IMG/VR virus record: IMGVR_UViG_3300042526_000765
Location: 1-63,826 of that record
DNA length: 63,826 nt
From: a virus
Lineage: Duplodnaviria > Caudoviricetes
Direction: 5' to 3' (one strand)
Part shown: piece after piece, positions 1 through 63,826 of the stretch
How positions within the stretch are numbered: the first letter of the stretch is position 1
Layout of the letters: each line of letters starts with the position of its first letter
Program-made: the position numbers and the translations under genes
The notes under the pieces: generated by a model
Database searches by the model: none
Seen by the model: only the letters and a program-made list of their open reading frames with translations
What the model was told of the DNA's origin: nothing

Positions 1-81
1 ATAGCAAATACAGCTCCAAACTTGGACAGAGCCTCAATTTATAGACGAAGAGGCTGTAAAGCTTGGAGCTGTATTTGCTAT
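1..81. repeat. 19-bp perfect inverted repeat at the contig start (1-19 vs 63-81), probably a fold-back artefact
   Basis: ATAGCAAATACAGCTCCAA is the reverse complement of TTGGAGCTGTATTTGCTAT; the outer arm puts a TAG into an otherwise open frame. Confidence 0.85.
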
Positions 82-178
82 ATCTATTCGCGGAGCTTCT
101 CACATGAACTTCGATGCTAAGGGAAACTTGGTTGGAAGTAGTACGGATAGTGCGAAGAGTCATAGGAGAAAGAAATGA
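20..178 (+). CDS. 3' end of a truncated hypothetical gene
   Basis: Open frame TWTEPQFIDEEAVKLGAVF...HRRKK*; its TGA overlaps the ATG at 175. Confidence 0.6.
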   Translation, partial: TWTEPQFIDEEAVKLGAVFAISIRGASHMNFDAKGNLVGSSTDSAKSHRRKK

Positions 179-405
179 AACGCTCTGAAGCATTAGAAGA
201 GATACGTAAGATACTTGCTATGAACGGCAAGGAGGATGGAATGGGAGAACTAGAAGAAGCTATTTTACATCACTTGGAGAGCTTGGGGATGCGTCCTCCA
301 TTAACGACAGCAAAACCTTTTGATTTTACCAATACTGGATTTACACAAGAATTTTTGGACGAGCATGAATTTAAAGTGAATAGATGGGAGTCAGAAAATG
401 ATTGA
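175..405 (+). CDS. Hypothetical protein, MKRS...GMxPP...WE paralogue family
   Basis: AGGAG RBS; similar to the ORFs at 3131, 3568 and 53779. Confidence 0.8.
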   Translation: MKRSEALEEIRKILAMNGKEDGMGELEEAILHHLESLGMRPPLTTAKPFDFTNTGFTQEFLDEHEFKVNRWESEND

Positions 406-562
406 AGTATTATATTGTCCAATCAATAACGAGCTATTGTTATTTACAGGAGCATTCGAGTTTGACGTAAAAACAAAGACCATGATCATATACTTACAAA
501 CAAAGCGTAAACGTATTAAGATAGTAGAGGCGAGTCAGCTCGTGAGTATAGGTTGGCTATGA
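398..562 (+). CDS. Small hypothetical protein (54 aa, not in ORF track)
   Basis: MIEVLYCPINNELLL...SIGWL*; GGGAG RBS; overlaps the previous stop. Confidence 0.65.
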   Translation: MIEVLYCPINNELLLFTGAFEFDVKTKTMIIYLQTKRKRIKIVEASQLVSIGWL

Positions 563-596
563 AAGTATTGAATATATACTAGAATGGAGAGAGTAA

Positions 597-2882
597 ATGA
601 GTAAAGAATACATACTAATAGATAGTGATAAGTTACTACAAAAAGCTCTAGACCATCTTGAGCAACATTCTATTATAGCGTATGATGTTGAGTCTACGGG
701 ACTAAATGTACGTAAGGATAGAGTTATTGGTATTGCATTTACTGGCAAAGAAGCTATGGGATTTTACTATCCTATAATGTATTGGCAAGATCATATCAAA
801 GCACTAACTACTCATCCCTTCTATTCTGATAATACACTTAGTAAACTTTTATCTGTATTGAAAACTAAAAAGCTTGTAATGCACAATGCCTCTTACGATA
901 TTCGCATTACTGCTAACGATCTTAAAACGAACCTACTCTCAGCTCTACATGCTGATACTATGTTAATGGAGCATACTATTAACGAAGATGGTCCATTTGG
1001 ACTTAAGGACATTTGTATTCGTAGAGCAGTAGAATTAGGATTGGATTCTCAAGATGCTGCCAATCAAGAGCAACTCGATTTAAAACAATCTGTAATAGAT
1101 AATGGTGGTAAGTGGATTGCGTCTAATAAAGAAATGTATAAAGCAGATTTGTGGTTGTTACATAAGTATGCTTGTGCCGATGTGGATATGACTATTCGAT
1201 TATACAATTATAATAGAATTAGATTAGAGGAGGAGAACTTATGGGAGCTATTTCATAATATAGAGGTAATGCCAGCCTATAAATACAATACTATAAAAAT
1301 GGAACATAGAGGAGTTCATATTGATTTGCCTCGATTAGAGGAACTTCATACCGAAATTACAAACGATATTATAAAATATGAAAAAGAAGTAGTAGAAGCT
1401 TTGTATGATACTTCAGCTTGGAATACCTATATACAAAGTAAATTAGAAGAGTATCCTATATCGTGTAAAGGTTCTTTTGCTCAAGAGCTTTGTAATTACC
1501 AAGAACTAGAATTACCTACTGGAGCGAATGGAAAGTTCTTACTTAATAAAAAAACGATTGAGTCGTTGCCCGATAGTTGTTGGAAACAATTCCTTTTAAC
1601 TAATGATGCACACTACTTAGGTCCTTCCTCTATTTGGAATATTAGATGTAACCTACTAAAGAAAGATAATGAAACAGAATATCTAATTAACATTCAATCT
1701 AAAACTCAGCTTGGAGATTTAGTATTTAACTTTATGGGTATTGAGCCTCTAACGAAGACAGCCAAAGGATCGCCACAATTCAACGAAGATTTTGTAGAGA
1801 GTATATCTAAGGATCATCCTTGGGCTGAGAAACTTAGAGTGTATAACAAGCTTAACAAAATCAAGAGTAGCTACTATGATAGATTCCTTGCGAATCATGA
1901 AGATGGAGTTTACTATCCAACTTTTAAACAACACGGAACTACTTCTGCTAGATACGCTTCTGACTTTCAACAGCTACCTCGTCCAAAAGATGAAGATAGT
2001 ACAGAAAATGTTATAGTAAAAAAATATAATGATTGTATTAGAGAACTAGTTATTCCTGCTCCCGGATATGCTTTTATAGATACTGATTATGAATCATTAG
2101 AGCCTAGGTGTTTTGCTGACGATGCTGGAGATTCTGCTCTTATTAAAATATTTACAGATAACTTAGATATGTATTCAGTAGTTGCTATTATGGCGGAAGA
2201 TATTAAAGATGCTTCGGCTGATAAGAAGGCTCCTAATTTCTTAAAGAAGAAATATCCTAATGTCAGGCAGAACGCAAAGGCTTATGCTCTCGGTATTCGA
2301 TATGGAATGAAAGAGTTCAAGCTTGCCAAGAGTTTAGATATTTCCGAAGAGAAGGCGGCAGAGATTATCAAGAACTATTTCAAAGCATTTCCGGGATTAA
2401 AAGCTAAGATGGATAGATACTTAGTAGAAGTAAAAACTACTGGAAAGGTTACTAGTAAATTTGGAAGAGTACGCCACCTTCCTAGAGCTAAAGAAATTTA
2501 TCAAAGATTTGGAGATGGTATTCTTGACTTTAGAAATCTTAAAAAGATATCAGTGAAAACTGGAGTGTCTATGGATGAACTTAAAGTAATTAGAAAAGAA
2601 TATAATAACTTATTAAATAATGCTTTGAATTTTCCTATTCAATCTGCGGCTACTTCAATACTTACAAGAGCTTGTATTTCAATGGCTAAAAAATTTATAG
2701 AGGAAAGATTAGATGCGTGGCTTAGTTTATCTATTCATGATCAAGCTGTGGTATCATGTAACAAGGAGCATGTTGTTAGAGTAAAGCAAATAGTACAGGA
2801 TTGCATGGAGAATACTACGAAGTTGGCAATGCCATTAATAGCAATTCCAGCAATAGGAACTAATTTAAGAGATGCTCATTAA
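597..2882 (+). CDS. polA: Family A DNA polymerase with 3'-5' exonuclease domain
   Basis: ExoI DVESTG, ExoII HNASYD, ExoIII YACAD; motif A DTDYESLEPR, motif B RQNAKAYALGIRYG, NFPIQS, motif C IHDQ. Confidence 0.97.
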   Translation: MSKEYILIDSDKLLQKALDHLEQHSIIAYDVESTGLNVRKDRVIGIAFTGKEAMGFYYPIMYWQDHIKALTTHPFYSDNTLSKLLSVLKTKKLVMHNASYDIRITANDLKTNLLSALHADTMLMEHTINEDGPFGLKDICIRRAVELGLDSQDAANQEQLDLKQSVIDNGGKWIASNKEMYKADLWLLHKYACADVDMTIRLYNYNRIRLEEENLWELFHNIEVMPAYKYNTIKMEHRGVHIDLPRLEELHTEITNDIIKYEKEVVEALYDTSAWNTYIQSKLEEYPISCKGSFAQELCNYQELELPTGANGKFLLNKKTIESLPDSCWKQFLLTNDAHYLGPSSIWNIRCNLLKKDNETEYLINIQSKTQLGDLVFNFMGIEPLTKTAKGSPQFNEDFVESISKDHPWAEKLRVYNKLNKIKSSYYDRFLANHEDGVYYPTFKQHGTTSARYASDFQQLPRPKDEDSTENVIVKKYNDCIRELVIPAPGYAFIDTDYESLEPRCFADDAGDSALIKIFTDNLDMYSVVAIMAEDIKDASADKKAPNFLKKKYPNVRQNAKAYALGIRYGMKEFKLAKSLDISEEKAAEIIKNYFKAFPGLKAKMDRYLVEVKTTGKVTSKFGRVRHLPRAKEIYQRFGDGILDFRNLKKISVKTGVSMDELKVIRKEYNNLLNNALNFPIQSAATSILTRACISMAKKFIEERLDAWLSLSIHDQAVVSCNKEHVVRVKQIVQDCMENTTKLAMPLIAIPAIGTNLRDAH

Positions 2883-2927
2883 GAGAGTGATAATGAAAGT
2901 AAAACACTTAAAGAGGGGGGAACAATC

Positions 2928-3134
2928 GTGATCATCTTAACTTGGACTCTTGGAATTGTATTACTTGTTCTAGGTTGCTTCTGTGTATTTTTAATAAAGA
3001 GTAATCTTGAATTAGAAAATAGATTACTTACTATTGAACATGAAAAGTTCATGTCAAATATAAATAATGACATGCATAATTTACCTTCTGAAGAATATGA
3101 ACTAGTTAAAAAGAATACAAGGATGTTACAATGA
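2928..3134 (+). CDS. Small membrane-anchored hypothetical protein
   Basis: Hydrophobic N-terminal helix; GAGGGGG RBS before GTG. Confidence 0.7.
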   Translation: MIILTWTLGIVLLVLGCFCVFLIKSNLELENRLLTIEHEKFMSNINNDMHNLPSEEYELVKKNTRMLQ

Positions 3135-3343
3135 AACGAAGTACCTTAGTAAAACTACTAGCTCCAATTTTATCTCGGAAAGATACGCCAGTAACCACAA
3201 GTGCTGAACTTGTTATTAAGCAATTGGAGGAACTTAAGCTTTTAGCTCCAACTCATAAAAAGACAATTCGTAAGAAAGATATTGAACTAATGCCTTATGA
3301 AGAAACCGTCGTCGTAGAAGGTTGGGAGGATGAGAATGTCTGA
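3131..3343 (+). CDS. Hypothetical protein, MKRS family
   Basis: MKRSTLV...LEELKLLAP...GWEDENV; ATGA coupling. Confidence 0.75.
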   Translation: MKRSTLVKLLAPILSRKDTPVTTSAELVIKQLEELKLLAPTHKKTIRKKDIELMPYEETVVVEGWEDENV

Positions 3344-3506
3344 AGAGCAAGCTGAATTTGTATTAAAAGAATGGCTTTTAAATAAAGTATATTGGTCAAA
3401 TAAAAACACTGAACCTATTCCTTATGAGGTTATGGTAGCTATGCAGGTATTACCTCAGGAAGTTTTAAATAGAATAAACTCAGAAGTTAAGGCTTTATGG
3501 GACTAG
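3336..3506 (+). CDS. Small hypothetical protein (56 aa, not in ORF track)
   Basis: MSEEQAEFVLKEW...KALWD*; GGAGG RBS. Confidence 0.65.
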   Translation: MSEEQAEFVLKEWLLNKVYWSNKNTEPIPYEVMVAMQVLPQEVLNRINSEVKALWD

Positions 3507-3567
3507 CTGGTAAATTTATTCTTTTGTTTCTAATATTAATACTGTTACAATATGTACAGAGGTAGCT

Positions 3568-3834
3568 ATGTTTGCTAAACGAAGTCAAATGTTAGAGAAT
3601 ATAAAGTCAAAGTTAAGATTAGTTTCTAGTGTAGAGCAAGGTAAAATTGCGGAAGAAATACTTCAGATGGTCGAAATGTTTATGGAACCAAAGCTTAGAC
3701 CTCTTACTGAAGTAGAAGTTAATGAGCACGTTCTTGTAAAACAAGTTCACCATTCTAGAAAAGAAGAAGTAAGAAACTATGTTAGAAATTTAGATTACGA
3801 AATGAAACGAGAATTTGTACCAGAAGATACGTAA
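3568..3834 (+). CDS. Hypothetical protein, divergent MKRS family
   Basis: AKRSQMLENI...ILQMVEMFMEP; GAGG RBS. Confidence 0.75.
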   Translation: MFAKRSQMLENIKSKLRLVSSVEQGKIAEEILQMVEMFMEPKLRPLTEVEVNEHVLVKQVHHSRKEEVRNYVRNLDYEMKREFVPEDT

Positions 3835-3843
3835 GGAGTTATT

Positions 3844-3993
3844 ATGAATTTTAAAACTGCAATTATTCTATTTCTATTAATGTTCCTACAATCATGCGCA
3901 CTTCACTATGAAACTAGCTTTGGAGGTAACTCTAATGCTGAAAAAGAAGAAGAGCAAAAAAATAGAGTTTATGAAGCTGGATCGTTCAGATAA
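3844..3993 (+). CDS. Small lipoprotein (49 aa, not in ORF track)
   Basis: MNFKTAIILFLLMFLQSC: basic N-terminus, hydrophobic core, lipobox-like LQSC; AGGAG RBS. Confidence 0.7.
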   Translation: MNFKTAIILFLLMFLQSCALHYETSFGGNSNAEKEEEQKNRVYEAGSFR

Positions 3994-4525
3994 TCAGTAC
4001 TGTTTGGATTCTGACATATATACAATCTGTGAACATTTCGCAGAAAGAGTACTCGTTACAAACAAAGACGAGTACTCAAAAAGAAAACAATACAATACTG
4101 AAAAAATAAAAAAAGACATAATATTAGGAAAGTTGGCTGAATGGGGCGTTTACTTTATTTATCTTTGTAGAGGTAAATTTAATATAAACACTCCAGATAT
4201 GTCAATATACTCAAAAGAAAATAAATCTTTTGATTCTGATCTTAAATGGGGATTATATAATTTACACATAAAATCACAATCCTATGAATCTTCCTATAGA
4301 TATGGGGATAGTTGGATATTCCAAGCTAAAGATCCATTATTTGAATTTTCAAATGAGTATGATATAATAATAGGGTGTAGAGTTTCCATTGATAGTTCTA
4401 GTAAAAATGCTTCTATTGAAATTTTGTTAGAAAAACAATTTCAAAAGTTAACATTCGGAGATACTAAGCTATCTAAATTTTCAGGAAACAAAAGAGCTGT
4501 GTATTTAAAGGATAATGATGAATAA
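3971..4525 (+). CDS. Putative PD-(D/E)xK-like nuclease
   Basis: GKLAEWGV helix, FDSDL and LHIKS resemble restriction-fold motifs; start moved from 3908 to 3971 because of the upstream lipoprotein ORF. Confidence 0.5.
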   Translation: MKLDRSDNQYCLDSDIYTICEHFAERVLVTNKDEYSKRKQYNTEKIKKDIILGKLAEWGVYFIYLCRGKFNINTPDMSIYSKENKSFDSDLKWGLYNLHIKSQSYESSYRYGDSWIFQAKDPLFEFSNEYDIIIGCRVSIDSSSKNASIEILLEKQFQKLTFGDTKLSKFSGNKRAVYLKDNDE

Positions 4526-4727
4526 CAATGGAAGATCTTTAGGTACAATTTCTTTAGATGATGAGAGTGTTACAAAAACTGTAGAAGTTTTACAGGAAGA
4601 ACTACAAATTCCTCATTTAGACATGGAACAAAGAGAATCTCTCGAAAGAGTTGTGATGATGTCTATAGCTTTTTATCTTATGTACTGTCGTGAATCTTAT
4701 AACAATACAACGAAACTAACTCAGTAG
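4515..4727 (+). CDS. Hypothetical protein
   Basis: ORF packed in operon. Confidence 0.7.
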   Translation: MMNNNGRSLGTISLDDESVTKTVEVLQEELQIPHLDMEQRESLERVVMMSIAFYLMYCRESYNNTTKLTQ

Positions 4728-5537
4728 GTGAACGTGAAACAAGAACTAAGCAATGCTCAAGTAACTTTTATTGTTAACCAATATAAAAAAGGAAAAAGCA
4801 GAAGAACTATTACTAGACTATTTAATCGCAAGTTTTTTACTAACATCACCGAATATTCTATGCGACGAAAGATCGAACGCCATGCAAGACATATTGAAAA
4901 AGATGTTCCTAAAGTTTTATATGTAGACATTGAGACTAAACCCTTGAAAGCTTGGGTATGGGGCACGTTCGATCAGAATATACCCTTAGAAATGCTAATA
5001 GAAGATTGGTCAGTATTATCATGGTCTGCAAAATGGGCTAACTCTCCTGAGTCGGAAGTCATTTACAAGGATAATCGTAAGAAGAAGGGCAGTGCTTTGG
5101 TTAATGATAAGGAACTTTTGAAGCCTCTATGGAAGTTAATGGACGAAGCTGACATTATAATAGGTCAGAACTCGGATAGATTCGATTTGCCTAAACTAAA
5201 TGCAAGATTTATCCATCATAAGATGGGATGTCCTAGTGAATTTAAGTCAATTGATACTTATAAAATGGCTAAAAGATTTGGTTTTACTTCTCATAAGCTT
5301 GCTTACATGACAGCTAAACTAAATACTAAGTACAAAAAGCAAGACCATTCTGATTTTAAAGGATTTAAACTTTGGGATGAGTGTATTAAAGGAAATTTAA
5401 AAGCATGGAAATCCATGGAAACTTATAATCAGTACGATGTTTTATCTTTAGAAGAATTATTTCTACAATTAGCGGATTTTATTAAAAATGAAAATGTTAC
5501 TTCAGCTTTGAGAGCATATGATATTATTAAAAAATAG
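4728..5537 (+). CDS. RNase H-fold (DEDDy) exonuclease with N-terminal HTH-like extension
   Basis: VLYVDIET, GQNSDRFDLP, SIDT, YNQYDV. Confidence 0.85.
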   Translation: MNVKQELSNAQVTFIVNQYKKGKSRRTITRLFNRKFFTNITEYSMRRKIERHARHIEKDVPKVLYVDIETKPLKAWVWGTFDQNIPLEMLIEDWSVLSWSAKWANSPESEVIYKDNRKKKGSALVNDKELLKPLWKLMDEADIIIGQNSDRFDLPKLNARFIHHKMGCPSEFKSIDTYKMAKRFGFTSHKLAYMTAKLNTKYKKQDHSDFKGFKLWDECIKGNLKAWKSMETYNQYDVLSLEELFLQLADFIKNENVTSALRAYDIIKK

Positions 5538-5545
5538 GTGCTCTA

Positions 5546-5953
5546 ATGAAAATTACGAAAGAACTTGAATGGGTTAGAGCGTATATTGATAAAGTGGAAC
5601 ATTTAGTTCCAAAAGTAAAGCATTTAAAAAAGGTATCTTCAAAGAAAGGTAATAGAGAACGATGGCAACACTGTCATGGTTTAATTACTTATTTTGACAA
5701 GAAATCTTATCGTATAACTTTATATCTAACTTACCATGATTTACCGTCTGATAAGATAAAACAATATTCCACTATGGATTTATTACAATACTTAGCACAT
5801 GAGTTGGCTCATTTAATTCATTGGGAACATACACCAGAACATAAAATATTAGAGTGTGAAATTCTTACTATTTTTATGGTAAAATTAAGAAAAGATGGAT
5901 ATACTTCAGAGGAAGATGAGCTGAAGAGTGGTAGATTTTATAAGGGGGAGTAA
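5546..5953 (+). CDS. Putative zinc metallopeptidase
   Basis: LAHELAH (HExxH) followed by EHTPEH. Confidence 0.65.
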   Translation: MKITKELEWVRAYIDKVEHLVPKVKHLKKVSSKKGNRERWQHCHGLITYFDKKSYRITLYLTYHDLPSDKIKQYSTMDLLQYLAHELAHLIHWEHTPEHKILECEILTIFMVKLRKDGYTSEEDELKSGRFYKGE

Positions 5954-6621
5954 TGATTGTAGCTTTTTCTGGTGCTAAGTTCGCAGGTAAGGATAGTGCG
6001 GCTGAAGGTTTACTGAGAACTTGTGGGTTTAAAAGAATAGGATTAGCTGATAGATTGAAAACGATTTGTTCTATTGTTTTTGAAATAGACCGAAGTGACA
6101 TGGACAATCCTCTTAAAAAAGAAAAAGCGTTTGATCTACCAGTAAAACTTACAGAAAATAATCTTAGCACTTTATTTAAAATATTAACGGAGGATGGTTT
6201 CAATGTTACTGAAAGTAATATTCATGAAATTAATTCAAAATTTAGAAATAAGAACCTTTCAACTATTAGGGATGTTCTTCAGATTGTTGGGACAGATATT
6301 TGCCGAAATTTTATTAAGGACGACATTTGGTTATCTTATGTCAAAAAGAACATAGAACAAGATTATGGAAACATTGTTATAACTGACGCTAGATTTCAAA
6401 ATGAAAGAGATTTTTTGAGGCAATTAGGAGCTGTTTTAGTGTTAGTAAAACGACCGGGGTTTGAACCTAAAGATACTCATATTAGCGAAAATCAATTAGG
6501 AAATGAATCTGATTACGATGTTGTTGTAAATAACGTAGGAACTATCACAGCACTTCAATCTGAAACTTGTATGTGGTATACGGTAATGAAAGATGCAATT
6601 GCGAGCAATAGAAAACGGTAA
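5953..6621 (+). CDS. Deoxynucleoside monophosphate kinase
   Basis: SGAKFAGKD P-loop, LADRLK, RDVLQIVGTD, ITDARFQNE, HISE. Confidence 0.93.
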   Translation: MIVAFSGAKFAGKDSAAEGLLRTCGFKRIGLADRLKTICSIVFEIDRSDMDNPLKKEKAFDLPVKLTENNLSTLFKILTEDGFNVTESNIHEINSKFRNKNLSTIRDVLQIVGTDICRNFIKDDIWLSYVKKNIEQDYGNIVITDARFQNERDFLRQLGAVLVLVKRPGFEPKDTHISENQLGNESDYDVVVNNVGTITALQSETCMWYTVMKDAIASNRKR

Positions 6622-6955
6622 AATAAAAAAATTAAATGATCTCAAAGTTGGAGATTTGATTTTGTGTGAAGGTGATGTTTATTTACCGATTAAAAGTATT
6701 GTAATAGTTAGTTGTAATCCAATATATTACAGAACTTCCAGTAATTTAACTTTTCATATGTCTAGTAGAACTAGAATAAAAACTGTAGAAGGGTTTAAAA
6801 TTCCAGAATTATGGGACCATATTTTAATTACGGAAGATTTAACACCAGTTGTAACAACGTGTAATATAATTGATAGAATTATGTTTTTTCATGATATACT
6901 CATAGATGGTAATATCAAAAGTCCTGAAGGAATTGTATTTAAATATTCTGACTAG
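6593..6955 (+). CDS. Stand-alone degenerate Hint (intein-like) domain protein
   Basis: KKLNDLKVGDLIL, KTVEGFK and FFHDILIDGN...EGIVF follow the Hint block order; catalytic Cys1, TxxH and His-Asn are absent. Confidence 0.5.
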   Translation: MQLRAIENGKIKKLNDLKVGDLILCEGDVYLPIKSIVIVSCNPIYYRTSSNLTFHMSSRTRIKTVEGFKIPELWDHILITEDLTPVVTTCNIIDRIMFFHDILIDGNIKSPEGIVFKYSD

Positions 6956-6957
6956 GG

Positions 6958-7344
6958 GTGCTAATGGGTAGGAAACGTGCTAAGGATATAAGAATACAGG
7001 AAGAAAATGAACAAACAATTAAAGAATTAAAAGCTGCTAATCGAAGATTAAAAAAAGATAATGAAAGATTGAAATCAGAAGTAGATACTCTTCAGCAAGC
7101 ATTTAGTCAAACTTCTACTTATTTAAAAGGCAATACTGATAATATTTCAGTAGAAAAGATAATAGAGGGAGTTAAAAAAGGTTCTACATTACAGGAAATA
7201 AAGAAAGACAATAAATGTGAAAAGTGCGGATCTAATAATATTAAAGATTTAAATATCTCTACAATGGGAAGAATTATCTTATGCGGAGATTGTAAGTATA
7301 GGAAGGTTATAAAAAATGGAAAAGATAACGGGTCCGAATCATAA
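6958..7344 (+). CDS. Coiled-coil protein with C-terminal zinc ribbon
   Basis: Heptad region plus CEKC...CGDC. Confidence 0.75.
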   Translation: MLMGRKRAKDIRIQEENEQTIKELKAANRRLKKDNERLKSEVDTLQQAFSQTSTYLKGNTDNISVEKIIEGVKKGSTLQEIKKDNKCEKCGSNNIKDLNISTMGRIILCGDCKYRKVIKNGKDNGSES

Positions 7345-7708
7345 AAAGTTTAGAAGTTGGTTGATGTCTGGATTGCGTAAAATATCCAGATTTTGGGAAC
7401 CTGCAAGAGAGTGTTTAAAAAAAGCTAGGATTGCTAGAGGGATGTACATTTGTAATCTGTGTAAAAAAATTACACAAACTAAAGAAATAAAAATAGATCA
7501 TATAAATCCAGTGATTCCAGTTGAAGGATTTAAAGATTGGGACGATGTGGTTAAGAGACTATTTTGCGAAGAGGATGGATTTCAAGCTATTTGCAAAGAA
7601 TGTCATGACACTAAAACAAAATCTGAAAACTCTAAACGAAAAATTTTGAAAAAAGAAAAAGCTGTGATACAATACTATAAGACTAAAGATAGGAAATTAG
7701 ATTTGTGA
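7316..7708 (+). CDS. HNH endonuclease
   Basis: CNLC, IDHINPV, FQAICKECHDTKT. Confidence 0.88.
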   Translation: MEKITGPNHKKFRSWLMSGLRKISRFWEPARECLKKARIARGMYICNLCKKITQTKEIKIDHINPVIPVEGFKDWDDVVKRLFCEEDGFQAICKECHDTKTKSENSKRKILKKEKAVIQYYKTKDRKLDL

Positions 7709-8211
7709 TTAGAATTATGATAGTAACATTTTTTATAGTTAATTGTTTTTTAGCAGTTCCACTTTTCTATAGTAAGGTTTTTAACAAGCCAGTATATATT
7801 GATCCTGAGTTTCAAGAACATCTTAATAATTTCAATAAAGATTCTAAAAAATATAACGTAGATGTCAGTTACTACAAACTCATTACTGTTTTTAGCAATA
7901 ATACTAGTCAAGGTCAGCTAGGATATTGTATGCCACATCTTAATCTAGTTGTCATTTCTAGAAGAGCTTGGAACTATCTAGATGCTCATAGCAGAAAGCT
8001 ACTGTTATATCATGAATGGGGGCATTGCTTACTTAAAAGAGAACATGTTGAAACTTCTTTTGATTTTCCTACTTATTGTCCAATGAGTATAATGTATCCA
8101 TATATAGAACCGTCACAGAGATGTTATAATAAATCTACACAGGAATTTTACGATAGGGAATTATTTACAAATCCCTACAAATTCCGACTTATACCTAAGG
8201 GGATTGAATGA
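7705..8211 (+). CDS. Exported or membrane-anchored metzincin-like metallopeptidase
   Basis: N-terminal hydrophobic segment; HEWGHCLLKREH zinc motif; PMSIM Met-turn. Confidence 0.75.
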   Translation: MIRIMIVTFFIVNCFLAVPLFYSKVFNKPVYIDPEFQEHLNNFNKDSKKYNVDVSYYKLITVFSNNTSQGQLGYCMPHLNLVVISRRAWNYLDAHSRKLLLYHEWGHCLLKREHVETSFDFPTYCPMSIMYPYIEPSQRCYNKSTQEFYDRELFTNPYKFRLIPKGIE

Positions 8212-8957
8212 AATTTTTCGTATTATTTTTTTTACTTTCTTTAAATGCATTTGCTGCTGAAAAAGAAATTCTACTAACTAATAAAAATACTGTAACTTTG
8301 CGGGGTCCAGTAACTAGAGAGTCAGTGGGGGAAGTAATGCATGAACTTAATGCATTATCAAAAGAAGGAGAGGTTTCTGATCCTATCTATCTAATTCTCA
8401 ATACTCCGGGAGGAAGTGTATTAGCAGGTTTGGATTTAATTGAATTTATGAATAAACTTAGAAGACCTGTATTTTCAGTTGCGAAGTATGCAGCTAGTAT
8501 GGGATTTCATATTCTTCAAAACAGTCCACGAAGATATGTTACTAAATATGCCACTATCATGTCACACAGAGCTAGTGGTGGATTTCAGGGAGATATTCCT
8601 CAACAAGTAAGCTCTAGATTAAAACATGTTATTGATCTTGTTGACAAAATGGATGAGCAAGTTATTTCTCGAACTGATGGTAAGTATACTAAAAATAGCT
8701 ATGCTGAATTAATTAGAGATGAGTACTATGCTGTTGGAACTAATGCCATTGAAGATAAATTTGCGGATGAAGTAGTGTCTTTAAAGTGCGATAGTAGTTT
8801 AGATGGTCTTGTAGAAAAAACTGTACAATCTTTTATCTTTTCTTTTAAAGTTAAATTATCTAGATGTCCGCTATTGACAGAGCCAGTTATTGAGCAAAAT
8901 CAAGATACTGGAAAGATTATGGAATACCTAGAAGGTAGAAGAAATCTGGAGCCTTAA
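8208..8957 (+). CDS. clpP: ClpP-like serine protease with signal peptide
   Basis: IYLILNTPGGSV, YAASMG (Ser), IMSH (His), RDEY, KFADEVV; N-terminus MKFFVLFFLLSLNAFA (AxA cleavage site). Confidence 0.85.
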   Translation: MKFFVLFFLLSLNAFAAEKEILLTNKNTVTLRGPVTRESVGEVMHELNALSKEGEVSDPIYLILNTPGGSVLAGLDLIEFMNKLRRPVFSVAKYAASMGFHILQNSPRRYVTKYATIMSHRASGGFQGDIPQQVSSRLKHVIDLVDKMDEQVISRTDGKYTKNSYAELIRDEYYAVGTNAIEDKFADEVVSLKCDSSLDGLVEKTVQSFIFSFKVKLSRCPLLTEPVIEQNQDTGKIMEYLEGRRNLEP

Positions 8958-9215
8958 ATGAGTGAAATATTACTAGCCCTAGCAACTGGTGTTGGGGCTG
9001 CTATTTTTTTAATAATAAAACAAAACAGCAAACTTAAATCTGATAAGAAGTTACATGACATTGAAGTTGAAGATGCTAAGTTGGAAACTAATCAAGAAAC
9101 TATAAAGACATCTAAAAAAGAATTAGATAAATTCCTTAAAGAAGTAGATAAGAAAGTAATGAAGGACTTATCAGATAAAGAAATAGAAGACTATTGGAAT
9201 AAAGGTAAGAAATGA
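8958..9215 (+). CDS. Membrane-anchored coiled-coil protein (possible lysis accessory)
   Basis: One N-terminal TM helix then a charged coiled coil. Confidence 0.65.
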   Translation: MSEILLALATGVGAAIFLIIKQNSKLKSDKKLHDIEVEDAKLETNQETIKTSKKELDKFLKEVDKKVMKDLSDKEIEDYWNKGKK

Positions 9216-9583
9216 AAGCTATATTATGCTTATTATTAATTTCTAATATCGTTATAGCAGAAGAAGTAAAAGTTGTAAAAAAAGGAGAATCTGTTCCTTT
9301 TGATGGAGTTTTATTTACAAAAGAAAAAGAGAAAGAAGTTCGTGCAGATTTAGAAACTTCGGAAAAGAAGATTATAACTTTAAGAAAACTTAATGAACTT
9401 AGCGAAAGTGAAATAACTATATTAAATAAAAGATTAGAATTATACCAAAATAAAGCAAGAGAGTTAGCTGATAGAGAAGTTAAAAGTGAAAACAATACTT
9501 TTTTAAAAAATTCTCTATACTTTTTATCTGGAGCTTTACTTACAGGACTTATTGGTTATGGAGTCGTCCGGACTTACAGATGA
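9212..9583 (+). CDS. Exported coiled-coil protein with C-terminal TM helix
   Basis: Signal peptide, KKGESVPFDGVLF, coiled coil, C-terminal LYFLSGALLTGLIGYGV. Confidence 0.7.
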   Translation: MKAILCLLLISNIVIAEEVKVVKKGESVPFDGVLFTKEKEKEVRADLETSEKKIITLRKLNELSESEITILNKRLELYQNKARELADREVKSENNTFLKNSLYFLSGALLTGLIGYGVVRTYR

Positions 9584-9899
9584 ACAGTTAATAGAATTAG
9601 CGTTACAAGAATCTTCTGAAGATTTAGATGAAAGATTTGATGTCGGATATTATCAAGAAAAGCATATGATAGTCGACGGAAGTTACAAGATTTGTATAGC
9701 GCATCTATATAATCACTACAAGAACTGGTCAATTGATCCAATTAGTTTGGAATTTTTTTCAGATATGATACAATTAAATAAAAAAGATAAGAATTCATTT
9801 TATATAAATAAAGAAACGTGTAATTTAGATTTAAATAAAATCGTAGGAGATTATGTTAAAAAAGAAAGGAAATCTCAAAAAGAAAAGAGATTTAGATAA
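9558..9899 (+). CDS. Hypothetical protein
   Basis: ORF packed in operon; start uncertain (9552 or 9558). Confidence 0.65.
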   Translation: MESSGLTDEQLIELALQESSEDLDERFDVGYYQEKHMIVDGSYKICIAHLYNHYKNWSIDPISLEFFSDMIQLNKKDKNSFYINKETCNLDLNKIVGDYVKKERKSQKEKRFR

Positions 9900-10437
9900 G
9901 TACCCAGCTTTAAATCCAAGATTAAATGCAAAGACTAGATTTGAAGTCCTAGATATGGACTATTTAAAAAAACTAGATGACGCAGAGCTTAAATTTATGA
10001 ATCAATTTATGGCGGAGTATGTCAGTGGAGCATTTAAAAAAACTGATGATGGAACCTACAGTTCTGATAATTTTCATAAAACAGTAGACGAACGTAGAGA
10101 GTGTTATTCGAGAAATAATACAAGAAATAGGTGCGGATTAACTATTTCAAATGCTACTGGTCAAACATATAGATGTGACGATATCAGTGCATTCATGGAT
10201 AGTTTAACGGATGTTGATTCTATGGTGGAGTTTTCTAATGCTTTCAGTAATAAACTACACGACGAGTTTGATGGATCTTACGATGTGGTAGAGCAGGAGC
10301 TTATGACTGAAATGTTAGAGGATTTCAATAAATGCAGAAACCCTAAAACTAGTGCTGATAAAAAACTAGCAGAATCTAATTATGGAAAAATGTTATTATT
10401 AAAATTTAAAAATATTAAACTTATAGAAGAAAGCTAA
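9853..10437 (+). CDS. Hypothetical protein, last gene of the left + strand block
   Basis: AGGAG RBS; 194 aa; overlaps the convergent gene by 39 bp. Confidence 0.8.
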   Translation: MLKKKGNLKKKRDLDKYPALNPRLNAKTRFEVLDMDYLKKLDDAELKFMNQFMAEYVSGAFKKTDDGTYSSDNFHKTVDERRECYSRNNTRNRCGLTISNATGQTYRCDDISAFMDSLTDVDSMVEFSNAFSNKLHDEFDGSYDVVEQELMTEMLEDFNKCRNPKTSADKKLAESNYGKMLLLKFKNIKLIEES

Positions 10438-10728
10438 TATTGTACAAATCGTAGGAATTACATACTTTAAAACTGCATTTACTATAATAACATGTTCATG
10501 AATTGGTTCTATTTTCTTATGAATATCTTTAACAGATACTGCATGTACTTCTACTTTATCTTTTAATTCTAATTCTAAAAGTTCTAATTTTTTCTCAGCT
10601 AGATCAGTTCTCTTCTCGTGTACAATTAGAGATTGAGTATTCTCAGCTAGAGTAATATGAATCTCATTTAATTTATCATTAATCTTATCTATCTTTTCTT
10701 CAATTTTAATTAATTTATCAACACTCAT
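10399..10728 (-). CDS. Coiled-coil protein with C-terminal TM helix (XhlA-like or holin accessory)
   Basis: IEEKIDKINDKLNEI heptads plus one C-terminal TM helix; last gene of the late block. Confidence 0.6.
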   Translation of the reverse strand: MSVDKLIKIEEKIDKINDKLNEIHITLAENTQSLIVHEKRTDLAEKKLELLELELKDKVEVHAVSVKDIHKKIEPIHEHVIIVNAVLKYVIPTICTILAFFYKFNIFKF

Positions 10729-10731
10729 AAA

Positions 10732-12714
10732 TTACTCTTCGCCTTCTTTGAATAGTTCTCTAAATGATTTATATTGCATTAATGTATTTAATATAGCAGC
10801 TCTGCGACTTTCGTCTTTTTGAGCTAGTGCATTTTTTACCATTCCAGAAAACATTTGTAGTGTTTTACTATTAGGATTTGCCATTACTTGTTGATCTAAA
10901 CTAGTTTTAAATTTATTTAGAGTAGCCACTGTTGGTCGAAGTAAAGTTTTAACTGGCTGTCTTGATGCTAAATATGTGGCAATATTAGTTCCTTGTACTC
11001 CATATTTTCCAATTTCTCCTATTGTCGCCCCGATAATACCCCCACTAGTATCGCTAGTTCTCGGACCTGCTCCCATGTTTCCAGTAAAACGTAAGTATTC
11101 ATTTACCTTAATAACTGGATCTATTTTTTCTTTAATTAATTGAGCTAGTTTAGGAGATCCTTCTGCAAGTCTTTCCATTGCTGCTTCAAAATTCGCTTCA
11201 CCAAGTACTCCAGTTTGAGTACCACCTTTAGTGAGAGAAAAAAATAGTTGAGATAATTTTTTTTGATCAGCAAGTATATCTTCTAAATTAACTTCTGATG
11301 GATTAACCCCCATCGCTTCTGCAGAAGATAGAATTTTAGATTGCTTAGTATCTAACATTTTTAAAGTGGGAAGATTCTTTGTCCCTTGTTGAATAACATT
11401 TCCAGAAGCATCTACTAAATCGTCTATGGTATCCGATTTTAATCTATTATAGCTATTTAATATATTATCGTTACTTGTTAATATCTTTTGTATTTCTTGT
11501 TCATCAATAGAACTATTTGTTCTATCTTTTATTTCATTTATTGCAGTTTTTAATGCATCTCTAATTCTTCCGTCGATATCTTTCTTACCCGTTTCTTGTC
11601 TTATAGATGTTACAATATCATATGCTTGTCTTGGGCTAATTTCTTGAGATGATCTAATAGGAATTCCTTGTGCATTTAAAAGTTGCGGAACTCCATTTTT
11701 AGGAGTTTTCATTGTAGCTTTTATTTTAAAATTCAATGTTTGAAGTATGGGGTCGGCATCTACATCTGTAATTTTTGAAAGTTCAGTTTTTAAATTTTCT
11801 AGAATATCATCAACTTTAAATCTACTTGAAGAATTATTTATAATAAAATTTCGCACTTCTCTGGCATCTGATAGTTCATCGTCTAGAGTATTAATTACTT
11901 CTTTTGCAGTCTCAACTACTTGTTTTCTAGCAGTATCTTTTGATCTTTCAGAGATATAAGTTTCTCCTTGTAGACCTTTTTTACCGCCAAATACGAGCTG
12001 TCTAGCAAATTCAGGAAGTTTTTTTTCTTCTATTGCCTTAGTTATTGAAGGTATGACTTTTTTACCAATAGCACCAATTCCTTCAACAGCTCCACCAAGT
12101 ACTCCTCCAGCTACTCCTCCAGCTACGGCTTCATAAGGAGCATCCTTTAGTGACTCTATTCCTTCTTTCTCTGATTTACCTATACCAGTTAATCCACCCA
12201 TTACAGCACCAGTTGTAGCTGCTGTTCGAATGTTTGTCAAAGCCGATGCGCTTGTTGTAGGTACGAGTACATTTTTAGCCATTTGCCCAAGTTTTGCAAG
12301 TCTACCAATTGCTCCAGTTCCAGCAGCAGGAGCTGCTGCTCCTCCAGTTAGTGCAGTTAAACCAACTGCTTGACCAACCCCACCAGCTACCTCACCTAAT
12401 GCAGAAGTAATAGGATACTCTTCTTCTCCTACTTTATACTCAGCACGAGACTCTTGTAATGCTTGCTCATATGGTTTTCCAGTAAGGAAGGATTCTGCTC
12501 TAGCAGTAAGCTCATCAGCCATACCAAAAGTAGCCCCTTGAGCTGCTCCGCGTAGACCAGCTTCTGCCATTGATGTTTCTGGAGTATACTCTTCTACTTG
12601 TTGTTCTTTTGGTTTTGCTAATTGAGTTTTAAGAGAGTTAAATTCTCCGTAAAGAGAGGATTGCTCTTCTTCTAGTTGTCTAAGCTCTAGTTCTTCTTCT
12701 GGTGTTAATGCCAT
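10732..12714 (-). CDS. Putative internal virion (ejection) protein
   Basis: GAAQGATFGMADEL motif and Gly/Ala hydrophobic helices; position after the tail genes. Confidence 0.7.
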   Translation of the reverse strand: MALTPEEELELRQLEEEQSSLYGEFNSLKTQLAKPKEQQVEEYTPETSMAEAGLRGAAQGATFGMADELTARAESFLTGKPYEQALQESRAEYKVGEEEYPITSALGEVAGGVGQAVGLTALTGGAAAPAAGTGAIGRLAKLGQMAKNVLVPTTSASALTNIRTAATTGAVMGGLTGIGKSEKEGIESLKDAPYEAVAGGVAGGVLGGAVEGIGAIGKKVIPSITKAIEEKKLPEFARQLVFGGKKGLQGETYISERSKDTARKQVVETAKEVINTLDDELSDAREVRNFIINNSSSRFKVDDILENLKTELSKITDVDADPILQTLNFKIKATMKTPKNGVPQLLNAQGIPIRSSQEISPRQAYDIVTSIRQETGKKDIDGRIRDALKTAINEIKDRTNSSIDEQEIQKILTSNDNILNSYNRLKSDTIDDLVDASGNVIQQGTKNLPTLKMLDTKQSKILSSAEAMGVNPSEVNLEDILADQKKLSQLFFSLTKGGTQTGVLGEANFEAAMERLAEGSPKLAQLIKEKIDPVIKVNEYLRFTGNMGAGPRTSDTSGGIIGATIGEIGKYGVQGTNIATYLASRQPVKTLLRPTVATLNKFKTSLDQQVMANPNSKTLQMFSGMVKNALAQKDESRRAAILNTLMQYKSFRELFKEGEE

Positions 12715-12715
12715 A

Positions 12716-14257
12716 TTACATCTCTTTTTTCTTTTTTAACTCTTCTATCCTACTCTGATTTTTGTTAAACTTTTCTTCAAACTGTTTAAGCTTATCCTCT
12801 ATTGGGATATCTTCTTTTTTTAATGATTTTAAATATCTACTAGATTCTACTCCAGTAGGTCCTCCATAAATACCTTCTTCCAGAATATCCTTATCAAGTC
12901 CTTTACTAATCCCAGATTGAACAAATTGTGCTTTTTTTCTAGCAAACGTGATCTCTCTTGATTTTTGAATTGCGTTTAATATCTCTCCGAAAGACTCTCT
13001 GGTTTTTGGATCTAGTAATGCACCTTCAAACGCACTTTCACCTTTTTGACGAATTTTACCCCATAAAGATTGAGCAGATTGAGCTAGTTTAATTTCTCCC
13101 TCTTTAACTACACTTCCGGGATCAATTCCTTTAATTAGATTATAGAGTGTTACAAGATCTGCTGAACCTGCGGTAATTTTACCACTTTTAACTCCTTCGT
13201 ACAAATCTTTTGCTACGTCAATTTGCTCTCTTCCTTTTTCATATTCATTAAAATCTTTTTGTAGTCTTCCCATGGAAGTATCTATGTGCCTATATAAATC
13301 AATTCGTTGCTTTTGATCAAGTTTTTCAAGGTTTCTGTCTGCTCTTTCTGCTCTTTTTAAAGAATTTTCTTCTTTTTTAGCTTCGGCTGCAATCTTAGTA
13401 TATAAACCCTGTGTTAAAGCTGGATATAGTTTTTCTAATTGAGAATATGGAATGCCTTCTAAACCTGACATATTCATACCAAAATTATCTTCTAATGATT
13501 TACGCATGAGCTTTGAAATATCACTATTAGGATCTCTTTGAGCTTGTTTATCTTCCAGTTCTTGTTTAAGTAATAAATTTTGAATAGGACGTTTAGCTTT
13601 TTTTTCTAAGTCCTCGTACATGCTTAAATCGGTTTTTTTAATTTCCCCAATCCCAGCTCCCATTATAGCATCTCTTAGTTTAGCAGATTGTTTCGATAGT
13701 CTAACTCTATCTTCTTCTTCTTCTGATTGCTTTATTAATTTCTCAATATCAGATTGCTGTTGTTCAGTTTGTATGGGAGCAATAGGAGTTGCTGCTTTCT
13801 TTGGTTCTTGTTGAATTGGTTTTTGATTTTCTATTTTTGAAATTTCTTTTTGAGGGCGTTCTGCAATTGAAGCAGGTTGTCTAGATTTAATCTCTGTAGA
13901 AGGCATTTCTTTTGAAGCGAATGGAATTTCTATATTAGACCTTGGGGAGAATGGAATTTCTGTATTATACTTTGAGGTTAATTCATTTAGAGAGGGGAAT
14001 ATATTATAAGCATACTCTTTTAATTCTGGGGATATTTGATCTCCGAATAGTGCTCTAGATTTTTGAGAAGATTCCATCCTAGATTCCAGTTGTGCATTTC
14101 TATCCTGCTCTTCTGCTGAATTCTGTTCTTTATTTTCTTGCTCAATAGAAGACACTTCCTTTAAAATTTCATCATTACTAGGTTCGATCCCAAAAGCATT
14201 AGGACTTCTACTTTGTATTCTAGCTTTAGCTTTCTGTATTAATTTAGGATTTACCAT
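12716..14257 (-). CDS. Putative internal virion (ejection) protein
   Basis: Helical; DLVTLYNLIKGIDPGSVVKEGE motif of a type seen in podovirus ejection proteins. Confidence 0.65.
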   Translation of the reverse strand: MVNPKLIQKAKARIQSRSPNAFGIEPSNDEILKEVSSIEQENKEQNSAEEQDRNAQLESRMESSQKSRALFGDQISPELKEYAYNIFPSLNELTSKYNTEIPFSPRSNIEIPFASKEMPSTEIKSRQPASIAERPQKEISKIENQKPIQQEPKKAATPIAPIQTEQQQSDIEKLIKQSEEEEDRVRLSKQSAKLRDAIMGAGIGEIKKTDLSMYEDLEKKAKRPIQNLLLKQELEDKQAQRDPNSDISKLMRKSLEDNFGMNMSGLEGIPYSQLEKLYPALTQGLYTKIAAEAKKEENSLKRAERADRNLEKLDQKQRIDLYRHIDTSMGRLQKDFNEYEKGREQIDVAKDLYEGVKSGKITAGSADLVTLYNLIKGIDPGSVVKEGEIKLAQSAQSLWGKIRQKGESAFEGALLDPKTRESFGEILNAIQKSREITFARKKAQFVQSGISKGLDKDILEEGIYGGPTGVESSRYLKSLKKEDIPIEDKLKQFEEKFNKNQSRIEELKKKKEM

Positions 14258-14281
14258 ATATACTCTCTATTATATCACTAT

Positions 14282-16435
14282 TTAAAAAATCTTTTTTTGT
14301 TTCGCTTTATTTAATAAATCTTGCCCCTTTTGAATAACATTCTGTCCTTTTTGGATAGCTTGTGTTACAGGAGCTGCAGTTTTTTGTAATTGTTTTTGTT
14401 GTTGGACAGGCATTTCACTAAAAAGTTTTTGACCTTGTTGTTGAGCAGGTTGTTGTTTTGCGGGAGTATACATTTGATTTGTATTCCTTTGGTTCATACT
14501 ATCTAAAGCTGATTGAGATTGTTGTACTGGTTGAGATTGTGGTGTAGTAGTTTGCCCCATGCTTAGTTTCTTAGCACCTCCTGCTTTAACTTGCAGAGGT
14601 GGTGTTTGTTGAGTAGGTGGTTGTTGTGGGCTTTGAGCTTGTGGCTGTGCAGTTTCAATAGGTTTTGGTTGACTTGGCTGTAATAAATCTAGACCAGTTT
14701 TAGCCATATCCGCACCTGTAATATATAGGTTTTGTAATGCTCTTCCTCTTCCTAATTCTATATCACCAAGTTGTCCTCGTACTCCACCAACTTGTCGAGT
14801 TTTATCTAATCCAAAAGTTCCTTGTTGTCTAGCTAATTCTGCTTCTTCTGCAGTTTGTTGTGTTGATAGTTTACCAGCTCTTTCTATATCTTGTTCTAAT
14901 CTTTGAGATGCTCTTGCTTCTCTTTCTAAATTAGTTTGAGATTGTATGTTAGCTCCAGATTGAGCACCAGATAAAGCTGCGGCTAAAGAAGATCCTGCTC
15001 CTGTAGCTCCCGCTCCCATTCTAGCTTGTCTTTCAATTCCAGACGCTCTTTCTGCAGCAGCGGCTCTAGCAGCTCTAACATCACCTTGTTGTTGTAATTG
15101 TCTTTCTTCTGCAGTTAATCCGCCACCAGCAATTCTTTGTTGGAGAAATTCTCTTTGTTGTTTGTATCTTTCTGGGTCATATGAGATACCTTCGAAAGTT
15201 TTACCTTGAGCTTGCAGATCTCTTAGTTGTTGTTTTGATAAATCTTCAACTTTTCCAAGAGCTTCTTGTCCAGCTTGGTATCCACCATAAGCAGCCGCTG
15301 CATCTGCAGCTAAACCTAAGGCTCCTTTATTTTCTGCAGCAAAATCCTTTGCAGAACCCAAAGCTCCGCCAATAGCTCCGCCCGCAGCTTTAGCTCCGCC
15401 TTTTACTTGTTCAAAAGCTTTACCGCCCTCTCTTTTTATATTTCCAAGGACTCTATCTATAGTCCATTTTTCTTCACCTAATTGCTGACCGGGAACATAA
15501 GCTTCTGCGTCTTTTTTTAATTGAGCCAACTCTTTTGCTTTGTCTCCAATTACCGCACCTTTTAATCCGGTTATATTTTCAGCATCTTTTTTTATTTTTG
15601 CAAAATCAATCATTTTATCTAATCCAGCTTCTTTAGCGTATGCTCCTGCTTGATCAGATGCGATACCTCTACCAGTTTTTATAGCTTGTTGCATTGCTAT
15701 TTCTTCTGGAGATTTTCCAGAGACTACACCTTTAGCAATATCCATTTGAGTTCCTGACAATCCAGCTTTAGAACCTGCTAAACCAAGCGCAGCTCCTGTA
15801 GCGTCTCCTCCTATAAGAGAAGAAGCAGCTCCTAACATTTTAGGGTCGATGCCTCCAAAAGAACCTAGTCCTGACAATGCAGCACCTTTTACATCTCCAC
15901 TAAGAGCGGATAGCCCCATTTTTGCTAATTTAGGATCTACTCCAGCATAAGAACTAGCAGCTCCTAATGCTGCTTCCTGTAGTCCTTTACCGCTTAATAA
16001 ACCTTTTAAACCAGATCCTGCCAAACTCTCTACTCCTTGTTTAGCAACTCCATAAGTACCGCCTGTAGCTACATTTGCCCCAATGTCCATAGCAGCACTG
16101 CCATATTTATCAACACCTTTAGAGGATTCTGTATCTACATTACCAACTGCCTTACTAACATCTTTTAACCCAGCAGCTCCAGCTAATCCGCTTGCAGCTC
16201 CGGTAGCTGATCCAATACTAGCTAGTGCACCAGCTTTACCAATATCTTTAGCACCTTCTACAACTCCTAATGCACCTTTACCAATACCTTTAACGTCACC
16301 TTTTGCAACGGAACTAACAGTTTTCTCAACACCTTTTCCAATATTTTTAACTGCACTAGAGGCAGATTGTAAAGCTTTACCTATCGATTTAGGTGCTTTA
16401 ATTTTAATTTTAGGTGCTTTAATTTTAATTTTCAT
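14282..16435 (-). CDS. Putative internal virion (ejection/pilot) protein
   Basis: Basic N-terminus, long Gly/Ala region, Gln-rich C-terminus. Confidence 0.65.
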   Translation of the reverse strand: MKIKIKAPKIKIKAPKSIGKALQSASSAVKNIGKGVEKTVSSVAKGDVKGIGKGALGVVEGAKDIGKAGALASIGSATGAASGLAGAAGLKDVSKAVGNVDTESSKGVDKYGSAAMDIGANVATGGTYGVAKQGVESLAGSGLKGLLSGKGLQEAALGAASSYAGVDPKLAKMGLSALSGDVKGAALSGLGSFGGIDPKMLGAASSLIGGDATGAALGLAGSKAGLSGTQMDIAKGVVSGKSPEEIAMQQAIKTGRGIASDQAGAYAKEAGLDKMIDFAKIKKDAENITGLKGAVIGDKAKELAQLKKDAEAYVPGQQLGEEKWTIDRVLGNIKREGGKAFEQVKGGAKAAGGAIGGALGSAKDFAAENKGALGLAADAAAAYGGYQAGQEALGKVEDLSKQQLRDLQAQGKTFEGISYDPERYKQQREFLQQRIAGGGLTAEERQLQQQGDVRAARAAAAERASGIERQARMGAGATGAGSSLAAALSGAQSGANIQSQTNLEREARASQRLEQDIERAGKLSTQQTAEEAELARQQGTFGLDKTRQVGGVRGQLGDIELGRGRALQNLYITGADMAKTGLDLLQPSQPKPIETAQPQAQSPQQPPTQQTPPLQVKAGGAKKLSMGQTTTPQSQPVQQSQSALDSMNQRNTNQMYTPAKQQPAQQQGQKLFSEMPVQQQKQLQKTAAPVTQAIQKGQNVIQKGQDLLNKAKQKKIF
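16391..16432 (-). repeat. 21-bp tandem duplication encoding KIKIKAP x2
   Basis: AGGTGCTTTAATTTTAATTTT at 16391-16411 and 16412-16432. Confidence 0.9.
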
Positions 16436-16450
16436 AGAATCCTCTATTAA

Positions 16451-16460
16451 ATATTTGTTA
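16451..16460 (-). promoter_or_regulatory. Putative late promoter TAACAAATAT
   Basis: Motif copy just upstream of the RBS of 14282..16435. Confidence 0.6.
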
Positions 16461-16463
16461 TTA

Positions 16464-16868
16464 TTAACTAATACCTAATAATACTAACCTATATGACACA
16501 TTTGCTGTAAGTCCTGTAATTTTAACTAGCTTGACTTGAGATCCAGATGTTTCAGTTATTATAAAAGGAGCCGAAGATGGTAAAACGCTTGTAGTTGTGG
16601 TAGATAATACATTAATGCATAAAAATCCTTTAAAATTTTTAAGATTTGTACTTATTATATTACTAGAAATAGGAACTCCAGAAGAATCTACAGTGATATC
16701 TAAAGTTTTAAATTCAAAAGGTAAGTTATCTTCTACTGTAAAATTCTTATTAAATCCAATAACTAGTTTATCAATAAAAGGATTTAATATTCCCCCCAGA
16801 GTATCTATAAACTCTTTTTGCTCTTTTGGGAAATCATTTGTTTTTAGTCTTACCGATTGTAGTTTCAT
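16464..16868 (-). CDS. Putative tail-associated protein
   Basis: Directly after the nozzle gene; beta-rich C-terminal half. Confidence 0.6.
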   Translation of the reverse strand: MKLQSVRLKTNDFPKEQKEFIDTLGGILNPFIDKLVIGFNKNFTVEDNLPFEFKTLDITVDSSGVPISSNIISTNLKNFKGFLCINVLSTTTTSVLPSSAPFIITETSGSQVKLVKITGLTANVSYRLVLLGIS

Positions 16869-16869
16869 T

Positions 16870-19800
16870 CTATTTGTAATCTCTATCTGATATTGTATAC
16901 GATCTTACGGATAAAGACAAGCCATATAATTCATATTTTTCAAATGCTATATTATGTATAAATTTACATCCTAAGAATCTACACCTTTGTTTCTTAAGGG
17001 GGATATAAGTACGAATTTGAGACTGATCTCCTTCTCCTCCCCAAATATTATCATCACCCCAGAGAGTATCTCCGAAAGTTCCAGAAACTTTAGATGTTAA
17101 TGATATCTCTTCATAGTTATCACTAATGTCACTATTATATGATGCTTGTGCTGTTGTAAAAGATCTTCTTTCAAACATAAAAACTCCGGAAGAGAATTGC
17201 TTAAAAGAAGCAGGATTTCCGGCATGTTGAGGAGCGTATTCAATTTCAGTAGTGATTGCTTTACATAACTTCAAACTACCTTCAATAAATGGCGGTTGAG
17301 TTTTTAAAGTAACTGATCCATATGAATTATTTTTTTCAGTAACTATGGTTTCATACATGATTGTTCCATTAGAACTTACGTAATTCGAAAAATAAGTCGT
17401 AGGAGAAACATTTAATGCTTGTATAACTAAATTGAATTCAGTTTGCATTGTTTCAAAATCTGAAGAATCCGTCCACAAAGCATCATAGTTTGTCGTAGTA
17501 TCTACTAAATTTAATTTAGCTACTAAAGCTGTCATTTTAGAGGTTAAGTTAGATCCTACAGAAGCACTATAGTTAAGATAAAATTCATCAAAAGATAATC
17601 CATTATCCATGTCTAGTTTTTTAAGTAAACTGTTGAATTGATAAATAGTTAAATATTGTTCTTGAGTAACAACATCCCCAACTGCAAAATCATAGATAAT
17701 ACTTGGTGTAAAAGTAAAATCAGATATATCCCCATAGTTCAAAGTAAATACAAATTCTCTATCTGCATAATCGTATCTGTCAAAATTTTTACGTTCAACA
17801 TCGATGGAATATTCAGTTATCCCATTTTTATTAACGTATTCTCCGCCAAAGTATAATTTATCTAGATGATCATTTAAAACAGCACAAGATTTTGGAATAT
17901 ACCATTCTGTCCATGCTGCTGTTTCTACGTTATATCTATAGCATACAGAAGCTTTTGTATCTGTTTTACTTGATACTGTCCAAAACAAAAATGACCTATC
18001 TGATTCATAGGCAACTGAAAATGATAATGTACTTAAGTTTGAATTTGTAGTTATAAGGGGTATAATTTTATCATGTATAGGTCTGGATACTGTTTCCAAT
18101 GACGATTCATTTAGCCTAACAACTCCCTGATTACTAAAAAAGAAACATTGATTTGCTACAGTAATTGCAGTATCTGGAGCTTTTATTAAACAAGTATTAT
18201 CGAATGTCCCAACATCCCAAATAGGATTAGTTCCCGGATCTCCTGCTAATCTAAACACTCCATCTTTTTTTAAAATAAAAAGAGATTCTCTTAAGGCTAT
18301 GATTCTGGATATTTCAAAATCTCCGCTACCTATATCGATATAATTTAATATAGGTACAGCTTCTACTTCTTGATATTTTGAGTAATACAATCTATTTTTA
18401 ATAGCTTCATTTTTACTAACTAAAACTGTTGTTTCGTTCGTAGGATATCCTATTTTTGGAACAAAATCATCCGATATATCCAACGTATTTGTAGAAATAG
18501 AAAATGAAACATCTTCTACGTCTTTTTTTTGCAATAGAATTTTTCCCGGAGCATCTCCAACTCCTGAGATATAATAAGCCATTACTTTCTCTAATACATT
18601 TGCATTTATATTTCTAACTAAAGATTTTGCAGTTTCTTCTACCGCAATATCAGAACTAGAATTTCTAGATAAAAGTACTCTTTGAGTAATTAAATCATCT
18701 CCTAATCCTTGCTGAGTAGTAGTTACTGTTATTGCAGTTCCATTAAATGTCGGCTGTTCACAAATACCTTCGTACTGTGCCGTAAATGTTATTTGATTTG
18801 TAGCTAGTACTCTAGAAAAATCTTGAGCTATTGTTGTAGATACTGTAGATAAGGCATTGTTTACAGCTAAGGCTACGTTTGCATTTGTGGTTGCTGCTGT
18901 TATGGAAATAGGGGATAAAAAAATTCTACCATCATTTGGTAATAAGCTAGGAGATCCAATTAAATCTGAGCGATATATAGGAAGACAATATCTTCTTGTA
19001 TTTAAAGGGGAGTATATATTTAAAATTGTTTCATATCCAAAACTAGATCCCGCTGAAAAAGTTAGTCTGAATATTTCTTTTTGTGATTCAAAAGTGTAAG
19101 TAGTGAAGCTTCCTGTTTGAGATGTTATAGTTAATGTTGTTGTTCCTGATACAAAATCTGATACTGATTTTAATTGCAGTTCTAATGCATGTTTAGTTCT
19201 AGTATTAGCATAGAACATATGTCCTTTGAATAGAGCTAAGTCAAAACATGATGGAGGTTGTTCATTGGATTGTAGAATGCCTTCTCCACTATTTTCATTA
19301 GTATATAAATAAACTCCACCTATTCTAAAACTTTCAGTCAAAGTATCTGTATATTCTACATACTTATTTATTAAATCTAAAGAAGTCACTGAGTATTCTG
19401 CGACTAATCTTAGTTCGTCAGAAGGAGATGAGGTATTTGATATTTCAGATCTATAAATTCTATATTTATAATCTGCGGAGGTTATCCCTTCTGGAATATT
19501 AAATTTTAATTTAACTCCAGCCTTAATTAAAGAAGCGACATTAGAGCTAGTATTAGCTGCAATAATTCTGTCAGATGGAGATCCCAATAGTAAATTTTGA
19601 TTTGCGTCAGTGTAAGTCCATACAATTCTATATGCACAGTATGTAGTAGTTATTGGAAGAGTAGTTACTGTTTCTGGTAGAAATCCAGTTCCAGTATATG
19701 AAATTGTAGCGGTTGCTGATAAAGCTTTAGGAATTCCACAGTCTGTAATGTAATTTGAAGCGGTTGAAAAATTTGAAGCTGAAGTTGCTGATATTTTTTT

Positions 19801-20160
19801 TACTCCATCATTCGTAGTGAAATATAGATTTTTTTTAGCTTCTACTGATTTAATTCTATATCCAGAAGATGGTTCTGAGTAAGTTCCAGAAAATTGTGAA
19901 AAACTTACAGGATCACTGCCTGTATCGTAGGCTAAAGTGTCTCCTATGTGTCTTATAATACTACCTTTGTATTCTATTAATTGTTTTACTATAGCACTAG
20001 TAGAAGAATACGTTTTTATTCCTCTTCTAGGTTCAATAATACCATCTCTATTGATAACTGTATTATTAGCTTTTAATAAAGCACCCGGAGAAATCTCCAT
20101 TAACGATTGGTAATAAGTTTGAAGACCTGCAGCCTTGAGATTTATTACTTGCGAAGCCAC
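16870..20160 (-). CDS. Tail tubular (nozzle) protein, T7 gp12/P22 gp10-like, with insertions
   Basis: PGALLKANN...DGIIEPRRG N-terminus, LALFKGHMFYAN, RLYYS, LRESLFILKKDGVFRL propeller motifs; follows the adaptor. Confidence 0.75.
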   Translation of the reverse strand: MASQVINLKAAGLQTYYQSLMEISPGALLKANNTVINRDGIIEPRRGIKTYSSTSAIVKQLIEYKGSIIRHIGDTLAYDTGSDPVSFSQFSGTYSEPSSGYRIKSVEAKKNLYFTTNDGVKKISATSASNFSTASNYITDCGIPKALSATATISYTGTGFLPETVTTLPITTTYCAYRIVWTYTDANQNLLLGSPSDRIIAANTSSNVASLIKAGVKLKFNIPEGITSADYKYRIYRSEISNTSSPSDELRLVAEYSVTSLDLINKYVEYTDTLTESFRIGGVYLYTNENSGEGILQSNEQPPSCFDLALFKGHMFYANTRTKHALELQLKSVSDFVSGTTTLTITSQTGSFTTYTFESQKEIFRLTFSAGSSFGYETILNIYSPLNTRRYCLPIYRSDLIGSPSLLPNDGRIFLSPISITAATTNANVALAVNNALSTVSTTIAQDFSRVLATNQITFTAQYEGICEQPTFNGTAITVTTTQQGLGDDLITQRVLLSRNSSSDIAVEETAKSLVRNINANVLEKVMAYYISGVGDAPGKILLQKKDVEDVSFSISTNTLDISDDFVPKIGYPTNETTVLVSKNEAIKNRLYYSKYQEVEAVPILNYIDIGSGDFEISRIIALRESLFILKKDGVFRLAGDPGTNPIWDVGTFDNTCLIKAPDTAITVANQCFFFSNQGVVRLNESSLETVSRPIHDKIIPLITTNSNLSTLSFSVAYESDRSFLFWTVSSKTDTKASVCYRYNVETAAWTEWYIPKSCAVLNDHLDKLYFGGEYVNKNGITEYSIDVERKNFDRYDYADREFVFTLNYGDISDFTFTPSIIYDFAVGDVVTQEQYLTIYQFNSLLKKLDMDNGLSFDEFYLNYSASVGSNLTSKMTALVAKLNLVDTTTNYDALWTDSSDFETMQTEFNLVIQALNVSPTTYFSNYVSSNGTIMYETIVTEKNNSYGSVTLKTQPPFIEGSLKLCKAITTEIEYAPQHAGNPASFKQFSSGVFMFERRSFTTAQASYNSDISDNYEEISLTSKVSGTFGDTLWGDDNIWGGEGDQSQIRTYIPLKKQRCRFLGCKFIHNIAFEKYELYGLSLSVRSYTISDRDYK

Positions 20161-20162
20161 AA

Positions 20163-21164
20163 TTACCTCCGTCTATTTCGAGCTACTCCGGTCATTAAGG
20201 CACGATTTACTACTTTTCTAGGAGCACCTTCTACTCTGTTGTCTAGCATTGTAGTAAGTTTTCCTTCCATTTCAGCAATTTTAGCTGTAGCGTTAGTTAA
20301 TCCTTCAGTATCACCAAGGGCTTCTAAAACTCTCTGAGCTACTCTTTGAGCTAGAACCATGTGTAATTCTGTTGGGATATTAGGAACGCAGCTTTGACCT
20401 GCTAAGGGGAAGTAATCTCCTATTTCTAGATCTTTAGGAATAGAATCAGGATTTACGTTGATTATTTTTGAAGTAGAGTTTACTGAATTTATTGTAATGT
20501 CAATGTCTAATATATTATGGGGAGATTTTGCTTTTACAAAATCAAAAGTAGTCAATACTGTATTATTAGTTCCAGATTCATAAATACTATATCCAGTGGG
20601 GATACTGTCAAGTGTTATGTCTCCAGTAACTCTATTTATTGATTTTACAGTAGCTACAAGGGAATCTTTTACGATGGTGTTAGGTCTAAGATAATAATAA
20701 AAAGCTAGTGCGCCATATGGGGAAGGACCTACGCTAGGATGTAATACTACATCACTTCCCATCATATAAAATCTACGAAAGCCAGTGAAATCACTAGAAC
20801 CTGTACCGTTAGAAAGACCTGTATATCTGTCATCGACAGCTATTTGAGTCATTTCGTATTCATTTCCGGTGGTTTTATTTGGATTATCTTTAAAGCACAA
20901 CTCTCTAAGTTTACTAGCAAGTGCTCTTTCTGGGACGGGATAGTTTGATTTTTCGGCAACAAGAGGTACTATTTGTCTAAAAATAAAGTACTCTTCTTTC
21001 ATTTGTAGAATGGAAGGAACCATTCCGATCATCATTTCTTCATTCAAAAAGTCAATAAAGTCCTGATCACTAAATGTGTTTTGATTATCAGGAACCATGG
21101 CTCTACGCTTAATTGACTTAAGCAGTCCACTTGTAGTTAGACCTGCTTTGATTGAAGATGCCAT
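20163..21164 (-). CDS. Head-tail adaptor (tail tubular protein A-like)
   Basis: LLKSIKRRA...FIDFLNE N-terminal helices, VLHPS, YYLRP, PNIPTELHMVL. Confidence 0.7.
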   Translation of the reverse strand: MASSIKAGLTTSGLLKSIKRRAMVPDNQNTFSDQDFIDFLNEEMMIGMVPSILQMKEEYFIFRQIVPLVAEKSNYPVPERALASKLRELCFKDNPNKTTGNEYEMTQIAVDDRYTGLSNGTGSSDFTGFRRFYMMGSDVVLHPSVGPSPYGALAFYYYLRPNTIVKDSLVATVKSINRVTGDITLDSIPTGYSIYESGTNNTVLTTFDFVKAKSPHNILDIDITINSVNSTSKIINVNPDSIPKDLEIGDYFPLAGQSCVPNIPTELHMVLAQRVAQRVLEALGDTEGLTNATAKIAEMEGKLTTMLDNRVEGAPRKVVNRALMTGVARNRRR

Positions 21165-21526
21165 TATTTTCTCTTAGCTTTAAGTTCTTCGATCTGTCTT
21201 TCTAATTCTTTAATTTTCTCTTCGGAATCTTCTTCAGAATCTTCCATGTCTTCGGAATCTTTCATATCTTCAGATTCTTCTGAATCGTCTTCCATTTTAC
21301 TTTCTAGGATATCTTCTGCTTTTTCCAGACCTTTTTTAAGTCCTTCTTCAGAATCAGAAGCGACAGTAACTCTTTTAGAATCCTTAATACCTTCCGTTAA
21401 GTCCTCTCCAAGCATGTCAGACAGCTCTTTTGCCATAGCAGCTTTAGCTTCCATGTCGTGTCCTTTTTTAGGTCCGCCTTGCTCATGTTGCTTTTTAGAC
21501 AACAATTTCATAAATTCTTGCATCAT
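21164..21526 (-). CDS. Acidic low-complexity late protein
   Basis: EDSE repeats; basic termini; own late-promoter motif. Confidence 0.7.
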   Translation of the reverse strand: MMQEFMKLLSKKQHEQGGPKKGHDMEAKAAMAKELSDMLGEDLTEGIKDSKRVTVASDSEEGLKKGLEKAEDILESKMEDDSEESEDMKDSEDMEDSEEDSEEKIKELERQIEELKAKRK

Positions 21527-21556
21527 AAGTTCCCCTTTTTACGATTATATCCTATG

Positions 21557-21566
21557 TACATTTGTT
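21557..21566 (-). promoter_or_regulatory. Putative late promoter AACAAATGTA
   Basis: Immediately downstream of the terminator and upstream of 21526. Confidence 0.7.
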
Positions 21567-21573
21567 TTTTTAT

Positions 21574-21602
21574 AAAAAAAGAGAGGAGATTTCTCTCCTC
21601 TC
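21574..21602 (-). terminator. Rho-independent terminator
   Basis: 9-bp stem GAGAGGAGA/TCTCCTCTC, GAAA loop, T7 tract on the - strand. Confidence 0.9.
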
Positions 21603-21612
21603 CATAAGTTAA

Positions 21613-24600
21613 TTATCCTACTACTAAAGAAGTAGATTCGATTATTGCACCAGCATCTGTTAAACGTGTACCAGCCCAATATGTGGTTCCTGCAGCATAT
21701 GAACCTATAGAAAGTTCAAGTCCATTGATTACAACAGAAACTTGTCCACCGGAAGTCATTTTAAATGTTACAGTATTCAACCCTGAAGAAAGAGGGCTAA
21801 ATCCATAAGCAGTTATAGAACTTCCCTGATCACTTCCATTACCTAATTTAGGGCTATTTGTTCCGTTCAAACTAATAAATTGCCCAGATCCGTACCTCCA
21901 AGAACTTTGAGAGGAATTTGAAAATCCGATTAAAGAAGGATTGCCCTCATTATTTCCAAATGAGAAACCATTAAAAGTATAAGTAATTTCAAAAGGACCA
22001 TTAAATCCTACTTCATTAGTAACTGAAGGCGAGTTACCCGGGAAATTTTTTGAAATATATCCGTTACTTCCAGTAGTGTAATGAATTGGATCTACATTAT
22101 GCCAAGTCATAGCGTTAGGATTTACTCCACCGCCTCCGCCAGAACCGCCCCCACCTTCGTCATTACCAGCATCTACAAACGAATAAGTTACAAAAATCTT
22201 ATCTCCGTTAGCAACTGCTTCATCACCACCAGACGCAAAACTTCCTGTGAAAGTAATTCTAGTAACATCAGAAACTACAGATACTGTAAAGTCTTCATCT
22301 TTATGAAGAGCAAGACGACCTACGAAAACAACTAGAGACATATCGTCAACTTCGTGAGCTAAGTCAACATGAGAAGTTCCTACGCCATTAGAGCCTACTA
22401 GAAAGCTTTCTTTATTGAAAGAAACACTCTCTAAAGAACTAATTCTAACAGCTAAAGATTCTTCAGATGCAATTGCACGAGATTCTTCAGAGTCAATACC
22501 AGCTTGTAGTGTAGATTCCGCAGCCATCGCACGAGATTCTTCTGCGTTTACATCAGATGTTCTGTTTGAAATTTCTTGAGTAAGTCTACTATCAGAATAA
22601 GTGATCTGACTTTGTAAACTGTTTAAAGATACTGTTACTGCAGAAACAGCATTAGTTATGTTAGATTGTACACTGGCTTCTGCAGCTACTGCGCGTGATT
22701 GTTCAGAGCTAATAGAAGAACTAAACTGAGACTGTAAACTAGACTCAGCAGCCATTGCACGAGACTCTTCAGAATCTAAATCTGAACGAATATCTTGAGC
22801 ATATCCATCTAGATCATTTAATTCAGATTGAAGTGAAGACTCAGCAGCCATAGCCCTTGATTCTTCAGATTCGATATCTGATTGTAAACTAGATTCCGCA
22901 CTCATTGCACGAGACTCTTCAGAATCTACATCAGCTTGTCGAGCAGAAATCTCTTGATTTAATGAAGTTACTATTGAAGCTTCTGCTACCATAGCTCTTG
23001 ATTGTTCCGCTTGAATATTACCAGAAGAGTTACCTGCTAAAGTAGAGATAGTTCCCTGTAAAGTGTTATCTGCAGCTTGAAAAGCTGATACGATTTCAGT
23101 TAATGAATCTAAAGCGGCAGAATCGATATTGGTTAATACATTATCAATTTGTCCTTGTAAATCAGAAACTTCACCGTCTACATACATTTTAGTTACTGGA
23201 TCAGATTCTAAAACATCAAGTCTAGATTCATGATCTGTAAGTTGCATTTGTAAACTAGATTCTGCAGCTTCTGCGCGTGATTCTTCTGAATCAATACCAG
23301 ATTGTAAACTAGATTCTGCAGCCATTGCTCTTGATTCTTCATCATCGATAGCGACTTGTAATTGAGATTCAGCAAATTCTGCGCGAGATTCTTCGGAATC
23401 AATATTTGCTTGTAGTGTTGATTCTACCGATTGTGCACGAGATTGTTCAGAACTAATAGAAGAACTGAATTGAACTTGTAAACTAGATTCCGCACTCATT
23501 GCGCGAGACTCTTCTCCATCAATATCTGACTGTAAAGAAGATTCTGCTAATTGAGCACGAGATTGTTCTGCTGCAATAGCTGATTGAACACTAGAAATTT
23601 CTCCATCTACGTAAGCTTCTGTAGTTGGATTTGCTTCTAGACTAGATAATCTAGATTCTACTTCCTCTACGTGAGAATCAAAACTTGATTGAATAGAAGA
23701 TTCAATTCCCATTGCACGAGATTCTTCTGAGTCAATATGTGCTTGAAGGGTTGATTCTTCTACTTGAGCACGAGATTGCTCTGCCGTAATAGCAGATTGT
23801 AAACTAGACTCAGCAGCCATTGCGCGAGATTCTTCTACATTTACGTCAGATGCTCTATCTGAAATTTCTTGAGTAAGTCTACTGTCAGAATATATAATTT
23901 GACTTTGTAAACTGTTTAAAGAAGTTGTTACCGCAGAAACCGCATTATTTACATTAGATTGTACACTAGCTTCAGCAAGCATTGCTCGTGATTGCTCTGC
24001 AGTAATAGCAGACTGTAAACTAGACTCGGCAGCCATTGCACGAGACTCTTCCTCGTCAATTGCGTCAGACGAATTAGCTGCTAGTGTAGAGATAGTTCCC
24101 TGTAAATCGCTGTCGGCAGATTGAAAAGCTGAAACGATTTCAGTTAACGAATCCAAAGCTGCAGGATCAAGATTACTTAATACGTTGTCGATTTGATCTT
24201 GTAAACCAGAAACTTCACCGTCTACATATTCTTTTGTAGTGGGGTCTTGCTCTAAAACGTCAAGTCTAGATTCATGATCTGTGATTTGAGTTTGTAAGCT
24301 AGATTCTGCTAACATAGCTCTTGATTCTTCAGAATCAACATCTGCTTGTCTAGCGGAGATTTCTTGATTTAATGAAGTTACAATAGAAGCTTCCGCAGCC
24401 ATTGCTCTTGATTCTTCCTCGTCAACAAGTTGACTTTGGTCTGTAGAATTACCAGAAATTAAAGCTCTGATACTAGATTCTTCAGCCATTGCACGAGATT
24501 CTTCTGCTTCAATTTCAGATTTTAATCCTACTTCTTGTCCTTTTACTAAAACTTCATCAGTAGCTCCTAGCTTGATAAGTTCTCGTTCCGTTCCAGTAGA

Positions 24601-24696
24601 GTCTACTGCCCTAACGGCTTGGTTTTGAAGAAGTTTTAATTTTGTCGAGTCGATCTGATCGTTCCCGATAAACTTCTTTTTAATTTGTTGTGCCAT
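21613..24696 (-). CDS. Long acidic coiled-coil fibre protein
   Basis: About 20 E[EQ]SRAxxAESSLQ repeats, two AALDSLTEIVSAF fibre motifs, Gly linker, distinct C-terminal domain. Confidence 0.8.
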   Translation of the reverse strand: MAQQIKKKFIGNDQIDSTKLKLLQNQAVRAVDSTGTERELIKLGATDEVLVKGQEVGLKSEIEAEESRAMAEESSIRALISGNSTDQSQLVDEEESRAMAAEASIVTSLNQEISARQADVDSEESRAMLAESSLQTQITDHESRLDVLEQDPTTKEYVDGEVSGLQDQIDNVLSNLDPAALDSLTEIVSAFQSADSDLQGTISTLAANSSDAIDEEESRAMAAESSLQSAITAEQSRAMLAEASVQSNVNNAVSAVTTSLNSLQSQIIYSDSRLTQEISDRASDVNVEESRAMAAESSLQSAITAEQSRAQVEESTLQAHIDSEESRAMGIESSIQSSFDSHVEEVESRLSSLEANPTTEAYVDGEISSVQSAIAAEQSRAQLAESSLQSDIDGEESRAMSAESSLQVQFSSSISSEQSRAQSVESTLQANIDSEESRAEFAESQLQVAIDDEESRAMAAESSLQSGIDSEESRAEAAESSLQMQLTDHESRLDVLESDPVTKMYVDGEVSDLQGQIDNVLTNIDSAALDSLTEIVSAFQAADNTLQGTISTLAGNSSGNIQAEQSRAMVAEASIVTSLNQEISARQADVDSEESRAMSAESSLQSDIESEESRAMAAESSLQSELNDLDGYAQDIRSDLDSEESRAMAAESSLQSQFSSSISSEQSRAVAAEASVQSNITNAVSAVTVSLNSLQSQITYSDSRLTQEISNRTSDVNAEESRAMAAESTLQAGIDSEESRAIASEESLAVRISSLESVSFNKESFLVGSNGVGTSHVDLAHEVDDMSLVVFVGRLALHKDEDFTVSVVSDVTRITFTGSFASGGDEAVANGDKIFVTYSFVDAGNDEGGGGSGGGGGVNPNAMTWHNVDPIHYTTGSNGYISKNFPGNSPSVTNEVGFNGPFEITYTFNGFSFGNNEGNPSLIGFSNSSQSSWRYGSGQFISLNGTNSPKLGNGSDQGSSITAYGFSPLSSGLNTVTFKMTSGGQVSVVINGLELSIGSYAAGTTYWAGTRLTDAGAIIESTSLVVG

Positions 24697-24719
24697 ATAT
24701 TTATTCCCTCCTCAGAGAA

Positions 24720-25097
24720 TTAGTGCTGAACAATCAGCACATCGTTAAGTTCTATAAAATTATCTAATCCCATATCTTCCCAAGAAACTACGCTTCCCGA
24801 AACGACATAATCTACTCCATTTACTTGACTTGTACCATTTACAAAAGTTATAGATACACTTTCTGCCGATATGGGAATATGTGGTAGAGTTAAAGATTTA
24901 TCATTTATATTTTGTTGAGTTACTATTACTGTGTATAAAATAAAACCTGAACGTCTTCTAGGTATCCAATCGCTAACAGCAGAAACACCTACAGAAAAAA
25001 ATTCTTCATTAGTTACCGTATTAATCCAGTGCATACCTGCTTCAGGCGGTGCGGCATTTGGATTACTAGGTTTTCTTACAATATGAGGATTTATCAT
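24720..25097 (-). CDS. Putative fibre-associated structural protein
   Basis: AAPPEAGMHWINT and NGTSQVNGVDYVVSG motifs. Confidence 0.65.
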   Translation of the reverse strand: MINPHIVRKPSNPNAAPPEAGMHWINTVTNEEFFSVGVSAVSDWIPRRRSGFILYTVIVTQQNINDKSLTLPHIPISAESVSITFVNGTSQVNGVDYVVSGSVVSWEDMGLDNFIELNDVLIVQH

Positions 25098-25297
25098 GAT
25101 TCAAAATCATCATCAGCGTAAAGAATTGAATCTTCATCAAAAGCTATATCTAAATTTGCATATTCTCTAGAAGGATCTTCGGTTCTGTCAATTAATATAC
25201 TGGTAATGACTTTGCCTCTTGTCAAGATCTTCTCTTTAGGAACAGTTTCTGCTACATATTCAAAATTAGCTGTAAATGGGTTAAATTTTAACTTCAT
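25094..25297 (-). CDS. Small putative structural protein
   Basis: MKLKFNPFTANFEYV start; coupled within the fibre cluster. Confidence 0.65.
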   Translation of the reverse strand: MKLKFNPFTANFEYVAETVPKEKILTRGKVITSILIDRTEDPSREYANLDIAFDEDSILYADDDFES

Positions 25298-25298
25298 A

Positions 25299-26288
25299 CT
25301 AAATCCTTTCTACAGAATTGATACTTCCATCAGTCGAGTATGACAAAACTAGAGTTACTAATAAGTTTCTACTTTCCCCCATTTTTTGTGCAAGAATAGT
25401 AAATCCTGCAGAATTCTCGAAGGTTATAGCAGATTCTCCAATTTTTTTGTTTGCAATAAGCAAATTATCACTATCTATATTTGTTATAAATTTTGAAGTA
25501 GAATCCAGTACTAATTTAGTATTATTAGCAACTTCTGTACTTTTTGCGTTATTTGAAATATTTACCATAAGACCCGTTTTTCCGGGAATATTAGGATTTA
25601 CTCCGGTTCCACCTACGTTATACCAAACATAGTAGCTATCCTCATTTTCCGAAGAATTTAAGACAAAGTACTTATTATTAAGCAAAATAGGATTTATACC
25701 TTCTGTGTTTTTTATAAAAAGATTAGCATTCCCATCTTTAGAATTTGATCTTTTTCCAGCGGATGAACTTGAAATTATTACATAATACGAACTATATATC
25801 GCTACAAATTTGGTATCTATGCTTAAAGTATTAGCAACTCGTTTAGCGACCGTTTCGTGATCGTGAGAACTTAATAAGTTTATCTCTATATCCCTATAGC
25901 ATTCAGAATTATTTGGCTTTGAGTTATTAAAGTTTACATTAAACCAAACCATAACAGCTCCAGTATCATCGTGTATTACGAAATACTGTCCAGCTAAAGA
26001 GTTAGCTGATCTGTTTATAAAATTGATTGTGCTCTTATGAGCCGACCCTAGTTCATTACCTTTGAAAATTATTTTCATTTCCTGATATGTACCATTGGAA
26101 TAGTACATAGCTTTACCAACTTGACCAGCCGCACTTCCTGTAGTTATATACTCTAATTCCACTTTACCGTATCTTGCAGGTACTAAACTATTTACCGTTA
26201 CTACATCTAAAGCTTTTGCTTCTTCGTTATGAGAATTAGTAATAGCTCCAGTATGATCTAGTGTAGTAGGTTTATGATTTTGAGACAT
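25299..26288 (-). CDS. Putative structural protein with internal domain duplication
   Basis: LAGQYFVI...VWFNV...ETVAKRV repeated as LNNKYFVL...VWYNV...TEVANNT. Confidence 0.7.
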   Translation of the reverse strand: MSQNHKPTTLDHTGAITNSHNEEAKALDVVTVNSLVPARYGKVELEYITTGSAAGQVGKAMYYSNGTYQEMKIIFKGNELGSAHKSTINFINRSANSLAGQYFVIHDDTGAVMVWFNVNFNNSKPNNSECYRDIEINLLSSHDHETVAKRVANTLSIDTKFVAIYSSYYVIISSSSAGKRSNSKDGNANLFIKNTEGINPILLNNKYFVLNSSENEDSYYVWYNVGGTGVNPNIPGKTGLMVNISNNAKSTEVANNTKLVLDSTSKFITNIDSDNLLIANKKIGESAITFENSAGFTILAQKMGESRNLLVTLVLSYSTDGSINSVERI

Positions 26289-26296
26289 AAAATCCT

Positions 26297-29200
26297 TTAA
26301 ATACCCGTAGTAAATGCTCTGAACTTCATAGTTCCAGAAACAAATCCAGAGTAAGTAGAGCTGCTGTATCTAACTTGACCAGTAGAATCTACATCAAATG
26401 TTATATTGGTGTTATCCCCTCTACTTATAATAGATAGTACCCATCCAGATGAAAGTTGAATTCCATTTAATTCAAATTGTTCACTTAAATCCGCAGTAGC
26501 ATCTATAACCACTGAAACTAACGCACTAAAAGATTTTATACTTGCGCTAGGAAAAATAAAATCTGTAATAGAAGTACTTATTTGACTTTCAATAATAGAG
26601 AAAGATTTCTCAATAATATCGCCAGAAGATCCAATAGAAGCATTTAATGTTTGTAAATTTACAGCATCTGTTAATCCTACTGGATTTGCTAGATTAGTTA
26701 TTTTAAATCCGCCTAAAGATTGATTAGCAGTAAAAGCTACAGATCCGTTCTTTTTTATAACTGCACTGTCTAATGCTCTAGTATCTATATCTGCTTGTAG
26801 AGTTGATTCTATTACATCTATTTGTGTCTGCGTGTAGTATCTTGCATCACCTCTTGCTTCTGTTAAATACTGAATATGATCATCATCTGCTAATCCCGAT
26901 AATAAACTGTGTTCAGTAGCTTCTCCTGCTGGGGTGTATAGTTGAGTTCCTCTAAAATCTACGTAATTTGCTCCGTTAATATTTCTTACTCTAGCATCCG
27001 GAATATTGGCGTACGTGTTTGTTTGGAATACTACAGTTCCAATAGCAACAAATTCAGCAAAAGGTAATCCAGATAAAGTAGTGATTTCTGTGCTTGCGGC
27101 ATTTCTAGCTGCAGGAATATCATTATACTGAGCAATACCCTGAATACCGACAACCGGAGTCTCTTTGTCGTTTGTAGCAAAAAAATGAACTAGCACAAAC
27201 TTATTAGAATCTACCGCTGTAAGTTGCCAAGAACCAGCTACATATTGATTGAAAGGAATTCTTGGACCAGAATAATATATACCATCATTATATAATAAAG
27301 GAAATGCATCAGCCGCTTTCTTTCTCCATAACTGCCCTTGTCTAAAAAGAATAGGGATTTGAGATTGAACAGGGTTTATTAAAAGAAGATCCTCGTCTCG
27401 GATAGATCCTTCGTCTGCTGTAAATTGAGCGTGTGAATCAAGACTACCATCGCCAATTGTAAAACTTTGTAAAGCTAAACCTGATAAGTATCTTGCTCCA
27501 AAAGTAGTGTGTAAGTAGATATGAGTAGCCCCATCCATAGTAATGCCGTGTCTTTCCTCGGCAAAATAAGAATGTTTATTAACATCAGTATTCCAATAGA
27601 TAACTGTTACAAAAGCATATTGTTCAATTATAGCACTTGTAAATGTCTGCGTAGTGGCTAGGTTTCCTACGTCATTAAAATATACGTAATGATTTCCAGC
27701 TAAATTAGGTATTGTTATACTTTGAGAAGTAGTTTTTGTGAATTTAGTTCCTTTAGTATAAAAACTAAAAGAAGTAGTTACTGGTTGAATTGTAAACAAT
27801 CTAGAAGAGTCGTCAAAAGAAGTGGTCGATTCTGTTCTATCTACAAATCCCGTAGGTTCTTTTGTATCTGTAGCAATATTAGAAACGACTGATGTTTTAT
27901 CATCTAATTCCTCAATTGCAGATTGAACTTCTGTAGCGGTAATAGTTCCATATGGCGTAAATGGAATATCTTCTGCTTCTAAACTTACAGCTCCAGTCTG
28001 AGTATTTACAGATTGGACAGGTGCTTGAGCTGAAGTAATATATCCGACAGGATTCGAAGCATCGTATTTTAAATTTAATGCAGTTTGTGTAGCAGTTGAA
28101 ATTGGCTTATTTAAATCCGAAGTGTTATCTACGTTACTTAATCCAACCTGAGTTTTTGTAACTGCGTGAGGATTACTTAAATTTGCAATGTGGCTAGATA
28201 AATCGCTTTGTATTGCCGATTTTATTCTTAGATCAATTTCTTGTTTTACAGTAGGAGAGTTCACCCCTAGTGTTTCAACCATAAACTGAACTTCATTTAC
28301 AGGCTCTCCCGAATCTGATCCAAAAGAAGCTGTTAAAACTATCTCCGCTGGATTTTGATCTCCTGCGGAAGATATTGTACTTTTTGTTAATTGTATTCTT
28401 GGTAATTCTGGGTGAGCTGCTGGTTCGTCTCCAAAGTAAACTAAATACTTAACCCCAGCTACTGCTACTGGTACTAAAGGATTAGCATAGACTACTTTTG
28501 AATGAGCAAATCCCGGAGCAATATCTCCAGTGCCTGTTGGGAAAGTGTAAACTGCTAATATAGGATAAGCAGTTATAGCATCAAAAGTCATAACAGCATA
28601 TGCTGAAAAATTACCTAAGGTGATTGTACCTTGAGAAGTTCCATCAAAAAAATACCAATTTATTTTATAGCCAGCTACAGTATTTTTAAAATACCAACCG
28701 TCTCGAATAAGTCCATTACTATAAATATTAGTACTTGGATCTTTTACTCCCGGTCTTGCATCTGCATATATTTGTAAGTTATCCTCAAATGCATGGAATT
28801 TTTTTACGCTATTGATTTCTTCTAAGTTATCTAACCTTCCATCAATTGCAGTTAATTCTGTTTGAGTGGCGTTAGATATCGGTTTATTTAAGTCTGAAGT
28901 ATTATCTACATTGGATAATCCTATATCGGATTTATTTAAAACTACTATGCCAACTTTACCATTTACTGAATTAACTTCAGAAGGAGATACTTCTATATAA
29001 ATACTACCGGACCATCTGTATTGTTTATTTGTATCTAAAGTTACGTATATCTTTCCTGTTTCTCCAATCGAAGGTAATGTTGAAAAAGAGGATACTTCTA
29101 TTACATCATCTACATAACTTGGCAAGTATACACTGTCAATTTTTGTAGAAGCGTTTAAAGGAGCTACTCCATTTGGTGCTCCTTTTTGCGATATATCTAT

Positions 29201-29746
29201 TTTATTATCTTCTAAATAATTAGTACGATCAGCTAACTGATCCAACGCTTCTGGAATAGTTGTCGGAGATGGCGACCAATCCGTTGCATCCGAAGGAGTA
29301 TAGGAATCATTAAAAGTAAAATCTATAGTCTTAGTAGCATTATCTCCAGATATATTGATACTACCATCACTAGACGTTAGATTTAGAGTTTCAATATCTG
29401 TAAGGTCATCGCCGGAAGGAACACCTATAGAATCTATAGCAGAACCTCCGGCATCACTAAAAGAAGAAGCTACTATTTTAACTTCATCGCTTACTGCGGA
29501 AAAACTAGTACATTCAATTTGAACTTCTTCGTAAGTAAAGACATTTACGGTTTCATTTGCATTTCCAGTAATTGTCTTTAATAAAACAAAGCTTGTTTGA
29601 TTTTGTATTCTTGCTTTAACTTCAAAAGTATTTCCAGAACCTGCGCCTTCTACGACAATTCTTATTTTACTTTCGTCAGTTACGTCAAAAATGCCAAGGA
29701 TTTGAGGAGAGGTAATCTTCTTATTAATCCTCATTTTTATTTCCAT
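26297..29746 (-). CDS. Tail fibre protein
   Basis: Two GLSNVDNTSDLNKPIS repeats, SVNGKVGIVVL, LPSYVDDVIE, GETGKIYV, DDHIQY, KITNLANP fibre motifs. Confidence 0.85.
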   Translation of the reverse strand: MEIKMRINKKITSPQILGIFDVTDESKIRIVVEGAGSGNTFEVKARIQNQTSFVLLKTITGNANETVNVFTYEEVQIECTSFSAVSDEVKIVASSFSDAGGSAIDSIGVPSGDDLTDIETLNLTSSDGSINISGDNATKTIDFTFNDSYTPSDATDWSPSPTTIPEALDQLADRTNYLEDNKIDISQKGAPNGVAPLNASTKIDSVYLPSYVDDVIEVSSFSTLPSIGETGKIYVTLDTNKQYRWSGSIYIEVSPSEVNSVNGKVGIVVLNKSDIGLSNVDNTSDLNKPISNATQTELTAIDGRLDNLEEINSVKKFHAFEDNLQIYADARPGVKDPSTNIYSNGLIRDGWYFKNTVAGYKINWYFFDGTSQGTITLGNFSAYAVMTFDAITAYPILAVYTFPTGTGDIAPGFAHSKVVYANPLVPVAVAGVKYLVYFGDEPAAHPELPRIQLTKSTISSAGDQNPAEIVLTASFGSDSGEPVNEVQFMVETLGVNSPTVKQEIDLRIKSAIQSDLSSHIANLSNPHAVTKTQVGLSNVDNTSDLNKPISTATQTALNLKYDASNPVGYITSAQAPVQSVNTQTGAVSLEAEDIPFTPYGTITATEVQSAIEELDDKTSVVSNIATDTKEPTGFVDRTESTTSFDDSSRLFTIQPVTTSFSFYTKGTKFTKTTSQSITIPNLAGNHYVYFNDVGNLATTQTFTSAIIEQYAFVTVIYWNTDVNKHSYFAEERHGITMDGATHIYLHTTFGARYLSGLALQSFTIGDGSLDSHAQFTADEGSIRDEDLLLINPVQSQIPILFRQGQLWRKKAADAFPLLYNDGIYYSGPRIPFNQYVAGSWQLTAVDSNKFVLVHFFATNDKETPVVGIQGIAQYNDIPAARNAASTEITTLSGLPFAEFVAIGTVVFQTNTYANIPDARVRNINGANYVDFRGTQLYTPAGEATEHSLLSGLADDDHIQYLTEARGDARYYTQTQIDVIESTLQADIDTRALDSAVIKKNGSVAFTANQSLGGFKITNLANPVGLTDAVNLQTLNASIGSSGDIIEKSFSIIESQISTSITDFIFPSASIKSFSALVSVVIDATADLSEQFELNGIQLSSGWVLSIISRGDNTNITFDVDSTGQVRYSSSTYSGFVSGTMKFRAFTTGI

Positions 29747-29750
29747 ATGG

Positions 29751-30050
29751 CTACTCCTTATTTATTTTCTTAGAAAATGATCGTCCAAAATATAACGATG
29801 CACATATTATAAACAACTCTAAAGTATTATCAATATCTACACCATCTACCATCTTAGTAAATTTGTTTATTAAAGCAAAAATACTAAGGCAAAAAGATAT
29901 AATTAGTAAAGTTAGCGATATGCTTGGAGTTTTGTGTATAGGATCTTGAAACAAAACTATAGGTATGCCTTCTTTTTGAATTTTATCAAATATTCCAATT
30001 TCTTTCACAACTGGAGATTCTTTTTTATCTGTTTTAATTTTCTTTACCAT
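29751..30050 (-). CDS. Two-TM membrane protein, holin candidate
   Basis: Two hydrophobic helices with charged termini (LYFGRSFSKK). Confidence 0.55.
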   Translation of the reverse strand: MVKKIKTDKKESPVVKEIGIFDKIQKEGIPIVLFQDPIHKTPSISLTLLIISFCLSIFALINKFTKMVDGVDIDNTLELFIICASLYFGRSFSKKINKE

Positions 30051-30289
30051 TTTTTACAACTCCAATAACGAGCTGAAAGTTTAGTATTCTTTTGATCGCA
30101 TTTATGTCGCGCCCTAAAACTTTTACGTCTTTCTGGTATATGTTTTTTAATAGTCATATTTGGATCGCCAAAACGTACAATTTTCTCTTGTCCATTTTCG
30201 CAAGCCTTTACCACGAATTTTTTACGTTCCCCCGGAGTTCTTCTTGGAGTATTGCATCCTAGAGTATCCCTTAATTTTTTAAATCTCAC
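30044..30289 (-). CDS. Small basic conserved phage protein
   Basis: VRFGDPNMTIKK...RRKSFRARHKC...SARYWSCKKW, a pattern I recall from uncultured aquatic phages. Confidence 0.8.
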   Translation of the reverse strand: MRFKKLRDTLGCNTPRRTPGERKKFVVKACENGQEKIVRFGDPNMTIKKHIPERRKSFRARHKCDQKNTKLSARYWSCKKW

Positions 30290-30324
30290 GATAGCCTCTT
30301 TCTTAGTTTCTCAAATCTGGATTA

Positions 30325-30628
30325 TTATCCACGTAGAAGTTTCATAATTCTAGGAAATGGATTTTTATTTTCAAAGTTTTCAAATCTTTTTTTTTGCTCT
30401 TCCTCCAACTCTTCAACTTCTTTACTTGATAGACCTGATTTGTAAGAACCTTCCATATTTCCGCCCTCTTCTTCTCTCCACACATTTAGATTATCGAAAT
30501 GTCGATCCATATCTTTTTTAAACTTTTCTAAATTCCTAAGTTTTTGAGTTGCTTTATACCCCACCGAATCTTTATCGTTCTTCATATTATCTCCCATTTC
30601 TTCCTTTAACTTTTTTAAACTTAGACAT
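30325..30628 (-). pseudogene. Small late protein with a one-base slip in an A6 run near its start
   Basis: AGGA RBS and ATG at 30628; removing one A at 30611-30616 gives MSKFKKLKEEMGDNMK in frame with 30325..30597. Confidence 0.65.
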
Positions 30629-30719
30629 AAATAATTCCTATTGATTCATTGCCTTCATTAGTTGAAGCATTATTGGTTATTCGGATAAAATTGCTATTTA
30701 TTCTGTTGGTTTATTCATA

Positions 30720-30902
30720 TTATTCCTCAGAACACTTTTTGCATCCAAGTTTTTCTTTTAGTTTCTTAAATCGTTTTTTACCTACGTTACCTTTGGTAAA
30801 CTCTTTTGCAACTTCTTGACTGATTCCTACTTTTTTAGCAAACTCAGGATTAGTTTCTGCTGCTTTCATTAATCTAAATTGTGCCTTACTTTTTGCTGGC
30901 AT
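30720..30902 (-). CDS. Small basic conserved phage protein
   Basis: MPAKSKAQFRLMKAA...PEFAKKVGISQEVAKEF, a pattern I recall from podoviruses. Confidence 0.8.
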   Translation of the reverse strand: MPAKSKAQFRLMKAAETNPEFAKKVGISQEVAKEFTKGNVGKKRFKKLKEKLGCKKCSEE

Positions 30903-30919
30903 ATATTATTCCTTTCTAA

Positions 30920-33208
30920 TTATTTTTTTAAGTAATAATTAAGACCCGAAGATGGAGATGCTAAATTAGGGAGTGTTTTTCTTAAGGGACACAGTAAAAA
31001 TTGACCCGCTGAACTATTAGCATTGCTATTTAAAATACCAATTCCAGCATCTTTTGGAATGGCTCCTAAAGGAAATGCAGGAGCTGTGCCTGTATATATT
31101 GTAGTGCTGTCTGCTCCAGCTATAGCAACTCCGTTAACAATTTGTACACTAACTACTTTAAAAGAGGAAGAAGATATAATATTTCCTATAGAGAAATGTA
31201 AAATTTTATCGGTGCTATTATAGGAATAGAAAGAATTGCTACGGGATGTTGGACTAAATAGAGACGATCTTAGATAAAAAGCAGCTCCAATAGATCCTCC
31301 CCAAGTACTGTTTACAATTGTTGCTGTAACGCTCCATGTATCTGTTCCTGAGTTATATTTAAGACTTCTCATTGCAAAAGATGTTCCATTGTAAAATGGA
31401 ATTAGGATGTCTGTTGATGTAAATATTTCTTGTGATTCAACTCCGCTTACAGAATCTCCTACACCTCCAAAAATTCCGGCAGCAGTTGTTCCATCAGGAA
31501 ATCCATCTACAACGGAATGGATATTATATGAATTTGTTATAGAGTTATATTTTAAAAATCTAGATCTATATACCGCAGATGGGGTATCGTACAAAGATAT
31601 TAAACCCCAATTCTCCCAAAATATCATGGCTCCTGCTATTCCTGTTGGTGAAGTTATTGGCAATAAGCTATCCACTGTTGTAGTTGATGCCGACCAAGTT
31701 TCCGAGCTTCTTTCATATAGGGTTATAGTAGCTCCCGTTCGAACTGAAAGATAGTCTTTTCCTCTAGTAGTAAAAGCGTACGCATTTCCTTTTATTGCTT
31801 CTCCTAAATTTATAGTTTGAGTTAATGATAAAGAAGACGTAGCTTCGTTGAATTTTAAAACAAAAATATTAAAGGATGCTTGACCATATATAAAAATATA
31901 AGGATACAAAAGACATGTAACATTTTTAAAATCACTTGCAATTGTAGGTATCCCTAATGTTGCGTCAACTCTAGTAAAAGAGCCTAAATTTCTAGCTGTA
32001 GGATTATACACTGCTGTATATAAATTTCCAGTATTAGTAGCACCAGAATCTCCGCCAGTGGCAGCAATTAATGCAAATGTATCTGATAACCAGTGTAATT
32101 TATTATTGGCATTTGCTGTAAGATCTGATGGATTTATAGTTTGAATTGCTGAACTTAATTCAGTTCCAAATAAAGAATACAGTTCAGTATTTTCATTTTT
32201 ATAAAGAGTTCCCCCATTTGCCAAAGTCCAATTAGTACCGGGATCTGCATAGGAAAGTTTTGAATCTCCTGCTTTAAAAACACTATTAGCTGCAGAAGAA
32301 ACAAATTCGGTTGTAGCAATTTGCGTTGTATTTGTTCCAGAAGAAGCGGTTGGAGCTGTAGGTGTTCCTGTTAGAGCTGGCGAAGCTAAAGGAGCTTTAC
32401 TAGATAAAGCTGGGACAGTTGGTAAATCAGCCGTACCTCCAAGATCTCCTGCTAGTTTTACAATACCTTTAACTGAAGTTGTAGCGTCATTTACACCTAT
32501 TGTACCAGATGCAGATAATTGAAGTGAATCTCCAACTTCTGTAATGGTAATATTAGACCCTGCTGACAAGGATTTTAACTCCAGAGTAGAACCGCTTTTT
32601 TGCTTGAAAACTCCAGATCCTGTTCCTACATTAGATGCAGTATTAATTCTAGAGTCTACGTCAGTTTGAAGTTCTTGTAGAGCTGCTTGTACATCAGTAG
32701 ATGCAAGTGTACCAGATGCAATTACTGAAATAGCAGAAGCATCATGAGCATCTGAGGAATCTGCAATATGCCCTTGTAAAGTAACCCAAGTTTCTCCAAT
32801 AGCACCTTGAACATCATTGGAAGTTATGGTAAATGCGGATTTATCAAAAGAAATGGCTGCTGCATCGTGAGCATCTGAAAAATCATTAAGATGTGCAGTT
32901 AAAGATGCGCTAGTAGCTCTGCTGTCAATATCACTTTGTAGTTCTGCTAATGCTGCATTTAGCTCTGTACTAGACAAGTTACCTGAGGCGGCAGTTAGTA
33001 TACTATTACTACTAGCAATTATTGTTTTGTTTGTAAGAGACTGCCCTTGAGAGTTAGTAATAACTTCTCTAACGGCTCCACCAATGTAAGTCTTAAGTCT
33101 GCTCTCACTAAAATTGTGGAATATCGATCCTTCTTTATTATCGGAAGGATCAGAAGTTTCTCCTACAAGAAGAATTCCTTTTAGAAATCGTTTAAATACA
33201 TTTGCCAT
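30920..33208 (-). CDS. Tail fibre / receptor-binding protein
   Basis: AHDAAAIS repeats, DATTSVKGIVKL, KAPLASPALTGTPTAPT...TQIATTEFV, collar-like segments flanking a beta-rich insert. Confidence 0.85.
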   Translation of the reverse strand: MANVFKRFLKGILLVGETSDPSDNKEGSIFHNFSESRLKTYIGGAVREVITNSQGQSLTNKTIIASSNSILTAASGNLSSTELNAALAELQSDIDSRATSASLTAHLNDFSDAHDAAAISFDKSAFTITSNDVQGAIGETWVTLQGHIADSSDAHDASAISVIASGTLASTDVQAALQELQTDVDSRINTASNVGTGSGVFKQKSGSTLELKSLSAGSNITITEVGDSLQLSASGTIGVNDATTSVKGIVKLAGDLGGTADLPTVPALSSKAPLASPALTGTPTAPTASSGTNTTQIATTEFVSSAANSVFKAGDSKLSYADPGTNWTLANGGTLYKNENTELYSLFGTELSSAIQTINPSDLTANANNKLHWLSDTFALIAATGGDSGATNTGNLYTAVYNPTARNLGSFTRVDATLGIPTIASDFKNVTCLLYPYIFIYGQASFNIFVLKFNEATSSLSLTQTINLGEAIKGNAYAFTTRGKDYLSVRTGATITLYERSSETWSASTTTVDSLLPITSPTGIAGAMIFWENWGLISLYDTPSAVYRSRFLKYNSITNSYNIHSVVDGFPDGTTAAGIFGGVGDSVSGVESQEIFTSTDILIPFYNGTSFAMRSLKYNSGTDTWSVTATIVNSTWGGSIGAAFYLRSSLFSPTSRSNSFYSYNSTDKILHFSIGNIISSSSFKVVSVQIVNGVAIAGADSTTIYTGTAPAFPLGAIPKDAGIGILNSNANSSAGQFLLCPLRKTLPNLASPSSGLNYYLKK

Positions 33209-33217
33209 TTTATATCC

Positions 33218-33556
33218 TTAGCAAGGCTTAACCATTATTCCCTTAGTAAAAAATACTTCAGGTTCGATAATTTGTTTAACTACAAAACTAACTTGTTCTT
33301 CTTGTACAACTACCTCATTTCCTTCAGCATCTGTACTAGGAACTTCAACAATGTCTGTCTTCTTCTCTTTAATAATCAATTGCTTAGAGGCTGAGAACTC
33401 AAAATGCTCAGGAACAGAGTCAAGACTAATGAAATGTACGAGATCGACTTGTCCTTCGTCCATCTTAAGGTTTCTACAAGTAGCGGAGATAAAAATATCT
33501 CCCATTTGATTTGACCAAAAGTTTACTAGCTCATCGTTTTTAAAAATTGCAAACAT
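33218..33556 (-). CDS. Hypothetical protein in fibre cluster (possible chaperone)
   Basis: AGGAG RBS; between fibre genes. Confidence 0.7.
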   Translation of the reverse strand: MFAIFKNDELVNFWSNQMGDIFISATCRNLKMDEGQVDLVHFISLDSVPEHFEFSASKQLIIKEKKTDIVEVPSTDAEGNEVVVQEEQVSFVVKQIIEPEVFFTKGIMVKPC

Positions 33557-33571
33557 ATATTACTCCTTTTA

Positions 33572-33952
33572 TTAAATTGTGTACTCTTCTACAACTGCTC
33601 TCCAAGTAAGAGTGCCTGATATTACTGTTCCTGTTGGACACCAAAAATCTTGAACAACTACTTTTTGATCTGCAGTTGACGTAAAAGCGGAACCTGTTCC
33701 TGTACTAGATGTTGTAAGTAAAGCTGGGGATGGGGTTCCAAGTACTAAACTTGAGCCGCTTAAAATATTATTTTGAGTTCCCCTAAGGGCTAAAACAGCG
33801 TTTATTGTAAACGTCGCAGACCCTTCTAAATTAACCAAAACTCTAGCATATCGTCCTGCAGGAATAGTATATGAAGCTGTTTTTACTGAAATACTTGCAG
33901 GAGGAGTAAAGCTTCCGCTAGAAGTTGAAGGAATATAAACTGAAGATGACAT
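33572..33952 (-). CDS. Putative structural protein, paralogue of 34386..35048
   Basis: Shared PPASISxKTASYTIPxGRYA N-terminus and PxGTV...EY C-terminus. Confidence 0.75.
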   Translation of the reverse strand: MSSSVYIPSTSSGSFTPPASISVKTASYTIPAGRYARVLVNLEGSATFTINAVLALRGTQNNILSGSSLVLGTPSPALLTTSSTGTGSAFTSTADQKVVVQDFWCPTGTVISGTLTWRAVVEEYTI

Positions 33953-33961
33953 AAATTCTCC

Positions 33962-34372
33962 TTATGCGTACATTATAACTTGAAATGATCCAGTAAAAGT
34001 AGCAGGTACTGCTGTCATATCCAATCTTAGATAATCTCCCTCAGAAACGCTAGTAACTGATAAAGTTCCTGTGCTAGTAGCATAATCTGCTATAAGAGAA
34101 AAATCAAAAGTAGGTAATACAGAAAATACTGAAACCATTCCTGTGTCGTCTGGTGTCGTATTTTTCTTTACATCGATTGTTAATGACCCAGAAGCTGTAG
34201 CTCCCTTTTCAAATATTTGTGCTTTAAAATATACTATTTCTAGATTTCTTGGAGCTTTGAAATGTAAAAGACCTAAAACAGAAGTATCTGCAGATCCTTT
34301 AGTCACAATGACATTAAAGATCTCAATCCTTTCTTCCGATTGCATTTCATAAGGTACTTTAGTTAATGCCAT
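33962..34372 (-). CDS. Putative structural protein matching the C-terminal domain of 35061..36560
   Basis: LGLLHF/LGLTYF, QIFEKG/QIFTKG, LRLDMTAVPA/LRVDLTQIPA. Confidence 0.75.
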   Translation of the reverse strand: MALTKVPYEMQSEERIEIFNVIVTKGSADTSVLGLLHFKAPRNLEIVYFKAQIFEKGATASGSLTIDVKKNTTPDDTGMVSVFSVLPTFDFSLIADYATSTGTLSVTSVSEGDYLRLDMTAVPATFTGSFQVIMYA

Positions 34373-34385
34373 ATGTTACCTCTTA

Positions 34386-35048
34386 TTAAACTATATATTC
34401 CGTAACTGTATATTTTACTCCATCTAGTACAGTTCCCGAAGGAACTAAAAAATCGTCCTTAGAAAAGGACGCAGAAAATCCTGTATGGGTTACAGTACCA
34501 GATGCTCTATAGGTCGAAAAGCTTAAGCCACAAGTAGAAATATTTGAGGCTCCATTCGTAATAAGTGGGACCCCTCCCGAAGGAGCGTAAGGTATTTGGT
34601 TTTCATAGTTAAGAGGGTTAAGATAAGAAGTCCTAGTTGTAGTAAAAGATGCGTCAATATAAAACAAACCGCCATAAGCTTGATTCGCCATCGACCAAAG
34701 AAAGTACTGATAATTACCGGAAAGATAATAAGACAGCATAGCAAAATCGCATCTAGTTTCATTTCCTGCGTTGCTTATCGTGCTTGTTCTAGTTGTTTTA
34801 ATAAAATCACATCTACTATCAGGAAGAATATAGTCAATAGCCTGTCCAGTCGCAGACTGTACCCTATTAAATGAATTTAAAATAGTGTAGTGCGCTACTG
34901 CATTGACAGTTAAATCGCCATGTAGATTTCTTATAACTGCATATCGTCCTGTAGGAATAGTATAAGATGCTGTTTTAATAGATATACTTGCAGGAGGGTC
35001 CATTTTGGCTGTAGTAGTAGACGATGGTATGTATAAAGGTGCTGACAT
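34386..35048 (-). CDS. Putative structural protein, paralogue of 33572..33952 with a larger insert
   Basis: Shared termini, unrelated middle. Confidence 0.75.
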   Translation of the reverse strand: MSAPLYIPSSTTTAKMDPPASISIKTASYTIPTGRYAVIRNLHGDLTVNAVAHYTILNSFNRVQSATGQAIDYILPDSRCDFIKTTRTSTISNAGNETRCDFAMLSYYLSGNYQYFLWSMANQAYGGLFYIDASFTTTRTSYLNPLNYENQIPYAPSGGVPLITNGASNISTCGLSFSTYRASGTVTHTGFSASFSKDDFLVPSGTVLDGVKYTVTEYIV

Positions 35049-35060
35049 AATTTCTCCTAA

Positions 35061-36560
35061 TTAATTTGAAAATCCATAAACTCTCACATGTAGTGCTGTT
35101 AAATTTGCGGGAATTTGAGTTAAATCAACTCGTAAAAAAATTCCAGCGTTTAGACTAGAAAGTGAGGGATCTATAGTGCCAATTGATGCATCATAATCCA
35201 ATGCTGTTGCTATATCAATAATTGGTTTAGTTGTCATTATACTTGCATATCCAGCTCCAGCTCCTTCTAAATTATTAGATCTTAAAACATCTAATTCTAA
35301 GTTTCCAGTTGTAGAAGATCCTTTAGTGAATATCTGAATTTCTACACCTGTTACAGTAATAGGTAGTGAAGTTGGCACTCTAAAATAAGTAAGTCCTAAT
35401 AAAGAGCTTAAATTAGAATTTCCTAATATAATTGGACAATTTAAAATTTCTACATACTTTGATACTCTTGGTAAGTCTGCTGTTCCACCAAGATCTCCAG
35501 CTAACTTTACAACGCCTTTAACTGAAGACGTAGCATCTGGTAATGAACCCACTGCCGACAATGATAACATTTTAACTTCAATGTTTCCTGTTCCTGTAGG
35601 AGGAGCTTCAGTGAATTGTAAAGAAGTACTAGTAACACTATATGTTGCTTTGTTTTGATAAACTCCGTTCACATATACTTGAGTATTATCTTTACTTAAT
35701 GGATTTATAGATAATGTAAATGTTACGGTGGAGTTATCCCCATTGAACGTGTCTATTGTAGTAGATACTACACTTCCACCTCCGCCGCCGCCACCTGAAA
35801 TAATTACGTGTCTATCTATTGTACTTGTATACATATACCAGATCATCGAATTATTTTTAAAAGTAAAATTGCTTCCATCTGGAGTATAAAATCTATTAGA
35901 TGCTGTAGCTATTGTTGAGTCATTATGGATGATAGTTACATCAGCACCTGTCTCATTGCTTAAAACAAACAGTCTTCCTGATGTAGGAGAAGCTATTCCA
36001 CCAACAGATACTAATCCAGAACCAGTTAACCGTAATCTTGCATAAGTATTTGAGGCTAATAGTACATTAGATCCTGTAGAAGTATCGGCTGCGCTACCTT
36101 GTAAAGCAAGAACCTGATTAGCTACAAGTGCTTGATTAGCTATTAATTGATTTGAAGTTATAATACCTGCGTCAGATAATGTAGTTCCCGATACTGCATC
36201 AATTACTTTTCCTGTAGTTCCATCAAATCTTGCTATCTGAGTGTCTACGGAACTTACAGGACCAGCTACTCTTGTGTCAATATCGAGTTGAAGTTCGTTT
36301 AAAGCTGCATTTAATTCCGTACTAGAAAGATTACCTACCGCCGTTGTTACGACAGTATTACTGCTAACATTGATCGTTTTATTTGTAAGGGTTTGACTTT
36401 GAGAGTTTGTAAGTATTTGTCTAACTGCGCCTTCAATATAAGTTTTTAATCTACTATCGCTACTGTTATGAAATACTGAGCCTTCTATATTGTCAGATAT
36501 ATCAGAAGATTCTCCTCTGAGAATTAAACCTTTAAAAAATCTAGTTAATATATTTGACAT
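35061..36560 (-). CDS. Fibre protein sharing its N-terminal anchor with 30920..33208
   Basis: First ~95 aa closely similar; DATSSVKGVVKLAGDLGGTADLP shared; IARFDGTTGKVI and FNGDNSTVTFTL modules. Confidence 0.8.
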   Translation of the reverse strand: MSNILTRFFKGLILRGESSDISDNIEGSVFHNSSDSRLKTYIEGAVRQILTNSQSQTLTNKTINVSSNTVVTTAVGNLSSTELNAALNELQLDIDTRVAGPVSSVDTQIARFDGTTGKVIDAVSGTTLSDAGIITSNQLIANQALVANQVLALQGSAADTSTGSNVLLASNTYARLRLTGSGLVSVGGIASPTSGRLFVLSNETGADVTIIHNDSTIATASNRFYTPDGSNFTFKNNSMIWYMYTSTIDRHVIISGGGGGGGSVVSTTIDTFNGDNSTVTFTLSINPLSKDNTQVYVNGVYQNKATYSVTSTSLQFTEAPPTGTGNIEVKMLSLSAVGSLPDATSSVKGVVKLAGDLGGTADLPRVSKYVEILNCPIILGNSNLSSLLGLTYFRVPTSLPITVTGVEIQIFTKGSSTTGNLELDVLRSNNLEGAGAGYASIMTTKPIIDIATALDYDASIGTIDPSLSSLNAGIFLRVDLTQIPANLTALHVRVYGFSN

Positions 36561-36571
36561 TAGAATCCTAA

Positions 36572-37024
36572 TTATATTAAAATAGCAGTACCTTTAAATT
36601 TAATCTTTCCAGATCCAACAAATACACCACTAGTATATACTACTTGTCCTGAATTTTCAACTTCTAACTTTATACCAGAATCTCCAAAACCTTCAATAGT
36701 GTAATCCCATGAAGATCCCTTATTAATTCCTTCAATTAAGAATTCTTCATTAACAGTTGATGAAATGTAGATATATCCACGAACAGAAAAAGAGCGTATT
36801 GTAAGAGGATCAAAGAAAAAATTAGGTATTACTTCTTTAGTTTTACTAGGGGATATAGTAGCAGATGTTTCTAGTAAATCACCGGGTCCCTTTAGTGAAT
36901 TTAAAACACTTGTAACTTCAGTAGCCCAACCGCTTGCAGCTTCCCCCCAAGGTTGTTGTTCTCCTTGCTCAGGATACTCAAATGGAATATTATTTACAAT
37001 TAATGTTATTGCCATATTGGACAC
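36572..37024 (-). CDS. Putative structural protein
   Basis: C-terminal part resembles the C-terminal domain of 26297..29746 (RSFS...GQVxY...KF). Confidence 0.7.
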   Translation of the reverse strand: MSNMAITLIVNNIPFEYPEQGEQQPWGEAASGWATEVTSVLNSLKGPGDLLETSATISPSKTKEVIPNFFFDPLTIRSFSVRGYIYISSTVNEEFLIEGINKGSSWDYTIEGFGDSGIKLEVENSGQVVYTSGVFVGSGKIKFKGTAILI

Positions 37025-37033
37025 CTCAATACA

Positions 37034-37043
37034 TATATTTGTT
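37034..37043 (-). promoter_or_regulatory. Putative late promoter AACAAATATA
   Basis: Downstream of the capsid terminator and upstream of the GAGG RBS of the fibre operon. Confidence 0.7.
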
Positions 37044-37055
37044 ATTTAAGTGTAT

Positions 37056-37086
37056 AAAATAAAAGGGGAAGCCGAAGCCTCCCCTT
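37056..37086 (-). terminator. Rho-independent terminator after the major capsid gene
   Basis: GGGGAGGC-TTCG-GCTTCCCC followed by TTTTATTTT. Confidence 0.92.
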
Positions 37087-37115
37087 ATTAGTTACATTGC
37101 ATAACTGTTTGAAAA

Positions 37116-38336
37116 TTAAGCTACACCCGGAGCAATGTTAGTGAATACTAGTTGATGACCGATCTTTGTACAGAACAAAGCTTGGTTTGTATAACAACGA
37201 ATACCAACACCAGCATTATTTTCCAATAAATGGAAGAAATCTTCATTGCTTAGAGGGTTCTTGAAAGTAAGATCTGTAGATCCAACTCTTAGGAATTGAT
37301 CATGATTGATAGCGTAAGCATTACCTTCTTTTACGAAGATAGAAGATACGATAGTCATTTTACCATTCTGAGAGAAGAACTCAAGAGCTTCAGAACCATT
37401 CTGAGCTGTTGCAGACTTATAAGAAACGTCAAAACGACGAGAACCAGCTTGTTCAGTCATTAGATCAGCCCAAGAAGATGGGTTAACATAAACTGTAACG
37501 TCTGATTGAAGACCTTTTGCCACTGGTTTTGCAAGACCAACTGCAAGTTTCTTGAAAGTTAATTGAGTACCTGCTGCTGAGTGAGAGTTACCTTTCCAAA
37601 GAGAGTATTGAGAAGCAGAAATACCAAATAGAGATCCAGTATTTGTGATGATCTTATGAAGACCAGCCATCTCTTTACCTTTTGAACCGTATTCAAATAC
37701 AGTTTTTGGAGTACCAGCAGGAAGTGCATCTACTGTAATTGTTTTATTATCAAAGTCAACTGCAGTTACTTTACAGTCACCAAGAAGATTATCAGCAGAA
37801 TCATAAAGTTCTACTCTCATATTCTCAGCACCACCCCAAATTCCCGGAGCCCAATGTCCAGCAGAAATTGGAAGAGTATTACCAGAAGCAGCTCCAACTT
37901 CAGCTAGTCCCGATTGTCCGTAGAAAAGACGAATTTCAAGTTTTTTAGACATAGAATCCATCATAGCTTGGAAGATATACTTTGTAGCTTCTTCGAAAGC
38001 TCTTTCACCTGCAGAATCTGCAGCGAACATAGTGTCAAATGCCATCGCAGAGCGAAGAACCATTTGATAACCACGAATTGAAGCTTGCTTAATTGTACCT
38101 GAGATAGGTGGATTAAGAGCAAAAGCACCTTCATCTGGTTCAGCAAAGCTTACGCCATGCTCCATACCAAGGATAACTGATTGATTATAGTCAGCACCCG
38201 GACGCTTTTCTTTACGTACGAATTTGATAGCGTTAAGAAGTTTAACTCCATCTGGGATTAAGTTTTCTAGTTTACCATCGTAAACTTTTTTGTACAAACC
38301 ATTTAGGTTGTCTAGTGTGTTAGCTGTTCCACTCAT
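37116..38336 (-). CDS. Major capsid protein
   Basis: 406 aa; downstream of scaffold; followed by a strong terminator; LNGLYKKVY N-terminus and EMAGLHKII pattern. Confidence 0.85.
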   Translation of the reverse strand: MSGTANTLDNLNGLYKKVYDGKLENLIPDGVKLLNAIKFVRKEKRPGADYNQSVILGMEHGVSFAEPDEGAFALNPPISGTIKQASIRGYQMVLRSAMAFDTMFAADSAGERAFEEATKYIFQAMMDSMSKKLEIRLFYGQSGLAEVGAASGNTLPISAGHWAPGIWGGAENMRVELYDSADNLLGDCKVTAVDFDNKTITVDALPAGTPKTVFEYGSKGKEMAGLHKIITNTGSLFGISASQYSLWKGNSHSAAGTQLTFKKLAVGLAKPVAKGLQSDVTVYVNPSSWADLMTEQAGSRRFDVSYKSATAQNGSEALEFFSQNGKMTIVSSIFVKEGNAYAINHDQFLRVGSTDLTFKNPLSNEDFFHLLENNAGVGIRCYTNQALFCTKIGHQLVFTNIAPGVA

Positions 38337-38350
38337 AATTTATTTCCTTT

Positions 38351-38767
38351 TTACTTTTTAAGATAATCAATAATTAAACGACATTCGCAATCATTTGCAC
38401 CTGCAAGATTGACATCGCTATCAATAATAACTACAATATGTTCGTCTGATACAGTTGCTGAAGCTATTGAAGATGTTCCTGTAATAGAAACTACTTCTGC
38501 TTTTAATACCTTATCAACAGGTCCCACAGCGGCTTTATCAAGAACAATAGAAAATACTCCATCAGAGTCGTCAGGAGATCCTGCTGAAACAGATGCTGGC
38601 TTTTCTGAAGTTTGACCTTCACATACAATAATTGCTACTCCCGGTAAATCGCTTGATCTTTTTTTACTAGCTGGAGTTGCGTTTCCTTCTACTTTTACTT
38701 GTACTGCCACTCGTTTTTGTTTCAAAAGACGGGACTGGAGTACTGAACTTTTTTCCAATGTTTCCAT
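38351..38767 (-). CDS. Putative capsid decoration / minor capsid protein
   Basis: Beta-rich 138 aa ORF co-transcribed with the capsid gene. Confidence 0.55.
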   Translation of the reverse strand: METLEKSSVLQSRLLKQKRVAVQVKVEGNATPASKKRSSDLPGVAIIVCEGQTSEKPASVSAGSPDDSDGVFSIVLDKAAVGPVDKVLKAEVVSITGTSSIASATVSDEHIVVIIDSDVNLAGANDCECRLIIDYLKK

Positions 38768-38885
38768 TTTTTTTCCTTTTTTATTTTTATAAATAATTTA
38801 ATCTTTTGAATAACACAAATTAAAGCATCGATATTCTGAGGGCAGGAAGCTTGCTTAGAAGTCTATCTTATTGTAATTACCCAAA

Positions 38886-38895
38886 TATATTTGTT
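38886..38895 (-). promoter_or_regulatory. Putative late promoter AACAAATATA (capsid operon)
   Basis: Overlaps the scaffold stop; about 120-nt leader to 38767. Confidence 0.65.
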
Positions 38896-39835
38896 AACCC
38901 CTTAGAGAATTAAAGAAATCCTTAGCTTTAATCTTTTGAGCCTCTCCTTCTTTTTTACTAGAAGCACCAGTATCTTGAGTTTTTAAAGGTGATTTAGGAG
39001 CATTCTCTTTTGGTTTAACTGCTTGAATTTGTTTATTTCTAATTTGACGAATTCTATCTTTAGATACTAGCATTTCAACTTCATCATCAGAAAGAATTCC
39101 TAACATTTCAGCAATATCTTTTTTATATTGTTGTTTTACAAAAGGAATAAGATCAGCAATTGGAAGATCAATTCCATTAGAATATGCAATATAAGCCAAG
39201 TCTGCTAATTTTTTAGAAATATATGTAGACTTAGGAAGTTCTCCAACTTCAATAGCTTGTACAATTTCACTTTCCAATTGAATAGCTGCTTCTTGCTCAA
39301 GTCTTTGTCTTTCAGAAGATCTGCGTTCTTCTTCCAATGCTTCTTTTTCTGCTAAAAGTTCTTCATATCTTCTTTTAGTTTCTTCCATTTCTAATTGTTC
39401 TGGAGTTTTTTGACTATTTTCTAAATCTTCACGTAAAATAGCTTCTGCTAATTCTCTTTTTTGTTCTTTTGTAAGGTTAAATTCAGGACTCATTACAATA
39501 GAAAGTGGATTTGAAGTAAACTGTTCTAAAAATTCTTGCACATCTCCTTGAATTTCTTCAAGTTGACGAGCAGTAATTGATCTTTCTTGGAAGGCTTGCT
39601 GGGCAGCTTTTTCCATTTGTAAAGCTTTGGTAATTCTTTCTTTATCTCGAATATTAATTCGTTCTTTAATTTCTTTACCATTTACTTTTAAATTAAATTC
39701 TTCCCATTCTTCTTGAGTCATTGATTTTGGTTTTTCACTAGACTCACTTGCTTGTAAAGATTCATCCGATTCTAAGTTATCAGATGATTCACTAGACTCT
39801 GAAACTGAACTTTCAACTGAAGTATTTTCCGACAT
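38894..39835 (-). CDS. Capsid scaffolding protein
   Basis: Acidic Ser/Glu N-terminus, LKVNGKEI motif, long coiled coil, basic C-terminus; between portal and capsid. Confidence 0.8.
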   Translation of the reverse strand: MSENTSVESSVSESSESSDNLESDESLQASESSEKPKSMTQEEWEEFNLKVNGKEIKERINIRDKERITKALQMEKAAQQAFQERSITARQLEEIQGDVQEFLEQFTSNPLSIVMSPEFNLTKEQKRELAEAILREDLENSQKTPEQLEMEETKRRYEELLAEKEALEEERRSSERQRLEQEAAIQLESEIVQAIEVGELPKSTYISKKLADLAYIAYSNGIDLPIADLIPFVKQQYKKDIAEMLGILSDDEVEMLVSKDRIRQIRNKQIQAVKPKENAPKSPLKTQDTGASSKKEGEAQKIKAKDFFNSLRG

Positions 39836-39908
39836 ACGATCCTTTTTACGCCCAATACAGGGTAGTTATAAGTTAAAGCATCACATTATTGTGGTAGCTT
39901 ATTCTATG

Positions 39909-39918
39909 TACATTTGTT
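39909..39918 (-). promoter_or_regulatory. Putative late promoter AACAAATGTA (scaffold)
   Basis: Intergenic, upstream of 39835. Confidence 0.7.
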
Positions 39919-39920
39919 TA

Positions 39921-40772
39921 TTAATAACCGAATTTTCTTTTTCTTTGATTTAAATAATCTTGATAATTTAAAATTTTAGACATGTCTTCTATATCTTTAC
40001 TTTCTTGTTCTCCTGCCATTTTCTCTGCTTTAGATGGGCGAATATCAGGCTCTCCTCCAGTTTCTTCGACAACTTTCTTAACTTCAGTTTCTACTAATTG
40101 CTTTTCTAACTTTTTAAGTTTAGCTTCATCTTGCATTTCTTTAAATTTTTTATCAAAATCAGATATTCCTTGTTGTAAATAAGTAGCAGGATCAGATTTT
40201 TCAGCCGCTTCTCCAATTTTATTAACTATCTCAGCAGCTTTACTTTCCGGAGCTAATAAAGATGTACCCAATCCTAAAGCAGAAGCAAGCAATCCAAATT
40301 TTCCACCTTTTTTCAAAATGTTACCTTTAGCAAAAGCTTTAGATTCCTCTATTCTTTGCGCTGCTCTCTTAGCTTCTATTGCTTTTTTATCTACTAAAGC
40401 TGCTTCTCTTTCTAGTCTTTGTTTGGAAATCTGTTCTTTTAATTTTTTAGTTTCTTCTAATTTTTTAATATTTTCAATTTGTTGTGGGCTTTTTAAATCT
40501 AATACTTTTTTATAAGAATCGTCCGCTTTTTTTGTTATTGTCCCTACTGGTGTTTTATTTTTTGCTAAATCTTCTTCTAAAAATTCAACTAACTCATCAC
40601 TTAGTTTATCAAATTCCGAAGCTCCCTTTGCAATTTTTGGAGGTTCTGATTTGTATTTAGAGCTAATAATTTCAGATGGAATAACTGTCTCAGAAGCTTT
40701 TACTATCTTAGAAGATAAATTTTTACTACTTGGTTGATTTTGTATGGCTTCTAAAATTTTATTTTTTTTCAT
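39921..40772 (-). CDS. Lys/Glu-rich late protein with hydrophobic Gly/Ala segment
   Basis: GGKFGLLASALGLGTSLLAP; lies between portal and scaffold. Confidence 0.75.
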   Translation of the reverse strand: MKKNKILEAIQNQPSSKNLSSKIVKASETVIPSEIISSKYKSEPPKIAKGASEFDKLSDELVEFLEEDLAKNKTPVGTITKKADDSYKKVLDLKSPQQIENIKKLEETKKLKEQISKQRLEREAALVDKKAIEAKRAAQRIEESKAFAKGNILKKGGKFGLLASALGLGTSLLAPESKAAEIVNKIGEAAEKSDPATYLQQGISDFDKKFKEMQDEAKLKKLEKQLVETEVKKVVEETGGEPDIRPSKAEKMAGEQESKDIEDMSKILNYQDYLNQRKRKFGY

Positions 40773-40773
40773 A

Positions 40774-41727
40774 TTAATTATCCTTTATTTTATTTTTTTT
40801 AAATTTAGTACTGTTTTGATCTTGCAGAGAATCTAATAATCTCTGTTCATTTTGAATATCTAAAGGCATTGCAGAATAAAAATCTTCTTTTGACGTTTCT
40901 TTTCTTTCTTCAGGTGACATTTTTAGTCTTCTATTAGCTTCAGCGGCTGCGTCTGATATTCCAGTTGGATCAATTAAAGATGCTGCCTCTAAACCAGCAG
41001 CGAGAGCATCTCCTGACTTTAAAGCGGAGTAAACTCCTACACCCGCAGAAACTGGACCTAATAAAGATCTTAGTCTTGTAAAGATTGAAGAATTTAGTCC
41101 CATTTTTTTATTTTGCTTTAATATCTCCTGAACTGCTTTTTCATCTTTTGGTAGGTTTTTTACTTCTCTAATAAGTTCATCAGGTTCATATATACCTTTG
41201 TGATGGTGTCCCTTTTTATAAGGGTCGCGCACTTTAGTATCAATATTTGGTCTTATCAAAAAATCTTCATTGTGTTTAAGTTCATGACCGCCATGAGCTA
41301 TAGCTTGTAATTTTTCTATAAGATCATCAGTGGGTTTTTTTATAACTACATAATTTGGGACTGTTCTTGATTTTCCATAATTTAAACCACTTGCAATACC
41401 AAGATTGTCCTTTAAAGTTTTAGCAACTTCTTTTCCCTTTTTGGTTACGACATCAGATGGGTTTAATACATATCTTTTTCCGGGGGTGAGATCATTTTCA
41501 TATACTGAATTTAAAATATCCTCAATAGGATCTTCTAAGTTGGCTCTAGATTTTTCATACTTAACACTTCCGAGTGCTGCATCGATTAAATCTTGAGGAT
41601 TATATCCCATTTCTATAGCTTTATTTACTAAATCTTTGTAAGAAACCATTGGAGAGTTGGCAATAAATGCATTAAATTTATCAATAGATTTTGGAGTAAT
41701 TTCAGAAAATCTTTTGATATTTTTCAT
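40774..41727 (-). CDS. Late protein with HExxH motif and hydrophobic Gly/Ala segment
   Basis: GGHELKHNE; IFTRLRSLLGPVSAGVGVYSAL...IDPTGIS. Confidence 0.75.
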   Translation of the reverse strand: MKNIKRFSEITPKSIDKFNAFIANSPMVSYKDLVNKAIEMGYNPQDLIDAALGSVKYEKSRANLEDPIEDILNSVYENDLTPGKRYVLNPSDVVTKKGKEVAKTLKDNLGIASGLNYGKSRTVPNYVVIKKPTDDLIEKLQAIAHGGHELKHNEDFLIRPNIDTKVRDPYKKGHHHKGIYEPDELIREVKNLPKDEKAVQEILKQNKKMGLNSSIFTRLRSLLGPVSAGVGVYSALKSGDALAAGLEAASLIDPTGISDAAAEANRRLKMSPEERKETSKEDFYSAMPLDIQNEQRLLDSLQDQNSTKFKKNKIKDN

Positions 41728-41729
41728 AT

Positions 41730-43754
41730 TTATTGATTAGGAACAGTGGATGTTGGTAAACTTTCAAAAGGAGCTGGTGGAGTTGCTGGTTTTGGAACTC
41801 CCGGCATTTCTTGTTGCATTGACTGTTCAGAAGCTTCCGCTACTTGTGCTATTGGAGATTGTCCCGCTGCATTTTGTTCAGGTTGCTTCGTAGCTTCTGG
41901 AGAAGTTGTTCCTAGTGGAGCTTGAGGAGGTGCTGCAGGTAGTTGTTGCTGATTCGTCATGATTAATACAGCAGGATCTGTACTTCTTGCAAATTCTATA
42001 TGTTCTTGAATATGCGCATAAATTACAGATGCTCTTTTATCATCCATCCTAATATCAATATCATTTAAAATTGTTCTATGTCTTAATATATGCTCTTTAT
42101 GATCATCAATAACTAAAGCTGGAACTGAAATTCCTTGAATAAGTCTTTCATTTTCCATTTGAATTAAATTAGATTGATCTACTGGACTTTCCATCATTCC
42201 ATCAATACGTCCGGTATTAATAACTTGAGCATATTGTTGTATAGAAAATTCATCTGGTTTCATTTGCATTAATTGCTCAGCCATCTGTACGCGACCTGCG
42301 GTAGTTCTAGCAAGAGGATTTCCTACATCTACAATAACTCTATTAATATCTGCAATATCACTACCTTTAAATTCCACTAAATATTGTCTATTATTAATGC
42401 CCACAATAGACGCTACTCTTGGAGCAGTTGCATAATCTTGTAGTATTTCTAAGATAACTACCCCTAAATCTTCTACTAACTGTACATATTGATTTTGAAG
42501 TCCAGATTGAAATTGAATAGCCATGGATTGTACTAAAGCTAAAGAATTTCCAGAACGTAGATTAGCTGCTGGATCTGGAGTGCCTCTTGTTACAGAATTA
42601 ACTCCCGATAATTGTTCCATTTTATTTTCTAGCATCTGTAGGAAATTAAAAGTTTCTTGAGATGTTCCTAACAGATTTAAAGGTTCTGGTTTTTCTGTTC
42701 CTTGAATAATATTTAATCCCCCGCCTAGATTTGTAATGTCAAGATTAGACCCAGATCTTACAAATAAGTTTTGAGTAGCAAAAGCGATATTGTTTGACAT
42801 AATGGAGGAGTATAGATGATTAATACCTTCTTGTAGAGGTAATAAGTCAAATAAATTAGAATACCCAAACGCAGTTCCTAATATTTCATTTGGACTCATT
42901 CTAAATATAGGAATTCTTCTATATGGTAAAACTTGATCATGAATTACAATATCATCTGATAAAAATACAAGCTCTCTTCCTTCTGGCATTGAGTCCGTTT
43001 TTTTGTGATACATTGTCCACACTTCCACTTCGTCAGAATCAGATTTTCTAAAAATCTGTAAAGAATATCTATCTCTGGCACTTTTAGTATCTAAAGATAG
43101 GATTTGATCTTCTAGTTCTGGATATTTAGCCGCTAAGTCAAATTTATTTTTATATGTCCTTACTAGAAGCCAATCATGATTATTATCTTCTCTATTTACA
43201 TCAAATACTACATCAAATGGAGATATGTTTGTAAACTTTATATCTCCTTCAAATACTTTATCTCCAGTTTCCTCATCTTCTTCAATTACTTTACCAGAAG
43301 TAGCATCCCATTCAATTTTTACATAACCTGCGCCTAAAACAATACTTAATTCTACTGCTTTATTAATATAGCGTTCTAATCTTTTTTCACGCATGTAATA
43401 ATCTAATAGTCCATTAGCTAATGTAACTTGGGCGCTTGATTTATAATCAGTATTAGCAGCTCTAGCTTCCATAGACGGGCGACTTGAAGTTGTCATTACA
43501 TACATGTGTTGAGCTAAATTTCGAATATGATTTACTGGCAATTGAGCTAACTCTCCTTGCTCGCCGCCAAAGGTAATGGTATGTCCAGAAGCCATATCTG
43601 TAAAATATGCTCCATGATAGGTAGCCCAACATGTTTTTAGCTTTTCTAAGTAGCCGTTTGTAGTTAAAGTAGATTTCCAATCGGAAGCTTTTTCCAATAA
43701 AACAGAAGCTGCTTCTTTACCTTCTCTAGCTGCAAAATATGTTTGTTTAGCCAT
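41730..43754 (-). CDS. Portal protein
   Basis: Directly after TerL; VNHIRNL, GAGYVKIEWD, ISPFDVVFD, LLPLQEGIN, MEQLSGVN; Pro/Gln-rich tail. Confidence 0.9.
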   Translation of the reverse strand: MAKQTYFAAREGKEAASVLLEKASDWKSTLTTNGYLEKLKTCWATYHGAYFTDMASGHTITFGGEQGELAQLPVNHIRNLAQHMYVMTTSSRPSMEARAANTDYKSSAQVTLANGLLDYYMREKRLERYINKAVELSIVLGAGYVKIEWDATSGKVIEEDEETGDKVFEGDIKFTNISPFDVVFDVNREDNNHDWLLVRTYKNKFDLAAKYPELEDQILSLDTKSARDRYSLQIFRKSDSDEVEVWTMYHKKTDSMPEGRELVFLSDDIVIHDQVLPYRRIPIFRMSPNEILGTAFGYSNLFDLLPLQEGINHLYSSIMSNNIAFATQNLFVRSGSNLDITNLGGGLNIIQGTEKPEPLNLLGTSQETFNFLQMLENKMEQLSGVNSVTRGTPDPAANLRSGNSLALVQSMAIQFQSGLQNQYVQLVEDLGVVILEILQDYATAPRVASIVGINNRQYLVEFKGSDIADINRVIVDVGNPLARTTAGRVQMAEQLMQMKPDEFSIQQYAQVINTGRIDGMMESPVDQSNLIQMENERLIQGISVPALVIDDHKEHILRHRTILNDIDIRMDDKRASVIYAHIQEHIEFARSTDPAVLIMTNQQQLPAAPPQAPLGTTSPEATKQPEQNAAGQSPIAQVAEASEQSMQQEMPGVPKPATPPAPFESLPTSTVPNQ

Positions 43755-43768
43755 TTAAACCTCTATTA

Positions 43769-43778
43769 TTATTTGTTT
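43769..43778 (-). promoter_or_regulatory. Putative late promoter variant AAACAAATAA (portal)
   Basis: Between the TerL stop and the portal GAGG RBS. Confidence 0.5.
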
Positions 43779-45210
43779 AATTCTTTTTTAAACTGAACAT
43801 ATTAACTAAATGTTCTTCAAATCTAGATTTTCCGCTTTCGCCTAATCTAAACGCAGAATCGCCATAAGCCATGCCATAACCTTTTGGATATGGATTGCGT
43901 GTAAATGATATATTACGTATTAAGTATGCTAAAGCATCAATTAAATCATAGTGACCGCCGTCTAAAGATCGTTCATAATCCGTTTTATTTTTATTCCAAG
44001 TTGCATTTTTTAAATGAAAAATCAACTGTTTACATTTAGGATTAATAACAATTCTCTCTTCTGCTATTAAAATTCTTATTTGATTTAACCAAGCATGTTT
44101 ATTGTCTTTCGCGGTTGGAATAAAAGTAATTCCATAATCAATACTCAGGTCATTCAATAAAATTAAGTTGTTATTATCCGAAACTCTTAAAAAAGGCTTT
44201 TTTAAGTTCCACAAATATTCCTCTATCTTCTTAATAGAAGAGGCTAAATTAGCTGTAGTAAAACTTTTTCCTTTAAAAGTAGCTTCGTCTTCTATCACAA
44301 CTTTTCCTGTAATAAAATCATAATAAGCATATAATACACCAGTTAAGTCCTTAACCCCAATATCCATTGAAACATAGCAATCATAATATGCAGGTCTATT
44401 ATACTGTTTTACTATTTTAGCAAGAACTTCATCATTAGCTTCTGGGATAACTGCATGGTCTTCATCGGTTATCATTATATTTAAATACTCTCGTTTAAAA
44501 TCTACAGAATCATAACCCCCAACCTCTTCGGCAAACCCATCAATATCCTCTTGCGTATATCTAGGGCATTGGTATATATTTCTATTTAAAAGGGTTTCTT
44601 TATATTCAGCTTCTTTTACTATGGACCAAAACTCATGACCTTGAGATCTTGGTAAAGTTGAAATCAATAGCATTGATCCTTTTGTAGAGTTTAATTTTGG
44701 ATAAAGAACTGATTTTAAACCATATTTTAAATCATTCATAAATCCACACTCGTCCACAATTATCATATGTGCTTTAGGTCCTCGTGCCGATTCTATTTCT
44801 TCAGCATTGAACCCGTATAATTCAAGTTTACTTTTAGTAGAAGGGAAAATGTAGGTAGAGGAATCTCTGTCAAACTTAGGCTTTATATCTTGTGGACATG
44901 ATTTAAATATCTCATCAAAAGTAGACTTTACAATTTTCTTACCTTGTTTAAGTCTAGGGGCTACGTAACATATAGTTATATTTTTTCTAGTAAGTAATTC
45001 TTCTGCAGCAATTCCTAAAGCTCCATAGCTTTTCCCAGATTGTCGAGAGAATAAAGCAACGTGAGTTTTTCTTTTTGTAGATTTTAACTGATCTCTTAAA
45101 ATCTTTTGATTACTATCTAGTAAAAAATCAGATACTTTACCTTTTCTCCAAAGTATTTCTCTTGCTTGTTGAGGGGTAATTTGTAATAAATTATTGTTCG
45201 CTTGAATCAT
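43777..45210 (-). CDS. terL: Terminase large subunit
   Basis: Walker A SRQSGKS, Walker B IIVDECG, ISTL coupling motif, FKREY, nuclease SMDIGVKD and HYDLIDAL. Confidence 0.96.
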   Translation of the reverse strand: MIQANNNLLQITPQQAREILWRKGKVSDFLLDSNQKILRDQLKSTKRKTHVALFSRQSGKSYGALGIAAEELLTRKNITICYVAPRLKQGKKIVKSTFDEIFKSCPQDIKPKFDRDSSTYIFPSTKSKLELYGFNAEEIESARGPKAHMIIVDECGFMNDLKYGLKSVLYPKLNSTKGSMLLISTLPRSQGHEFWSIVKEAEYKETLLNRNIYQCPRYTQEDIDGFAEEVGGYDSVDFKREYLNIMITDEDHAVIPEANDEVLAKIVKQYNRPAYYDCYVSMDIGVKDLTGVLYAYYDFITGKVVIEDEATFKGKSFTTANLASSIKKIEEYLWNLKKPFLRVSDNNNLILLNDLSIDYGITFIPTAKDNKHAWLNQIRILIAEERIVINPKCKQLIFHLKNATWNKNKTDYERSLDGGHYDLIDALAYLIRNISFTRNPYPKGYGMAYGDSAFRLGESGKSRFEEHLVNMFSLKKN

Positions 45211-45607
45211 CTACAACCTGTAAAGCAAGTTGCAATAACTGATCATGGCTTAAACTTGTCTCTTTCTTAGTTTTCTTTTCTTCAGTTATGGACTTACCTT
45301 TAATTAACATCAAAGATTTAACGTATATTTCAAAAGCTTTTACTTCAGTAAATTCCAACGGTCCAGTTTTTGCTGACTGGTATAAACGATTTATTTCAAG
45401 TTTACAAAGTTCTTCTTCGTTAGAACCAACTGCAATTGAGTTATTTGAAAACTTAGTTATCTCTTCTAAATGTTTTAATTTATCTGTAACTTGCTCTAAT
45501 TCTTTTTGAATTTTAGAATTGAGAGATGTTAATTTTTCTGAATATTTTTTTAATTCATCATTTTGTTTTATAATATCTCTAACTTCATCTGCAGACAATA
45601 GTTTCAT
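45191..45607 (-). CDS. Terminase small subunit candidate
   Basis: Overlaps the TerL start; helical; C-terminal LSHDQLLQLA. Confidence 0.45.
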   Translation of the reverse strand: MKLLSADEVRDIIKQNDELKKYSEKLTSLNSKIQKELEQVTDKLKHLEEITKFSNNSIAVGSNEEELCKLEINRLYQSAKTGPLEFTEVKAFEIYVKSLMLIKGKSITEEKKTKKETSLSHDQLLQLALQVVDDSSEQ

Positions 45608-45609
45608 AA

Positions 45610-45894
45610 TTACTTCTTAGTGAAGTTTACAGCAGCTTTAATACCTTCTGCAGCATTTCTTATTTTAATCATCTCATTACTAAGTTCTACAATTCTAGCA
45701 TTAGTTAAGTCTTCATTTTTATTAACTTTTTCTAATACTTGACTTGAAATTTTCTTAGCTTTAATTACTTCATTGGATACTAAAAATGCCAAAATTGAAA
45801 CAAGGCACATTGCATCAGCATAAGATGCTGAAAAGAATACAATTCTTAATACAAAAAGACATACTAGTATGAATACAAAATCATAACTTTTCAT
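45610..45894 (-). CDS. Membrane protein (2 TM plus coiled coil)
   Basis: Two N-terminal hydrophobic helices; first gene of the late block. Confidence 0.65.
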   Translation of the reverse strand: MKSYDFVFILVCLFVLRIVFFSASYADAMCLVSILAFLVSNEVIKAKKISSQVLEKVNKNEDLTNARIVELSNEMIKIRNAAEGIKAAVNFTKK

Positions 45895-45988
45895 TTTTTT
45901 CTGCCTATGTTAAAAAGAGACATTGTGTTAATCGCTTGTGTATATTATTTATTCCATTTGGAACACTCGAACTTACGCTGTCTCATAT

Positions 45989-45998
45989 TATATTTGTT
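45989..45998 (-). promoter_or_regulatory. Putative late promoter AACAAATATA (packaging operon)
   Basis: Head of the - strand late block. Confidence 0.65.
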
Positions 45999-46022
45999 AT
46001 TATACCATAAAAAATAAAGTAT

Positions 46023-46051
46023 TTGTGATTTTTTTAATTAGTGTGTATAAT
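46023..46051 (+). promoter_or_regulatory. Sigma70-like promoter
   Basis: TTGTGA-17 bp-TATAAT, preceded by an A-rich tract. Confidence 0.6.
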
Positions 46052-46253
46052 ACAATTACTATATAGTACTCGCAATTTTCGCAGTGAGTTTAAAACGAAC
46101 TGCGATACGAATATTAGTATACTAAGTATTTATACGTATATTAGTATACTCAGTAGCACAATTAGCGTAAATTTTAAGGTATTGATGTATTTAAAAGATA
46201 TGCTAAACATATAAATTTATTAGTGACGCATTGCTTCTTTTGGATAATAAGTA

Positions 46254-46263
46254 AACAAATGTA
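46254..46263 (+). promoter_or_regulatory. Putative late promoter AACAAATGTA (endolysin)
   Basis: The only intergenic + strand copy I found; directly upstream of the endolysin RBS. Confidence 0.7.
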
Positions 46264-46278
46264 TAAAAGAGGTGTGTT

Positions 46279-46689
46279 ATGATTATAACATTTAAAAAAG
46301 GCGAAAACAAACAACTTAGTAATCATTTTAATTCTTCTGAATTTGAGTGTCCTTGTAGTGCTTGTAAAGATAAAGAGCAGTATATTGATGAAGAACTTAT
46401 TAGTAAACTAGAAGAAGTGCGTGTTGAATATGGAAGTGGTATAGTAATTAATTCTGGGTATAGATGTCCTAGTCACAATAAAAAAATTGGTGGAAAAGAA
46501 AATAGTTCTCACATGAAAGGTCTTGCTGCTGACCCTTCACCTGCCAGAAAAACACTAGATGATTTAGATTTATTATACGAACTATGTTTTAATAAATTTG
46601 ATAATATTGGAGATGGACGAAAAAAAGGATTTGTTCACGTAGATACTAGACCAAATAAGTCAACTGGTAAAAGGCATTGGATATATTAA
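46279..46689 (+). CDS. Peptidase M15A endolysin
   Basis: HFNSSEFEC, INSGYRCPSHN, SSHMKGLAAD, FVHVDTR. Confidence 0.92.
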   Translation: MIITFKKGENKQLSNHFNSSEFECPCSACKDKEQYIDEELISKLEEVRVEYGSGIVINSGYRCPSHNKKIGGKENSSHMKGLAADPSPARKTLDDLDLLYELCFNKFDNIGDGRKKGFVHVDTRPNKSTGKRHWIY

Positions 46690-46967
46690 TGGAAAAAATT
46701 CCAAAAATGAACAGACTCTCTAAGAAAATTGCTAAAAAAACTGGTTTGGGAATTTATGATATAGATGCTATACTAAAATTAACCGGATTTGAGGTAATTG
46801 AGATCTTAAAAAAAGAACAAAGGTTCTTCTGGGCAGGGGTGGGGGTTTTTTACTTATCCATTCAGGATAATGGTCTATCTGTTAGAATACGATTATCAGA
46901 TGAAGCATATGAAAGATTAAATAAAAAAGAAAATGGAGAGTCTACAAATGAAATTATATTTGAATGA
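46689..46967 (+). CDS. HU/IHF-like DNA-binding protein with shortened arm
   Basis: LSKKIAKKTGL...IDAIL...EILKKEQRFFWAGVGVF...VRIRLSDEAYERLN. Confidence 0.6.
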   Translation: MEKIPKMNRLSKKIAKKTGLGIYDIDAILKLTGFEVIEILKKEQRFFWAGVGVFYLSIQDNGLSVRIRLSDEAYERLNKKENGESTNEIIFE

Positions 46968-47310
46968 TACACAAAGGGATTATCTTTTAGAAATTCTAAA
47001 GGCATCAGAAAATAATGCAATTAATGGAAAGGACCAAGAATTAGCTGTTGCATTTAATGAATTATATGAAAAAATTAAACCTGAAAACTCAGGATATGTT
47101 TCTTTAAATCGCGGAGAAGCTGAAACAGTTTTTGAATTTTGTGAAATTGTTAGAAGGTCATTAGATAACGCTTTAACTTTTTTAAATAAAGATACGGAAA
47201 GATCTGTAGAGGAAGTAGAAGAACTTAAAAATAAAACAACTGTAGCTAGAGATGAAATTGAACAAGTTGCGACTCAGCTTCAGGAAAAAATTAGGAATAA
47301 TCCTGTATGA
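46948..47310 (+). CDS. Hypothetical helical protein
   Basis: GGAG RBS before MKLYLND. Confidence 0.7.
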   Translation: MKLYLNDTQRDYLLEILKASENNAINGKDQELAVAFNELYEKIKPENSGYVSLNRGEAETVFEFCEIVRRSLDNALTFLNKDTERSVEEVEELKNKTTVARDEIEQVATQLQEKIRNNPV

Positions 47311-48335
47311 ATTTTAATATAAATAAGCTTCTAAAAGAAGAAACTGCGAATGAAGATTCGAAAGACATAACCTCTGAATTAGAACTTGTTTGGTATAAAT
47401 TCAACACACCTACTGGATTTTATCTTAGTCCATTTACTAAGAGTAAACATGAACTTTGCTTTTACGAAACTCCCCAAGAAATGGCTAAAAGTTTAAATCC
47501 AGAAAAATCATACGAAGTAATTACTAATAACCTAGTAGAAGTATACGAAAAAGCTACTCCACAAACAGAACCGCAAATTTTACCAAATGGCGTTTATTAT
47601 CATGAATTTGGTAGTGCATCTGTTCCAGAAAGAATTTCTCCAATGGTAATTAGAGAAGATAAATATGTAGAATTGATGGATAGCTTAAAAGATTTGGATG
47701 AAGGAATCGATCAATTTGTAGAAAACAAACAATTGTACACAGATTCTTGTTCTGCTTATAAACTTGGAGTACTATTATTTGGTCCTCCGGGAAGTGGAAA
47801 AACTAGTTATATGAGAGAGTTTATTCGTAAAAAAGATGCTATCGTAATTTTTATGGACGGAGTTCCTTCTCGTAAATTTTTAGAAAAACTAGAAACTTCT
47901 ACAAAAGACAAGTTAAAAATTGTAGTTTTTGAAGAAGCCGTATCTCTTTTAGAATCATCCGATGACATACGTGAGATGTTAGATTTTTTAGACGGTTCAA
48001 AATCCTTATCTAATACAATATATTTCTTATCTACCAATTATCCAGAATCTATTCCTGAAAATATTGTCAGAAATGGTAGAATCGATATTTTTGTCAAAGT
48101 AGAGTATCCTAATGTAGTAGCAAGAAAAAAACTAATTAATCTTTATTTAAAACGAGAAGCGGCAGAAGAGGAACTAAACCTTACTGAAAATATGCCTATC
48201 GTAGATATTAGAGAAATTTGTTTTGCTCATAAAAAAACTGGAAAATCTTTCAGAGATTGTGTTAAAATCATAGAAGATAAAAACAAAATGCTTAAAAAAC
48301 ATTTTGGAAAAACTAAAGAAATTCGACTAGCATAA
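47307..48335 (+). CDS. AAA+ ATPase
   Basis: GVLLFGPPGSGKT, IVVFEE, LDFLDG, STN, RNGRID (SRH). Confidence 0.9.
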   Translation: MNFNINKLLKEETANEDSKDITSELELVWYKFNTPTGFYLSPFTKSKHELCFYETPQEMAKSLNPEKSYEVITNNLVEVYEKATPQTEPQILPNGVYYHEFGSASVPERISPMVIREDKYVELMDSLKDLDEGIDQFVENKQLYTDSCSAYKLGVLLFGPPGSGKTSYMREFIRKKDAIVIFMDGVPSRKFLEKLETSTKDKLKIVVFEEAVSLLESSDDIREMLDFLDGSKSLSNTIYFLSTNYPESIPENIVRNGRIDIFVKVEYPNVVARKKLINLYLKREAAEEELNLTENMPIVDIREICFAHKKTGKSFRDCVKIIEDKNKMLKKHFGKTKEIRLA

Positions 48336-48352
48336 CTTCAACAGGAGAGTAG

Positions 48353-50206
48353 ATGAACAAGTCAAATCGTTTGTTAAGCGATATCGTAGCCTATAGAACT
48401 TATGCAAAACATTTAACTTCGCAAAATAGACGAGAAACTTTAGAAGAAACTTTAAATAGAAATTTATCAATGTATCTAGAAAAATATCCTAAATTAAGTA
48501 GGGATATTATTAAAGCGTTTAAACAAGTTCATGATTTTAATGTAATGCCATCAATGCGCTCTCTTCAATTTGGAGGAGAGGCAATATTTAAAAATAATGT
48601 AAGATTATTTAACTGTTCGTTTGCGAATATCACATATCCAAGAATATTTGCGGAAGCTTTATTTCTATTACTGTCAGGAACAGGTTTTGGATATTCTGTG
48701 CAAAATCATCATATAAAACAACTACCTAGCTTGAGACTTCCGAAAGAAGAAGGGATCTATATAGTTCATGATTCTATTGAAGGATGGGCAGAAGCCTTAA
48801 ATCAATTAATGTCTGCTTATTTTTTTGGATCGATTAGACCAGTGTTTGATTTTTCAAAAATTAGAGATAAAGGATCTTATCTAGTGACTACAGGAGCAAA
48901 AGCTCCCGGTCCTGAACCTTTAAGACAAATGCTATTGAAGGTAGAGGCTATTTTAAAACTAAATTTAGGTAGAAAATTATCATCACTACAAGTGCACGAT
49001 ATTATCTGTTTAGTTGCTGATTGCGTATTATCCGGAGGAATTCGAAGAGCTGCTCTTATATCTCTTTTTGATAGGAACGATACGGAAATGCTAACTTCCA
49101 AGCATGGAGCATGGTGGGAAAAACACCCGCATCGAGCAAGAGCTAATAATTCAGCAGTACTTCCTAGATCAGAAACTACATTTGAAGAATTTAAAAATGT
49201 ATATGACATGTGTATTGCTTCTAATGCAGGAGAGCCGGGATTTTTTTGGACAAATGATCTCGAATGGGGTACTAATCCATGTGCAGAAATTGGTCTTCAA
49301 TCAAATCAGTTCTGTAATCTCACTACAACTAATCTTACAGGATTAAAAAATGAAAAAGACTTCGAAAACAGAGTATATGCTGCAGCCTTGCTTGGAACTT
49401 TGCAAGCAGGATTCACAGACTTCCCATATCTCAGTGAAAAATGGAGAACTGTCACCGAGTCAGAAGCACTTATTGGATGCTCTTTCACTGGAATTGCTGA
49501 TGCAAGTAGTTTGTCCGGTGATTCTTTACAAAGAGCTGCAAAACTTGTCCTTGACGTTAATGAAAAATACGCAAAAAAAATTGGAATTAATACCGCAAGT
49601 AGAACAACTGCAATTAAACCAGAAGGAACAGCCAGTTGTGTACTTGGGTCCAGTTCAGGAATTCACGCTAGACATTCAGAGTATTATCTCAGACGAGTAA
49701 GAATGAATAAGGATGATGAACTTGCTAGATACCTTTCTAGAATTGTACCTGAATTAGTAGAGCAAGATATATTTTCAGCAAATGGAGTAGTTGTAACTAT
49801 ACCGCAAGAATCTCCTGCCGGAGCAATTACTAGACATCAAGAAAGTGCTATTGTATTATTTGATAGAGTAAAACACTATTATAATAATTGGGTAGTTCCC
49901 GGACATAGAAACGGAAGTAATACTCATAATATCAGTTGTACTATTAATTATAAACCAGAAGAAGTTGGATTATTATTCAATAAATTATGGGAAGATAGAT
50001 TTCAATATTCTGCAGTTAGTCTATTACCATTTTCAGATGCAATCTATCAACAAGCTCCATTCGAAGATTGCACTAAAGAAATTTTTGAAAAATATGATAA
50101 AATGGTAAAAGAAATTGACTTAACTAAGGTATTAGAAATGCAAGATACTACCAGCAGAACAGATCAAATTGCTTGTAGTGGCGGGTTGTGCGAGTTAAAT
50201 ATATGA
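48353..50206 (+). CDS. nrdJ: Class II (B12-dependent) ribonucleotide reductase
   Basis: RTYA, PSMRSL, FNCSF, GGIRRAA, GEPG, TNPCAEI, FCNL, KPEGT, C-terminal CSGGLC; no beta-subunit gene nearby. Confidence 0.93.
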   Translation: MNKSNRLLSDIVAYRTYAKHLTSQNRRETLEETLNRNLSMYLEKYPKLSRDIIKAFKQVHDFNVMPSMRSLQFGGEAIFKNNVRLFNCSFANITYPRIFAEALFLLLSGTGFGYSVQNHHIKQLPSLRLPKEEGIYIVHDSIEGWAEALNQLMSAYFFGSIRPVFDFSKIRDKGSYLVTTGAKAPGPEPLRQMLLKVEAILKLNLGRKLSSLQVHDIICLVADCVLSGGIRRAALISLFDRNDTEMLTSKHGAWWEKHPHRARANNSAVLPRSETTFEEFKNVYDMCIASNAGEPGFFWTNDLEWGTNPCAEIGLQSNQFCNLTTTNLTGLKNEKDFENRVYAAALLGTLQAGFTDFPYLSEKWRTVTESEALIGCSFTGIADASSLSGDSLQRAAKLVLDVNEKYAKKIGINTASRTTAIKPEGTASCVLGSSSGIHARHSEYYLRRVRMNKDDELARYLSRIVPELVEQDIFSANGVVVTIPQESPAGAITRHQESAIVLFDRVKHYYNNWVVPGHRNGSNTHNISCTINYKPEEVGLLFNKLWEDRFQYSAVSLLPFSDAIYQQAPFEDCTKEIFEKYDKMVKEIDLTKVLEMQDTTSRTDQIACSGGLCELNI

Positions 50207-50370
50207 AATTATGGATTTTAACATTAATCTTAAATGGACATACAATTAATCATAGGTATAAGTTTTACTATAAAAAAACTTGTGATACAATAGGTAAGAG
50301 TTTTATTGATAAAAGAAGACTTAATAAATATAGATGTAATCTAAAAATAATTGGGAAATCTTTAAAATGA
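50203..50370 (+). CDS. Small putative exported protein with a Cys pair
   Basis: MKLWILTLIL...F...C...C; resembles 56092..56256. Confidence 0.55.
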   Translation: MKLWILTLILNGHTINHRYKFYYKKTCDTIGKSFIDKRRLNKYRCNLKIIGKSLK

Positions 50371-50624
50371 TGTCAAGAAAGAAAGCAATTGAGATTACAA
50401 GAGAAGCAGAACAAACAGTATATACTTCTATTGAAGATATTGCACAACTCATAGAGTTACATGCAAAAATAGGAATGTCAGATATGGAAGTTTTTATAGA
50501 AAAAGCATCTGCAAAAAAATTTATAAAAGTTCTAGATAGAAAAAAATTTTATTCACGAATTACCGAATTTAAATCACTGGAACATGAATGTAGGCTTTAT
50601 ATTTCTTGGATATCAAATCTTTAA
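50367..50624 (+). CDS. Hypothetical protein
   Basis: ATGA coupling; C-terminal LYISW. Confidence 0.7.
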   Translation: MMSRKKAIEITREAEQTVYTSIEDIAQLIELHAKIGMSDMEVFIEKASAKKFIKVLDRKKFYSRITEFKSLEHECRLYISWISNL

Positions 50625-50813
50625 ATCTTGATCCAGCTTTGTATCTTTATTTAAGCGTCTTTTTAACCTCATACGCTCTCTATTATAAGCTCTGTAACAT
50701 TCTGGACATTGTTTTCCATTCCACAGTTTTCCACTTTGATCAATAAATCTAGTAACATTATTTCTTATAACGGGCTCTTTTGTTACATCTATTTTACACG
50801 ATTTACATATCAT
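50613..50813 (-). CDS. Small zinc-finger protein, antisense within the + strand block
   Basis: MICKSC...CPECYRAYNRERMRLKRR; GAGGA RBS at 50821-50825; late motif at 50830-50839. Confidence 0.75.
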   Translation of the reverse strand: MICKSCKIDVTKEPVIRNNVTRFIDQSGKLWNGKQCPECYRAYNRERMRLKRRLNKDTKLDQDLKI

Positions 50814-50829
50814 ATTTGCATCCTCTATG

Positions 50830-50844
50830 TACATTTGTTATAAT
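50830..50844. promoter_or_regulatory. Overlapping divergent promoters: late motif (-) and extended -10 (+)
   Basis: TACATTTGTTATAAT reads AACAAATGTA on - and TGtTATAAT on +. Confidence 0.6.
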
Positions 50845-50859
50845 ATGATTAGGAGATTT

Positions 50860-51186
50860 ATGTTAATCAAATTCCCAATAATAAGGAAAAATAAGAATCC
50901 AATAGAAGAGTTTTATAAAAACTCACTCCTATCATCTATCGAATTTTCACAAATAAATTATATTAACGTGAATGCTTTTACAGTAAATCCAAAAGATTAT
51001 GCTAAATTATTGAAATTATTAACTAAACACATGAAAACTATGTTCACGGGAATTTCTATTTCTAAAATAAAACATGAAAGTTCATATTTACTCATGGATA
51101 TGGGACCTAGAGTTTCAAGTAATATTCCTGAAGGATTTGTAGAAATAGATAGGGAGGTTGTTAAAAATGCAAATACTAAAAAGTAA
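50860..51186 (+). CDS. Hypothetical protein
   Basis: AGGAG RBS before ATG at 50860. Confidence 0.7.
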   Translation: MLIKFPIIRKNKNPIEEFYKNSLLSSIEFSQINYINVNAFTVNPKDYAKLLKLLTKHMKTMFTGISISKIKHESSYLLMDMGPRVSSNIPEGFVEIDREVVKNANTKK

Positions 51187-51290
51187 ATCAAAAAATAATA
51201 AGTCATTTGGATTTTCTTTTATTTTTTATAATAAAAAATTTTATTTAGAGTTTAAATTCAATTTAAGTACATGGCTTATAGGATTCTAAA

Positions 51291-51551
51291 ATGTTAGCAA
51301 ATAAAACACTTACTATAAAACTAAAAACAGGTACAACTTGGATTGATTTTGGAAAAGTTGATCTAATCTATTGGATAGAATATAAAAATGATTATGATTT
51401 TATGGGAAGAGATCCATATGATTTACAATTAAGAAAACTAGGACTGCCAAGTTGGGGAGAGAGCTTTAGAGAAACAATAAAATATTTTATAGAATCAAAT
51501 TATGAACTCGTGGATTCTTTATATTCTGGAGATACTCTTTATGTTGGATAA
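51291..51551 (+). CDS. Hypothetical protein
   Basis: AGGA RBS. Confidence 0.7.
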   Translation: MLANKTLTIKLKTGTTWIDFGKVDLIYWIEYKNDYDFMGRDPYDLQLRKLGLPSWGESFRETIKYFIESNYELVDSLYSGDTLYVG

Positions 51552-51741
51552 TTTAATTAAATGCCCATTTTGCGATATCCCATGTGAAATGGATCACTGC
51601 CCTTATACACATAAAACAGAGAAAATATTCGAGATAACTGACGATTGTGACGATTGTTTAAAAAAAATACAAGATTTACAAGATGATAATTCGTACTTAA
51701 ATGAATTATTACAAAAACTTCATGATAAACTTCATGAATAA
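51541..51741 (+). CDS. Small Cys-rich protein
   Basis: CPFCDIPCEMDHCPY, CDDC; GGAG RBS before 51541. Confidence 0.65.
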   Translation: MLDNLIKCPFCDIPCEMDHCPYTHKTEKIFEITDDCDDCLKKIQDLQDDNSYLNELLQKLHDKLHE

Positions 51742-51751
51742 AGGATTCTAA

Positions 51752-52111
51752 GTGATTAATTTATTTATAACTTTTTACTCTTTGGTAAATGGAATAGATC
51801 CTTATATTTCTTTTAAAATGGCTAAAATAGAAAGCAATATGAATCATATGGCAATTTCTAAAACTAACGACGAGGGATTGTTTCAATTAAATAGAAATTA
51901 TTACAAATTCCATAATCCGAAATGGATATTTATTCCAGAAACAAATATATCTATAGCATTAAATACTTTGGGAAATTTAAAAAAAACCTGTAAGTACAAA
52001 AATGATAATTTATATGTATTGTGTTATAATAGAGGGATACGCGGAGTTAGTAAATTAAAAAAACCAACGAATCAAATATATTATAGAAAATTTAACTTAA
52101 TTTGGGATTAA
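51752..52111 (+). CDS. Lytic transglycosylase (SLT domain)
   Basis: AKIESNMN catalytic Glu, GLFQL, PETNI, YNRG. Confidence 0.88.
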   Translation: MINLFITFYSLVNGIDPYISFKMAKIESNMNHMAISKTNDEGLFQLNRNYYKFHNPKWIFIPETNISIALNTLGNLKKTCKYKNDNLYVLCYNRGIRGVSKLKKPTNQIYYRKFNLIWD

Positions 52112-52112
52112 A

Positions 52113-52307
52113 ATGAAGGTATATATTGCCTCCTTAGTTGACTTAGAAAATACTGTGATTGTAGGTGTATATTCTAGTGAAGATGTTGCAATTTCCAAGG
52201 TAGAAAAGGCAATGGATGAATTATACTTAGATAACGAAGATTTAGGAGTTTATCCTACAATTATAGAAAAATTTATAGATGATATCGAAGAAGAGAATTA
52301 CATTTGA
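52113..52307 (+). CDS. Small acidic hypothetical protein
   Basis: MKVYI...IVGVYSSEDVA. Confidence 0.7.
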   Translation: MKVYIASLVDLENTVIVGVYSSEDVAISKVEKAMDELYLDNEDLGVYPTIIEKFIDDIEEENYI

Positions 52308-53230
52308 AAACAATTTTTAAAACTCCAGAATTAATTAAAAAAAAATTAGATGAGTACGTAATAGGGCATGATCAAGCTAAAAAATATTTAGCAGTAGCGG
52401 GTTATAATCATCATAAAAGAATGAGAGGGGATAAGATTAAAAAAACTAATGTAATGATTATAGGTCCCACAGGATGCGGTAAAACCTATATGATTTCAAA
52501 TCTTGCTGAGATACTTGATGTTCCATTTATCACTATTGACTGCACACAATTAACCGCTTCAGGATATGAAGGTAGAAACGTAGAAGATATGATAACGGAA
52601 TTGGTTAACGTCTGTCAAGGAGATGAAGATAGGGCAGAAAAATCCATTATTTATTTAGATGAAATAGATAAATTAAGAAAAAAGAATACAGATAATGATG
52701 TTAACGGAATGGGAGTTCAGCAAGCTCTATTAAAGTTAATAGAAGGTAGTGACGTTGCCTATAGCTCAGGACAATCTGGAGCGTCTTATGATAGAAAATT
52801 AAATACTAAAAATATTCTATTCATATCTTCCGGTGCTTTTGTCGGTCTTGAGAATTCAGAAACTAGTGAAATAATAAAATACGGAATGATTCCAGAATTA
52901 GTCGGGAGATTTTCTATAATTACAAAACTTTCAGAATTGACAATTGAAGATTTTAAAAAAATTTTAATAGAATCAAAAGGTTCTATTTTACTATCTTTTA
53001 TGGAATGGTTTGAAACTGAAAAAATAGAATTAATTGTTATGCCTAATGCAATAGAACTTTTAGCAATAAATGCATTAGCTAAAGGATTGGGGGCTAGAGG
53101 TTTACAGGGAACCTTGGAAGAAGTTCTTATAGATTCTCAATTTGAAGCACCAAGTATGAAACAAAAACCAACTCAATTTATTCTAGATGCTTCTGTTATT
53201 ATAAGTAAAAAACCTAATTGGATATTTTAA
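52304..53230 (+). CDS. clpX: ClpX-like AAA+ unfoldase lacking the zinc domain and IGF loop
   Basis: LDEYVIGHDQAKK, GPTGCGKT, GYEG, YLDEIDK, GVQQALLKLIEG, PELVGRF, GARGL. Confidence 0.92.
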   Translation: MKTIFKTPELIKKKLDEYVIGHDQAKKYLAVAGYNHHKRMRGDKIKKTNVMIIGPTGCGKTYMISNLAEILDVPFITIDCTQLTASGYEGRNVEDMITELVNVCQGDEDRAEKSIIYLDEIDKLRKKNTDNDVNGMGVQQALLKLIEGSDVAYSSGQSGASYDRKLNTKNILFISSGAFVGLENSETSEIIKYGMIPELVGRFSIITKLSELTIEDFKKILIESKGSILLSFMEWFETEKIELIVMPNAIELLAINALAKGLGARGLQGTLEEVLIDSQFEAPSMKQKPTQFILDASVIISKKPNWIF

Positions 53231-53782
53231 ATGAAAAATCAGAATCTACCTCCGATTAGAGTTTACGTTTGGGATTATTTTCTTTTTGATTGCGATAGCA
53301 ATAAAGAAGGGAAGACTGGAGGTCACTTAGTTTCTGTTAGATCTCGTCAAAATCAAGCATTGCAATTTAATGTTATTTTAGATACTGGAGCATTATTTAC
53401 AGGATTACCAGCTCATGCTATAACTTTTAGAGATGATGTTTTTAATGATAAGTTACAACTTCAAGATGCTCAAATGTGGGATTGTATAAGTGATGATATT
53501 GATGTATTTTGCATGGAAAGTTTGAGATATGCAGAATGTGAAGTTAGACCCGATATGATAGGAGCAAAACTTGCAATATACTTATTTACGGTAGATTTTG
53601 TAGGAGAAGGGTATTCCCGTCATCCTACCCATTGGAAAATGTTACACGCCGTACAAACTATAGATGGATATTTAATGTTATACCCTCAATACAGGATTAC
53701 ATTTTTAGATAAAGCTCTTTATGAAAAAAGTAAAACTCCAGAATACAAAGCTAACAGTAAACATTGGATAGTGGGATCATGA
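53231..53782 (+). CDS. Hypothetical phage protein
   Basis: GALFTGLPAHA, QMWDC, YLFTVD; 183 aa; abuts clpX. Confidence 0.75.
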   Translation: MKNQNLPPIRVYVWDYFLFDCDSNKEGKTGGHLVSVRSRQNQALQFNVILDTGALFTGLPAHAITFRDDVFNDKLQLQDAQMWDCISDDIDVFCMESLRYAECEVRPDMIGAKLAIYLFTVDFVGEGYSRHPTHWKMLHAVQTIDGYLMLYPQYRITFLDKALYEKSKTPEYKANSKHWIVGS

Positions 53783-53994
53783 AAAGAAAAGATGCTTTAA
53801 AAATTATTGATGAAATATACACACAATTTGTAGATGATTGGATAAAAGCAGATTTAGATAACTTAGAAGGGTTTGTTCCATTAAATGAACGTATTTTAAA
53901 CGCTTTAGAAAAAGCAGGAATGTTACCCCCTTCCACTTATTTAAATATCATGCAAATCCAAGATAATGCTTGGGAGACAGAAGATGAAGATTAA
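53779..53994 (+). CDS. Hypothetical protein, MKRS family
   Basis: MKRKDALKII...ILNALEKAGMLPP...AWETED. Confidence 0.8.
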   Translation: MKRKDALKIIDEIYTQFVDDWIKADLDNLEGFVPLNERILNALEKAGMLPPSTYLNIMQIQDNAWETEDED

Positions 53995-55126
53995 TATTGG
54001 TATCACTTTAATTTTAAAAGATCCAAAAAAAGATTCTCCTTTTAGTAATGGAATTCGTCAAAATGTAATATTACTTCAAGAACTATATAAGAAATGTAAA
54101 AATGTAAATAATTCTTATATTATTAATGCATCGGAAGTAAAAAAAGAAGACTATACTGGAACTTTATGGGAAAAATATTCTGAAAATATTATATCAATTA
54201 AAGAAGCTTCTGAATTATGTGATGTAATAGTTGTATGTCATAGTAATCTTACAAAATCTCAATTTCAAGAATTAAAAAAATTAAATAAAAAAATTGTTTT
54301 TCAAGTATTAGGCGCAGAATTAAGTATTTTTAATGAAAAAGTACTATTTGAAGATAAGTCGAATGGACTATACGAAAAAAATTCAGCACTAGATGCAATA
54401 TGGGTAAGTCCTCATTTCTTCGAAAGAGACAAATACTTCTTTGAGGAATTGCACAAATGTCCAGTTTATGAAGCTCCTTACATATGGAGTCCTCAATTTA
54501 TGGAATCAGACATTAAAAGACAAGAAGAAAAAAGAGGAACTGCTAACTACACTCCTACTGAAAAAGAAAAAAGAATCTCTACCATGGAACCTAATTTAAA
54601 TATGGTAAAAACTTCTATAGTTCCAATTATAATATCTGAAAAATTTTTTAATAAACATCAAAATTTAGTTAAGAAAATAAGCATCTTTGGAACGGACAGA
54701 ATTAAATCAAAAAAAGATTTTATTCAATTTGTAAGTCAAATGAATGCTTGCTCTTCTAAAAAAATGTTTTTTGAAAGTAGGTATCCTATTGTCTGGACTT
54801 TAACCGCACATACAGATATCGTACTATGTCATCAAAGTGGGTGTGAATTAAACTACTTGTATCTAGACGCAGCATGGCTTGGATATCCTATCGTTCATAA
54901 TAGTCCAATGATGAAAGACTTAGGATGGTATTATCCTGAAAACAACGCAACTATTGCAGTTGAGCATTTACATTATATAGCAAAAAATTTTGATAACATA
55001 GAGCATCCAAATAATAAATATTTAGAAAAAAGTAGAAAGTTTGCCAGCAAATACATGATAAATAATCCTGAAAATATAATAGGTTACGAGTATTTAATCG
55101 ACGAGTTATTTAGAACTAAAAAATAA
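53984..55126 (+). CDS. DUF2827-like putative glycosyltransferase
   Basis: IGIT...FSNGIRQN, PYIWSP, EPNLNMVKTSIVP, DIVLCHQ...LNYLYLD...GYPIVHNS match my recollection of DUF2827. Confidence 0.75.
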   Translation: MKINIGITLILKDPKKDSPFSNGIRQNVILLQELYKKCKNVNNSYIINASEVKKEDYTGTLWEKYSENIISIKEASELCDVIVVCHSNLTKSQFQELKKLNKKIVFQVLGAELSIFNEKVLFEDKSNGLYEKNSALDAIWVSPHFFERDKYFFEELHKCPVYEAPYIWSPQFMESDIKRQEEKRGTANYTPTEKEKRISTMEPNLNMVKTSIVPIIISEKFFNKHQNLVKKISIFGTDRIKSKKDFIQFVSQMNACSSKKMFFESRYPIVWTLTAHTDIVLCHQSGCELNYLYLDAAWLGYPIVHNSPMMKDLGWYYPENNATIAVEHLHYIAKNFDNIEHPNNKYLEKSRKFASKYMINNPENIIGYEYLIDELFRTKK

Positions 55127-55147
55127 TTTTGTTTAAGTTATTAACAT

Positions 55148-55156
55148 GCTATACTA
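55148..55156 (+). promoter_or_regulatory. Extended -10 promoter TGCTATACT
   Basis: Upstream of the AGGAG RBS of 55178. Confidence 0.55.
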
Positions 55157-55177
55157 AATATAAGAAAAGGAGATTTT

Positions 55178-55369
55178 ATGAAAAAATTATCTAATGTAAA
55201 TGGAAAAGCAACTAAACTTAACAAACCTTTAACTGCCGGTACTATTAATTTCATCGTACAAAATGCTGGAAAAATGAAAGCAAAGAATATTGCAGCTATT
55301 ATTCACCGTCCCTTAAAAACCGTTCAAGGGGTAGCGTTACGCCTTGGCATTTCTCTAAGAGTGTTCTAA
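55178..55369 (+). CDS. Small basic HTH-like protein
   Basis: INFIVQNAGKMKAKNIAAIIHRPLKTVQGVALRLGI. Confidence 0.7.
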   Translation: MKKLSNVNGKATKLNKPLTAGTINFIVQNAGKMKAKNIAAIIHRPLKTVQGVALRLGISLRVF

Positions 55370-55401
55370 TTGTCTTTTTAATAGACGCACTCCCTCCTTA
55401 G

Positions 55402-55465
55402 AGGTGTCACATACCCCCTAAAAGTTATAGATTTTAGGAAGTTGTGAGGTGGCGGCTCGCCATTT
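55402..55465 (+). ncRNA. Conserved structured RNA motif, copy 1 (pseudoknot, ToxI-like)
   Basis: AGGTGTCACATACC-23 nt hairpin-AAGTTGTGAG-TGGCG GCT CGCCA; intergenic. Confidence 0.65.
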
Positions 55466-55472
55466 AAAAATT

Positions 55473-55625
55473 ATGATACAAAAAAAATTAGAATTAACAG
55501 TAATAGGATATTTGTTCACGTTATTAAATATTTTAATGACAGTTAGAGGATTTCCTATTGTTGGAATAGCTTTTGGATTTACCGCCTGTATTTTTTTTAT
55601 AAAAGCCCTGAGAATAAAGGAATAG
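55473..55625 (+). CDS. Small 2-TM membrane protein (not in ORF track)
   Basis: MIQKKLELTVIGYLFTLLNIL...GIAFGFTACIFFIKALRIKE*. Confidence 0.55.
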   Translation: MIQKKLELTVIGYLFTLLNILMTVRGFPIVGIAFGFTACIFFIKALRIKE

Positions 55626-55626
55626 T

Positions 55627-55809
55627 GTGGAAATAATTCAAACAATTGCGTTACTATGTCAATTACATACAAGTTCTGATACTACATCTATGATAAAATT
55701 TGTAGAAGAAAAACAATTAAAGTGTCAGCAATATTATACAAAATGTTTAGATGGTGGATTTCTTGGAGACTACAAGAATTTATCAAAATGTATTTCTCAG
55801 AAAAAATAA
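55627..55809 (+). CDS. Small Cys-containing hypothetical protein
   Basis: Four Cys; GTG start. Confidence 0.55.
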   Translation: MEIIQTIALLCQLHTSSDTTSMIKFVEEKQLKCQQYYTKCLDGGFLGDYKNLSKCISQKK

Positions 55810-56091
55810 TAAAATTTATAAAAGAAGATTTGAATAGAATGTCCACTTACGAAAGATGGCGTTTGGTTTTTCAAATTATACAAATTATAATAACTTTAGG
55901 AGTTCCATTTATAGCAGTATGGTTAAACAAAAATTGGCACTAAATTTTATTCACGGATTAATAATTGGAGTAGCCTTAACTATGGCTATTATGTCGGTAG
56001 TTATTGATAAAATGTTTATAAGCAAAGATATTTTTAAATTAAAAAAAATATATGTAAATGGAAGAATTTTTAAACTCTGTGAGGATAGATA

Positions 56092-56256
56092 ATGTATTTA
56101 TTATTCTTAATTATACTTAATTCTTCAGGAAGTAACATATCTACAAATGTTTCTAAATTTAACTCAGAATCTAATTGTTTACAGGCAATTGCTAAAATTT
56201 TAGAAATGGAAAATAAAAATAGAATTAAAATTCAAGCAAGGTGCGTGAGACAATGA
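56092..56256 (+). CDS. Small putative exported protein with a Cys pair (not in ORF track)
   Basis: MYLLFLIIL...FNSESNC...ARCV*; GAGGA RBS. Confidence 0.6.
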   Translation: MYLLFLIILNSSGSNISTNVSKFNSESNCLQAIAKILEMENKNRIKIQARCVRQ

Positions 56257-56516
56257 GCTATAATATAGACGGAAAAGTTGTAAATCAGTACGCCACTGTT
56301 AAAGTAGATAATACAGTAAGATGTGAAAAATGTAGCAAAGTTTTTTCAGCTCCACTTACTACAACAATGTTAGCACCTCCAAGAGGGTATATTATAAAAC
56401 ATTATATACACTTACCATATTACATATACGAAACCAAAAGTGGTATAGCTGTAGTATATTGTTCTGATTACTGTAGAAAAAAACATAATCATAGATTTAC
56501 AAAAAGAACAAAATGA
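56253..56516 (+). CDS. Zinc-finger protein
   Basis: CEKC...YCSDYC. Confidence 0.7.
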   Translation: MSYNIDGKVVNQYATVKVDNTVRCEKCSKVFSAPLTTTMLAPPRGYIIKHYIHLPYYIYETKSGIAVVYCSDYCRKKHNHRFTKRTK

Positions 56517-57154
56517 AAATTACTTGTATTTCTGATACTCATCAACTACATGATCAACTAATAATACCCCCTTGTGATATGATTATTCACGCAGGAGATT
56601 TTACTAACAGAGGTAAGCAAGATGAAGTTAGAAATTTTATAGAATGGTATGCTATTCAAGAAGCTAACCATAAAATTTTAGTTTGCGGAAACCATGAAGT
56701 TGAGATAAGTAAAAATATACAAAAACTACAAAAATTGTGCGTGGACAATAATATAATTTTGTTAAATAATGAACACATAGAAATAAATGGTTTGAAAATA
56801 TTTGGAAGCCCCTATTCTAAAGAATTTGGAAGATGGGCATACGGCTTACCAGATTTAGAATTAGATAAAATATGGGGTTTAATAGATTATGATACAGATA
56901 TATTAGTTACTCATGGACCTGCATTTTTTAGACAGGATAAATGTCCCGGTGGAAATGTGGGGAGTGCTACCCTAACTAATCACATTGAAAATAGATTAAC
57001 TAAATTAAAATTACATGTTTGTGGGCACATTCATGAAAGTAGAGGTTGTTCTTTAGAATCTACCAATTATGAAAATTACATAACAGTAAATGCTTCGGTT
57101 TGTGGAATTCCGTACTCTGATTTTATAATTAACCCCATAACGATTGAACTATGA
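56513..57154 (+). CDS. Calcineurin-like metallophosphoesterase
   Basis: ISDTH, HAGD, GNHE, THGP, GHIHE. Confidence 0.93.
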   Translation: MKITCISDTHQLHDQLIIPPCDMIIHAGDFTNRGKQDEVRNFIEWYAIQEANHKILVCGNHEVEISKNIQKLQKLCVDNNIILLNNEHIEINGLKIFGSPYSKEFGRWAYGLPDLELDKIWGLIDYDTDILVTHGPAFFRQDKCPGGNVGSATLTNHIENRLTKLKLHVCGHIHESRGCSLESTNYENYITVNASVCGIPYSDFIINPITIEL

Positions 57155-57414
57155 AATCTGATAATAAGAAAAAAATAGCTAAAGAATTAAATGTAAATCT
57201 TACAAATGAAGAAATTTTTGATCTTGATTTGGAATATAAAAGAGTAGAGTTAGAATTACTTTTTTCTGATCAGTGCTATGAAAATCAATTAAAAGCTTTT
57301 AGTTTAAACATGCCATATAAATGTACATGTGTGGATACTTATAGTATGTCAAAAAATGAAATTGAGAAACATCTATCTATTTTTGAAATTAAAAAGAAAA
57401 GGGAAATGCAATGA
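57151..57414 (+). CDS. Hypothetical protein
   Basis: ATGA-coupled ORF. Confidence 0.65.
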   Translation: MKSDNKKKIAKELNVNLTNEEIFDLDLEYKRVELELLFSDQCYENQLKAFSLNMPYKCTCVDTYSMSKNEIEKHLSIFEIKKKREMQ

Positions 57415-57644
57415 TTTGGTGTGTGGAAGTCATTAATTTAAAAAAAAATAAAACAAAATATTTATTAGATTATGAAATTAAAGACGCATCTGCAACTTTA
57501 AATGGAATACGCCTTATTGGTCATCATGAAAGAACTTCAGCGGGATCTGTAGATTTTTTTATTAAAAATAAAGGAATATCCTTAGATCCTGATTTAGATA
57601 TAAGAGATGGAGATCTACTTGTAATAAAGGGATTTAGGGATTGA
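57411..57644 (+). CDS. Hypothetical protein
   Basis: ATGA-coupled ORF. Confidence 0.65.
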   Translation: MIWCVEVINLKKNKTKYLLDYEIKDASATLNGIRLIGHHERTSAGSVDFFIKNKGISLDPDLDIRDGDLLVIKGFRD

Positions 57645-58045
57645 ATAGCGAACTTAAAAAATATATAAAAGATATTTGTGAGATATATGGTTGTACTTTA
57701 AAAATATCTAATAAAAATACTGGTGGCTTATACTGGAATGGAGCTATAACATTAAGTAATGATATGTCCGATAAAGAAACTATAACAGTGTTTTGCCATG
57801 AACTTGCCCATTACAAAAATGATATAGAAAATAAATATCCGATATTTCATAAAACAAATCACTACAAGGCTATTGAAAGAATGGGGAGAAAAAATTTTGC
57901 AAGATACGCCTTAAATGCTGAATTATATACAGAAAAAATAGGAAAAGAACTTTGTAAGATATGGTTTCCTGCTCATGTCTTTAAATACGGTTATAAAAAC
58001 AATCAATATTGGCTTGGATTTTTTTATGGGTATTATTTTAATTAA
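57641..58045 (+). CDS. ImmA/IrrE-like HExxH metallopeptidase
   Basis: GGLY...ITL...FCHELAH...downstream Glu. Confidence 0.65.
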   Translation: MNSELKKYIKDICEIYGCTLKISNKNTGGLYWNGAITLSNDMSDKETITVFCHELAHYKNDIENKYPIFHKTNHYKAIERMGRKNFARYALNAELYTEKIGKELCKIWFPAHVFKYGYKNNQYWLGFFYGYYFN

Positions 58046-58054
58046 TGCTATAAT
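58046..58054 (+). promoter_or_regulatory. Extended -10 promoter TGCTATAAT
   Basis: Perfect TGnTATAAT 20 bp upstream of RNA motif copy 2. Confidence 0.65.
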
Positions 58055-58074
58055 AAATTATCGCAGTGCTACCA

Positions 58075-58143
58075 AGGTGTCACATACCAGATAGCGATTA
58101 TATCGATTACAAAGTTGTGAGAGTGGCGGGCTCCGCTTTTTTT
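58075..58143 (+). ncRNA. Conserved structured RNA motif, copy 2, ending in a terminator-like hairpin
   Basis: AGGTGTCACATACC-23 nt hairpin-AAGTTGTGAG-GGCGG GCT CCGC-T7. Confidence 0.65.
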
Positions 58144-58155
58144 GAGGACCATACT

Positions 58156-58347
58156 ATGAAGATTATATATGAATTTGATCCTTATGAAGATAAAGAAGAA
58201 CTTGAGCTTTTTCAAAACGCAAGCGTAAATGCTAAAAAATTAGATGAAATTACTAGATATGTTAGAAAGTTAAATAAGTATGATGAAAGAGAAGTGATTT
58301 CTATTGAAGAACTAGTTACAAATATGAATGAAATATTAAATGACTAA
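58156..58347 (+). CDS. Hypothetical protein
   Basis: GAGGA RBS before ATG at 58156; the track's GTG start at 58066 runs through the RNA motif. Confidence 0.7.
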   Translation: MKIIYEFDPYEDKEELELFQNASVNAKKLDEITRYVRKLNKYDEREVISIEELVTNMNEILND

Positions 58348-58400
58348 ATTATAGATTGCTGGTATATACTAATAGTAGGATGTTTTATAAAGGAGATTCT

Positions 58401-58568
58401 ATGGATAACTTAGTAATTATTGAATCAAATATAAATACACTATTAGATCAACTAGATCTAGCTATTTCTAATCAAGAAGATGAGAAAGCGTTTCAGATTG
58501 GACAAACTATTGAAAATTTACTAAATGAACTCAATGGAGATACTATTAAACTAAGGATTATGCAATGA
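58401..58568 (+). CDS. Small helical hypothetical protein
   Basis: AGGAG RBS before MDNLV. Confidence 0.65.
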   Translation: MDNLVIIESNINTLLDQLDLAISNQEDEKAFQIGQTIENLLNELNGDTIKLRIMQ

Positions 58569-58807
58569 CACATAAAGAAGTTGACCTAGTTCAAAAAATA
58601 GGATGTTCTGCATTTAGTATTTATAGCTTTCTTAAAACATTTCCTAGAAGTTCTAATAGAGATGTTCAATTAAATTTAAACATATCTATGCCAACTCTAA
58701 GAAAATCTCTTCAGAGACTTGAAGAAACTGGTATTATTAAAAGAAATGTTGAGAAAAATAATACTAGAGAAGTAAAGGTACTTCCTGAGAATGAATGGAT
58801 GATGTGA
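58565..58807 (+). CDS. Winged HTH DNA-binding protein
   Basis: SNRDVQLNLNISMPTLRKSLQRLEETGIIKR. Confidence 0.85.
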   Translation: MTHKEVDLVQKIGCSAFSIYSFLKTFPRSSNRDVQLNLNISMPTLRKSLQRLEETGIIKRNVEKNNTREVKVLPENEWMM

Positions 58808-59201
58808 AATGAAAGTAGGATATTACATTACTCATACCGATAACTTAGGTATCGTATACTCTGAAAATCTCGTATTCTATTATTGTGATGTTTCTCGTAA
58901 GTGGAGATATTTCTGCATTGAAACTCTAGAGGATCTCTACACTAGCGTAGGTAGCTGGACATTTCTAGAAGCACTGTAAGAAAATTTATATTGTGAAATA
59001 AATTTCATGGCTCGCCCCTTGGCGAGGACTATTCTCGAAGGAGTGAGTAGACATGAGTATATCTGAAGCTGTATTATTTTTAGTAATTTTAAGTGTAGTG
59101 GTTGGAGTGTATCAAGGCTAGTGCATAGATTATTATTTTCAAATAAACTGTGCTAAACTAATTATACGTATTCGGAAATTCCTAATAACTGGAGTGCATA
59201 A

Positions 59202-59486
59202 ATGAACGATAACGACATGGTGGAATATTTAAGATGGGAAGAATCATTTTATACGGCGGGGTATGAATCTACACAAAAAGAATTGGAAAAACTCCGAGCT
59301 GAAAATGCAAAGTTAAAAGAGTGTGCTAAGTTTTATGCTGATCAAAGTAATTGGCAAAAAAACTTTGGGAGTCCTCTAGAATCAAACGCTAGAAAAATAA
59401 AAAACGATGACCTTTGGATGGATGAATCTCGAACTCCAACTGGAGGAAAACTTGCCAGACAAGTACTAAAAGAATTGGAGGACTGA
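59202..59486 (+). CDS. Hypothetical protein
   Basis: Coiled coil, FYADQSNW, GGKLARQVL. Confidence 0.7.
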   Translation: MNDNDMVEYLRWEESFYTAGYESTQKELEKLRAENAKLKECAKFYADQSNWQKNFGSPLESNARKIKNDDLWMDESRTPTGGKLARQVLKELED

Positions 59487-59654
59487 CCCGATTAGAGTAA
59501 TTATTCAGGTCATGCGCATAATGAACGATAAAAACAAAGAAGATTATGAAAAATCAATAAGCAAGACTGGCGAGTCTTATGAAACTTGGATGGGGATTGA
59601 TGAGGTTTATTGTTAAAAGCGTATAAAACTAAACTATACTAAAGGGGTTATAAA

Positions 59655-60032
59655 ATAAAAGAAATTGAGAAACTTGAATTAATGTTAAACGAACTTAAGA
59701 ATAAATTTCACGATCAAGAAAGAAGACTTGAAGTATTGGTCGAAAGTAATAAAACAATAGAGACAGAAATAAAGCTTGTAATAAACGAAATTCAGGAGAT
59801 ATTAAATGATTAATTGGAATAAATGGGATCCAGCTTGTGTTGATGATTTAAGCGATGAATTAACAAATCAGACATATGTAATGAGCCCAAATTATAATCA
59901 TGAAAAACTTGCATCAAAAGTTGAGCTTGCGTTGTTTATTATGAAAGACAACGAATGGCATAATGATGAAGGCTCTATTCAATACCAGGTCTATAAAATA
60001 TTAGAGAAAGCAATTGAAGAACTATAAATCTA
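59655..60032 (+). repeat. Copy 1 of a ~375-bp two-gene duplication
   Basis: Aligns with 61189-61563; the first ORF has ATA where copy 2 has ATG. Confidence 0.9.
59806..60027 (+). CDS. Hypothetical protein, paralogue of 61340..61558
   Basis: MINWNKWDPAC...LALFIMKDNEWHNDEGSI. Confidence 0.8.
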   Translation: MINWNKWDPACVDDLSDELTNQTYVMSPNYNHEKLASKVELALFIMKDNEWHNDEGSIQYQVYKILEKAIEEL

Positions 60033-60218
60033 ATAAGCCATGTATAGTTTGCGGACAGAATGGCGAGAACATGACGACCTACCATCATGGAAGCTACTAC
60101 TATGAAGAATTTAGATGCGAGATTTGTGACGAAATACATGAGCAAAAACTTTTAGAGTTTCGTCTTGAGTACATTAAAGAACTAGAATGATATTAAAACT
60201 TATCGTGCAGGAGAAAAT

Positions 60219-60533
60219 ATGAGTGAAGCAATAGCAAAATGTTGTAACGAGGGATGTAGTGAACCTAAAAGAAAAAACAAGTTGTTTTGTGACCATCACT
60301 ACATCATGGAGCTAGAAGGCAAAATTGAATGGGCAAAAGACAAGGTTTTTGATTACGAAAAACAGACCATTCCAGAGATGGATGAGAAACTGAAAGTTAC
60401 TATTAAAGCACTGGACTCCATAGCTGACAGGTACTTTGATCTTCCCCCAGAAATGAGAATGCAAAAAGGTATCAAGGAGAGCAAAGAGTCACTAACAGCG
60501 AAGGCTGCGCTTAAATTAATTGGAGCACGATAA
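60219..60533 (+). CDS. Hypothetical protein with N-terminal zinc finger
   Basis: CCNEGC...FCDHH; AGGAG RBS. Confidence 0.7.
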   Translation: MSEAIAKCCNEGCSEPKRKNKLFCDHHYIMELEGKIEWAKDKVFDYEKQTIPEMDEKLKVTIKALDSIADRYFDLPPEMRMQKGIKESKESLTAKAALKLIGAR

Positions 60534-60609
60534 GCTAAATTAACGTGTAAACTATCGCACCCATTTTGGGTGTTTGGGTGTCAAAAGTAACAACTAACCG
60601 AGGATAAGT

Positions 60610-60861
60610 ATGAGTACAGAGAAACCAAGAAGATTCGATGCTTATTATTTTGGCTTTGAACCTACAGGCGTTGAAGAAATTGATAAAATATTGTCCGCAA
60701 TCTGTTTTGCCGGTAAGGGTTATCATCATACACAAGACTGGGGAGAAGAGAAAGACGATTATGGAGACTACAAGGGTGGAAGTTATATTATGTGGATTCA
60801 AAACTCTGCCAACGAAGCCGCTGAAAAGTTCAAGAAATTAAAGGACTCATCCAATGACTAA
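60610..60861 (+). CDS. Hypothetical phage protein
   Basis: RFDAYYFGFEPTG...GKGYHHT; GAGGA RBS. Confidence 0.75.
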   Translation: MSTEKPRRFDAYYFGFEPTGVEEIDKILSAICFAGKGYHHTQDWGEEKDDYGDYKGGSYIMWIQNSANEAAEKFKKLKDSSND

Positions 60862-61174
60862 AAACAGCGACGAGATGGAGTTTGAATCTTACGAGAAATG
60901 GAGCAGGGAATACTTTGGTCACGGTATGCCGCCTAGTCAGTCATATTACGAAAGCACCATGAGTGCTTTTCATGCTGGCATTGCTCACGTAAAGAAAGCA
61001 AAGATTCAAACAAATGACTACGTTGAGACAATTGATGGCGATGATTTTAACCCAGCGGCGAACAATTTAACTTATGGGTCAAGGTATAGGAAACCAGCAA
61101 AAAAGAAAAAAGTTACCCAAACTGGTGAGGCATATTCGTGTTGGATGAATGGAAATGATGAGGTTTTTGTTTAA
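60854..61174 (+). CDS. Hypothetical protein
   Basis: AGGA RBS; C-terminus resembles the short ORF starting at 59521. Confidence 0.7.
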   Translation: MTKNSDEMEFESYEKWSREYFGHGMPPSQSYYESTMSAFHAGIAHVKKAKIQTNDYVETIDGDDFNPAANNLTYGSRYRKPAKKKKVTQTGEAYSCWMNGNDEVFV

Positions 61175-61188
61175 TAAGGAGGTATAAA

Positions 61189-61347
61189 ATGGACGAAATT
61201 GAAAAACTTGAATTAATGTTAAACGAACTAAAGAATAAATTTCACGATCAAGAAAGAAGACTTGAAGTATTGGTCGAAAGTAATAAAACAATCGAGACAG
61301 AAACAAAGCTAATAATTAAAGAACTACAGGAGTTATTAAATGATTAA
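61189..61347 (+). CDS. Small coiled-coil protein (52 aa, not in ORF track)
   Basis: AGGAGG RBS; MDEIEKLELML...QELLND*. Confidence 0.75.
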   Translation: MDEIEKLELMLNELKNKFHDQERRLEVLVESNKTIETETKLIIKELQELLND

Positions 61348-61558
61348 TTGGAATAGATGGGATCCAGCTTGTATTGATAATTCTGAAGATTTACCAAATC
61401 AGTCATATGTAATGAGTCCAAATTATAATTATGAAAAACTTGTGTCAAAAGTAAAGCTTGCATTATTTATTATGAAAGACAATGAATGGCACAATGACGA
61501 GGGTTCTATAGAACACCAAGTCTATAAAGTATTAGAGAAAGCCGTTCAAGAATTATAA
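61340..61558 (+). CDS. Hypothetical protein, paralogue of 59806..60027
   Basis: Near-identical sequence. Confidence 0.8.
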   Translation: MINWNRWDPACIDNSEDLPNQSYVMSPNYNYEKLVSKVKLALFIMKDNEWHNDEGSIEHQVYKVLEKAVQEL

Positions 61559-61616
61559 ATCTAAAAACCGTATAACTAATACAAATAGACAATTTTGTAT
61601 TAAATAAAGGTGTTTT

Positions 61617-61808
61617 ATGGAAGAACTAAAACTATTTTTACAAGAACACCCACATCTCCAAACGCTCCAAAATCGTCTAGAACGAGAGATGGACTCTGTA
61701 CCTGACGAATATAGGCTAATGGTATTAGCAAAGTATATGGTGATAAATTTGGAAGAGCTAGAGATTGAATTGCGATTACTAGAGCTACTTGTAAGAAAGA
61801 CTATATAG
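61617..61808 (+). CDS. Hypothetical protein
   Basis: AAGGTG RBS; last + strand ORF. Confidence 0.7.
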   Translation: MEELKLFLQEHPHLQTLQNRLEREMDSVPDEYRLMVLAKYMVINLEELEIELRLLELLVRKTI

Positions 61809-61836
61809 TAATTCTTACACTAGTGCATAGACTGGA

Positions 61837-62211
61837 TTACTTCTTAATTTTTTCTAGGACCTTTCGCATTTTAGATTCTGGATTCATATATTCGTAGTTA
61901 TAATTAGAATCCCAATAATAACCATCTTCAAAATCTCTACTAGTATCTTTTTGTTTAGGTTGGTATGAAGTAGGTTCCGATGGTACAGATATTCTATTTC
62001 TAAATACTGGTCTTTGAGAAGGTTCTGTAGCTTTACCTGTTTGTAAGTATTCACGTAAGGTTCTATATGGCACAGTATGGATCTTATCGTCAATTTCGAA
62101 TGCTGGTAGTTTATCAGGATCTTTGTCGTATCCTTTTTCAATAAACTCATCCTGAGCTTTCTTTATTTCAGATTGATCGATCCTGTCTAGTATATCTTGT
62201 AGTTTACCCAT
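61837..62211 (-). CDS. Late cassette protein 3
   Basis: AACAAATGT at 62216-62224 upstream; decamer repeat downstream. Confidence 0.7.
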   Translation of the reverse strand: MGKLQDILDRIDQSEIKKAQDEFIEKGYDKDPDKLPAFEIDDKIHTVPYRTLREYLQTGKATEPSQRPVFRNRISVPSEPTSYQPKQKDTSRDFEDGYYWDSNYNYEYMNPESKMRKVLEKIKK

Positions 62212-62245
62212 ATCAACATTTGTTTACATATGACCAGTGCATAGA

Positions 62246-62985
62246 CTACTTAAGCTTCTTTTTAAATAACTGATCTACAAGTTCTTTATTATCTTCTGTT
62301 TTAAGCAAATCTCTAAGTCGAGAGTAGGCTCTATCTTTAGCCGCCGGAGAATTTATATATGATTCTTTTGCTTTTAACTCTGCCTTCATTTCTTCAGGCA
62401 TGTACATAGATTCCTTATTCTTTTTTATTCCCTCTGCGGATTTCTCCATCCCTTTATAGTAATCCATTCCACTAATTGGAAGAGGGTTTAATTCCTCTGA
62501 CCCAGCATATGCTAAAGCAAGTGGGGCTGGTAATCCTCCCTCTTTGGCTTCGGCATAATTGGACGCTGCTGCAGCAAGGGGTACTCCAATCTTACCTACG
62601 GTTTTTAATATAGGAACTAAGCTTCTTAATACTTTCCCAGTAGTAAGATTTTTAAATCCGTATGAACTAGGTCCAAATCCAGACGTCTTTTTTTCCTATA
62701 TTTCTCATACCCTCTCTGTTCTAATAGATCGTTAGCTGCTGACATACGAGCATATCGTTCATCGGCAAGTTCTGCTAATTTCTTTTCTTGTTCTGGGGTA
62801 TATTTACGTTTAACTGAATAATCGCTATAATCAGACTCATCAATAGGAGCAGATTTTGTAATGAAGACTTCATCTTGACTAGGAGAGCCTAGACTTTTAA
62901 ATTCATCGTATACATTTTTATCGCTCCACTTAGAACGATTTTTCATATACTCTTCTTTTATTTTTTTCTTAAGTTCGTCATCCAT
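62246..62985 (-). pseudogene. Late cassette protein 2, split by a one-base slip in an A7 run (246 aa if repaired)
   Basis: The frame of 62246..62467 stays open up to 62695; adding one A at 62688-62694 fuses it to 62626..62985. Confidence 0.75.
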
Positions 62986-63031
62986 ACAGACCTCTTTATA
63001 AATACATTTGTTTAGGTACGGAGTGCATAGA

Positions 63032-63541
63032 TTACTTAAGCTTCTTAGCTTGATCTACTAAATTACTTAACCCTGAGGCAGGAGTCTTCATTGCTTCTCT
63101 TTGCTTTCTTAGAAGTTCTGCCTGTCTATAGAACTCGTCATCCATTTCTTGTTGGGTAATTCTTTCCAAGGATCTTGGGTTTGAAGATCCGCTTTTTGTA
63201 GGATCTATCGCTAAAGCCGCTTTTCTTTGTCTACTAGCAGCATCTTCCCGAGCTTGCTCTATAGGAGTTTTCTTCTTTTTGTACCTAGCCATCATATCAA
63301 CTTGATCGGGCTTACCGGGAATAGGTCTTTGTGGCTCTAAATCAAGAGGTCCTTTAATACCAAACTCGTCATCATTACTACTATCTGGAATATCTGCAGC
63401 AAAACCCGGATCAATAGCTTTTCTCTCTGACTGGTCATACCCTAGCATTTGACGAAGACGCTGCTCTCTTTCAGAAGGGCTAATTACTTCAGGTTCCTGC
63501 TTTACAAGTTTACGTTTAATTTTACTAAATACGTCATCCAT
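63032..63541 (-). CDS. Late cassette protein 1
   Basis: AGGGG RBS before MDDVFSKIKRKL; late motif at 63559-63568. Confidence 0.75.
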   Translation of the reverse strand: MDDVFSKIKRKLVKQEPEVISPSEREQRLRQMLGYDQSERKAIDPGFAADIPDSSNDDEFGIKGPLDLEPQRPIPGKPDQVDMMARYKKKKTPIEQAREDAASRQRKAALAIDPTKSGSSNPRSLERITQQEMDDEFYRQAELLRKQREAMKTPASGLSNLVDQAKKLK

Positions 63542-63691
63542 ACACACCCCTTTATAAATACATTTGTTCATAGTGTAAACAACATCACCCACAATGAGCT
63601 ACTGGGTGCAGAAGTTTACATAAGGTAGTGCATAGATATATAAACACCAATTCTGGCGGAGATACAGTAACCCAAATTCGTTGACGCGTAC

Positions 63692-63824
63692 ACCCACGTG
63701 GGGGGGGGGTGGGCGCACAGGCACGCGGGCACACACGCGCACACGCATACGCGCACACATGCACACGCATCGCGACATGCGCACACGCGTCACGTACGCG
63801 CGTCACGCACACGCACACACACGT
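63692..63824. repeat. G10 run plus ~110-bp GC-rich alternating purine-pyrimidine tract
   Basis: G run at 63700-63709, then mostly (CA/CG/TG/TA)n in an otherwise AT-rich genome. Confidence 0.9.
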
Positions 63825-63826
63825 AG

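Follow-up and report, generated by a model that had tools for sequence, protein, structure and literature searches.

A dispersed RNA element with a ToxI-like pseudoknot core: a probable new family in freshwater tailed phages and a tentative antitoxin-like reading

What are the two short, closely similar intergenic segments that a tailed-phage genome (Duplodnaviria; Caudoviricetes; IMG/VR record IMGVR_UViG_3300042526_000765) carries at separate gene junctions, and what might they do? The original prediction took them, from the whole 63,826-nt stretch of DNA analysed here (the window), to be copies of a pseudoknot RNA that resembles the type III antitoxin ToxI and that serves either as a decoy against a ToxN-like RNase or as a new riboswitch or attenuator. 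Our comparative analysis indicates that both copies very probably belong to a family of structured RNA elements, uncatalogued and 45-110 nt long, that occur in a clade of freshwater tailed phages, lie sense to the genes on either side and are composed of a stem 1, a GUCACAU/UGUG H-type pseudoknot, a loop 2 and a 3' hairpin (P3). Whatever the function, this would be a well-supported new phage RNA family with two covarying helices and an unusually invariant knot, and so an attractive candidate for probing of its structure and for a hunt for its partners.

Within the window, the resemblance between the copies is exact where it had been said to be: each of the two boxes, AGGTGTCACATACC and AAGTTGTGAG, occurs exactly twice, and in both copies exactly 23 nt separate them (Table 1). 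A repeated 14-mer is not by itself rare in 64 kb (chance alone should give ~8 pairs on each strand); that an exact 10-mer is repeated at equal distance as well has a probability of ~1e-6 per 14-mer pair (both figures are estimates), so that a chance origin of the two copies is negligible, and the recovery of the family by sequence comparison from other genomes settles that they are no chance repeat. The spacers had each been described as a hairpin with TTATA at its centre, and this is firm for copy 1 only, where a 7-bp hairpin folds at -6.6 kcal/mol (z = -3.2), because the spacer of copy 2 folds weakly (-1.4 kcal/mol, z = -0.1). TTATA is central in both window copies, but neither it nor the 23-nt spacing is a feature of the family, in which loop 2 spans 3-63 nt, optionally holds a hairpin and has AAGU at its 3' end; the minimal natural form is at L090:8876-8924. 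The remaining parts of the layout are present as described, namely a GCT-loop hairpin after each copy, a promoter-like box and a T7 tail belonging to copy 2, and an open reading frame (ORF) downstream of each copy. The promoter-like box is kept as TGGTATAAT at the orthologous copy in one related contig (L023), and a G+C-rich hairpin with a direct U-tract is present in copy 2, copy 1 having AUUU only. No match to PF13958 or to any other family was found for the 50-aa and 63-aa proteins encoded 3' of the copies.

Table 1. Parts of the two copies and neighbouring genes, in window coordinates
Feature	Positions	Strand	Description
Copy 1, 5' box AGGTGTCACATACC	55402-55415	+	GGU 55403-05 pairs with ACC 55413-15 (stem 1); 7-nt loop GUCACAU 55406-12
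Copy 1, loop 2 (23 nt)	55416-55438	+	Optional inserted hairpin, 55417-23 with 55432-38; TTATA at spacer positions 10-14
Copy 1, 3' box AAGTTGTGAG / AAGUUGUGAG	55439-55448	+	UGUG 55443-46 pairs with CACA 55408-11 (stem 2); AAGU resembles ToxI A19-U22
Copy 1, P3	55449-55463	+	Hairpin GUGGCG-GCU-CGCCAU, then AUUU
Extended -10 promoter-like box TGCTATAAT	58046-58054	+	5' of copy 2; consensus match, putative
Copy 2, 5' box AGGTGTCACATACC	58075-58088	+	Stem 1 and GUCACAU loop
Copy 2, loop 2 (23 nt)	58089-58111	+	Weak hairpin CGAU/AUCG; TTATA at spacer positions 10-14
Copy 2, 3' box AAGTTGTGAG / AAGUUGUGAG	58112-58121	+	3' strand of stem 2
Copy 2, P3	58125-58143	+	Hairpin GGCGG-GCU-CCGCU at 58125-37, then U7; resembles an intrinsic terminator
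63-aa HTH-like gene	55178-55369	+	5' of copy 1; synteny kept in one lineage, partnership not obligate
50-aa hydrophobic peptide gene	55473-55625	+	3' of copy 1
63-aa acidic protein gene	58156-58347	+	3' of copy 2

Beyond the window, 42 distinct instances were gathered, mostly from related contigs of uncultured freshwater phages and three from bacterial MAGs. Exact-core scans of IMG/VR returned 8, 6 and 16 loci, and complete phage genomes carry one to three dispersed copies. Loci fetched through the upstream protein only, and so blind to the RNA, held the motif in 16 of 18 viral and all 11 metagenome cases (one of the latter, L048, was scored by eye only), in each of these beginning 4-31 nt past the stop codon of the upstream gene. 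Our literature search found no description of the motif, though an IMG/VR-based catalogue of 8,495 candidate RNAs, known to us from part of its text, may include it (PMC10690425).

The pseudoknot rests on covariation in stem 1 and on complementary strands in stem 2. Stem 1 measures 3-4 bp, and its GGU/ACC pairs covary across the 42 rows; for example, the pair 6-14 is UA in 32, CG in 7, UG in 1 and otherwise in 2, and doubly changed cells in this stem number 22 against 7.3 +/- 2.0 in shuffles, none of 500 shuffles being as high. Hence, the GGUG/UACC stem first proposed holds for GGU/ACC, while its fourth, G-U pair lacks covariation support. The 7-nt loop GUCACAU is invariant, and its CACA pairs with an equally invariant downstream UGUG to form stem 2. 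That the loop UCACA meets UGUGA in an H-type pseudoknot, as had been suggested, is borne out by the complementarity of the strands, by the covariation of stem 1 and by a compensatory double change (A-U to C-G) in one instance, L048; a transition-tolerant scan for stem 2 covariation returned two chance matches and no true variant. Further, roughly a dozen G-U pairs occur in the P3 stems and would all turn into mismatches on the opposite strand, and a same-strand ORF starts within ~100 nt downstream in 28 of 30 phage instances. Together, these data support an RNA structure of the transcribed strand with an H-type pseudoknot. Two other accounts of the same letters were rejected. A nested long hairpin (CACAuAC with GUUGUG), the minimum-free-energy fold of copy 1, fails because L028, L033/L034, L093, L101 and L134 break its extra pairs or cannot form them while stem 1 holds there, and a coding or recoding signal conflicts with loop 2 lengths that are not multiples of three and with reading frames that differ among loci.

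P3, a short hairpin capped by a GCU(A) loop, sits 1-4 nt 3' of the knot, and a U-tract often comes next. All five of its pairs have changed on both sides, with 22 doubly changed cells against 6.0 +/- 1.9 in shuffles (0 of 500 as high), and pairing reaches 88.8% of its cells, whereas sliding the partner strand never gives more than 53.8%; the loop reads GCU, GCUA or GCA in 27 of 31 instances. Among 58 loose-pattern matches, a generic hairpin filter was rejected as a means of separating members from chance matches (pairing of stem 1 was complete in 5 of 14 passing and 5 of 29 failing), whereas matches with a family-type P3, which were picked out visually with stem 1 in view, formed 21 of 24 stem-1 pairs (8 matches) against 38 of 105 in the other 35.

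The likeness to ToxI that had been noticed is real at the level of layout. Both are H-type pseudoknots of the form AGGUG-loop-UACC-...-AAGU-pairing strand, genuine ToxI units in fetched arrays reading AGGUG-loop-UACC-UU(U)AAGU-pairing strand, and the layout also agrees with the phiTE pseudo-ToxI and with the nucleotides listed in the portion of PMC8860590 available to us, in which G5, A6, U12, A19, A20, G21, U22 and two stem-1 G-C pairs are conserved for folding. Six of these seven single nucleotides are kept, the exception being A6, a ToxN contact, where every instance has U. A19 is kept as A in 36 of 42 rows, A20 as A in 42 of 42 and G21 as G in 38 of 42, and of the two G-C pairs one is found in 35 and the other in 39 of 42, all of these counts coming from search patterns that fixed some such positions. 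In ToxI, loop 2 tolerates length change (PMC3475682, as excerpted), and it is this same loop that the insert occupies in our motif. The order of parts is similar as well, since a hairpin or terminator stands between RNA and next gene in both: repeats, terminator and gene in ToxI loci, and knot, P3 (with or without a U-tract) and gene here.

However, judged by sequence and model searches, the motif is not a member of the ToxI family. ToxI forms tandem arrays, whereas these units are solitary and lack toxN; the window holds no tandem array, only two units 2.7 kb apart, and no array with the motif core was found in 185,579 species-representative genomes, where the core occurs in only four contigs and no toxN adjoins it at those checked (L052, L055). 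ToxN (PF13958) was likewise not found in the window or in five motif-bearing phage genomes by a search whose positive control was found on two ToxIN plasmids. Rfam cmscan gave no family at gathering score in the whole window, no match of RF02519 (ToxI) to the window, the copies or the short-spacer loci, and nothing relevant at E <= 10 near the copies, the short-spacer loci or the MAG loci, but this says little about kinship to ToxI, because Rfam, RF02519 included, misses the phiTE pseudo-ToxI control too. A covariance model that we built from six genuine ToxI units (R2), as narrow as RF02519, scored held-out ToxI arrays and the phiTE pseudo-ToxI at 27-53 bits and matched none of eight family members (neither window copy among them) at E <= 10. 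In detail, loop 1 is shorter than in ToxI and stem 2 is longer, with other letters. ToxI has a 3' overhang, and according to the part of PMC8860590 available, ToxN binding requires the single-stranded overhangs and the knot by itself does not bind; in the motif, a 3' hairpin whose GCU(A) loop is conserved takes the place of that overhang, and the 5' flanks are A/U-rich but variable and follow UAA stop codons. Moreover, stem 2 is invariant even among phages so divergent that their structural proteins share only 30-50% identity, unlike the fast-evolving specificity of toxin-antitoxin systems. The phiTE pseudo-ToxI is the nearest parallel, as it too is phage-borne, intergenic, ToxI-like and not in an array, but its 1.5 repeats are 98-100% identical to plasmid ToxI arrays, while our motif matches no known array and is an old, conserved family with extra parts. 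Thus, a ToxI-type knot signature can exist outside toxin-antitoxin arrays.

Since its knot core is similar to an RNA antitoxin of bacteria, the element could act as a decoy for a nuclease of host defence, and our leading though tentative proposal is that the folded knot is a protein-sequestering module of antitoxin- or decoy-like kind. The RNA would be made early, from its own promoter (copy 2) or within operon transcripts; P3 would terminate or stabilise it; and the knot would sequester a sequence-specific RNA-binding protein, most plausibly a host endoribonuclease, be it ToxN-like or another with a role in defence or decay, phage transcripts thereby being protected. The structure comes directly from the comparison, while its transcription, partner protein and effect are what we infer, and the decoy reading leaves the conserved P3 loop unexplained. 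A more specific version, which we consider possible but somewhat doubtful, holds that a lake-phage clade may keep solitary ToxI-fold RNAs as standing decoys for host endoribonucleases, whether ToxN-like or others that act in abortive infection or decay, with the P3 hairpin and its GCU loop as a new second contact or stabiliser. If so, RNA antitoxin mimicry would be an ancient, conserved phage counter-defence and not a phiTE-style laboratory escape. If the decoy function holds, this would be the first RNA antitoxin mimic in phages to be both conserved and naturally widespread, and it would suggest that abundant freshwater bacteria have an unknown defence of RNase type.

Nearly as likely as the antitoxin-like RNA is a cis-acting attenuator or operon punctuation, in which P3 and its U-tract form a leaky intrinsic terminator and the knot tunes termination or blocks exonucleases, stabilising the upstream 3' or downstream 5' end. 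The genomic setting argues for it: the element is always sense-oriented and intergenic, most instances begin 4-10 nt past a stop codon, the ribosome-binding site of the next gene lies 5-25 nt 3' of P3, and the several copies in a genome stand at different gene junctions. U-tracts counted by hand were strong in ~15, moderate in ~8 and absent in ~6 of 29 instances, the last group fitting punctuation poorly; copy 2 was called as a terminator, and two MAG instances end in hairpins, the one at L055 followed by U6. Terminators have no need of an invariant pseudoknot or a conserved loop, and that the letters of stem 2 are so extremely conserved suggests specific recognition. A related comparison is with lambda nut and HK022 put, phage antitermination sites after a cro-like gene, which share with the motif at least two dispersed copies, one just after a small HTH gene, and a conserved-loop hairpin with a covarying stem. 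The motif differs in that its hairpin often itself has a U-tract and its copies occur independently of the HTH gene, an obligate partnership being rejected because that gene was not found in five motif-bearing records (in a search run without a positive control); no boxA-like element or N/Q-like protein was identified with the motif.

An improbable alternative is a self-cleaving ribozyme or an RNase recognition signal cutting polycistronic phage transcripts. Small ribozymes typically show invariant junctions, covarying stems and few intergenic phage copies, a profile that the motif approaches with its invariant unpaired or junction nucleotides, covarying stems, optional variable hairpin and one to three intergenic copies, but no Rfam ribozyme matched at E <= 10 and no cleavage site can be named.

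The riboswitch or attenuator offered originally as the second option, a small ligand-sensing pseudoknot aptamer that governs the P3 terminator, now appears quite unlikely. Its best points are the covarying stem 1 with invariant loop and 3' strand, as in small pseudoknot aptamers, and the order promoter, knot, terminator, ribosome-binding site and gene at copy 2. Aptamers of the preQ1-II type are small H-type pseudoknots with a hairpin in loop 3, and they parallel the motif in compactness, covarying stem 1, conserved loop and tail, optional embedded hairpin and a terminator that sometimes follows. The reading is weakened because the downstream genes differ: they are unrelated (a 50-aa membrane peptide, dUTPase-like, DNA polymerase-like, a tRNA, acidic 61-63-aa proteins), form no consistent functional class, and, like the flanking genes in general, vary from instance to instance. 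The motif also departs from preQ1-II-type aptamers in its conserved 3' hairpin loop, which is atypical of an expression platform, and in matching no Rfam riboswitch, and many instances have no U-tract. Least credible is a DNA-level site, either a cruciform or an operator bound by the neighbouring HTH protein; although the boxes contain an inverted TCACA/TGTGA and an HTH-like gene adjoins many copies, the distance between boxes varies from 3 to 63 nt, stem pairing is kept via G-U pairs possible on one strand only, orientation always follows transcription, and the HTH gene went unfound in the five records mentioned above.

Among cultured relatives, neither a DNA match nor a match to the HTH protein was found. 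When relatives of the gene that precedes copy 2 were sought, a single contig, already known, was recovered. In one small-genome bacterial order the motif occurs in 3 of 151 genomes, of which one is the query genome and one is doubtful. The only terminase match among cultured relatives was to a Silvanigrella phage, at 27.6% identity.

Exact-sequence scanning of the window (63,826 bp, an entire IMG/VR virus record, completeness rating 76%, G+C ~32%), which carries DNA polymerase, ribonucleotide reductase, terminase, portal, and capsid genes, found exactly two exact occurrences each of AGGTGTCACATACC and AAGTTGTGAG, the 5′ and 3′ boxes of a pseudoknot RNA motif. As the original prediction had described, each spacer measures 23 nt and has TTATA at its centre (spacer positions 10–14), a GCT-loop hairpin with differing stems (P3) lies 3′ of each copy, and a T7 tail follows the hairpin of copy 2. 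This second hairpin was called as a terminator, and the candidate promoter of copy 2, an extended −10 box, is conserved.

Motif copies and neighboring features in the window
Feature	Position	Strand	Evidence
Copy 1, 5′ box	55402-55415	+	exact-sequence scan
Copy 1, 3′ box	55439-55448	+	exact-sequence scan
Copy 2, 5′ box	58075-58088	+	exact-sequence scan
Copy 2, 3′ box	58112-58121	+	exact-sequence scan
CUCCCUCCU stretch, anti-Shine-Dalgarno-like	55380-55401		
Gene for 50-aa hydrophobic peptide	55473-55625		
DUF2827 protein	53966-55126		E = 2.5e-85
Protein matching phrog_3704 ('ferredoxin')	53231-53782		

The motif recurs well beyond this record. An exact-core pattern matched eight IMG/VR loci (spacers 15–35 nt), and an RNA-blind route, fetching loci via the 63-aa HTH-like protein whose gene immediately precedes copy 1, yielded 11, 18, and 11 loci, with the motif after that gene's stop codon in 16/18 viral and 11/11 metagenome loci, the latter including L048, whose motif was missed by the motif model because of its strong divergence and was recognized by eye. 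Two loci fetched by this protein (L037 and L038) were without the motif. When scanned for shorter and longer spacers, IMG/VR yielded another 6 and 16 loci; a relaxed pattern returned 58, mostly chance matches. The working set comprised 42 distinct instances. The number of copies is one to three in complete or near-complete phage genomes, and one copy was also found in a 356-kb phage. Structural proteins of three phage genomes (G004, G005, and G159) are ~30–50% identical to those of the window, and the motif-bearing phages therefore form one deep clade. Genes flanking the motif vary, and a search run without a positive control did not find the HTH gene in five motif-bearing records.

Covariation, expected if the originally proposed GGUG/UACC helix forms, was found for GGU/ACC (stem 1), to which a fourth pair is optionally added on the outside. 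Across 42 rows, pair 6-14 was UA in 32, CG in 7, UG in 1, and other in 2; pair 5-15 was GC in 39, CG in 2, and other in 1; and pair 4-16 was GC in 35, AU, CG, and GU in 1 each, and other in 4. Doubly changed cells numbered 22 vs 7.3 ± 2.0 when shuffled (reached by 0/500 shuffles), and 85.7% of cells were paired vs ≤48.2% with the partner slid. Eight of the variant rows are loose-scan loci that we selected visually for a 3′ hairpin of the family type, a choice not made blind to stem 1; they formed 21/24 stem 1 pairs vs 38/105 (chance level) in the other 35 non-canonical matches. Filtering on generic hairpins did not tell these groups apart. P3 likewise covaries strongly, with double changes at 5/5 pairs and 22 doubly changed cells vs 6.0 ± 1.9 shuffled (0/500 shuffles), a count that took in 19/31 instances with segments anchored on a loop chosen by us, leaving out eight GCUA-loop instances because MAFFT misplaced the gap and four with irregular P3 (L036, L049, L059, and L069).

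The proposed H-type pseudoknot is supported. Stem 1 covaries and the stem 2 strands, loop CACA and downstream UGUG, are complementary, but covariation of stem 2 does not extend beyond L048: both strands are otherwise invariant, a transition-tolerant scan returned no true variant, and L048 alone carries a compensatory change (A-U to C-G). The predicted stem 2 pairing thus has three grounds: complementary strands, a single compensatory change, and the analogy with ToxI, the type III antitoxin RNA. The nested fold that RNAfold preferred for copy 1 cannot form or is disrupted in L028, L033/L034, L093, L101, and L134. Loop 2, between the boxes, spans 3–63 nt (median 26) and usually folds as a hairpin when long; short versions have none, so this hairpin is optional. 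An anti-Shine-Dalgarno-like stretch just 5′ of copy 1, also present in several orthologous copies (L003/L023, L004, L005, and L027), might base-pair with the GAGG 3′ of stem 2.

Resemblance to ToxI lies in the fold and does not extend to membership. The ToxI units compared read AGGUG-AUU(U/C)GC-UACC-UU(U)AAGU-GC(A/G).... According to the available part of PMC8860590, ToxI stem 1 has four pairs with the two middle G-C pairs conserved, A19 and A20 dock into it, G5 makes the turn, A6 touches ToxN (the toxin), U12 pairs with U22 in stem 2 and G21 joins them in a triple, and ToxN binding needs single-stranded overhangs, the knot alone being insufficient. The accessible portion of PMC3475682 pairs U9 with A25, reports tolerance of length change in the U16-18 loop, and gives C27 and U28 as essential. 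In ToxI numbering, the motif has G2, G3, U4, G5, U12, A13, C14, C15, A19, A20, G21, and U22, and its variable insert falls exactly in the length-tolerant loop; some of these positions were preset by the search patterns. However, A6 is replaced by U, loop 1 is shorter, stem 2 is longer, P3 takes the place of the 3′ overhang, and units are solitary, unlike ToxI. No ToxN gene was found in the window or five motif-bearing phage genomes (the positive control worked), nor any array with the motif core among 185,579 representative genomes. A ToxI model built from six genuine units recovers held-out arrays and the pseudo-ToxI of phage phiTE at 27–53 bits, and recovered 0/8 family members in the loci searched, a set outside which the window copies lie. 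The likeness is therefore real at the fold level, and family membership fails. The motif is absent from Rfam 15; Rfam's ToxI model RF02519 (34 positions) misses the annotated phiTE pseudo-ToxI, so an absent RF02519 match does not exclude an enterobacterial-type ToxI. The literature searched contained no description of the motif, although the IMG/VR catalogue of candidate RNAs could include it without a name, as far as the available part of PMC10690425 goes.

The invariant knot letters imply sequence-specific recognition by some partner, supported by the conserved P3 loop (GCU, GCUA, or GCA in 27/31 instances), independence of neighboring genes, and multiple copies; the conserved extended −10 box of copy 2 also fits. 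We tentatively rank first a putative protein-sequestering, antitoxin-like RNA. A cis-acting attenuator or transcript-end element is possible and ranks a close second, a ribozyme or RNase processing signal is unlikely, and a riboswitch, ranked fourth, is improbable. Because the stems hold G-U pairs and orientation is constantly sense, the sequences point to action as RNA from the + strand, and a DNA site, ranked last, is highly improbable.

Several features adjoin the motif. The 50-aa hydrophobic peptide gene lies 3′ of it in ~9 related contigs, and its G159 homologue is located far from the motif. The DUF2827 and phrog_3704-matching proteins are encoded just upstream of the HTH gene, and in G005 and G159 the latter gene also adjoins the motif region. 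MAG contigs (genomes ~1 Mb) contain three instances; among 151 genomes of the same bacterial order three matched, one being the query genome itself and one doubtful. Two MAG instances (L055:760-1000 and L052:1900-2110), within long non-coding gaps, share a short upstream ORF ending (L/V)PFY-stop and a similar P3 (GAGGG-AGCAGA-CCCUC). The L055 gap is flanked by a tRNA-synthetase-like gene and ruvA; the ~3 kb adjoining rpoB in a Patescibacteria MAG (L052:622-3900) contained neither a convincing ORF (code 11 or 25) nor an Rfam match. At L082:927-1552, a G+C-rich 162-aa ORF plus motif, beside L32 and nusB-like genes, resembles foreign DNA inserted into a small, A+T-rich genome. In G005 (L074:5051-5200; identical in L065), the motif lies after the DNA polymerase gene and directly upstream of a tRNA-like gene, and phiTE pseudo-ToxI likewise adjoins a tRNA gene and a tRNA-like 3′ half (L051:373-410).
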